Positions 1 through 38,240 of a stretch of 38,240 nt of DNA are shown piece after piece. The notes below the pieces were generated by a model. The model searched no databases. It had not been told where the DNA came from and saw nothing but the letters and a program-made list of their open reading frames with translations. A program made the position numbers and the translations under genes. The first letter of the stretch is position 1, and each line of letters begins with the position of its first letter. Source of the DNA: Candidatus Nanohalobium sp. (lineage in GTDB: Archaea; Nanohalarchaeota; Nanosalinia; Nanosalinales; Nanosalinaceae); contig JBDGTY010000057.1 of NCBI GenBank assembly GCA_042216335.1, positions 1 through 38,240 on the forward strand, given 5' to 3'.

Positions 1-2
1 AA

Positions 3-75
3 AGCCCCGTCCGAGATTTGAACCCGGGACCTCGTCCTTACCAAGGACGTGCTCTACCAGCTGAGCTAACGGGGC
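3..75 (-). tRNA. tRNA-Thr(GGT), no intron
   Basis: Reverse complement GCCCCGTTAGCTCAGCTGGTAGAGC-ACGTCC-TTGGTAA-GGACG-AGGTC-CCGGGTTCAAATCTCGG-ACGGGGC-T folds into a cloverleaf with anticodon GGT. Confidence 0.95.
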
Positions 76-113
76 GGAGATCTTAATAGAAATTGAAGGG
101 GATATGTGGGGTT

Positions 114-275
114 TTATCCTGCGAACTGTTCGTTCTTGTGTCTTAGATTGGCGTATCCGCATTTCCGGCATGAGGTTTCTTCCGGGTTGTCGGTGCGGTT
201 CTTTGCGTTGCATTTCCTGCAGATGTATACGTCTTCGAAGAGTCTTTCCTCGGCTTCGTCAAATTTTTGTGCCAC
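114..275 (-). CDS. rpl40e: 50S ribosomal protein L40e (53 aa, not in ORF track)
   Basis: Hand translation from GTG: MAQKFDEAEERLFEDVYICRKCNAKNRTDNPEETSCRKCGYANLRHKNEQFAG; CxxCNA...CRKCGY zinc-ribbon pattern; AGGTGA RBS at 282-287. Confidence 0.92.
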   Translation of the reverse strand: MAQKFDEAEERLFEDVYICRKCNAKNRTDNPEETSCRKCGYANLRHKNEQFAG

Positions 276-352
276 TTGGCTTCACCTATAAAATTGTAGG
301 CAGGACCGAGTTTTAAATAAACTTTAACTTTAGGCCTCTCTAAATTCTTTAC

Positions 353-1171
353 ATGAACATAGTCGAGGCCGTGATCATCGGAATCGTTCAGGGGGTGGCA
401 GAATGGCTGCCGGTCTCAAGCGAAGCAGTCATCACGCTGATCTTGACGGCCCTCGGCTCAGAACCTGGGCAGGCACTCAACGCCTCGATCTTTCTGCATA
501 CGGGCACGATGGTCGCCGCCTTCATCTATTTCAGGAAGGAGTATTTCGAGATAATCAGGTACGTCCTGGAGAAACTCCGGGCGCCGAGGAAGACGCTGGA
601 AAACCCGGAAAAAATACTTGAGGAAAGGAACGGGAAACTGGCCGTCTTCCTCGCAGTTTCAACAGTTCTGACAGGGTTGGTCGGCGGAGCAATCTACTTC
701 CTAGGGTTGAAGACCGCGGTCGAAAATCCGACGATTTTCTACATACTGATGTCGGCCGCACTCTTCCTAACCGGACTCCTCAGACTGTACAGCAGATCCG
801 AATCACGGGAATACAGCTCAGTCAATCTGAAAGACTCCATCTTCGTAGGATTTCTCCAGGGTTTCTCCATTATTCCCGGAGTCTCCCGCTCTGGAACTAC
901 AGCTTTCGGCTTTCTCTTCAGGGACTTCGACGCCCGTGACGCATTCCATCTCTCCTTCCTGATGAGTGTTCCGGCGGTCGCAGCCGGCAGCATCGGACTC
1001 GAGCTGTTCACGGAGTTCTCCTTCCAGCCCATGTACCTGGTCTCGGCTGCAGTTGCTGGAGTGGTCGGTTACCTGACTATCGATGCTGTTTTAGAGATTG
1101 CTGATCGGGCGGAGATAGCCTGGGTATGCTTCGGCCTGGGTCTCCTGGCGCTGGTTCCGGCTTTGATCTAG
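353..1171 (+). CDS. uppP: Undecaprenyl-diphosphate phosphatase (BacA/UppP family)
   Basis: GIVQGVAEWLPVSS and IIPGVSRSGTT motifs; multiple TM helices. Confidence 0.93.
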   Translation: MNIVEAVIIGIVQGVAEWLPVSSEAVITLILTALGSEPGQALNASIFLHTGTMVAAFIYFRKEYFEIIRYVLEKLRAPRKTLENPEKILEERNGKLAVFLAVSTVLTGLVGGAIYFLGLKTAVENPTIFYILMSAALFLTGLLRLYSRSESREYSSVNLKDSIFVGFLQGFSIIPGVSRSGTTAFGFLFRDFDARDAFHLSFLMSVPAVAAGSIGLELFTEFSFQPMYLVSAAVAGVVGYLTIDAVLEIADRAEIAWVCFGLGLLALVPALI

Positions 1172-1305
1172 AGCTTCTTCCTGGATGTTTTACAGTACTG
1201 CTTCTCTATAACTCCTGCCTCTCTTAGAATATCTAAATGGTAGCTAAGTGTTGATGGAGTAATATCCAGTTCTTCTGCCATCTGCTTCTTTGAACTGTAT
1301 TTGTT
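1168..1305 (-). pseudogene. C-terminal remnant of a winged-HTH (ArsR-like) regulator
   Basis: Reads KYSSKKQMAEELDITPSTLSYHLDILREAGVIEK...; N-terminal part absent, with an in-frame stop just upstream. Confidence 0.6.
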
Positions 1306-1607
1306 AAAGACCTAGACCCAGATTTCATGGGCTTCTCCGACAAGATGTTTGGTCCTTCAGAAACCGGGGGACTGCACGTCTCCGACAGGGTCAAGGACGA
1401 ATTGAAGCCGATGAAGAGAGGGAGTGTGCGGTGAACTCAACTACGTTTCAAAGCTTTGAATCCCGAGAAGTACTGTGTAATACGGATTCAGGGTTTCTCA
1501 ATGCCGAAGGGATTATAGGCCTAAAAGAAGCCGCACAGTTAATTATGGATACAGGATTAGAGAAAATAGCAGGACATGAAAGAGAAATATCCAGACTTCT
1601 CGCCTGA
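1303..1607 (+). pseudogene. Internal fragment of a SufS-like cysteine desulfurase (class V aminotransferase)
   Basis: VKDLDPDFMGFS-DKMFGPSETGGLHV resembles DFxAFSGHKMxGPxGxG; after a stop, DSGFLNAEGIIGLKEAAQLIMDTGLEKIAGHEREI resembles EAGTPNIAGIIGLxAAxxxxxxxGxxxIxxHE. Confidence 0.7.
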
Positions 1608-1639
1608 TGATTTATATTTGAGGCTGTCAAGCCCTGTTT

Positions 1640-2152
1640 ATGGCTTTTCTTGAAACTGAGGGGTTGGAGCTGAGGCCGGCAGAGGAAGACGATCTTGAGT
1701 TTCTGCAGGAACTGAAGAACGTTCCGGAGATCAGAAGGTTTCATCCTGAGCTGTATCCGCGGAACATCCACCAGATCGAGGACTGGTTCGAATCCGTCAA
1801 CGAGCAGGAAGGAAACATTCTTCTTGTGATATGGAGAGATGGGGAAAGAGCAGGAGAGGCAAGCCTCTCAAAACCCGAGGAAGGCAGCAGTTCAGCAGGG
1901 ACAGGCATTTCCGTACCTCCCAAGTTTCAGGGAAGAGGTATAGCCACGGAGGCCATGGAAGAGCTTGTCGATTACGGCTTCAAACAGTGGAATCTGCATC
2001 GTGTCTTTGCCGGAGTACTGGAGTTCAACAAAGCCTCTCAGAAAGTTTGGGAGAAGCTGGGATTTGAGAAAGAGGTGGTTCACAGGGGCTTCACCTACTG
2101 TGAGGGGAGCTACCAGGACCTTGTAGAGTACGGGATTCTGGAGTCGGAGTGA
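1640..2152 (+). CDS. GNAT N-acetyltransferase, RimJ/RimL family
   Basis: FQGRGIATEA acetyl-CoA motif; NLHRV...NKASQKVWEKLGF. Confidence 0.9.
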   Translation: MAFLETEGLELRPAEEDDLEFLQELKNVPEIRRFHPELYPRNIHQIEDWFESVNEQEGNILLVIWRDGERAGEASLSKPEEGSSSAGTGISVPPKFQGRGIATEAMEELVDYGFKQWNLHRVFAGVLEFNKASQKVWEKLGFEKEVVHRGFTYCEGSYQDLVEYGILESE

Positions 2153-2188
2153 GAAAGTGGGAAAAAGGAGTAGGAAAAAGCCGATACT

Positions 2189-2709
2189 ATGCCAGGCGCA
2201 ACATTCTTTGAAGGAGAGAACGTAGAGCTGAAAACCATTGAGGAAGAGGACTTAGAGCTTTTACAGAGGATGGGAAACCATCCAGAGCTGAGGAGGTACT
2301 CTCCGGGAGGAACCCCTGTCAACATGAACCAGCAGAGAAAGGTCTTCGAAGAGTTTGTCTCTAGTGACGACAACATATTCCTCTTGATTTGTGCCGATGA
2401 GCCTGTGGGATGGGTAAACCTGAAGCATATCGACAAAGATCGGGGAAAGCTGAGTTAGGAGTAAGAATACTTCCTGAGCATCAGGAAAACGGCTACGGTA
2501 CAGAGGCATCTGAACTCGTCATCGACCACGGTTTCAACCAGTTGAGACTTCACAGGATTTACGGGAGGACTTTCAACTTCAATGAAGGCTCGAAGAAGCT
2601 TATGGAGAAGCTGGGCTTCGAAAATGAGGGAGATCACAGAGAAGAAGAATTCAAGGACGGCGAGCACCAAGATGTAGTATACTACAGCGTTCTAGAAGAA
2701 GAATGGTGA
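2189..2709 (+). pseudogene. RimJ/RimL GNAT paralog split by a frameshift at about 2443-2449
   Basis: 2189..2458 gives the N-half and the -1 frame (2410..2709) gives AELGVRILPEHQENGYGTEA...EKLGF; joined, they align with the upstream GNAT. Confidence 0.85.
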
Positions 2710-2716
2710 GGGGAGT

Positions 2717-3409
2717 TTAAGGCTCCCAGAGCCTGTCTATCTTGTATTCTACCTTGGAGTAGTTTTCTCTAAGGTTTTTGACTGAGTTCTCTCCGTTGAC
2801 GTTGGTTATGTAGACATGGCCGTGATTCCCGTTTTCGTAGACGTTGTGTAGATCATAGACCATTCCGACTACATCGACACCTTCCGGTACATCATCCGAT
2901 TCTTGGAGGAATTCAACCTGCTTGTCGACATTGTACTCAACTAGATGGTTGACCGCCTCATCTTCACTAAGTCCTTCAGGTAGCTCTCCTACTCCTTCCT
3001 CTATATATGGTTGAAGCCTGTCTACAGCTTCCTGAATTCCTGCTGGCTCGGCTTCGTAGTCCAGTTCTCCCTGAACGTTCTGGTAAGTGGCGGTTACTGC
3101 ACCACAACCCGTGTGCCCCATAACCACCATTGTATCCGTGTCTGTATGAGTTACAGGATAGATCATGTCTCCAGAAACAACTTCGTCTCCATCGCGCTCA
3201 TGGTCAACTCTGTTCCCAATATTACTGACTGTGAAGACTTCTCCTAGTTCATCGTTACCTAGTGCATGGTTCTGGAGCACGCGAGAGTCAGAACAACAAA
3301 CAGTTACCAAATGAGGGCTCTGTCCGCCCTGAACTTCCTCAAAACTTCCTTCAAGCTCTTCAGCGTGATTTTCGTTTCTTTCAAGTAGTTGAATAAACTT
3401 GTCGTTCAT
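2717..3409 (-). CDS. Beta-class carbonic anhydrase
   Basis: CSDSRV and GHTGCGAV zinc-ligand motifs. Confidence 0.92.
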   Translation of the reverse strand: MNDKFIQLLERNENHAEELEGSFEEVQGGQSPHLVTVCCSDSRVLQNHALGNDELGEVFTVSNIGNRVDHERDGDEVVSGDMIYPVTHTDTDTMVVMGHTGCGAVTATYQNVQGELDYEAEPAGIQEAVDRLQPYIEEGVGELPEGLSEDEAVNHLVEYNVDKQVEFLQESDDVPEGVDVVGMVYDLHNVYENGNHGHVYITNVNGENSVKNLRENYSKVEYKIDRLWEP

Positions 3410-3762
3410 GAAAAAATAATCACCTAGAAAATAGACTCCATGACAAACTTCAAATAATGAATTCGACAGGATTTAGAGCAGAATAGTTTTTAACTTTTTG
3501 GCGAGAAGTCGCCTTCCTCATTCTGAAAGGGATGAGGTAGTGTGATGAATCGCCAGAAATAAAAGCTTTTCGAGTTATAACGATGGTTATAAGCACGGGC
3601 AGGGCTGAACATACACGTCTGTGGACATCGGAAATCCTCTGTATGGAGGCTTTTCCGCTTGGGAAAGTGCCTCATCCAATATAAGTTTCTATAGTTGAAG
3701 CAGAAACCTCGATATTTCGTAAGGAATTTAGTTAGCGGGATGAAGTCACATTTTGTTTGGTA

Positions 3763-4029
3763 TTAGCGGTAGTCTCCGCAGAAGGTAACCTGATATTCTT
3801 CTTTGTTGCGTAAGTGTTGGGATACTGAGTCGAGGGCTTTTTCTTCGGTAGTTCCGACTAGCACAGTTGCTATTTCGGGTGGTGTGTCTCCTGCGCCGCC
3901 CATGTAATGGATTTCTTGTGGGTCCATACGATTTTCTAGTGATTGGTGTGAGACTTCAAGGGCGTATTCTCCTTCTCTGCTTTCTAGGTATCTTTCTATG
4001 TTTTGTTCTATTTCATCTCCTTCCAGACT
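3763..4029 (-). pseudogene. Acidic 88-codon open frame with no standard start at its 5' end (possible degraded gene)
   Basis: SLEGDEIEQNIERYLESREGEYALEVSHQSLENRMDPQEIHYMGG...; halophile-like composition, preceded directly by TAA. Confidence 0.35.
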
Positions 4030-4046
4030 TTAACTATTTCCGAAAA

Positions 4047-4066
4047 TCCCACAACCTTCCCACAAC
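4047..4066. promoter_or_regulatory. Direct repeat TCCCACAAC x2 (11-bp period), putative operator
   Basis: Copies at 4047-4055 and 4058-4066, directly upstream of an AT-rich TATA-like tract preceding the AbrB/MraZ-like gene. Confidence 0.5.
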
Positions 4067-4211
4067 TCTTTAAAAAATATTTAAGCTACTCAACTGTTAG
4101 GTGATCATCAATGTATGGTGGATACGTTCACAGACAGACAAATTTCAGATAATTCTCAAAACCTTCTAAACAGTTCCAGCTCTACCGATCAGCCTCCCTC
4201 TTCAATTCAGG

Positions 4212-4457
4212 GTGGCTGGGTTCATCCGGTTCTCAGGCCAAGTTGATTCCAAGGGCAGAGTTACGATACCTTCACGAATCAGGGATAAACTAGGCCTTGA
4301 GTCGGGAGACAGGGTTTCCCTTCAGGTAAAGTCCTGCGAAGTTATCTGGAAGAAGTTCGATTCCCAGAATCAGGCGTTGAGCTATCTCTCTGGGCTTGAG
4401 AATGTGAAGCGTTTCAGTTTTGACGGCAAAGTATTAGAGGTGGTTCTCGGTGAGTGA
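4212..4457 (+). CDS. AbrB/MazE/SpoVT/MraZ-type DNA-binding protein
   Basis: VDSKGRVTIPSRIRDKLGLESGDRV swapped-hairpin signature. Confidence 0.85.
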   Translation: MAGFIRFSGQVDSKGRVTIPSRIRDKLGLESGDRVSLQVKSCEVIWKKFDSQNQALSYLSGLENVKRFSFDGKVLEVVLGE

Positions 4458-4860
4458 TTCTGAGACGGTTTCTGTGGCCCGGAAGGGCCGGCCGTTGAAC
4501 AATGCCCTGAGATCGGAAAGGGAGAGGCTGGACCTTGAAAAAGACGAACAGATTCTTCTGGGAGTGTCATCCTATCTTTCAAATGGTCCTGGCAAGCAGC
4601 TCTCAAGAGACGGAGAGGTCTCTGGCAGGACTTCTGAAGATCTTTTAAGGGAGGCTGAGGCAGCCAGGAGAGGAGGGATCCAGGTCGACTCTGATCGGGA
4701 ACCGGAGGGACTCTACAGGGAACTGAGTCAGGAAATAGATTTTCTGGAAAGAGAGGGTGAAAGAGCTTTCTTTGACTCTGCCAGCCTGGGAGATGTAGAG
4801 ATATCAGGGAGATCTCAAGAGGAAGATCCTCTGGATTCAGATCTGAAGTCGTCTACATGA
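4450..4860 (+). CDS. Hypothetical protein
   Basis: Acidic ORF overlapping both neighbours. Confidence 0.6.
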   Translation: MSDSETVSVARKGRPLNNALRSERERLDLEKDEQILLGVSSYLSNGPGKQLSRDGEVSGRTSEDLLREAEAARRGGIQVDSDREPEGLYRELSQEIDFLEREGERAFFDSASLGDVEISGRSQEEDPLDSDLKSST

Positions 4861-5282
4861 ATATTGACCAGGTCGCGGATGAACTTCGGGGTGGTGAAGA
4901 AAGCCTGGAGGAGGCTGCTATCAGGAGGGCAGAGGAATCCGGCCTCGAGTTCATGAAACGCGTTGAGGGAAGTGAAGTTTACTGGTCGGAGCTCGAAACC
5001 GGAGGATACCAGGAGATAGCAGTTCCGGACGAAGTAGAGGATACTGTAGGCCGGCTCCTAGAAGAGGAGGGATACGAAGTTAAACCTTTCAGCCAGGTAG
5101 AATCCAGGTACGGAGTAAAACCAGAGGCTCTGGAAGACGAGGAACAACTTCCTGCTGTGACAGAAGAACTTGCTCTCTGTTACATCGTGGATTCCGGAAA
5201 CACAGCCCAGGAATACGGAATAGAAGTAAGTGAAGACGACAAACTGTTCGAAACATACCTGGCGGCTTTTTCAAAGGGTTAA
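4857..5282 (+). CDS. Hypothetical acidic protein
   Basis: ATGA overlap with previous stop; very E/D-rich. Confidence 0.7.
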   Translation: MNIDQVADELRGGEESLEEAAIRRAEESGLEFMKRVEGSEVYWSELETGGYQEIAVPDEVEDTVGRLLEEEGYEVKPFSQVESRYGVKPEALEDEEQLPAVTEELALCYIVDSGNTAQEYGIEVSEDDKLFETYLAAFSKG

Positions 5283-5376
5283 CTGAAAGATGTTCGGAAT
5301 CGACTGCGGGGTGATCGAGGCGGTAAGGCTTGAAAAAGTCGAGGAAAGAATCTTCAGTTATGAGGTTGACTGAAAA

Positions 5377-6687
5377 ATGAGTGGAAAGATTAACTTTGAT
5401 TCTCTGAAGGGTATGTACGATCGTTACCCGGATGAGTGGGCGACATGGAAATACCTGATTGAAACAGTCGAGGAGACTGCCGAGGAGTTCGGTTTCAGGC
5501 ATATAGACTTCCCGAATGTTGAGAGGCAGGAACTCTGGACTGAGAAAGAGGAGGACTCCGTGACGGACGAGATGTATGCTTTCACGGATAAAGGCGGCAA
5601 TGAGATAACATTGATCCCCGAGCAGACTCCGAGCAAGGCCCGCCTTATCCAGAAACGTAAGGATCTAAAGACTCCTATCAAGTGGTGCTGCACCTCCAAA
5701 GCTTACAGGTATGAGGAGGTTAAGAGAGGTCGCGACAGAGAGTTCAGACAGACGGATTTCGACATATTCGGCATAGAATCTGTTGAGGCCGATGCCGAGA
5801 TAATCGCTGTCGCCGGTACGATATATCAGAAGCTTGGTCTAGATCATCGTGTCGAGTTCCTGATTAATGACAGAGAGTTGCTTGAATCAATCTTGGAAGC
5901 GCAAGGTATAGAGGAAACCGAGGAGACGATGAAGGTTATCGATGATAAGGAGAAGATAAGCAGGGAAGAGTTCCTGGAAGAGCTTCAGGACAGAGGATTA
6001 ACGCGCGAGGAGGCGGAGCAAGTGGATGGCATAACAAGTATCTCAGGTCAGATACTAGATCAGATAGAGGAACTGAGAGACAAGGCTCCGGAAGAAGTTC
6101 AGGACTCGGTCGACAGAATGGAGAGCCTGGGACAGGCACTGGAATCCTATGGGGTTGAAGAGATGTGTAAGATTGACCTCTCTATCGCGAGAGGCCTGGC
6201 ATACTACACCGGCCTGGTCTTCGAAGCATTTGACGCTGAAAGAGATTTCGGGAGATCGCTTTTTGGAGGTGGAAGATACGACGACCTCGTAGGAGACTTC
6301 GGGAAACAGGAAGCACCAGCAGTAGGATTTGGCTTCGGATACTCGCCGACGATAGAACTCCTCAAGGAGGAAGACTGGTACCCTCTGAAGCAGGTTGAGA
6401 CAGATGTCTACGTTCTCTCGGTGTCCGAGTCCGTCAGAGATGTCGCCCTCGACTACGCCACGACTTTGAGGGAGAAAGGCCTATCTGTGGAGACTGATCT
6501 CTCTGGAAGAGGCTTCGGTGAGCAGCTCGGATACGCTGACTCCATCAACGCAGAGAAAGTTCTGATCGTGGGGGAACGCGACCTTGGAAACGATGAAGTA
6601 ACGATCAAGGACATGGATTCGGGTGAGGAAGAGGAGATCGGGAAGGATAGAGTCGTTGAGCACCTGGAGGAAGAGGAGATTATCTAG
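5377..6687 (+). CDS. hisS: Histidine--tRNA ligase
   Basis: YRYEEVKRGRDREFRQ motif 2; RGLAYYTG; GGGRYDDL; C-terminal anticodon-binding domain. Confidence 0.97.
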   Translation: MSGKINFDSLKGMYDRYPDEWATWKYLIETVEETAEEFGFRHIDFPNVERQELWTEKEEDSVTDEMYAFTDKGGNEITLIPEQTPSKARLIQKRKDLKTPIKWCCTSKAYRYEEVKRGRDREFRQTDFDIFGIESVEADAEIIAVAGTIYQKLGLDHRVEFLINDRELLESILEAQGIEETEETMKVIDDKEKISREEFLEELQDRGLTREEAEQVDGITSISGQILDQIEELRDKAPEEVQDSVDRMESLGQALESYGVEEMCKIDLSIARGLAYYTGLVFEAFDAERDFGRSLFGGGRYDDLVGDFGKQEAPAVGFGFGYSPTIELLKEEDWYPLKQVETDVYVLSVSESVRDVALDYATTLREKGLSVETDLSGRGFGEQLGYADSINAEKVLIVGERDLGNDEVTIKDMDSGEEEEIGKDRVVEHLEEEEII

Positions 6688-7118
6688 GAGCGCTGATAGG
6701 GCCGGTCTAGTTTTTCCTCTATTATATCTTCGCCTTCTTCCTGTATTACCTTACAATATTTCCCTATCTCGTTGATGTTGCTTTCCGATAAATCCCATCT
6801 ATTTCCTGTGGCTCTTTGATGCCTGTCAATCAGATCAAGTTCGTAAAGCATTGAGATGGCTCTCCCCATAGATCGTTCCTCACCTTCAATATCTGCTTTT
6901 TCCATCAAGTGGCTGGTTTTCTGTCTGCTTGAGCCTAGAGCAAATTCACCTGAATCGCTCCACTTGTAGGCAGCAGACTCAATAATGCTGTAGGTGTCCT
7001 GGGCGTTATCGTATAGATCTCTAAATCTCCCAGAATTTCTTTCGATATTTTCTTCACTCAAAACGTCTTCTAGTTCCTGCCTGATTTCGCTGTATTCTTC
7101 GCTCTCTAAGACCCACAT
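6684..7118 (-). CDS. Hypothetical protein, possible winged helix
   Basis: Acidic ORF; SMGRAISMLYELDLIDR...RW resembles a recognition helix plus wing. Confidence 0.6.
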   Translation of the reverse strand: MWVLESEEYSEIRQELEDVLSEENIERNSGRFRDLYDNAQDTYSIIESAAYKWSDSGEFALGSSRQKTSHLMEKADIEGEERSMGRAISMLYELDLIDRHQRATGNRWDLSESNINEIGKYCKVIQEEGEDIIEEKLDRPYQRS

Positions 7119-7150
7119 AAAGAATTGTTGTATCTAAAAAGTAATAAATA

Positions 7151-7543
7151 CTAGGCGAACTCTCCGAGGTTCTTCTGCTGCGCTCTCTTCTCCTCCAGGT
7201 AGAAGTTGTACTCCCGGACGATCCAGCGCACGATCAGGTTGACGACTGCCTCTATCTGGTTGTCCGTCATCTCTCCGCCTGCCGGTATCCTGTGGTTCCT
7301 GGATAGTTCTTTTCTCGAGGCACAGCCGCATGCGTGCATCGCCTTGTAGACAGGGTTGCCGGCGTGAGGCGTCTGTTTCCCGTCGTTTTTGGGCTGCTCC
7401 CGGAGCTTGTTCTCGACTATCTTCCGGGCCTGTCTCTTGATGCCGGCGACTCCTATCTCCTTTATGACCTGGATATCTTCGTCGTCCAGTCTGGGACCTT
7501 CGCTGTTTCTCCCCGGGAGTTTGAGCTTTCTCATACCAAACAT
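7151..7543 (-). CDS. DUF4186-like protein
   Basis: PKNDGKQTP..GNPVYKAMHA motif recalled for DUF4186. Confidence 0.75.
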   Translation of the reverse strand: MFGMRKLKLPGRNSEGPRLDDEDIQVIKEIGVAGIKRQARKIVENKLREQPKNDGKQTPHAGNPVYKAMHACGCASRKELSRNHRIPAGGEMTDNQIEAVVNLIVRWIVREYNFYLEEKRAQQKNLGEFA

Positions 7544-7617
7544 GGAGTTATTCGAATGTTTTAACTTTCGAACCGGTTGACCTGCCGTATTAAAATCTCA
7601 TCTTTCCAGTTATTTTC

Positions 7618-8817
7618 ATGCCGTACAAAATCGGACTCGTCGGGAAGCCGTCCGTAGGAAAATCGACTTTCTTCAACGCAGCTACCATGAACTCAGTCGA
7701 CGAGGGAAACTATCCTTTCACCACAATTGATCCTAGTGTTGGGGAGGCATACGTCAGGGTGGACTGCGCCGCACCAGACTTCGACGAGGAATGTGATCCA
7801 CGAGTAGGTTTCTGCCACGACGGTACAAGGCATGTACCGGTCAAGCTTGTCGACGTAGCAGGACTGATCCCCGGGGCTCACGAAGGAAAAGGACTAGGCA
7901 ACAAGTTCCTCACCGACCTCAACGAAGCCGACGTCCTCATCCACATAGTCGACTTCTCAGGAGAGACAGACGAGGAAGGGGAGCCGACAGAAGGCCACGA
8001 CCCGAGAGAGGATATCGACTTCCTTGAAGAAGAGCTGGATATGTGGTACCTGGAGATACTGGAGAAAGGAATCGAGAGGTACGAGACGAAACATAACAAG
8101 AAAGACGTCAAGCTCGAAGAGGAGTTAGCGGAGCAGATGTCTGCTTTCAAGACCGACAAGAACCAGATCAAGCAGATAATCCTGCAGGAAGGCCTTGAAC
8201 TCGATCCAGAAACCTGGGATGAGGAGGACAGGAAGCAACTGGCCCGTGCGATAAGGAAGGAAACCAAGCCGATGATCATCGCCGCCAACAAAATGGATAC
8301 AGAAAAGGCGCAGGAGAACTGGGAGGAAATAACGAACGATCCTGAGTACGAGCATCTTGACTTCGTGCCTGCATCGGCCCACGCAGAAAAGGCATTGAAG
8401 AATGCCGCTGAACAGGATGTGGTCGACTACTACCCCGGCGACAAGGACTTTGAGATCCTGGAGGATGACCTGCCAGAGGAAAAGAAGCAGGGTTTGGAGA
8501 AGATCAGAGATTTCATGCAGGAGTACGGAGGAACCGGAGTCCAGAAAGCGCTCGAAGAGGCACTGTTTGATGAACTGGGAGTCATGGCGGTCTTTCCAGG
8601 TGGTGCCGACGGTCTCGGCGACGAACACGGCAACATCCTGCCGGACTGCTTCCTCGTGCCTGAAGGATCAACTGCGGAGGACTTCGCCTACACCATCCAC
8701 TCGGATCTGGGAGAAGGCTTCCTTCACGCCATCGACTGTCGTGAAAACAGGCAGATCGGATTCGATCACGAGCTTGAGCACCTGGACGTGGTTGAGATAG
8801 TCTCGGCGAATCAGTAG
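7618..8817 (+). CDS. ychF: Obg-family translation-associated ATPase/GTPase YchF
   Basis: GKPSVGKST, YPFTT, DVAGL, NKMD; C-terminal TGS domain. Confidence 0.93.
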   Translation: MPYKIGLVGKPSVGKSTFFNAATMNSVDEGNYPFTTIDPSVGEAYVRVDCAAPDFDEECDPRVGFCHDGTRHVPVKLVDVAGLIPGAHEGKGLGNKFLTDLNEADVLIHIVDFSGETDEEGEPTEGHDPREDIDFLEEELDMWYLEILEKGIERYETKHNKKDVKLEEELAEQMSAFKTDKNQIKQIILQEGLELDPETWDEEDRKQLARAIRKETKPMIIAANKMDTEKAQENWEEITNDPEYEHLDFVPASAHAEKALKNAAEQDVVDYYPGDKDFEILEDDLPEEKKQGLEKIRDFMQEYGGTGVQKALEEALFDELGVMAVFPGGADGLGDEHGNILPDCFLVPEGSTAEDFAYTIHSDLGEGFLHAIDCRENRQIGFDHELEHLDVVEIVSANQ

Positions 8818-9954
8818 CTAGAGTTCTTTCTTTTCCACGTTTTCCAGGGCTTTATCTATAAGATCGTCGATTTCTATCTTCTCCTCTAGCTCCTTTAATT
8901 GATCTTCTTTCAGCTCTGTTGCTGGATTCTCCGGTGATAAACTTTGACACGCCGAGTTGATCTCCGCCAACTCGAAAGTGCCGATCCTCCGTGCCATCTC
9001 GGATATCTCATTCTTGTTAAAACTAAGCAGCGGCCTCATCAACGGCTTCTGGATCTCTCTGGTTGTCATCTCCAGGTTCTGGGCTGTCTGACTTGATTTC
9101 TGTCCCAGGGATTCTCCAGTGGCTATGCCTTTCAGTCCTTCATCTTCTGCGATCTTCTCCGCCACTTCAAACATCACTTTCCGATGCAGCACCATCCTGC
9201 CTTTTCCAACTTGATCAAGAAGCTTCTTATTGACTTTCTGCATATCCACGACGAAGTAATACCACTTTTTCCCGGGATGGAAGGCCTGAAGTTTTTCGAT
9301 AACTTCCTCAAACCTTGCAAGGTGGTCGACTGCGGCGATGGGCTTGTTGTAGAAGTAAATCGGCTTTACATCTGCGCCGCGCTTCATCATCTGGTATGCG
9401 GCGACCGGTGAGTCGATGCCTCCGCTGACCAGCGCTGCGTACCCGTCCTGTGTCCCGACAGGCAGTCCTCCAACGCCTTCAAGTTTCTTATTGGATATGT
9501 AGGCGTCTTCGTCTCTGACCTCTACCTCTACCCATGTCTCCGGGTTGTCAAGATCGACTGAGGCATCTTTTTTCTGGTCGATGTGTGCTCCGACTTCTTT
9601 CTTAATCTGTCGGGTTGTGATGTCGGTGAAGGCTGTATTGGCTTCTACTCCGAATGTTTTGCCGGCTTCAAGTTTCTCTGTCTCTTTCTTTATTTTTTCC
9701 ATGTCTGCTTCCGTCCTTTCTGCGGGTGATACGGATGAGATGCCAGGGATGAGTTTGAGGGCCTCTGCTGCTTCCTCTGCTTTTTCTGTCTCTACTATTA
9801 TTCTTCCTGGCTGGCTGGAGACTTTCTGGAAGTCTATGTTTTCGTGCTGGAGTTTGTCGGCTACTCTCTGCCTGAGCACCTGCTGCATGTGGCTCCGGGC
9901 TTTGCCTGTTTTGGTGCCGATTTCGCCGTACCTGATGAGTACGTGTTCCATCAA
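8818..9954 (-). CDS. thiI: tRNA 4-thiouridine synthase (no rhodanese domain)
   Basis: IRYGEIGTK, THUMP domain, SGGIDS PP-loop, TGESLGQKSSQT. Confidence 0.95.
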   Translation of the reverse strand: MMEHVLIRYGEIGTKTGKARSHMQQVLRQRVADKLQHENIDFQKVSSQPGRIIVETEKAEEAAEALKLIPGISSVSPAERTEADMEKIKKETEKLEAGKTFGVEANTAFTDITTRQIKKEVGAHIDQKKDASVDLDNPETWVEVEVRDEDAYISNKKLEGVGGLPVGTQDGYAALVSGGIDSPVAAYQMMKRGADVKPIYFYNKPIAAVDHLARFEEVIEKLQAFHPGKKWYYFVVDMQKVNKKLLDQVGKGRMVLHRKVMFEVAEKIAEDEGLKGIATGESLGQKSSQTAQNLEMTTREIQKPLMRPLLSFNKNEISEMARRIGTFELAEINSACQSLSPENPATELKEDQLKELEEKIEIDDLIDKALENVEKKEL

Positions 9955-9992
9955 TTAGTTGAACGGGTTGAAGAATTAAGAAGAAAGGGAGT

Positions 9993-10553
9993 TCAGAGGA
10001 GGCCAGAGATGATTCTCAGGAATGATGCAATCGGCCCCTTGTTCTTCTCCTTTTCTGCAGTGTAGTCGGGGTGTTCGAGTGTTCTGATCGTCTCTCCGTC
10101 ATGTACAACCTTCATCTTGAATGGCATATCTGCGTGGAAGGTTGCCTCGTACTTCCTGTAGCTTATGACATCTGCACACGCCAGAGTACCGTTTCCCTTT
10201 CTTTCAGTCGTCACGTTGAATGTGTAGGAGTCCTCGCGGATCTCATTCAAGTCGACATTCAGCTCATAGCAGGGCTGTGGGATCTGTACTGTCCCTGAGA
10301 TGCTCAGTGAAGTGCCGTTAAAGCTGTAGTTGTTTACTCCCGTGGACTGGTTTACTGGGCCCGCGGCTCTCTCAGTAAAGTTGAGCGCCCATTCCGAGCC
10401 AGACTTCCTCACTGTCTCTGGATTGCTCTGGGAGGCCGAGTCATCTGTCGTGCTGAGTGCGTGTGGCTGATTTTTTGGGCCGGAGTAGCCTACGAATGCG
10501 GCCGTGGAAAACGTGGTGAGTACCAGTGCTGTGAACAACGCTGTCTTTTTCAT
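9993..10553 (-). CDS. Secreted hypothetical protein (likely start MKKTALF at 10553)
   Basis: Signal-peptide-like N-terminus; Cys pair (PQPCY...LACAD); N/S/T-rich. Confidence 0.7.
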   Translation of the reverse strand: MKKTALFTALVLTTFSTAAFVGYSGPKNQPHALSTTDDSASQSNPETVRKSGSEWALNFTERAAGPVNQSTGVNNYSFNGTSLSISGTVQIPQPCYELNVDLNEIREDSYTFNVTTERKGNGTLACADVISYRKYEATFHADMPFKMKVVHDGETIRTLEHPDYTAEKEKNKGPIASFLRIISGLL

Positions 10554-10626
10554 ACCAAGTAGATACCTCCGATCGTTTTTTAAACCAGATGCGATTATTC
10601 GATGCAAGTCTTACAGAAAAACCCTC

Positions 10627-11295
10627 TTACAGTATGTACCTGTTTATCCATCCTGCTACTATGTCCAGCGGCGTCTCCCTGCTCCTGTCAGGGCTCAGAG
10701 CATCTATGCTCTCCGACCGGTTCCTGCCGAATCGGCTTTCTCCCACTGGTTTACTGGTTGAATTATCCGTATTCTGGGCCTGTGAATTATGTGGACCGAC
10801 GCCGGTGGAGCGCTCCCGAGCTCTAGCTGAGGCATCAGTGCTGTTTTGGGGTGCTGCCATGCTCAGGGAATCGATGAGCCGGTTTCCGTGATTGACTTCC
10901 AGCTCGAACTCCTGGCCGGATTCAAGCGAGAAACTGTACTCCCTGAAACTTGTTCCCGGACACTTCAGGGAAACTTTCTCCGTATCCACGTCAAGCACAA
11001 AGTTCTGCCCCTTTCTCTCAACGCTGTGAGTCAACCTTTCACACCTCCCGGTCCTGGCCACGCCACGGAACATCACCTCATCCCCGCGGTAAGTCACCTC
11101 ATAGATCCCCGGATCGGAGGAGTTCGACGTACCTTCAGCAAAAGAAGACTCCCACACAACATCCCGTCCACTATCCGTCACGATACTTGTTCTGCTGGCC
11201 TCACTAGCCTCAAAAGAACTACTTGAAACATTCTGCGCACCTACAGCAAAAACCATCGAAACAGCCAGCAGAAAAACCACCAAACTCTTTCTCAT
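10627..11295 (-). CDS. Secreted hypothetical protein, probable paralog of 9993..10553
   Basis: Signal peptide; Cys pair; shared V(N/V)H(G/DG) ending of a beta-rich domain. Confidence 0.7.
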   Translation of the reverse strand: MRKSLVVFLLAVSMVFAVGAQNVSSSSFEASEASRTSIVTDSGRDVVWESSFAEGTSNSSDPGIYEVTYRGDEVMFRGVARTGRCERLTHSVERKGQNFVLDVDTEKVSLKCPGTSFREYSFSLESGQEFELEVNHGNRLIDSLSMAAPQNSTDASARARERSTGVGPHNSQAQNTDNSTSKPVGESRFGRNRSESIDALSPDRSRETPLDIVAGWINRYIL

Positions 11296-11401
11296 AGACT
11301 AGAAAAAGACAGGCCAGTACTTATCAACAAAAGTACAGAACACTGGATTCATTCCGGCCCACCCAAAAGATTTTTATTACTTCTGTAGTAAATCGTATTA
11401 C

Positions 11402-11905
11402 ATGACTGAGGTGGTGCTGGATGCGTCAGCCCTGATACTGATGGCGAAGATAGGGCTGCTAGAAGAGCTTTCACAGGAACTTAATTTACGCACCACCGAG
11501 GAAGTCTACAGGGAAGCCACGAGGGCAGAGACCTACGACGCACAGGTAATACAGCAGAGAGCTGAGGACGACAGAATAATCAGGGAAGAAGTTTCTGAAA
11601 AAAGCGTAGAGAAGATACTCAGCAGGTTCAACCTTGACAAAGGAGAAGCCTCCACGATAGCATATTGCAGAGAAGAGAACATGAATGTAGTAGCGACCGA
11701 CGACAAACAGGCTATTAAAGCCTGCAAAATACTGGAGATAAAGTTCACAACAAGCCTGAAACTGCTCGAACAATCAAAGAAGAAAGGAATGCTGAGCCAG
11801 GAAAAGGCCCTAGCCAAGTTAGAGGAGCTTGACAGATATGGCTGGTATAGAGACAGTCAAATCAAAACCACAGAACAAAACATAAGAGGTGAAAACCAAG
11901 AATGA
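11402..11905 (+). CDS. PIN-domain (VapC/DUF3368-like) ribonuclease toxin
   Basis: VVLDASALI, LDKGEASTI, ATDDKQA acidic PIN motifs. Confidence 0.88.
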   Translation: MTEVVLDASALILMAKIGLLEELSQELNLRTTEEVYREATRAETYDAQVIQQRAEDDRIIREEVSEKSVEKILSRFNLDKGEASTIAYCREENMNVVATDDKQAIKACKILEIKFTTSLKLLEQSKKKGMLSQEKALAKLEELDRYGWYRDSQIKTTEQNIRGENQE

Positions 11906-12198
11906 GCGACGTCGTAAGCTTCAGACTATCCGAAAAAGAGAAAGAAACAATAGAGAACATAGCCAGCGAAGAAAATAAAGACAAATCAGAAGTAGCAAGA
12001 CAACTGATAGACTACGGAGAAACATTCAGAGCACTAAAAAAATACAGAAAAGGAGAGATATCCGTAGGAAAGATGGCCTCAGAATTGGATATAACTATAA
12101 CTGAAGCCATGAGCATGCTGACAGAACTAGGCATAGACTCAGGCATAACACAGGAAGACCAAATAGAAGCAAAGGAAAACCTGCAAGAAGTATGGTAG
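11902..12198 (+). CDS. RHH plus UPF0175-like antitoxin
   Basis: VVSFRLS...DKSEVARQLI ribbon-helix-helix; YRKGEISVGKMASELDI; ATGA overlap with the PIN gene. Confidence 0.85.
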   Translation: MSDVVSFRLSEKEKETIENIASEENKDKSEVARQLIDYGETFRALKKYRKGEISVGKMASELDITITEAMSMLTELGIDSGITQEDQIEAKENLQEVW

Positions 12199-12259
12199 TG
12201 ACGAAAACCTGTTTCTTCCTTTAAATCCTGAAATCGCCTGATTCGTAGAAATAAGGGCT

Positions 12260-12403
12260 TGCGGGGGACAAGATTCGAACTTGCGAACGGCTAACCGACA
12301 GGGTATTTTAATCGAAGGCGTCTGCCTTCTCAGTCCCCGTTTCCACTGCTGGGAAACTTGAGGTTCCTAAACCCTGCGCCTTTGACCACTTGGCTACCCC
12401 CGC
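12260..12403 (-). tRNA. tRNA-Leu(TAG) with 61-nt intron (12305..12365) at position 37/38
   Basis: GCGGGGGTAGCCAAGTGGTCAAAGGCG-CAGGG-TTTAGG|intron|A-CCCTG, long variable arm, GTTCGAATC T-loop; TTTA(32-35) pairs with intron TAAA as the BHB central helix. Confidence 0.92.
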
Positions 12404-12566
12404 ATATCGTGTACCCGAAAGGGATTTTCGTGCCTGCTTGTGGAGAAGCAGACGTATACTCAATTGTGGAGTATTAAGTCTTTTTAATGGGTTCGTTGTT
12501 GTGCTGCTTCTGCTGGAAAGGAATTTAAGGCTGCCCTCTGGAAAAAGATTACAGGGGGAGTAGTTC

Positions 12567-13193
12567 TTGCTGGAATACAGGGATTTCAAGGTTCACTGGG
12601 ATGGACACGCATCGGTCCACATATCAGATAACGGTTTCACTGTTGCTGTCGATCCTTTCTTAGAGGTTGACACAGATTTCGAGGCGGATATCGTTCTCAT
12701 CACTCACTCCGACGCCGGGCATTACGATGAAGAGGCATTGAAGGAGATAAGCTACGACAGGACGGTCTTCGTCTGCCCCGAGTCGATGGATCTTCCTTTC
12801 CGTGACGTTGAGAAGTTGAAGGGGGGTGAGCATATCGATATCTACAGCGTTGAGATCGAGGCCGTACCCATGTACAACGACCACCATACGCGGGGAGAAG
12901 GTATCGGTTACAGGTTCACTATGAAGGACACCAGTTTCTACGTGGCGGGCGACACCGGCCTAACCGGGGAGATGCGCGACCTGGAGAACCGAGTTGACCT
13001 GGCGTTCCTGCCGATAGAGGGGAGGTACACGATGGAGGTGGATGATGCGGTTCAGGCTGCGGTGCGTATCAAGCCGGAGATCGCGGTGCCGTACCACTTC
13101 GGAGAACCGTTCTTCCCCGAGGCGGAGAGGGATGCCGGAAAGTTCTGTGCCGAGCTCGAGGACAGGAACATCGAATCCCAGGAACTGGAGTAA
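12567..13193 (+). CDS. MBL-fold metallo-hydrolase (degenerate metal motif)
   Basis: WDGHAS, THSDAGHYD, YVAGDT, VPYHF; TTG start. Confidence 0.85.
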   Translation: MLEYRDFKVHWDGHASVHISDNGFTVAVDPFLEVDTDFEADIVLITHSDAGHYDEEALKEISYDRTVFVCPESMDLPFRDVEKLKGGEHIDIYSVEIEAVPMYNDHHTRGEGIGYRFTMKDTSFYVAGDTGLTGEMRDLENRVDLAFLPIEGRYTMEVDDAVQAAVRIKPEIAVPYHFGEPFFPEAERDAGKFCAELEDRNIESQELE

Positions 13194-13219
13194 AGCTTTA
13201 GACCCTGCGGTTCCAAACA

Positions 13220-13918
13220 ATGAGTATGGAATCAAATGCTTCTTTCGACGGCGTAGAAGTCGAGTGGCTTGGTCACGCATCAGTAAAACTCAAGGACTCC
13301 GACGGTTTCACCGTGTACATCGACCCGTGGAGCGACGTCATGGAGGGAAATAGAGAGTACGAGAAAGCCGACGTGATAGTCTCAACCCATGATCACTTCG
13401 ACCATTTCGACAAGAAGATGGTCCAGCAACTGAAGAAGAGAGACACTGTACTCGTCTGCACAGAGGAATCCGAGGAGGAAGTGCCGGAAGACCTGAGCCA
13501 CAAAGTGATCGAGCCGAACCGCTCAGTCAAAGTCAAGAACCACATAATCAAGGGAGTCCATGCCTACAACCTCGACAAGTTCCGGGAGCCGGACACCCCC
13601 TACCACCCGAAAGGATTCTGCACAGGAGTAATCTTCGAACTGGATGGAACAAAGTTCTACCACATGTCCGACACCGACCCTATCCCCGAGTTAGAAGATA
13701 TAGATGAGGATGTCGACGTGGCGTTTGTACCCTCTGGAGGACACTACACCATGGACCAGGAAGAAGCGATTGAAGCCATCAACAAGTTTAATCCTCAGAA
13801 CGTCGTGCCGATCCACTACGGCCACATAGACGAAACCACAGCCGACACAGAAAAACTTGAAGAAGACATAAGAGAAGAAACCGAGGCCGAACCGGTTATA
13901 CTGGAGCCATCGGCCTGA
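13220..13918 (+). CDS. MBL-fold metallo-hydrolase (UlaG/YtkL-like)
   Basis: WLGHAS, THDHFDH (HxHxDH), SDT, VPIHY. Confidence 0.9.
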   Translation: MSMESNASFDGVEVEWLGHASVKLKDSDGFTVYIDPWSDVMEGNREYEKADVIVSTHDHFDHFDKKMVQQLKKRDTVLVCTEESEEEVPEDLSHKVIEPNRSVKVKNHIIKGVHAYNLDKFREPDTPYHPKGFCTGVIFELDGTKFYHMSDTDPIPELEDIDEDVDVAFVPSGGHYTMDQEEAIEAINKFNPQNVVPIHYGHIDETTADTEKLEEDIREETEAEPVILEPSA

Positions 13919-13939
13919 TTTCAACTTTAATATTTTTTT

Positions 13940-14395
13940 CTACAGCCCCAGTCCGAGCAGGTTTGCCAGCCCCTTCAACGTGTTGAATATCGTGACTTTG
14001 ACCTTGCCTCCGATTGTTGTTGCCTTGTAACGGATTTCGTTCTTGTTTAGCTGTTCTCTGAGTGTGGAGAACTTGCTGTCGGACTCGATGACTGTGGAAA
14101 TTGTTTCCTGGTCTGTCCAGACCTTCAACGTCGGGTCTTCGAACCCGTTCTCGCTGATGTTGGCGATTTTCACGCCGTCAAAGCTTACTCCGATGGTTTC
14201 GTTGCTTGAGTTGGTCTCGACCCGGAAATTCACTTTTTCTCCGCCGATTATGTTTCCGACAAATCCAGGTACTTCGTCAGTCTGGTTGTTGTATACCTGT
14301 TTGAACTGCTGTAGCTCGTTTGAATCCGGGATGGTTACTGTTGCTGTTGATCCGATAAGCAGGAGAACCAGGGAGATCAGAATCACTCTTTTCAT
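13940..14395 (-). CDS. Secreted or membrane hypothetical protein
   Basis: Signal-peptide-like N-terminus. Confidence 0.7.
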   Translation of the reverse strand: MKRVILISLVLLLIGSTATVTIPDSNELQQFKQVYNNQTDEVPGFVGNIIGGEKVNFRVETNSSNETIGVSFDGVKIANISENGFEDPTLKVWTDQETISTVIESDSKFSTLREQLNKNEIRYKATTIGGKVKVTIFNTLKGLANLLGLGL

Positions 14396-14434
14396 ACAAT
14401 AATTGATTGAAAGAGAAGGTTAAAAAGATGCGAG

Positions 14435-16165
14435 TTACTTGACTGTGACGCTCTTCGCCAGGTTGCGCGGCTTGTCAGGGTTGTTGCCTTTCTTGATCGA
14501 TGTCAGGTAGGCGATCATCTGGAACGGCACGATCTCCAGTATCTCACTGTTTTCATCCTCAGGTATCTCTATGAAGTGCTCGAAGCTCTCCACTTCCTCA
14601 GTTCCCACACCGATGATCTCGGCTCCACGGGACTGGGCCTCGAGCGTGTTGGACATCGTTTCCTCGTATCCCTCCTCCTTCAGGAAGCTGACCACAGGGA
14701 CGCCGTCCTCTATCAACGCCAGGGTGCCGTGCTTGAACTCTCCGCCTGGGAACGCCTCGACATGGATATAGGAAAGCTCCTTAAGCTTCAAGGCGGCCTC
14801 CTGAGCCATCTCATAACCACGGTTTCTTCCGATCGTGAAGACGTGGTCCTTATCCAGGAGGTAGTCGGAGATCTCCTCGAATTTCTCCTCCTGTGTTTCA
14901 AGAACCTTTCCGATATTATCTGCCGTATCGATCAGCGATTTCCTGCCCTCGTCCAGCCTGTCCTGGAGCGCGTACTTCAGCAGTTTCAGGACCGCGACCT
15001 GTGCAGTAAATGCTTTTGTAGAAGCGACTCCGATCTCTGGCCCGGCGTTGACAAACAGTTTGTGGTCTGCCTTCCGTGCAAGTGTTGAGCCGACGACGTT
15101 GACGACTGCGAGGACGTCTGCCTCTGTTTCCTGGAGCATGGAGAGTAGATCGGCTGTCTCACCGCTCTGACTGACTGCGATAACTAGATCGTCTTCCCCG
15201 ACCTGGTCTGCGCGGTACTCGAGTTCGTGGGACTGCTCCGATATGGTCTTTACTCCGGCCTCTCTCAGGTATTTTCCGCCGAGCGATGCTGCGAAACTGG
15301 CAGTCCCACAGCCAGTCATGTATACGTTCTCCGCTTCTTCGATCATATCCACGGCTTTCTTCATGTCGCTCTTGTCCTGAAAGGCTGCTCTCTTCACTGT
15401 CTGTTCCTGTTCGAGTATCTCCTTCTCCATGAAATGGTCGTGGCCCTCCTTCGATGCCTGTTCCGCATCCCACTCAATCTCCTCGGGCTCTTTCTCGATC
15501 TGCTCTCCTTCCCTGAATATCTCCAGTTTCCCATTCAGTACTGCGATTTCGCCGTCCTCCAGGAAGATGGCCTCGTCGGTGTATTCCAGGAACGGTGTTA
15601 CGTCGGAGGCCAGGAAGTTCTCTTCCTCCCCGACTCCGATGACAAGCGGTGACTCGTTTTTGAACGCTATCATGTCGCCTGAATCGAACGTGGCAACAAC
15701 TGCATAGGAACCGTTGATCCTCTCTACTACGTTTTCCGCAATTTCGTGAAGAGGAATGTCTTTCTGCATCTCCTCTTCGATAAGGTGAGGGATGACTTCT
15801 GTATCGGTTTCGGATTGGAAATCGTGTCCTCTGCTTTCCAGTTCTTCCTTGAGTTCCTCGTAGTTGTTTATTATACCGTTGTGGACTACTGCGACCTCGT
15901 TGCCGCAGTCGACGTGTGGGTGTGCGTTGGTGTCGTTGACCCCTCCGTGTGTCGCCCAGCGGGTATGTCCTACGCCGCTTGTGCCGTCCTTTTTCTCCGG
16001 TGAGACTTCGTCGATTGTTCCCTCCCCCTTCTCGATCTTCAGACTTGGGTTTCCTGCTGTTGCGATCCCTGCGGAGTCATATCCTCTGTACTCCAGTTTC
16101 TTCAGGCCTTCGTAGACGATCTGTGAGGCCTGTCTGTCTCCCTTGTAACCAACTATTCCACACAT
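14435..16165 (-). CDS. glmS: Glutamine--fructose-6-phosphate transaminase (isomerizing)
   Basis: True start MCGIVG at 16165 (N-terminal nucleophile Cys); EYRGYDSAG, GHTRWATHG, SQSGETAD, PRNLAKSVTV. Confidence 0.97.
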   Translation of the reverse strand: MCGIVGYKGDRQASQIVYEGLKKLEYRGYDSAGIATAGNPSLKIEKGEGTIDEVSPEKKDGTSGVGHTRWATHGGVNDTNAHPHVDCGNEVAVVHNGIINNYEELKEELESRGHDFQSETDTEVIPHLIEEEMQKDIPLHEIAENVVERINGSYAVVATFDSGDMIAFKNESPLVIGVGEEENFLASDVTPFLEYTDEAIFLEDGEIAVLNGKLEIFREGEQIEKEPEEIEWDAEQASKEGHDHFMEKEILEQEQTVKRAAFQDKSDMKKAVDMIEEAENVYMTGCGTASFAASLGGKYLREAGVKTISEQSHELEYRADQVGEDDLVIAVSQSGETADLLSMLQETEADVLAVVNVVGSTLARKADHKLFVNAGPEIGVASTKAFTAQVAVLKLLKYALQDRLDEGRKSLIDTADNIGKVLETQEEKFEEISDYLLDKDHVFTIGRNRGYEMAQEAALKLKELSYIHVEAFPGGEFKHGTLALIEDGVPVVSFLKEEGYEETMSNTLEAQSRGAEIIGVGTEEVESFEHFIEIPEDENSEILEIVPFQMIAYLTSIKKGNNPDKPRNLAKSVTVK

Positions 16166-16323
16166 AACAAGGACGGATGGAACTCCGACGCCCTTAAAAA
16201 CCACTTCGAATCAAGGCCAGGGCGTGAAGAAGAACTTTTACTGGTTGATCTGATAAGTTCAAAAAACTGGTTTTGGTGAATCAATCCAAACGCATTTATA
16301 AGTCCAGTCAAACTTTTTTAGTA

Positions 16324-17247
16324 ATGGTCAGTGTAGCGCGAGATGATAAACTCGTTGAAGCGGAGGCGCTTTCGGAGGGACAGCTCTCAGCCCTCAGCGA
16401 TCCAATCCGGGTAAAAATCCTAGAGAAACTGGCGAAAGAACCATCCTATCCTTCCCAGTTAACCGATGAGCTCGACTCCAGCAAACAGAAACTTTACTAC
16501 CACTTCGACAAACTCAAGGAAGCGGAGCTGATAGAAGAGGAAAGAAAGGAGAATCTCTCAGGCGGAGAAGCCACATACTATAGGCCCTCCAAGTATGCCT
16601 ACGTTCTTGACCTGGGAGGTGAAGGCGAGGAGATGCCGCTACCCGAGCAAAGTTCTTCGGTATCAAAATTTCTCAGGCCATTGACACAGGATGGAGAGTT
16701 TAGTGGCTACGTTGTTGCTGGCGCTCCTGACCAGCACGGTCCGGACCAGGTAAGGGCGCGTGACGGCCACCTCACTTCGGAGATATCGTTCAAGCTCGGG
16801 AACTACGCAAGAAAGAAGGAGAAGATGGCCGAGGTCGTCCGGCTTGACACGGAGATCGTGGCGGAGGAAGATTTCGACCAAAGCCTTCTGATGGTAGGCG
16901 GAGTGCTGACGAACGTCGTGGCGAAGAAGTTCAATGAGAGCTTCCCGGCCTACTTCCCCAGCGAAGAATTCCCGTACAGAGAGCTCAGGACTCCAGAGAA
17001 CTCGTACGGCTCGGGCGACATCGGCGTCATCACCAAGACCTCCAACCCGGAAAACAGGGAGGAAAGCATCTTCCTGGTCGCTGGGGTCCGGGAGAAAGGC
17101 ACAGAGGCGGCGGTGAAAGCGTTCTCAGATCTTGAGAACATAGTCGAGGACTACGAGGCCGGCCAGTTCTACGCTGTCGTGAAAGGGTTGGACTTAAACA
17201 GCGACGGAGACATAGATGACTACAGGGTGATCGAGATATCCGAATAA
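16324..17247 (+). CDS. ArsR-type HTH fused to a C-terminal alpha/beta domain
   Basis: ALSDPIRVKILEKL...KLYYHFDKLKEAELI; C-terminal part with GAPDQHGP..RARDGH and VGGVLTNVV; ATG at 16324. Confidence 0.8.
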   Translation: MVSVARDDKLVEAEALSEGQLSALSDPIRVKILEKLAKEPSYPSQLTDELDSSKQKLYYHFDKLKEAELIEEERKENLSGGEATYYRPSKYAYVLDLGGEGEEMPLPEQSSSVSKFLRPLTQDGEFSGYVVAGAPDQHGPDQVRARDGHLTSEISFKLGNYARKKEKMAEVVRLDTEIVAEEDFDQSLLMVGGVLTNVVAKKFNESFPAYFPSEEFPYRELRTPENSYGSGDIGVITKTSNPENREESIFLVAGVREKGTEAAVKAFSDLENIVEDYEAGQFYAVVKGLDLNSDGDIDDYRVIEISE

Positions 17248-17260
17248 AAGGTGAACCGGA

Positions 17261-18466
17261 GTGAATAAAGACTGGAAGGTGTTCCAGACTGACGTACTGG
17301 ATCTTCTCAGGCAGTACGAAGGTTTTTTTGACTCTTTTGAGAGGGTAGGAAGCTTTAGCGATAACTCCCGTCCTGATGCGTTCGCAAGGATCACCCGTGA
17401 AGAGAAGAAGGAGGTATGGGTCCTCGACGCCAAGAACAAGGGAGAAATCGTTGAGGAAGACGAGCAGAGGATGCAGAAGTACATAGACCAGGTCGCCCGG
17501 AACCCGACAGATGTAGGCCTTGAACTTTCCGAACTCTCCGACCACAAACTTAGAGGCATATTCATAACCTCGGAAAGAGCAAGCTCGGAGTACGAGGTCG
17601 TGGAGTTCAGGAGGCTGCACCAGTTCCTCCAGAAACAGTTGATATACACCGATACCGACAAGATCGTCCGGGACGTGGCCAAGATGGTGGAACGTCGGGA
17701 GCTATCCCAGAGCCAGGCACGCCTTCTCAACAAGTCACTGAAACCTTTCAGAAGCAGACTGGAGAAGGTCCAGTCAGACCTGAAGATGCTGGAACAGGAG
17801 TTCGTCGGCCTGAAACTTTACACGCCACCTTTCGATAATCTTGATTTTTCACCTCCTTCCGACGCCGTCCTGATGCATGAGGAGCGTGAAGGGGTATTCC
17901 TGATTGACATACCTTACTCGCCGCAGGAGGCGATGAAGGCCGAGGAACGGGCGAAGCAGCTGGAGAGCAGGATAGAGGAGAAAGAGTACTACGTATCGAT
18001 CCACAGCTTCGACGTTGATTCTGAATTTGCCTGTCCTCCGGAAAAGTTCAAGGAAAAACTTACTGAGGTCCTGGGAATACTTTCCCCGGAGAGCGTGGCG
18101 AAGATGTTCGATCCCAAATTCGACGTGGAGAAAAGCTACGAGGACGGATACATAGTCCTCCGCTCCAACACACTGGGCTTCCATCTGAAGGTATCCTCCA
18201 GAGACGACATACACCACAAGATCGAGACATCACTCAACTCCGAGGCAGTTTCCCGGATGAAGGAGAGATGCACCAATTCCCGGACAGAGTTCGGAGAGTT
18301 TGACGGAAATACCTGGAGACAGGAACTGGAAGTCAAGCCAGATCTGAGCGTCAAACACGACAGAGAGGAGAGCCTGGAAAGCTACAGGCAGTCAGTCCGG
18401 AATATCTTCCAGTCGTCGGTCAACCCGGTCTACAGTAAAAAGGTTGCAAAGACAATAGGAGAGTAG
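17261..18466 (+). CDS. Protein with N-terminal PD-(D/E)xK restriction-endonuclease-like domain
   Basis: WKVFQ..V...L...RPDAF...VLDAKNK pattern resembling Mrr-like nucleases. Confidence 0.65.
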   Translation: MNKDWKVFQTDVLDLLRQYEGFFDSFERVGSFSDNSRPDAFARITREEKKEVWVLDAKNKGEIVEEDEQRMQKYIDQVARNPTDVGLELSELSDHKLRGIFITSERASSEYEVVEFRRLHQFLQKQLIYTDTDKIVRDVAKMVERRELSQSQARLLNKSLKPFRSRLEKVQSDLKMLEQEFVGLKLYTPPFDNLDFSPPSDAVLMHEEREGVFLIDIPYSPQEAMKAEERAKQLESRIEEKEYYVSIHSFDVDSEFACPPEKFKEKLTEVLGILSPESVAKMFDPKFDVEKSYEDGYIVLRSNTLGFHLKVSSRDDIHHKIETSLNSEAVSRMKERCTNSRTEFGEFDGNTWRQELEVKPDLSVKHDREESLESYRQSVRNIFQSSVNPVYSKKVAKTIGE

Positions 18467-18892
18467 ATGAAAAGGGAAGACTTCATCGAGAAAAACCGTC
18501 TGGAAGAGATCGTGGAGAAGATCTCCCGCGACGTCGACTCCGTCATAGTAGAGGGCTGGGACGACAGAAAGATGATACAGAAACTGGGCTTCGAGGGAAG
18601 GATATTCATGTCGGCCGAAAGAACCCACGAAGACCTCTGCGAGGACGTGGCCCGGGCCTCGGAAAAGACAGCGGTACTTACCGACTTCGACAGTCACGGA
18701 AAAGAGGAGGCACGTGAGATCTCCCGGAAGCTTCAGGAGGAGATCGACGTAGTCAGATCCGCACGGAAAGAGTTCGGGGCGGAACTGACCTCCAACGACA
18801 GGAGAGCGGTCGAAGACGTGAGGCCGCTGTTCGAGGACAGGGATGAGAAGTTCGTGGATGCCGCGATGGACGGACTTTTCTTCGATCCGTGA
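18467..18892 (+). CDS. Stand-alone TOPRIM-domain protein (RNase M5-like)
   Basis: VIVEGWDD and LTDFDSHG motifs. Confidence 0.85.
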   Translation: MKREDFIEKNRLEEIVEKISRDVDSVIVEGWDDRKMIQKLGFEGRIFMSAERTHEDLCEDVARASEKTAVLTDFDSHGKEEAREISRKLQEEIDVVRSARKEFGAELTSNDRRAVEDVRPLFEDRDEKFVDAAMDGLFFDP

Positions 18893-18923
18893 AATCCAAG
18901 AAACTTTCGACCAAATTTTCTAC

Positions 18924-19562
18924 ATGCCGGAAGAATTCGAACTGGAGGAACTGAAGTCAAGGCTTCAGGAAGAATTCTCGGGCTATACTGAAACCGCGGG
19001 AGGGAAGAACTACCGTTTCACTCACCTGGAAACCGTCCACAGGATGGTCTGTAAGCTCGCTGATGAGCTGAATGTAGATGTCGACAGAAAGGTTCTGGAA
19101 GTTGCGGCCCTCTACCACGACATCGGCCGATCTCAGGATATCGAGGACGGTGAGATGGATCCGTTTGAGGGACATGAGGGCCATGATGAGCGAGGAGCAC
19201 GGATGGTAGGAGATTATGTCTCGGATTTTGTCACCGACGAACAGCTGGAGAAAATCCAGAAGATTATACGCAACCATCACTCTGAGGCCGAAACGGTAGA
19301 GGGAAAAATCGTTCAGGATGCGGACAAATTATTCAACTTTGGTGTTAACAATCTCTGGCGGCAGATACACTACTCCTGTCAGCACGATCGCGAGTTCTGG
19401 GAGAGCATAGAATACTTCTGGGATACAGCAGTAGAGGAGTTCGAGGACCAGATAGAAGAACTGCACTTCCAGAATTCAAAGGGTGTCGCCCGGAAAAGAC
19501 TGGAGAACCATAAAGAGGCTGTCAGGCAGATGGAGGAAGAGATGGAAGCTGAGGATTTTTAA
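18924..19562 (+). CDS. HD-domain phosphohydrolase
   Basis: RFTH...ALYHDIG...H...HH...QDADKL; likely start ATG 18924. Confidence 0.88.
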   Translation: MPEEFELEELKSRLQEEFSGYTETAGGKNYRFTHLETVHRMVCKLADELNVDVDRKVLEVAALYHDIGRSQDIEDGEMDPFEGHEGHDERGARMVGDYVSDFVTDEQLEKIQKIIRNHHSEAETVEGKIVQDADKLFNFGVNNLWRQIHYSCQHDREFWESIEYFWDTAVEEFEDQIEELHFQNSKGVARKRLENHKEAVRQMEEEMEAEDF

Positions 19563-19622
19563 GTCGTTTAGACTTTGCTGCTTGACGAAAACTTTATATT
19601 GTTACAGTACAATAGTAACAAC

Positions 19623-20792
19623 ATGGCTCGTGGAGAGGAGAAGGATACTCTTGGTACTAAATTTGAATCAAAGTTGAGGGGTGCTATCTCTTTGACTGGT
19701 GCTGGCACGGGTGGAGCTGTTGGTCTTTCTCTACTAGGAAATTCAGGAGCCAATACTATTACGAATCCTGAAGGAGTGGCTGTTACAGCAGGAGCTATAG
19801 GATCCATGGCAGGTGGAGCGGTTTTAGGAAGTAAAATTGCAGGTAAAATCGATGGAGGTATAGCTGATCGTATTGATGGTCTTAAACCGGCATACTTTCA
19901 GAGCGGTGAGCTATTTCTTGATAGTACAGATCCTTTTGATCTTGCAGTAACGCGCCAAAACTTTAGAGATATGGATCAGGCGAGGAAAGATGAGATTGCT
20001 GCAGAATTGGGAAAAGAGGATTTGAATAAAACTGATGTCTACAGAGCGGAATCTGAAAATTCTCTGAGGTTGGACTGGTTAAATGAAATGGTTTATGGTC
20101 CGATTAATGGATTTCAGGGCTCTTTCAAAACTCATGTAGGATATTCAGGAGATTTCAAAGAAGGCTATGTAGACGAGAATGAAGAGGTTTTTGTGCAGGC
20201 TCCAAGAAAAGGAGATACCTTTGAAGAAGCCATGAAAGAGGTAAAGATCTGGAAGGAGAATAAGGAAACTCTGGAACAGGCTGACCAGTACATTGACCAA
20301 GTGCTGTCTAATGAAGGCACTGAGACAGTCTCTGAGGGATTTGTGGAGATTGAAATAGATTATGATTTCCTAAAAGATAATGAGGAAACACTGAGAAATG
20401 AGGTTGAAGGGGGTATAATGACTCCTTCCGATAACTATGATATAGTTGTCACAAGTCATGAAGGAGAGCCTCTTCCTGTACTTGTAGGCGATTTCAACTC
20501 TGAAATGGTGGAGAGAGGAAGAGATCTCTATGATCTGGAGAACTCGGAGAAAGTCCAGGAGAGGAAACAGGTTCTTGGAATGTACATGGATGCTCTCATG
20601 GCGGAAGGCGAATTTGAGGGACACTTTGGAGATTTCTGGTACAGTGAAGGCTATGGCAGAGAGAAAACGAAGAACATGTTCTACGATCCTGAGACAGATA
20701 CTGTAGGAGTAACTGATATAGGCGAACGCAATGGAGGAGAACCCGATGAGATGCCAGATATAACTATAGAAGAAAGGTACGCATTCTCCTAA
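19623..20792 (+). CDS. Glycine-zipper membrane anchor plus putative protein-kinase-like domain
   Basis: GAGTGGAVG...GAIGSMAGGAVLG; GYSGDFKEGY, EEAMKEV, HFGDF...KN, VTDIGE in kinase subdomain order. Confidence 0.6.
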   Translation: MARGEEKDTLGTKFESKLRGAISLTGAGTGGAVGLSLLGNSGANTITNPEGVAVTAGAIGSMAGGAVLGSKIAGKIDGGIADRIDGLKPAYFQSGELFLDSTDPFDLAVTRQNFRDMDQARKDEIAAELGKEDLNKTDVYRAESENSLRLDWLNEMVYGPINGFQGSFKTHVGYSGDFKEGYVDENEEVFVQAPRKGDTFEEAMKEVKIWKENKETLEQADQYIDQVLSNEGTETVSEGFVEIEIDYDFLKDNEETLRNEVEGGIMTPSDNYDIVVTSHEGEPLPVLVGDFNSEMVERGRDLYDLENSEKVQERKQVLGMYMDALMAEGEFEGHFGDFWYSEGYGREKTKNMFYDPETDTVGVTDIGERNGGEPDEMPDITIEERYAFS

Positions 20793-20840
20793 TAATCGTG
20801 AGAAAGTTGATTAACAAATCCGGAGTTTACTGCCTATAGT

Positions 20841-21851
20841 TCAGAAATCAGTCAAACTACTCTGATTCTGCTTCAATGCTCTCGCATTGTACCCGAGCTC
20901 TCGTTTCAGGTACGACGCAAACTCTTCATCAAATCCGTGCTGGACATAGACTTTCTCCGGATCGACTTTCTCCACTAGTTCGACCAGTTCGTTGAAGTCG
21001 CAGTGATCTGACAGCTGGAAGGTTTCGTCGTAGCCGCCGCGGTACTTGAACGAGTCTGTCGCGGCCCAGCCCGAGAAACCGGCCTTCAACGCTCCTGTCT
21101 CTTCGACAAGTTTCTCCACCCAGTCGCTCTGTGAGGTGTTTGACGGTGCGATCAGGATGCCGTCTTCCTTCATAATCTCCCTGTTTTCGCCGTATGGCTT
21201 TGCCCTGAAACTCAGCTTCTCTTCTGAGAAGTCTGATCGCAGAAAACTTGTTTTCGAGTCAAGATCGGAAGATTTCTCTACCACGTCGTTCATCTTCTTG
21301 ACAGCTCCATGAGCCAGAATCGGCCTCTCAGTCACTTCTTCGACGATCTTCTGTATCTTCTGCGCCTTTCCCAGCGAGTATCCGAATAAGATCAGCGGGG
21401 ACTGTTTGTCCTGGATGAAGTCCCTGACCCTGTTTTCAATCACCTGTTGCTCGGGGAAGGTGTACGCTGGTATCCCGTAGGTGGATTCCATGACGAGTAT
21501 ATCTGCGGAAACCGGCTCGAATCCGTCAAGGTAGACCCTGTCCCTGAGGGATACGTCACCGGTGTAAAGCACATCCTTTTCCCCTTTAATGAGCGCAGCG
21601 GAGCTTCCGAGAATGTGGCCGGAGTTCATGAGTTCGATGTTTTCGGCTTCCGTCCTCTTCACTTCTTCTCCGGCGCGGGCGCCGGCCAGTTTGGCTGTCA
21701 GTTCGCTGCATACTACTTCCGAGTCGTTGAGGTGCATGTGGTCGAAGTGAGCATGCGATACTATGTTGATGTCGCCCTGGCTGTTCCGGGAGTCGGCCAC
21801 TACTTTCTTTTCTCCGTGTATGTGGATCCCGTCTTTTTCCGTTATCTTCAC
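20841..21851 (-). CDS. MBL/beta-CASP-like nuclease (RNA processing or DNA repair family)
   Basis: SHAHFDH, SGHILGS, YTGD, ESTYG, YSLGKAQ, LSDHCDF; likely GTG start at 21851. Confidence 0.88.
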   Translation of the reverse strand: MKITEKDGIHIHGEKKVVADSRNSQGDINIVSHAHFDHMHLNDSEVVCSELTAKLAGARAGEEVKRTEAENIELMNSGHILGSSAALIKGEKDVLYTGDVSLRDRVYLDGFEPVSADILVMESTYGIPAYTFPEQQVIENRVRDFIQDKQSPLILFGYSLGKAQKIQKIVEEVTERPILAHGAVKKMNDVVEKSSDLDSKTSFLRSDFSEEKLSFRAKPYGENREIMKEDGILIAPSNTSQSDWVEKLVEETGALKAGFSGWAATDSFKYRGGYDETFQLSDHCDFNELVELVEKVDPEKVYVQHGFDEEFASYLKRELGYNARALKQNQSSLTDF

Positions 21852-22013
21852 ACCGAGTCTTGAGAGCCAGATTTTAAACCGGTTTCCACCTGCATTCAAG
21901 CTCACCGTCGCAGGAATCCTCGTCATGGCCACAGCCATCGGATACAGAACACTCTGACCTCAACACAGACACCTAATATAAAACTGGCCGACAACTTCAC
22001 AAACACAGATCAA

Positions 22014-22300
22014 GGGGGTGTAGCTCAACCTGGGAGAGCGACCGCCTCCAGGGACTGGTTACGCTCGGTCCACACGCAATTAGGCATTCGAGGAATGCCT
22101 GTCAGTGGATCAGTTTGACTAACTGGAGGGATGAGGGACACTGGCTCGCTTCTGCGTGTCAGTTCAAGAAGATCTTTCGGATCTTCGTGTTCCGATGATT
22201 ATATTCCCGAGACGCATTCCTAGAATGCGTCATGATGATCAAACTTTCAGAAGTTTGCGGAGAGAGCGGTAGGTTGTGGGTTCAAATCCTACCGCCCCCA
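22014..22300 (+). tRNA. tRNA-Trp(CCA) with 213-nt intron (22052..22264) at position 37/38
   Basis: GGGGGTG acceptor pairs with CGCCCCC-A; ACCGC-CTCCAG|intron|A-GCGGT; CTCC(32-35) pairs with GGAG at the intron end followed by an AG|A bulge; GTGGG-TTCAAAT-CCTAC T-arm. Confidence 0.93.
22052..22264 (+). ncRNA. Intron-encoded box C/D-like guide RNA (predicted target C34 of tRNA-Trp)
   Basis: Guide CTGGAGG (22123-22129) is complementary to tRNA nt 31-37; the fifth nt upstream of D-like ATGA (22131-22134) pairs with C34; two K-turn-like D/C pairs. Confidence 0.7.
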
Positions 22301-22346
22301 TACTTCTTCCGAAAACATCAAATTAGTAAGCTTCCGTGTAACTGTT

Positions 22347-23357
22347 ATGGGGGAACAGGGGAGTATCATTACCGATGCCAGAGTCCTGACTGCGGACTAC
22401 CTTCCTAATAAGATGGTGCATAGAGAGGGTGAGAGACAGGAAATCGCCCGGAACCTCAAACCACTGGTCGAGGGAGGTAATCCGGAGAACATGCTTCTTT
22501 ACGGGCCGCCGGGAACCGGGAAGACAGCGATGGCTCGTTACGTTGTCGAAGAATTGAAGGAGGAGGTCTTCGCCAATTCGAGTTACGTTAACTGTTTCAG
22601 CCAGAAGTCCCGTTTCGAGATTTTCTACGAACTTCTGGGCCAGAAGCTGACTACTCCACGCGACGGGACTTCGACGGAGAAGATCGTGGATATGTTCGAG
22701 GAAAGGGTGCGGAAGGAACCTACGGTCATGATAATCGATGAGGTCGACCAGATCACGGATGACGAGGTTCTCTACGAGCTTTCCCGTTTCCATAATGTCG
22801 GGATGATCTTCATCGCCAACGACCAGAAAGTATTCTCCCACTTCGAAGACCGGGTCAGATCCCGTTTAAGCGGGATGAGAAGGATCCACTTCAGAAGGTA
22901 CGACAGAAAAGAACTGAAGGACATACTCGAGGCGAGGAGGAAACACGGACTGAAGAAAGACGTTGTATCAGACGAACAGCTGGAGGAGATCGCCGCTAAA
23001 GCCGGTGGAGACGCCAGGATAGCCCTGAATACTCTGCGCTTTGCCGCACGGGAGGCCGAAAGGCAGGAAAAGGGTGAGATCACGGATGGAATCATTGATG
23101 AGTCTGTATCCGAGGCATTCGACGAGAACAGGCTGGAATCCCTTGACCGCCTGAACGAGCACCAGAAGACGGCCTACAGCATCTTACAGGAAGAGGGCGA
23201 GATGCAGATAGGGGAGCTTTACGACAGGTACCAGGAAGAGGTAGATGATCCGAAGTCACGGCGTACACTGCTGCGCTACCTGAAGAAGATGGTGAATTAC
23301 GACATACTGGAAATGCAGGGTTCAACAAGCTCAGCTACCTATAAACTGGCCGACTGA
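22347..23357 (+). CDS. cdc6: Orc1/Cdc6-family AAA+ protein
   Basis: L..DYLP..MVHRE, GPPGTGKT Walker A, IIDEVD Walker B, RVRSRL, GDARIAL, C-terminal winged helix. Confidence 0.93.
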   Translation: MGEQGSIITDARVLTADYLPNKMVHREGERQEIARNLKPLVEGGNPENMLLYGPPGTGKTAMARYVVEELKEEVFANSSYVNCFSQKSRFEIFYELLGQKLTTPRDGTSTEKIVDMFEERVRKEPTVMIIDEVDQITDDEVLYELSRFHNVGMIFIANDQKVFSHFEDRVRSRLSGMRRIHFRRYDRKELKDILEARRKHGLKKDVVSDEQLEEIAAKAGGDARIALNTLRFAAREAERQEKGEITDGIIDESVSEAFDENRLESLDRLNEHQKTAYSILQEEGEMQIGELYDRYQEEVDDPKSRRTLLRYLKKMVNYDILEMQGSTSSATYKLAD

Positions 23358-23365
23358 ATACTTTC

Positions 23366-23403
23366 ACGACATTCTCGACGCCCGAAAATCGCGTTAAATA
23401 GGG
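23366..23403 (+). promoter_or_regulatory. Promoter/operator box copy 1 (CGAC x2 + CGAAA BRE-like + TTAAATA)
   Basis: acgacattctcgacgcccgaaaatcgcgttaaataggg; TATA ends about 25 nt before ATG 23425. Confidence 0.65.
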
Positions 23404-23424
23404 AGTTTCCGACCATCCTACAAT

Positions 23425-23574
23425 ATGTCAAAAGCACGTCGAGTCTGCGAATGCCCCTTTCCGATGCATCAGGAACAGCTGGAGGAGATAGAGAGCAAGG
23501 CCGAAGATATGGGTATTTCGACCACTCACGTCTTCTCAGTCATCGTTGAGGAAGGGCTTGAAAACCTCTCATAA
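23425..23574 (+). CDS. Small ribbon-helix-helix (CopG-like) protein, 49 aa (not in ORF track)
   Basis: MSKARRVCECPFPMHQEQLEEIESKAEDMGISTTHVFSVIVEEGLENLS; leaderless spacing from TATA; pyrimidine tract after the stop. Confidence 0.65.
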   Translation: MSKARRVCECPFPMHQEQLEEIESKAEDMGISTTHVFSVIVEEGLENLS

Positions 23575-23672
23575 CCTTTTCCCCTCTTTATCTTTCGCTC
23601 GAAGAACTTTCGAAACCAGATGGATAGACCCGGGGAGGCGAAAACTGCACTCCACCACCTCCGCCTCCACTT

Positions 23673-23709
23673 ACGACGTCACGACACGCGAAAATCGAGT
23701 TAAATAGGG
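23673..23709 (+). promoter_or_regulatory. Promoter/operator box copy 2, upstream of the iRadA-PPB2-polB2 operon
   Basis: acgacgtcacgacacgcgaaaatcgagttaaataggg; last 21 nt match copy 1 at 20 positions. Confidence 0.65.
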
Positions 23710-23833
23710 TGGATGCATCAACTCTTTACTGCAGAAAAGACCAGTCTGCGTAAAAGTTCTCCTTCAAGGGGAGGGGACACAACCTATTTCTCTTCTTTTA
23801 CAGCACTCGGACGAGAGAGAACCAGAGCAGGAG

Positions 23834-24433
23834 GTGCGTATCCGGCCGCAGCCCCAGCTGGAGAAAGGATTCAACAGGGTAGAGAAGCCCGGAAGGATTC
23901 CGGTATTCCAGTCGATACTGGCCTCGCAGCTTGATGGAAGGAACGCCTCGGCCGTCTGGATCGACACCGGGAACGAGGCATCGACATACGCACTCAACTC
24001 GTTTTCACCGGAACTGATGGAAAAGGTGAAGATAGGCAGGGCCTTCACACCTTTCCAGCACCACAGCCTCGTCCACCAGGTCGAGGAGTTTATCGAAGAA
24101 GACACAGAGGTCCTCATCCTCCCGAACATAGCGATGATGTATGCTGATGGCCAGTTGAGGGAGTGGGAGGCCCGGGAGCTCTTCAAAGAGACATGGAACC
24201 ACCTCAAAGATGTACAGGAAGAGGAGGAGCTGAAAGTTGTTTTCTCAGCCCGCAACTTTTCCGACATAATCGGACCGGATGTAGAAACTGAGATAGAGGT
24301 GGAAGAGACAGGCCAGGGCCTCAGATACTCGGGGAAAAGCGAGCAGATGGCTTACGACAACCCCGGTGACAAATAGACCACGCTGGGCTACTGGAGGAGA
24401 AAAACAAGGAGAAAAACCAGATTGGAGGTGTAA
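23834..24433 (+). pseudogene. Inactivated RadA-like ATPase (iRadA) of the PolB2 cassette, with premature TAG at 24374-24376
   Basis: WIDTGN, IGRAFTPFQHHSLV, ETGQGLRY; frame continues past the TAG as TTLGYW...LEV to TAA 24431-24433. Confidence 0.75.
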
Positions 24434-24436
24434 AAT

Positions 24437-24706
24437 ATGGGAAGAACAAACTCAACGTACCGCAACCATCTGGACAACTTCATCGGAAACTTCAAACCGT
24501 TCAAACAGGCGTTGAGGAAGGAAAACAAGCCGCATCTTAACTTGCTGTGGGAGAAGGCACACGAGTTCGCGCACGCCGGAGCCTACATGAACTCCGGTAA
24601 CCCCGGGCTGCCGGCGATGATATCCATCATGCTGGGGCTGCAGAAGGAGATCGAGGAGAACAGGAAGCAGATCGAAAAGCTGAAGAAGAGGACGGAGGAG
24701 GTATAG
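24437..24706 (+). CDS. PolB2-associated small protein (PPB2/arCOG07300-like)
   Basis: MGRTNSTYR...FKQALRKE motif; GGAGGTG RBS; directly precedes polB2. Confidence 0.85.
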   Translation: MGRTNSTYRNHLDNFIGNFKPFKQALRKENKPHLNLLWEKAHEFAHAGAYMNSGNPGLPAMISIMLGLQKEIEENRKQIEKLKKRTEEV

Positions 24707-26791
24707 GTGTTCAAGACAGACTTCATCAACGGCAGAACAATCTCATGGAGAAAGAAGGATGGAGAGGTCAGGGCTGAAAGGCATCCGGACTACTATCCCC
24801 GATTCTACCTTGAGGGTGATGTCTCGAAGCTGCAGAAAAGCCGGGCCTGGCTGACCGGGCAGAAAGGAGTGAAAGCTACCTGCTTCGAGAAATGGAGGCC
24901 CACGCTCTCAAAGCCGGAGAAAAAAGTGTTGAGGATAGACTGCACTTCGGACGACAGCCTTAAGAAAACGGCCGGCAGACTGAAGAAGAAGTTCGGGAGG
25001 TCGACATTCCGCTTCTACAACGTAGGTTTCTCCCCACAGTTCAGGTTCTGTCTCCAAAAAGAGGTATGTCCCGTGCCGAAAGAGGAACTGGAAAGAGTCA
25101 ACCTGGATTTACCCCGGAGACATCTAGCCGATGATTCCATCACGGAGATCAAGCTGGATGGAGAGAGGATAGGAGACACAGAAACAGAGGTGCTTGAAAA
25201 CCTGAAACAACACTGGAAGAAACACGATCCGGACCTCATCGTGGTGAACAGAGGACAGGCCCTAGAACTGTTGAGGGATAAATACGCAGAAAGGGGCTTC
25301 GAATTCTCGCTGGGAAGGATGAAAAGCTTCCAGAAACTGGCAGGAGAGAACACGGTTTCAAGCTACGGCCAGACCCAGCACAGCGCCGCGAGGTACAACA
25401 TACCGGGCAGGATAGTCATCGACAGATCCAACAGCTTCCTCCTGGGAGAAGCGACCATGGAAGGATTATGGGATCTTGTCAAGAGGAGTTACAGGCCTAT
25501 GCAGGAGCTTGCCTGGGGAAGCATAGGAAGACTGTTAACCAGCATCGAGGTTAAGAAAGCATACCTTGAGGAGAACACATTGACTCCGTGGAAGAACTGG
25601 AGCGGAGAGAAGCCGAAGAAAGCTTCAACCCTTCATAAGGCGGATAGGGGCGGTTTCATCTTCAATCCGGAGCCTGGAGTCCACAGAGACGTCTACGAGG
25701 CCGACTTCGCCTCCCTTTTCCCGAACATCATGATCAAGAAGAACATCTCGCCGGAAACAGTTTGCTGCAGCTGCTGTGACAATTCCAAGGTCCCGGAACT
25801 GGATTACAGCATCTGCCAGGAGCGGAGAGGATTCATTTCCAAGACATTGAAGCCGCTGGTCGAGGATAGACAGGAGATGAAGGAGAAAGTAGACGAACTC
25901 GATGGGGAAGAGCAGAAGAGGGTTCAGGGCAGCATCGACGCCATCAAATGGATCCTCGTCTCATGCTTCGGCTACATGGGTCACGCCCACGCAAGCTACG
26001 GCGCGATCAGGTGCCATCAGGCGATCCAGGCGTACGACAGAGAGATAATGGTGAGAGCGAAGGAGATGTTCGAGGAAGCGGGCTACTCGGTTGTCCACGG
26101 AATCATCGACAGTATCTGGGTGCAGGAAATGCAGAGAGCCGAAGACTTTGAGGAGGTCTGCAAGAAGATCACTGATGAGATAGGCATCGAACTGGAGCCT
26201 GAGTACAGGTTCGAGTGGTGTGCGTTCGTACCGAGGAGCAGCTCAGACGCCCGTATCTCCACTTTGAACCGTTACTTCGGAAAGAAAAAGAACGGAGAGT
26301 TCAAGACTGCCGGGATCGAAGTGGAGCAGCGTTCGACCTGCGAATTTGTGAAAAAGGCCCAGATGGACATGATCAGGGCGCTGGACGAAAATATGAGTCC
26401 AGGGAACGCGATCAAAGTTCTGGAAGAAAAGATAGAAGATATCAGATCAGGCAGCGTCGATCCATCAGAGCTTGTAAAGACCAGGAGAGTCTCCAAAAGT
26501 CTGGAGGATTACTCCGTGGAGAATCGCTCCGTTTCAGCCCTGAAGAGATCCCGTATACACGGCATAGAGCTCAAGCCCGGTCAGTCAGTGGATTTCGTCG
26601 TCAGGGATGATGACGCAGGACCTGTCGACAGGGTAAGGCTGGAATTCGAGGCAGAGGGATACGACCAGGACTTCTACAGGCAGGAACTGATCAGGGCAGC
26701 TGAATCAGTGCTCTCTCCGCTCGGCCTTGACAGGGATGATATAAGGAAGATGCTCTCTAGCATTAGAGAAACTAGGATTTCGAGTTACTGA
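24707..26791 (+). CDS. polB2: Family B DNA polymerase, PolB2 group
   Basis: DRGGFIF, motif A DFASLFPNIM, CCSCC, motif B AIKWILVSCFGY, motif C HGIIDS (for YGDTDS); eroded exonuclease domain. Confidence 0.92.
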   Translation: MFKTDFINGRTISWRKKDGEVRAERHPDYYPRFYLEGDVSKLQKSRAWLTGQKGVKATCFEKWRPTLSKPEKKVLRIDCTSDDSLKKTAGRLKKKFGRSTFRFYNVGFSPQFRFCLQKEVCPVPKEELERVNLDLPRRHLADDSITEIKLDGERIGDTETEVLENLKQHWKKHDPDLIVVNRGQALELLRDKYAERGFEFSLGRMKSFQKLAGENTVSSYGQTQHSAARYNIPGRIVIDRSNSFLLGEATMEGLWDLVKRSYRPMQELAWGSIGRLLTSIEVKKAYLEENTLTPWKNWSGEKPKKASTLHKADRGGFIFNPEPGVHRDVYEADFASLFPNIMIKKNISPETVCCSCCDNSKVPELDYSICQERRGFISKTLKPLVEDRQEMKEKVDELDGEEQKRVQGSIDAIKWILVSCFGYMGHAHASYGAIRCHQAIQAYDREIMVRAKEMFEEAGYSVVHGIIDSIWVQEMQRAEDFEEVCKKITDEIGIELEPEYRFEWCAFVPRSSSDARISTLNRYFGKKKNGEFKTAGIEVEQRSTCEFVKKAQMDMIRALDENMSPGNAIKVLEEKIEDIRSGSVDPSELVKTRRVSKSLEDYSVENRSVSALKRSRIHGIELKPGQSVDFVVRDDDAGPVDRVRLEFEAEGYDQDFYRQELIRAAESVLSPLGLDRDDIRKMLSSIRETRISSY

Positions 26792-26797
26792 TCTCTG

Positions 26798-27418
26798 TTA
26801 CTTTCGGCAGATTATCGCAGTGATGTATACTTCGTCTAGGTCTTTAACTGCTCCTATTCCTATGCTGTCGTATTCGTCGAATAGAAGTTCCTTATTGGTT
26901 TCTCCTTCGAGCCAGCTGGAGACTGTGGCTTCAGCCAGTTTTTCCTTGCTTCCTATGTATCCCTGGCCTTTGACTTCTTCCTGCCAGTATGTTTTCATAA
27001 GGGAGGCTGCCTCTCTGTTGCAGTAGACTCCGAATTCGTCAAGGGAGTTCAGCAGCGTTCCGCCGTTTTTTCTGGTCATGGAGACTGTGTTTTCCGACGA
27101 CATGTATCTGCTGTGATTCCTTGCCAGTTTTCCTGCATCGTGGTTAAGTTCAAGTCTCTTAGATCCTGTCAAATTTCTTCTACTGTTTATCTCCTTGAGT
27201 ATCAGTTCCTCTACCTCTGATCTGTTCCATCCGCTGACCAGGGAGTTTATTTCTGAGTTTTCAGGTGGGTTGTTGAGGTTCTGGAATTTTTCGGAAGTGT
27301 TCGGGATAGAGAGGCTACTGTATGGGTTGTAGTTTAGACGGGAGTCGTTTGAGACGTCCAGACCTATTATGGCTATGCTGAGGATGCAGAGCAGGACAAG
27401 GAAAGTTTTCACACTCAT
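26798..27418 (-). CDS. Membrane-anchored CAP/SCP-domain protein (degenerate)
   Basis: INSRR...ARNHSRYM...W...IGIG...YITAIIC; N-terminal TM helix. Confidence 0.8.
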   Translation of the reverse strand: MSVKTFLVLLCILSIAIIGLDVSNDSRLNYNPYSSLSIPNTSEKFQNLNNPPENSEINSLVSGWNRSEVEELILKEINSRRNLTGSKRLELNHDAGKLARNHSRYMSSENTVSMTRKNGGTLLNSLDEFGVYCNREAASLMKTYWQEEVKGQGYIGSKEKLAEATVSSWLEGETNKELLFDEYDSIGIGAVKDLDEVYITAIICRK

Positions 27419-27421
27419 ACT

Positions 27422-28801
27422 TTACCCGCAGAAGATCTGAGTTACGTAGATTTGCCCGCTTTCTGCCCGTGAAACACCTATTCCATGTGCCTCAAACTTC
27501 TCTCCAAGTATCCTGTTTCTGTCCCCTGTATCGTTCATCCAGGAACTGAAGATCGAAGATGCCAGTTCACTGGAGTTCGAGAAACCTGACTTTGTGATTT
27601 CTCCCTTCCACGTCTTTCTCGCAAGGTTTTCGCCTAGGTTCCCGCAGACGATACTGAAATCCTCAAGTCTTTCAGGCAGGCTCTCACCGCTCGGAGAACT
27701 GTGGTTCAGGTAGCCGATCCTCGCCATATCCTTGCTGTGCGAGTACGCAGCCTGATCAAGCGATTCAAGATTGTTAAGCTCTGAAAGATTCTCCGCTGAT
27801 CTCACATGCCTGACCTTTCCATCGATGCCTGCTGCCACTCTGGAAGAATTGAAAACCTGTGAAACCATTCGTACAGGCTGTTGATCAGTCGAGTTCGAGG
27901 TATTGACAGGCTGAGGTGTACCCTCTGGAGAACCACCTCCGTAAAATGAAACTGCCAGAACGCCTGCGATAACCAGTATCATTCCAGCAGCTGCATACTT
28001 CAGCAGACCGGAATTTCCAGAGCTTTCCTCTTCTTTGGAGTCTGTACTGCTCTCCTGAGAGATCTCATCGGATTCCTCGTTCTCTTCAGATTCGTCGTCA
28101 GGTTTTTCCGCACTCTCTGATTCTGAAAGCTTTTCCTTTTCTTCTTCATCCTCTGGTTCAGGTTCCTCTTCCTCTACTGTACCTACTGCCGATTGAAGCC
28201 CTTCTATGGCCTGTGATTTCAGACTTCTGTACATCCTGACTTTAGAATCCTTCCCTGCCTCGACTTCCTTTTCGATCACCTTGCCCGAGTAGACTGCCTC
28301 AAACCTGTACTTTCCTTCGACCAGCCTGAGATCCTCTTTGCCTTCTAACCGGGTGATATCCACCCAGTCTCCATCCAGCCTATAGTAAATCTTAACCGCG
28401 TTAGGCAGCGAGCCTCCTATATCCACGCTCAAGTCATAAGTTTCATGATCAAGTTCCAGGTCGAAATTCTCTGTGATAACCTGCTGCGATCCAACGGTTT
28501 CCTGAAACTCCTGCAAGATATCTTCTTCCTTCTCTATGGATAGATAGACAGCAGTAAGACGAAATGCCTCCTGCAACTCTTTCTCCACCTCCTCCGGTTC
28601 AACTTCACCATTAGGTAGCCCCTCGATAACTGACTCAAACCAGCGACCAGCAGGATTCGAAACAACAGAAGTACTTCTGTAATGCGTCTTCCCACCATGA
28701 TACGAGATCTTGAACTCCTTCTCCTTCTGACTATCGATCTCGGAGAGAAAACGCTTAACCTGGTTCAAACCACGAGTCTTAAGCCTGTGCGTACTGATCA
28801 T
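27422..28801 (-). CDS. Large protein: N-terminal domain, acidic linker, TM helix, CAP domain
   Basis: AAYSHSKDMA...NH...GENLA...SWM...RNRIL...GIGV...YVTQIFC; start uncertain (28801 ATG or 28834 TTG). Confidence 0.82.
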   Translation of the reverse strand: MISTHRLKTRGLNQVKRFLSEIDSQKEKEFKISYHGGKTHYRSTSVVSNPAGRWFESVIEGLPNGEVEPEEVEKELQEAFRLTAVYLSIEKEEDILQEFQETVGSQQVITENFDLELDHETYDLSVDIGGSLPNAVKIYYRLDGDWVDITRLEGKEDLRLVEGKYRFEAVYSGKVIEKEVEAGKDSKVRMYRSLKSQAIEGLQSAVGTVEEEEPEPEDEEEKEKLSESESAEKPDDESEENEESDEISQESSTDSKEEESSGNSGLLKYAAAGMILVIAGVLAVSFYGGGSPEGTPQPVNTSNSTDQQPVRMVSQVFNSSRVAAGIDGKVRHVRSAENLSELNNLESLDQAAYSHSKDMARIGYLNHSSPSGESLPERLEDFSIVCGNLGENLARKTWKGEITKSGFSNSSELASSIFSSWMNDTGDRNRILGEKFEAHGIGVSRAESGQIYVTQIFCG

Positions 28802-28885
28802 CCACTGAAAACGTTTTTCAGGAACAACAGTCAAAAAACCTGTCTTCCAAGTGAAATAAACAGCGGCTCAAAACAGGTGATATCA

Positions 28886-28981
28886 ATGAAGGAAAAATAC
28901 CGGAACACTGAGGAAGCAGGGAAGAAGAAGGCCAAAGAACTAATGGAAGAATACGACAAAGTAGTCGAAAAACTGATGTAG
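28886..28981 (+). CDS. Putative 31-aa small protein
   Basis: AGGTGA RBS 5 nt before ATG; MKEKYRNTEEAGKKKAKELMEEYDKVVEKLM. Confidence 0.35.
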   Translation: MKEKYRNTEEAGKKKAKELMEEYDKVVEKLM

Positions 28982-29006
28982 AAAAGTACTACACATTCTA
29001 GTATAT

Positions 29007-29996
29007 TCAGTTCACAAAGTTCTCTCCTTTCTCCAGGTTTTCTATCGTCTGGTCCTCTATCCTCTGAAGCGCCTCCCGTGAGTTGAAGGCGTTGTGCGGT
29101 GTGACTATGACGTCGTCTCTCTCCATCAGCATGTGGTCTTCCAGTATTTTCTTGGGGTCGCACTTGTCTTCCAGGTTTCCGAGCATCTCTATGTCCTCCT
29201 CCACTATGCATTCGTCTTCGAGTACGTCGAGCCCGGCACGTGAAACGTTCCCGTTTTCCAGTGCCTCTATCAGTGCTTCAGTGTCGATGAGTGCTCCTCT
29301 CGATGTGTTGATTATTACGGTGTCATCCATCTTCTGGAACTCGTCCTCCGAGATCATGTGGTGTGTTCCGTCTGTCAGTGGTGCGTGGAGCGTGACGATG
29401 TCGCTGATTTCCAGCAGGTCGTCCTTTGAGACGTACATGAACGGGCTGCGTGACTCGAGCTCCTTGTCGGGGTACGGGTCTGATGCCACGATGTTCATGT
29501 TGAAGCCGTCCGCGATACGGATGACTTCCTGGCCGATGCTGCCGGTGCCGATAACACCAAGAGTCTTTCCCTGAAGGTCGAAGCCTTTCAGTCCTCGGTG
29601 ATCGAAGCTGCCGTCCTCGACCTTGTCGATCGCCTCGTTGATCCGTCTGGAAATCGTCAGGATCAGGCCGAAAGTGTGCTCTGCTACCGTAGTCGCACCG
29701 TACTCAGGGACATTAGCGACCTTGATGCTCTGCTCGGACGCCTTCTCCAGATTGACGTGGTCGTATCCTGTTGAGCGGCACGCCACTACTTCAACATCGA
29801 TCTCTTCCAGTACCTGCGCGGTCACCTGTGACTGTACGAAGAGGGCGACTGCGTCGAACGAGTCGTCTACTTTTTCCGCTGTCTCCGGTGTGAGGCTTTC
29901 CTCGAAGAATTCGATTTGGAAGTCGTGTTCTTTCTCTTCCAGGTAGTCTCTTTCCCAGTTTTCTGTGTCGAACCATGCGACTTTTTCCATTTCCAT
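29007..29996 (-). CDS. D-2-hydroxyacid dehydrogenase (D-lactate dehydrogenase-like)
   Basis: RSTGYDHV, VAEH, GVIGTGSIG, INTSRG, LDVLE, TPHNAF. Confidence 0.92.
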   Translation of the reverse strand: MEMEKVAWFDTENWERDYLEEKEHDFQIEFFEESLTPETAEKVDDSFDAVALFVQSQVTAQVLEEIDVEVVACRSTGYDHVNLEKASEQSIKVANVPEYGATTVAEHTFGLILTISRRINEAIDKVEDGSFDHRGLKGFDLQGKTLGVIGTGSIGQEVIRIADGFNMNIVASDPYPDKELESRSPFMYVSKDDLLEISDIVTLHAPLTDGTHHMISEDEFQKMDDTVIINTSRGALIDTEALIEALENGNVSRAGLDVLEDECIVEEDIEMLGNLEDKCDPKKILEDHMLMERDDVIVTPHNAFNSREALQRIEDQTIENLEKGENFVN

Positions 29997-30083
29997 ATTC
30001 GGCGTAGTGGGTTGCTTGGATTTAAATTGTGGGTGGAGCACGGGATTATGTTTTAAAAGCATGATAGCCGGTTTTCTGTATAT

Positions 30084-30785
30084 ATGGTAGATCTTGACGG
30101 TACTGTGGACGAGGTCAAGCAGCAGATCAGAGATGCTGAAGACCCTGACTACAGTGAACTTTTAGAACAGGAGAAGGAAGGCAAAGACAGGAAGACGATC
30201 AAGGAGTTCCTCCAGAAGAGAATCGACGATTCTGAAGATGAAGTAGATGAAGTCGAAGAGATTCAGGAAGAGATGAGCGATGAACAGGAAGAAGTAGAAG
30301 AGGAACTTGTAGAAGAGATCGAGGAAGATACCCAAGGAAGACTACTCGCAGGTTTTACCGGTCCACAACTGCTCACAGGCGGAGCACTGCTCGGCCTCGT
30401 ATTAGGGCTTGTGGTCGGTGCAGTCGCACTGCCTATGAACCCGGGAATCTCCCCTGACCAGGCAGAGCAGAAGGTTTCGACCCTGCTGACTGCTGGCGGC
30501 CAGTTGACGGCTGACCAGATCAGCATCGACACCATGAAGCGGGGCGGCATGTACTACATGAACGTCACTGCACAGGTTCAGGGAGTCAACGGGACTACCC
30601 GAACGCAGAGCCAGGCCTACTACATGTCGACCAGCGGCCAGCTTATGTTCCCTGAACAGATAAGGACTCCGTTCGGCGCACAGAGAGTAGCTATCGACAT
30701 TGACCGGGCTATCGCACAGGCACAGCAGCCTGAACAACCTGCGAACCAGACACAGCAACAGCCTTCCGGAAACCAGACGCAGTAA
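30084..30785 (+). CDS. Single-pass membrane protein, hypothetical
   Basis: Acidic N-terminus with EKEGKDRKTI, one TM helix, Q-rich tail. Confidence 0.8.
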   Translation: MVDLDGTVDEVKQQIRDAEDPDYSELLEQEKEGKDRKTIKEFLQKRIDDSEDEVDEVEEIQEEMSDEQEEVEEELVEEIEEDTQGRLLAGFTGPQLLTGGALLGLVLGLVVGAVALPMNPGISPDQAEQKVSTLLTAGGQLTADQISIDTMKRGGMYYMNVTAQVQGVNGTTRTQSQAYYMSTSGQLMFPEQIRTPFGAQRVAIDIDRAIAQAQQPEQPANQTQQQPSGNQTQ

Positions 30786-30892
30786 AACGCTTGCTGCGAA
30801 ACTGCCTTCCCAGCATTTTTCCCTCTTTTTCTTCAGGGATTCCCGAAAGGTAACGGACCAGAATAAAAGAAACCGGCTCACAAGATTTTTCC

Positions 30893-31441
30893 ATGAAGTT
30901 CCTGATAATCGTCGGAACAGCACGGAAAGGAAGAAACACCATACATCCCGCCAGGAAAGCCCAGGAGGTCTTCGAGGAAAGAGGCCACGAAATAAGTTTC
31001 TTCGACCCTCAGGAAAAGGAGGTGCCGCCGCTCGGCAACAGGACCTACGTCGATAGCGAGGAACCGGTGCCGGAGGACATCCAGGAACTCTCCCGGGAAG
31101 TGAAGTCCGCGGACGGCGTCGTCATCGTCACACCGGAGTACAACCACTCGATTCCCGGCATCCTGAAAACCACCTTGGACTACATGTATCCCGAGTACGA
31201 TGAAAAACCCTTCAGCTTCATAACGGATTCGGCCGGCGGCTTCGGAGGAGTCCGCGGACTACAGCATCTCCACGATATCGTACTTGAGCTCGGAGGATTC
31301 ATCGGCCCAGATCTATCCGTTTCAAACGCGGGAGAAGTCTTCCCCGACGACGGAGAACTGATTGACGAAAGCTACGAGGAAAGGTTCGAGAACTTTGTGG
31401 ATGACTCGGTGGAGTTCGTTCAGAGGATGGAGAAGAGTTAA
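30893..31441 (+). CDS. NAD(P)H-dependent FMN reductase
   Basis: GTARKGRN, TPEYNHSIPGILK..LD, AGGFGG. Confidence 0.92.
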   Translation: MKFLIIVGTARKGRNTIHPARKAQEVFEERGHEISFFDPQEKEVPPLGNRTYVDSEEPVPEDIQELSREVKSADGVVIVTPEYNHSIPGILKTTLDYMYPEYDEKPFSFITDSAGGFGGVRGLQHLHDIVLELGGFIGPDLSVSNAGEVFPDDGELIDESYEERFENFVDDSVEFVQRMEKS

Positions 31442-31474
31442 ACCCTTTCAGTTCCCAATTATTTCTGTGATAAC

Positions 31475-32074
31475 ATGAGCCATGGACTTGTTGAACTACC
31501 GTACGACTACGACGCTTTAACCCCTTATATATCGAAGCAGGTGCTGGAGTGGCACCACGATACGCACCATCAGGGCTATGTCAACGGATGGAATTCTGCT
31601 GAGGAAAGACTTGAGGAGCAGAGAGAGTCCGGAGATTTCTCGAACACCGGAGCGATCCTAAGAGATTTCACCCACAACTTCTGCGGGAACATCCTGCATG
31701 AGGTTTTCTGGCACAACATGAGCCCTGACGGTGGTGGAAAGCCAGAAGGAGAACTGATGGAGAGGATCGAGGAGGAGTTCGGGAGCTATGAGAACTGGAA
31801 GAAAGAGTTCAAGGCCGCTGCCAAGTCAGCTTCGGGCTGGGCGCTTCTCGTCTATGTTCCTTACAGCAATGAGCTTCATAACGTGGTGGTCGACAAACAC
31901 GATGATGGAGCAGTGTGGGGAGCGCATCCGATTCTCGCTCTGGATGTCTGGGAACACTCGTACTACCATGACTACGGCCCGGACCGCGGAGAGTTCATCG
32001 ACAACTTCTTCCAGGTGCTGGACTGGGACGACGTCTCGGAGAGGTACCAGGACATACACCAGAGGTTTGAGTAA
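31475..32074 (+). CDS. sod: Fe/Mn superoxide dismutase
   Basis: LPYDYDAL.P, HHDTHHQGYV, DVWEHSYY. Confidence 0.97.
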   Translation: MSHGLVELPYDYDALTPYISKQVLEWHHDTHHQGYVNGWNSAEERLEEQRESGDFSNTGAILRDFTHNFCGNILHEVFWHNMSPDGGGKPEGELMERIEEEFGSYENWKKEFKAAAKSASGWALLVYVPYSNELHNVVVDKHDDGAVWGAHPILALDVWEHSYYHDYGPDRGEFIDNFFQVLDWDDVSERYQDIHQRFE

Positions 32075-32076
32075 AC

Positions 32077-32108
32077 ACTTTCCTCTCTTTCTCTTCTTTT
32101 CTTTCTTT
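32077..32108 (+). terminator. Pyrimidine/T-rich archaeal terminator-like tract after sod
   Basis: Uninterrupted C/T tract between convergent genes. Confidence 0.5.
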
Positions 32109-32454
32109 ACAGCAGCGGTGCTACGAGTGGAGCGATCACCAGTAGACCCAGGAAGTACAGTCCGCCCTGGATTATCCCAATCATGATCATGGTGACAAGT
32201 GCGCTCGTCCATCGGGCACCATAGATATCCTTGAAGCCGTAGAAATCCACAACCAGCAGCAAGATTGGCCAAGCACCTCCAGCTACCGGTAAGAAAGACC
32301 AGATAAAGGCGCTGAAACTTCCCAGTCCTGCGAGGGCGGCGGCCTTCCCTTTACTCGACTCGCTCAGTACAACCGTCGCACCACCCCAGATGAAAATCGT
32401 CCTGGTGGCGAAAAGCAGAACGTTAAAGGTCAGGAAATCAACTAACAGTGACAT
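32107..32454 (-). CDS. Small multi-pass membrane protein
   Basis: About four hydrophobic segments. Confidence 0.7.
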   Translation of the reverse strand: MSLLVDFLTFNVLLFATRTIFIWGGATVVLSESSKGKAAALAGLGSFSAFIWSFLPVAGGAWPILLLVVDFYGFKDIYGARWTSALVTMIMIGIIQGGLYFLGLLVIAPLVAPLL

Positions 32455-32474
32455 AAACTTCTTTGGACATTCCT

Positions 32475-33008
32475 CTAACTTAAATCTTCCCTCAGTTCCC
32501 CGATTAACTCCAGATAATCCGTGTAGTCCAGTTCGTCCCTCCTAGATAAAATTTCCTCGAATTTCCAGAACTCCAGTTTTTCCACTTCCTCCTCTTCAGG
32601 ACTCAATTCGCCCTCAACATCTTCAAAATCTACGTGAAATACTGCTACGATGACCCTTCTCTCATCCGGATGTCTTAATTGGACATGTCCTACAAAACTC
32701 GTCTCACCGGTGACTTCCAACCCGGTCTCCTCCTCAAGCTCCCTCTCCGCGGCCTCGATCGGCGCCTCGTCGATCTCCAGGTATCCGGCCGGTATGCTCC
32801 ACTTCCCGCTATGAGGATCGATTTTTCTCTTCTGGAATAGAAATTCATCTTCTTTCTGTACTATGAAACCTGCCGCGATATCCGGGTTCAGCCAGACGAT
32901 CTGGCCACAGTTTCTGCAGTAGAGTCTTCCTCTGCCGTCCCTATGCTCTGATAAGAGTTCTTCTCCGCAGTCGGGGCAGTGGTCGGGCGAGTATTCCGGG
33001 AAGTCCAT
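32475..33008 (-). CDS. NUDIX hydrolase with N-terminal zinc ribbon
   Basis: CPDCG...CRNCG; Nudix box GYLEIDEAPIEAAERELEEETG. Confidence 0.92.
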   Translation of the reverse strand: MDFPEYSPDHCPDCGEELLSEHRDGRGRLYCRNCGQIVWLNPDIAAGFIVQKEDEFLFQKRKIDPHSGKWSIPAGYLEIDEAPIEAAERELEEETGLEVTGETSFVGHVQLRHPDERRVIVAVFHVDFEDVEGELSPEEEEVEKLEFWKFEEILSRRDELDYTDYLELIGELREDLS

Positions 33009-33051
33009 GCACCGGTGTTTCAGGGTTATAGATTTAATCTTTACCTGAGAA

Positions 33052-33546
33052 ATGCTCAGTAAGTATAGCCCGCAATCCTAAATATCTTTGGACTGATGAA
33101 GCCGACCTGAGCCGTAATCAGGGGGTTTCGGAGGATTACGAAAGTGAGGGAGGAAAGAACCCGGAATCCAGGAAGGAATATGAAAACAAGTGGAAGGGTA
33201 CGGCAGGAAGCGGCGGCCGAAGCCTGGAAGAGCCTGAAGAGGATAGAGTCCTTGAGGAGTTCGTCTCACTGCTCGAGGAGATGCAGCCGCTGGATATGAA
33301 GAATCTACTAGAGCTCGACGAGGAACCAGGATACAGCGTCGTCAAAGTCTTCGAGCCGAACAGCGGATATATCTGGGGAAGATCGACGGAAATTCCTCCT
33401 ACGAGGTCAGAGGGATGGACCTCGGCGTCGCAGAACTGGAGTACGCCGTGATCGAACCAGGCAAAGGAAGAAGTGATTCACACCTGACACCGGCAGAGTT
33501 TAAACGGCCGGCCGACGAATTCATGGACGAGGAGTTACTGGGATGA
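33052..33546 (+). pseudogene. Frameshifted acidic hypothetical gene
   Basis: One frame reads ...EEPEEDRVLEEFVSLLEEMQPLD...KVFEP; after a shift near 33360 it reads QRIYLGKIDG...DEFMDEELLG*, whose TGA overlaps the next ATG (ATGA). Confidence 0.5.
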
Positions 33547-33926
33547 CAGACATGGAGTACAGCGCAGGAGCCTGCAACATAAACCGGGTGGAAAGCAGGA
33601 AAAGATTAGTGGTAGGAATCGCAGGATTCGTCAACTCCATAATTCTAATCGCTGTCCTCTTCTTTGTCCCGGAGCTGACTCCGCTCTACCCTGCCATATT
33701 CCTCCTCAACTTCACGGGCTTCATAGGCTACCTCCAGTACAGAAGGAACTTCTGCACTGGCCTCGCACTCAAGAAAAAGTTCCATGTAGGAGACGAGGAA
33801 CAGGAAGTCGAAGACCCGGAGAAGATCTCTAGGGACAGGAAACAGGCAGCACTGATGCTCTTCGAGTCCACGGTTCTCGCAGGTCTACTTACTGCAGCAG
33901 TCTACCTGGCGATAACCAACTTCTAA
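33543..33926 (+). CDS. Membrane protein, hypothetical
   Basis: Three TM segments; GACNI and FC motifs. Confidence 0.75.
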   Translation: MTDMEYSAGACNINRVESRKRLVVGIAGFVNSIILIAVLFFVPELTPLYPAIFLLNFTGFIGYLQYRRNFCTGLALKKKFHVGDEEQEVEDPEKISRDRKQAALMLFESTVLAGLLTAAVYLAITNF

Positions 33927-33951
33927 AATTCTATCTTTCTACTTAATACAT

Positions 33952-34515
33952 ATGAAAACTGTTATCGTGATAGGAGGCGGTGTCGCAGGGCTTCAGGCAG
34001 GAGTCTTCACCGCAAAAGCAGGAGAGGAAACACTTGTACTTGACACGGGCGAGAGCCTGGTGTTGAACACCTCAAATATCCAGAACCTGATTGGCCACGA
34101 CTCTATCGCTGGCAACGAACTACTGAAGAAAGGAAAGGACAAGCTGGACGACTTCGGAGGGGAATTCAAAGAGGAGGAAGTAGAAGAAGTCGAGGAAACG
34201 GATGAAGGATTCAGAGTCGTGACAGAAGAATCCGAGTACGAAACCGAGTACGTCGTGGCGGCTTCAGCCGGCGACCTCACCTACCTGGAAGGCCTGGTCG
34301 AGTTTGAGGAGGGTGTCGAAGGGCCTTACATGATGGACAGGCACGTCAAGACAGGTCAGCACAACCAGTCAACTGAGAATGAGAAGATATTTGCTGCCGG
34401 ACTGGCAAACACGTGGGAGTACCAGACCTCGGTGGCTATTGGAGACGGCGCCCAGGCAGCTGTCAATCTACTGACCCATCTGCGTGGTGAGCCTTTCGAG
34501 GATCACGACACCTGA
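33952..34515 (+). CDS. Short FAD-dependent oxidoreductase (thioredoxin-reductase-like, lacking NADPH domain)
   Basis: IGGGVAG, ASAG, IFAAG, AIGDGAQAA. Confidence 0.85.
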   Translation: MKTVIVIGGGVAGLQAGVFTAKAGEETLVLDTGESLVLNTSNIQNLIGHDSIAGNELLKKGKDKLDDFGGEFKEEEVEEVEETDEGFRVVTEESEYETEYVVAASAGDLTYLEGLVEFEEGVEGPYMMDRHVKTGQHNQSTENEKIFAAGLANTWEYQTSVAIGDGAQAAVNLLTHLRGEPFEDHDT

Positions 34516-35147
34516 TCCTCGGGCATTATCTCATCCATCTTCTCACTTGAGACCCCTGTCGTCACCAGCAGTTTGAACGCTTTCTTCACGCTCATGTCAA
34601 GTTCGTGGAGCTTTCCCCGCGGCATCATGGCAGTGACTCCTGCCGTTGGGGTCGGACTGTTAGGGAGGTAGACGTTGACAAGTTTCTCTCCCGCCGCTTC
34701 CTCTATCTCGTCGCTGCTCTCCGATGTTATGAAGCCTATCCGGTAGATGTCTTCCGAAGGATATTCTGCCAGAACCGCTTTCCTGTAGCTGGACTGGTTC
34801 TCGGCCAGGGAGTTCGCCAGGTGCTTGATGCCGTGGTACAGGGAGCGGTAGACAGGCACGATGTTCACGATCTTCCCAAAACCTCCCAGCGTCTTCCTCC
34901 CTGTCCTGGACCTGGAAAACTTTCCGATCACAGCCACGGCACCGGCCATGACCAGCAGAACAAGTACCTGGGCCGCGACCCGCAGCCTGAAAGTCAGAGA
35001 AGAAAGATCGAAGTAGTCGATGAACAGCCCCGTCAAACCCGAAGTCCATCCCAGCAGGAAGCTGATGATGACTGCGGTAGCGATTAGAGGTGTCAGAAGC
35101 ACCAAGCCGCTCAGAAAAGAATCCTTGAAGCTTTCTTTCAGTGACAT
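34503..35147 (-). CDS. DUF502 family membrane protein
   Basis: GLVLLTPL, VPVYRSLY, EYP, VYLPNSPTPTAG. Confidence 0.88.
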   Translation of the reverse strand: MSLKESFKDSFLSGLVLLTPLIATAVIISFLLGWTSGLTGLFIDYFDLSSLTFRLRVAAQVLVLLVMAGAVAVIGKFSRSRTGRKTLGGFGKIVNIVPVYRSLYHGIKHLANSLAENQSSYRKAVLAEYPSEDIYRIGFITSESSDEIEEAAGEKLVNVYLPNSPTPTAGVTAMMPRGKLHELDMSVKKAFKLLVTTGVSSEKMDEIMPEDQVS

Positions 35148-35214
35148 ATCAGTGAGGAGGGCAAATGAATGTTAACAGTGTTCCGGATAGGAGGAAGCGA
35201 GCGGCATCTGTATT

Positions 35215-36079
35215 TTATCCGTGGTTTGAGAGGTATTTGATTGCTTCGATTTCAAGTTCTGATCCTGTTATTCTGTACCTTGACTCTCTTCCACCGGTTT
35301 TTTCTATAATTTCCAGTTCTTCCAGGCCTTTGAAGAAGAGTCCGTGACTTTCCTTGAAATCTCGGGGGGCCTATTTCGTTCCTCATCGGATTCTCCGCTA
35401 TCTCGGCTAGCTCCGATACGCCTTCCGGACGGTTTAACATGCCGGAATAAGCCTTTGGCTGGGTGTTTTGAAGATGGGTTAGCCTTCGAGATAACCTGCC
35501 GATCTCCATTATTTCCTCCGTTTCCGCATCCTCTACAACATACGTTTCCTCGGGATCCCTATAGCTGGAATTCGGAGAGTTGTGGTAGTTGAAGCGTTTG
35601 TCGCCTGCTACACTTCCATGGGGATAAAACCCTGAATTCAGTGCATCGGATACCTCTCTAAGACAATCTTTCCAGAGGTCAAACGGGGCCTTGCTTTCGG
35701 CATTCTGGTAGCCGCGGGCCCGCCTGTTCGTCACATCTGCTCTTTCAGCAAGTTCCGAACCCTTGAAGCAACTCAACACATACTCCTGTACCTCATCTTC
35801 AACATCAGCTCTTTCACCCCAGCTATCATTCACATTCTCCAGGTACTTATCCTGATTTAGATCAACCCATGGTTCAGATAGATTAAAGACAGATATAACT
35901 CTCTCAGCAGTCTCAACATCTATACTGCTTCTTTCTCCCTCTCTATGGTCGTTCAGAGTTTGATGGCTTATTTCAACTGCCTGCATCAGGTCTTGATCGC
36001 TCCTAAAGTAATAAGAAAGTCCTTCGAACGCCTTCCGCCAGTTATTTGAATCAATCTCAACGACCAAACCCTGTGACAT
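35215..36079 (-). pseudogene. Hypothetical (HTH-like) gene with one extra base in a C6 run at 35364-35369
   Basis: Removing one C converts a basic tail into RDFKESHGLFFKGLEELEIIEKTGGRESRYRI...* ending at 35215. Confidence 0.6.
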
Positions 36080-36155
36080 ACAACATCTTTACCACTTAAA
36101 GATAAAAACACTCTACTGGCTTTACTTTTTCACTTTCACCTACAAACCAGATTGT

Positions 36156-36601
36156 ATGAAACTGACAAGCCCGGAGTTCGAAGACGGCGAATTCATGCCG
36201 GAAAAGTACGGAGCGACCAGGGAAAACGTCAACCCTCCACTGAAAATCGAAGAAGTACCGGAGGAAGCCGAGTCGCTGGTCTGATCTTCGAGGATCCTGA
36301 CGCCGAGGAGATGGCGGGCAAGACCTGGGAGCACTGGACGGTCTGGAACATAGACCCGGAAACAGAGACGATCAAGGAGGACAGTTCTCCCGGAATTGAG
36401 GGAATGACGGACTTCAGGGAGACAGGTTACAACGGGCCGAACCCGCCGGACGGTGAACACACTCTGTACTTCAGGCTTTACGCACTGGATACCGAACTTG
36501 ATCTGAATGAGGAATCACGGAGAGATGATGTGAAGGAAGCGATGGAAGGTCGCGTAATTGAAGAAGCAGAACTCTCCTGTAAATTTGAAAGGCTCTCCTA
36601 G
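36156..36601 (+). pseudogene. YbhB/YbcL (PEBP) family gene with 1-nt deletion near 36281
   Basis: MKLTSPEFEDGEFMPEKYG...NVNPPL...ESLV then shifted LIFEDPDA...WEHW...YNGPNPPDGEH..YFRLYALD. Confidence 0.85.
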
Positions 36602-37335
36602 TTTTCCTCTATTTTCTCAGATATCTTTTTCGCGCCTTCCGTCAGTCGTGGCCCTGGCCGGTTCAGCAGGTTGTCGTTTATCACGTAGACGTCTCCGTTC
36701 TTCACCGCAGTGATGTCCTGCCAGTCCTCTCTTTCCAGTATCTGTTCTGGACTCAGGTTTTCCCCCGCTCCGCAAACGTTCATGAAGATGTACTCGGGGT
36801 CGAACTCCTTCAACTTTTCCAGATCAAACTCTCTGCTTCTCTCACCTTCTTCCAGAAAATACTCGCCGCCGATCTTTTCGATCAGTCCGGGTATCCAGTT
36901 GCCGGAGGCCATCGGCGGGTCCATCCATTCCTCGCAGTAGATCCGCGGCGAACCTTCAAGAGAAATGTTTGCCAGTTCCTCCTTCAACTCTTTGACAAGT
37001 TCTTCGGCCTCTTCCTCCTTGCCGGCCGCTTCGCCGATTTCCCGGAAGCTTTCGTATACTTCTTCAAGTGTGTGGGGATTCACCTGTAGTACGGGGTAGC
37101 CGTCGCCCTGTAGATCTTCTACTGCGTCGTCCTGGAGGTCGTCGGAGGCGATTATCAGGTCCGGTGTGAACTCATGTATCCTGCTTTTCTTCGGATTGGT
37201 CCATCCACCGATACTTGGCGTTTCCAGCGCCTCCTCCGGGTAGTTGCAGAGTGAAGTGGTGGCGACTACCTGGTCCTCTGCTCCGAGCCTGTAGAGTATC
37301 TCAGTGTTGGAGGGCGCGAGCGAGATTATTTTCAC
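36598..37335 (-). CDS. BtuF-like cobalamin/Fe-siderophore-binding protein without signal peptide
   Basis: IISLAPSNTEIL, CNYP, W..ITAVKNG.V, RPGPRL. Confidence 0.85.
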   Translation of the reverse strand: MKIISLAPSNTEILYRLGAEDQVVATTSLCNYPEEALETPSIGGWTNPKKSRIHEFTPDLIIASDDLQDDAVEDLQGDGYPVLQVNPHTLEEVYESFREIGEAAGKEEEAEELVKELKEELANISLEGSPRIYCEEWMDPPMASGNWIPGLIEKIGGEYFLEEGERSREFDLEKLKEFDPEYIFMNVCGAGENLSPEQILEREDWQDITAVKNGDVYVINDNLLNRPGPRLTEGAKKISEKIEEN

Positions 37336-37365
37336 ACTTCCGTTTTCTCAGGAAGTTTTAGAAAT

Positions 37366-37593
37366 ATGAGATCTTCCTGGCCAAACTGAAGGCAGTCCCT
37401 GAGGGATCTGGGTCTGCGTTTAGGCGGTGCTTTCGATGCTTTAGGCCTGCTGTTCCTGCTGGGCTTTGTCGGGAACAGGTTTGATATTGTTTCTCTGCAG
37501 TCTCGGGGCGGTCTCCTGGGGTCGGTTATCGTGCTGGGAAAGTTCATCTTTTTCACGCTGCTTGAATATGCCGTGCTTTGGGGCGATCTCTAG
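37366..37593 (+). pseudogene. Small two-TM membrane gene with in-frame TGA at codon 8
   Basis: MRSSWPN*RQSLRDLGLRLGGAFDALGLLFLLGFVG...LLGSVIVLGKFIFFTLLEYAVLWGDL*. Confidence 0.45.
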
Positions 37594-37631
37594 TCGAAAG
37601 GGTTTTACTTTTTGTTCCACAGACTCTTTTT

Positions 37632-37961
37632 ATGGAATGTCCTTCCGAGATGAAGCAACTGCTGAAAGTGCTGTATAATCTCTCAGGTTCGGAGACGCAG
37701 GTGATGTACTACCTCTGCGACGATGAGGCCCGGGCCTCCGAGATCGCTGAAGAGCTGGGAAAGGATCGGTCGACTGTCCAGAGGTATCTCTCCAAGCTGC
37801 GTTCCACGGGGCTGGTGGAGAGGGAGAGCAAGGTCGAGGACGGCAAGAGAGGGCGTTACTATGTTTACTCCGTTCCTGATAAGCAGGAGATGAAGGAGAA
37901 GATCCGGGAGAGGATGCGGGAGTGGGAGGATGACAAGATGGAGGTTCTGGAAGACCTCTGA
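37632..37961 (+). CDS. Single-domain TrmB-like HTH regulator
   Basis: LSGSETQV...ASEIAEELGKDRSTVQRYLSKL..GLVER...GRYYVY; ATG at 37632. Confidence 0.85.
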   Translation: MECPSEMKQLLKVLYNLSGSETQVMYYLCDDEARASEIAEELGKDRSTVQRYLSKLRSTGLVERESKVEDGKRGRYYVYSVPDKQEMKEKIRERMREWEDDKMEVLEDL

Positions 37962-38001
37962 AACACAACATGTATAAATGTTCAACACTTTTACACAAAC
38001 T

Positions 38002-38240
38002 ATGACAGCAGACATCCAGGTATTCACGACACCTACATGCCCTTACTGCACGAAAATCAAGGACTGGCTGGACGAGGAAGGCTACGACTACGAAGAACAC
38101 AATGTAGCGGATGACAGAGAGAAAGCCAAGGAGATGATGCAGAAGACAGGTCAGAGAGGAGTGCCCCAGACCTTCGTAGGCGATGAGGCAGTGGTCGGCT
38201 TCCAGCCCGAAAAGATCCAGAAAGCCATCGAGGAGCAGGA
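38002..38240 (+). CDS. Glutaredoxin (NrdH/YruB-like), runs off window end
   Basis: FTTPTCPYC, GQRGVP, VVGFQ. Confidence 0.92.
   Translation, partial: MTADIQVFTTPTCPYCTKIKDWLDEEGYDYEEHNVADDREKAKEMMQKTGQRGVPQTFVGDEAVVGFQPEKIQKAIEEQ

Follow-up and report, generated by a model that had tools for sequence, protein, structure and literature searches.

The window, the whole stretch of 38,240 nucleotides analysed here, is contig C53 of the source genome G000 (1.02 Mb in 74 contigs). Other G and L numbers denote the genomes and loci of its relatives. One protein encoded in the window is closest, among named organisms, to Candidatus Nanosalina sp. VS9-1 (71% identity), which identifies the source as a nanohaloarchaeon. 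ARAGORN in intron mode identified a tRNA-Trp(CCA) gene on the forward strand (22014-22300), interrupted at position 37 by an intron of 213 nt; the gene was missed by default ARAGORN and by Rfam. The 5' exon (22014-22051), the intron (22052-22264) and the 3' exon (22265-22300) were defined from ARAGORN (-i), the sequence and 30 orthologous genes. In the tRNA numbering, which is our own count with the acceptor stem starting at 22014, C34 is 22048, G37 is 22051 and A38 is 22265. The 213-nt intron described in the initial annotation was thus borne out by both ARAGORN and the sequence, and direct reading of the sequence confirmed base for base all the motifs listed there.

The intron sits at the canonical archaeal position 37/38. 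Its bulge-helix-bulge is canonical: C32-C35 of the anticodon loop (22046-22049, forward strand) are paired with GGAG at 22259-22262, adjoining the anticodon stem, with a 3-nt bulge on either side (A36-G37-G22052 and A22263-G22264-A38). GGAG and the AG of the 3' bulge occupy 22259-22264 of the forward strand, and the 3' splice site follows 22264. GGAG(N)(N) lies immediately 5' of A38 in 28 of the 30 orthologs and is GGGG in the other two. EndA and RtcB are both encoded in G000, with PF01974 and PF01139 matches above the cut-off.

Many tRNA genes in G000 contain introns, which reach 178 nt in genes other than tRNA-Trp. The window itself includes an intron-less tRNA-Thr(GGU) (3-75, reverse strand) and a tRNA-Leu(UAG) (12259-12404, reverse strand), whose intron of 61-64 nt is in the canonical position. 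A similar intron is present in tRNA-Lys(CUU) on contig C41, and both show ACCUCAAG, a hairpin, GGAC(U/G)GAGAA and another hairpin. A common intron module, UCGAGGCGU(C)AGCCGA ... UGGAACC(A/C)UAGUGA, is observed in tRNA-Lys(UUU) (G000 C16:37642-37873, 156-nt intron) and tRNA-Arg(UCG) (C45:22206-22458, 178-nt intron).

The core of the tRNA-Trp intron spans 22123-22201 on the forward strand. It starts with the antisense guide CUGGAGG (22123-22129), which is complementary to C31-G37 (22045-22051), so C32-C35 have the guide as a partner alternative to GGAG. After one base, the D'-like box AUGA follows (22131-22134); the fifth base 5' of it is G22126, which stands opposite C34. Stem I (22135-22193) is composed of GGGACAC (22135-22141) and GTGTTCC (22187-22193) and encloses two inserted hairpins (22142-22186). 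This insert is common to several genera. The core ends with a 3-nt bulge of G, A and U (22194-22196) and the overlapping C'-like box AUGAUUA (22195-22201), together spanning 22194-22201. The predicted kink-turn (kink-turn 1) is canonical, with stem I, the 3-nt bulge, tandem G.A pairs, a U.U pair and one Watson-Crick pair. In topology, it is predicted to correspond to a C'/D' motif of the internal type, together with the guide of D'.

The window contains a single exact copy of the 12-mer CTGGAGGNATGA. When one mismatch is allowed, there are two matches against 1.2 expected, and the 12-mer is therefore not significant by itself. It is conservation and covariation in relatives, rather than the motif alone, that argue for its reality. 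Among the first 30 related loci, 15 are tRNA-Trp genes, with introns of 55-268 nt. These introns share a block of (C/U)UGGAGG, one base, AUGA, a stem and AUGAUUA, as well as GGAG just before the 3' splice site. The covariance model R1, built from an alignment of this block (A1), was searched over the genomes of the order and the family. It matched 42 of the 70 genomes of the order and 37 of the 49 of the family, with one copy per genome except for two in G013. When R1 was searched again, all 31 loci matched, and 30 of them were within a tRNA-Trp gene identified by ARAGORN.

The 31-row alignment shows how tightly this core is fixed. UGGAG of the guide is invariant in all 31 rows. There is no indel between the guide and the D'-like box, and the one-base spacer is fixed throughout; thus, the N+5 position falls on C34 in 31 of 31 aligned introns. 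The D+5 rule, which the initial annotation had found to land on C34 in this intron, holds across the relatives. GA of the D'-like box is present in all 31 rows and AU in 30, the exception being CC in L018. Likewise, A-U-G-A of the C'-like box is found in all 31 and UU in 30, with CG in L018. In L018, CCGA faces GAUGAC, where a compensatory G-C replaces the U-A pair of the boxes. This change supports the assignment of AUGA and AUGAUUA as D'-like and C'-like boxes joined by a compensatory pair, as had been proposed. Another compensatory change is seen in G009, where the last G of the guide is U and C31 of the tRNA is A.

Stem I also covaries. In this alignment (A2), 93.9% of the cells are paired, five of the six pairs show double changes, and none of 500 shuffles reaches the score; since A2 was fitted to R1 and the genomes are kin rather than independent samples, these figures overstate independence. 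An independent MAFFT alignment leads to the same result. The claim of a tRNA-Trp intron with a C34 antisense next to a kink-turn is supported by these data.

The shortest introns indicate what the family design contains. Nine of the 30 introns (L096, L091, L079, L074, L075, L089, L072, L093 and L085) are only 55-100 nt long, with at most 12 nt 5' of the guide and at most 15 nt after C'. In 12 of the 30, just 5-12 nt separate the 5' splice site from the guide. The nine introns are too short for further boxes, indicating that the family design is a one-kink-turn "half-mer" guide and not a permuted four-box RNA. No conventional box C (RUGAUGA) was found 5' of the guide in the 30 orthologs, and the nine short introns have no room for it; a conserved one at this place was one of the observations that the initial annotation had named as contrary to its proposal. 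On the other side of the core, no consistent complement to the tRNA follows C' as a second guide, and position 39 is G. A weak match to GGGAG of the D-loop after C' (~13 of 31, allowing G-U) was dropped, as it comes without any D box. Rfam gave no C/D family for 21950-22350, either at the gathering threshold or at E up to 10, and RF01133 had no match in G000 at E up to 1. The guide duplex is 7 bp, or 6 bp where the first pair is lost. Typical archaeal guides are longer than 7 bp.

Downstream of the core, a second unit is found in the window. After a 5-nt spacer (22202-22206), it consists of the D-like CCGA (22207-22210), a hairpin formed by GACGCATTC (22211-22219) and GAATGCGTC (22223-22231), and ATGATGA (22232-22238). 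It has GA on both strands and a 9-bp stem; as long as the last G-C stays closed, its bulge is limited to 2 nt (A, U). The box C of the window lies 3' of the D-like box. On this basis, a permuted D-C-D-C architecture had been proposed. The order of D' then C' is the normal internal order, and any permutation therefore depends wholly on the second unit.

The second unit is poorly conserved. In 15 of the 30 tRNA-Trp introns, the tail from C' to GGAG is 7-18 nt long and has no second unit. At the position seen in the window, ten introns, from five genera, carry a C-like box with U and a hairpin after it, and two more have the same two-hairpin layout without the box. GA is present in both the D-like and the C-like boxes in only three of the 30 (G000, G045 and G043). 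In the other introns, the D-side box is CUGU, UGUA, UUAA or UUUA, and the C-side box is UGGUGA or GUGAUAA. The spacer between C' and the D-like box, 5 nt in the window and 4-8 nt in the orthologs, carries no guide. Of the two kink-turn pairs whose conservation was at issue, kink-turn 1 is thus present in 31 of 31 introns, whereas the CCGA/AUGAUGA pair is kink-turn-competent in only 3 of 30. The permuted architecture is not supported, as its second pair is not conserved and is a copy of a dispersed repeat.

This repeat, module B, occupies 22207-22257 of the forward strand. It includes the D-like CCGA, the 9-bp hairpin (22211-22231), the box C AUGAUGA (22232-22238), U, and the hairpin CAAACUU/UCAG/AAGUUUG (22240-22257). 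The 25-mer UGAUGAUCAAACUUUCAGAAGUUUG, allowing up to three mismatches, was found in 25 of 50 family genomes in up to nine copies each, and the reversed control gave none. The closing pairs of the hairpin covary (C-G, G-C, A-U, U-A and CG-CG). In 37 distinct copies, a variable self-complementary stem ends within 7 nt of the C-like box. GA is present at box positions 3-4 in 32 of the 37, and GA plus a helix on the other side in only ~15. Other copies in G000 are located on C32 (beside tRNA-Leu(UAA)), C46 (antisense, in the intron of tRNA-Thr(CGU)) and C50.

Thirty module B loci were sorted by eye for position and orientation. In most of them, the end of the hairpin is flush with a tRNA exon boundary. 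Sense copies lie just 5' of a tRNA 5' end or 5' fragment (6 of 30), at the 3' end of an intron (2) or before a copy of a tRNA 3' fragment (4). Antisense copies lie against a tRNA 3' end or fragment (11) or at the 5' end of an intron (3). Two loci are just before a protein start, and two are unclear. The sequence comparison indicates that the "perfect box C" and CCGA of the intron come from this dispersed family at tRNA exon boundaries. Module B is probably not required for the guide, and it may have a role in the 10 of 30 tRNA-Trp introns that keep it.

Two other readings of module B were considered. A hammerhead ribozyme, suggested by CUGAUGA plus a hairpin, was ruled out by eye, as neither GAAA nor stem III follows. 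A promoter, suggested by copies abutting tRNA 5' ends, was dropped; there is no TATA-like element, and antisense copies exist. At L052 and L056, module B or a cassette of both modules is immediately followed by a protein-coding start; in L052, the hairpin abuts ATG of a DnaJ-like ORF. Within the window, CUUUCAG (22244-22250) in the terminal hairpin of module B is complementary to the C34 guide (22123-22129) with two G-U pairs, and this pairing is present in the unconstrained minimum-energy fold. From its sequence, CUUUCAG could be a guide decoy, or the match could be a coincidence.

At the other end of the intron, module A (22052-22100, forward strand) comprises the hairpin P1 (GGACUG, loop GUUACGCU and CGGUCC; 22052-22071), the linker ACACGCAA (22072-22079) and the hairpin P2 (22082-22100). 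The pattern GTTACGCTN{5,10}CGCAA was found in 32 of 50 family genomes, and not in the reversed control. Module A begins flush with exon ends, and its closing stem is at least 4 bp in 26 of 38 copies. Among 30 loci, sorted partly by eye, ~12 are at intron 5' ends (Cys, Ala, Arg, Thr, Gly, Val and Trp tRNAs), 8 are directly after tRNA 3' ends, and 3-5 are antisense against tRNA 5' ends. Module A is followed in the window by a degenerate B-like piece (22103-22125, forward strand), composed of CAGUGGAU and the hairpin CAGUU/UGACU/AACUG (22111-22125); this weak assignment is based on comparison by eye with A and B composites. The 3' strand of its hairpin overlaps the first three bases of the guide.

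Modules A and B are also joined to each other in a ~90-nt cassette, with direct repeats of tRNA end segments on its flanks. Examples are found at tRNA-Asp, Ser, Ala, Pro and Met genes, and the repeat at tRNA-Leu of G000 is 16 nt long. Neither module (loop GUUACGCU, ACGCAA, and the CUGAUGAU plus CAAACUUUCAGAAGUUUG hairpin) matched an Rfam family, and a literature search returned no description of modules A and B or of nanohaloarchaeal tRNA introns. Intron transposition is known in Thermoproteales, and archaeal integrative elements duplicate tRNA ends. Both are similar to the present case, with modules across tRNA introns, leaders and trailers, and tRNA-end direct repeats flanking the insert.

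Tandem partial copies of tRNA 5' or 3' ends (13-23 nt) flank A/B cassettes and other small hairpins. They were observed at L047 (tRNA-Met), L050, L054 (tRNA-Pro), L039, L065 (tRNA-Ser), L046 (tRNA-Tyr), L051 (tRNA-Asp), L063 (tRNA-Ala) and G000 C32:4000-4200 (tRNA-Leu). These copies look like scars of repeated insertion or integration at tRNA genes. A third recurring hairpin, GAAAAYC...GRUUUUCGA, often immediately precedes the 3' splice-site helix or separates duplicated tRNA fragments, for example in tRNA-Lys(CUU) (C41) and tRNA-Arg(CCU) (C45) of G000 and at L042, L053 and L078.

From the dispersal of the modules, the intron in the window can be resolved into module A with the degenerate B-like piece (22052-22125), the core with its stem hairpins, and module B (22207-22257). 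It is conceivable, and we put it forward only tentatively, that A and B are the two ends of an undescribed three-hairpin cassette of ~90 nt, which would colonise tRNA exon boundaries (5' ends, 3' ends and splice sites) in both orientations across the family, duplicate tRNA ends on insertion and build long introns, either as a mobile element specific to tRNA boundaries or as a processing signal specific to the lineage. In a few genomes including G000, a kink-turn-competent copy would then have landed 5 nt behind C', generating a tandem double kink-turn, topologically equivalent to a C/D RNA that is open within its C-to-D' spacer.

The proteins for a C/D RNP and for splicing are encoded in G000: fibrillarin, Nop5 and L7Ae in addition to EndA and RtcB. 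The genes for Nop5 and fibrillarin overlap by four bases on C58 (L100:1402-2148 and 2145-2819). In an alignment with its S. solfataricus counterpart, Nop5 of G000, 248 aa long, covers only residues 118-376; it keeps the coiled coil and C-terminal domain and lacks the N-terminal fibrillarin-binding domain. It is this N-terminal domain that binds fibrillarin in solved complexes, and the RNP may therefore not assemble as in textbooks. PF08156, which represents the N-terminal domain, is uninformative here because archaeal controls fail as well. A 147-aa ORF just upstream of the two genes had no Pfam match. A strict four-box C/D pattern gave no match in G000. A looser terminal-stem C/D scan gave six matches against one in the reversed control, and G000 has at least one candidate of the ordinary four-box C/D sRNA type (C10:3968-4034, forward strand), with AUGAUGA, 16 nt, CUGA, a stem-loop, UGAUGA, 14 nt, CUGA and a 5-bp terminal stem.

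Taken together, it is likely that this is a protein-spliced intron which carries a conserved one-kink-turn half-mer guide for C34 and has received lineage-specific insertions of hairpin modules. The 7-nt antisense directly 5' of AUGA would pair with C31-G37 of its own pre-tRNA or of another copy, and AUGA and AUGAUUA would form the canonical kink-turn across the covarying stem. L7Ae would bind this kink-turn, and Nop5-fibrillarin would then 2'-O-methylate C34, opposite the fifth base upstream of D'. The pre-tRNA is expected to alternate between two conformations, this guide form and a splicing form that pairs C32-C35 with GGAG (22259-22262). In constrained folds, the two forms are at -89.5 and -89.0 kcal/mol, respectively, a gap within 0.5 kcal/mol. 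Such near-equal predicted energies are consistent with a conformational switch as described for Haloferax. Excision of the intron, and probably its circularisation, would be carried out by EndA and RtcB. The other ~130 nt would be lineage-specific hairpin insertions: A at the 5' splice site, two inside stem I, and B on the 3' side.

Other explanations of the same features are less favoured. If the intron were a circularly permuted, hairpin-expanded four-box C/D RNA, the hairpin-closed CCGA-hairpin-AUGAUGA would be the terminal C/D motif, the C-to-D' spacer would be completed via the circle junction or the tRNA body, and a two-kink-turn RNP with a Nop5 dimer would methylate C34. Each unit of the window does contain GA on its two strands, and the units are arranged in tandem so that their non-canonical stems face one another; G045 and G043 show the same arrangement. 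A B-type unit occupies that position in 10 of 30 tRNA-Trp introns, no conventional box C precedes the guide, and excised archaeal introns, including that of tRNA-Trp, are described as stable circles in PMC3326292. However, the second unit is missing in 15 of 30 orthologs and kink-turn-competent in only 3, the one in the window has only a 2-nt bulge when its stem is fully paired, and it is a generic repeat which is also found antisense in other tRNA introns. The spacing is also unfavourable. Only 4-8 nt separate C' from D, and ~97 nt would separate box C from the guide once the intron of the window is a circle, against ~12 nt for spacers in ordinary C/D RNAs. In the guide form, the tRNA body adjoins the D' end of the duplex and not the box C end. 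This architecture is thus improbable.

It also seems quite unlikely that the antisense and the kink-turn constitute an L7Ae-dependent device for folding or timing, which would sequester the anticodon loop, control the timing of bulge-helix-bulge formation or stabilise the excised circle, without guiding methylation. The two mutually exclusive, near-isoenergetic pairings of C32-C35, the guide of just 7 bp and the loss of the fibrillarin-binding domain from Nop5 fit such a device, as does the dispensability of the Haloferax tRNA-Trp intron and its methylations, as cited in PMC11408192. On the other hand, the one-base spacer fixed in 31 of 31 introns sets C34 at N+5, which would be expected if fibrillarin is targeted there, and less so if the loop is simply sequestered. 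Overlapping genes for fibrillarin and Nop5 are present, and the design is homologous to that of the experimentally demonstrated guide of Haloferax and Pyrococcus. As for the modules, they could be RNA processing signals of the lineage, A marking 3' boundaries of RNAs and B the 5' boundaries of excised segments, so that the box C would belong to a processing element also serving the tRNA-Trp splice sites. Whenever A is in sense, an exon end precedes it (among 30 loci, sorted partly by eye, ~12 are at intron 5' ends and 8 at tRNA 3' ends), and whenever B is in sense, an RNA start comes after it (a tRNA 5' end in 6 cases, a protein start in 2, or the 3' end of an intron). The stems covary with fixed loops and linkers, and the same tRNA bears a module in several genera, such as tRNA-Glu(UUC) trailers in G011, G016 and G004. 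Against this, antisense copies are flush with tRNA ends at 14 of 30 B and 3-5 of 30 A loci, an orientation that abolishes the box sequences, cassettes are flanked by duplicated tRNA end fragments that resemble DNA insertion, and many tRNAs and 18-25 of 50 genomes have no modules. Little weight is given to this reading.

The half-mer guide can be compared with known systems. In Haloferax, C34 is reportedly the target of the D' guide. The 103-105-nt intron of Haloferax volcanii and Pyrococcus sR50 are similar to the present intron in the gene, the position 37/38 and the bulge-helix-bulge splicing, and also in the anticodon-loop antisense, C34 as an internal D' target, the C'/D'-type kink-turn and the two alternative pre-tRNA folds. 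Unlike those introns, as far as they are known from descriptions, position 39 is G, D' is AUGA, C' is AUGAUUA, and U-A replaces G-C. The length of 213 nt, about twice that in Haloferax, is due to the inserted modules. According to published descriptions, the tRNA-Trp intron harbours a box C/D RNA directed at C34 and U39 and is a stable circle after excision (PMC4090602, PMC3326292, PMC2584109), and the C/D and C'/D' boxes of the euryarchaeal intron guide Cm34 and Um39 (PMC2584109, PMC4090602, PMC3326292, PMC7994747, PMC11408192). The known introns thus have four boxes (C, D', C' and D) and two guides for C34 and U39 in the accounts of PMC2584109 and PMC4090602, whereas one kink-turn and one guide are found here.

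Half-mer or single-domain C/D RNAs also have one kink-turn, one antisense element and the N+5 rule. They are laboratory constructs or terminal-stem units with the guide between box C and box D, and in published in-vitro work they are said to be less active or specific than two-kink-turn RNAs. In contrast, the kink-turn here is hairpin-closed in the C'/D' topology and does not include the guide, which a loop of 5-173 nt connects in cis to its target. A minimal single-domain snoRNA is cited in PMC7994747. The tRNA-Trp intron of Sulfolobus solfataricus, 65 nt long and a stable circle, likewise has a 7-nt complementarity to the anticodon region without a full box set, and its description in PMC3326292 gives it no consensus C/D boxes. 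Unlike in that intron, one kink-turn is clearly present here and invariant.

The tRNA-Trp intron is the textbook example of an intron serving as a modification guide for the RNA that hosts it. The present family indicates that this design can be reduced to a single kink-turn with a single guide, which are invariant across dozens of genomes. The half-mer intron and the truncated-looking Nop5 both bear on the minimal requirements for the function of archaeal C/D RNPs, and the natural intron of 55 nt is a substrate with which those requirements can be tested. The modules at tRNA boundaries are the less expected result and the more novel lead. Modules flush with exon boundaries, together with the duplicated tRNA ends, provide material on the origin and spread of archaeal tRNA introns and fragmented tRNA genes.
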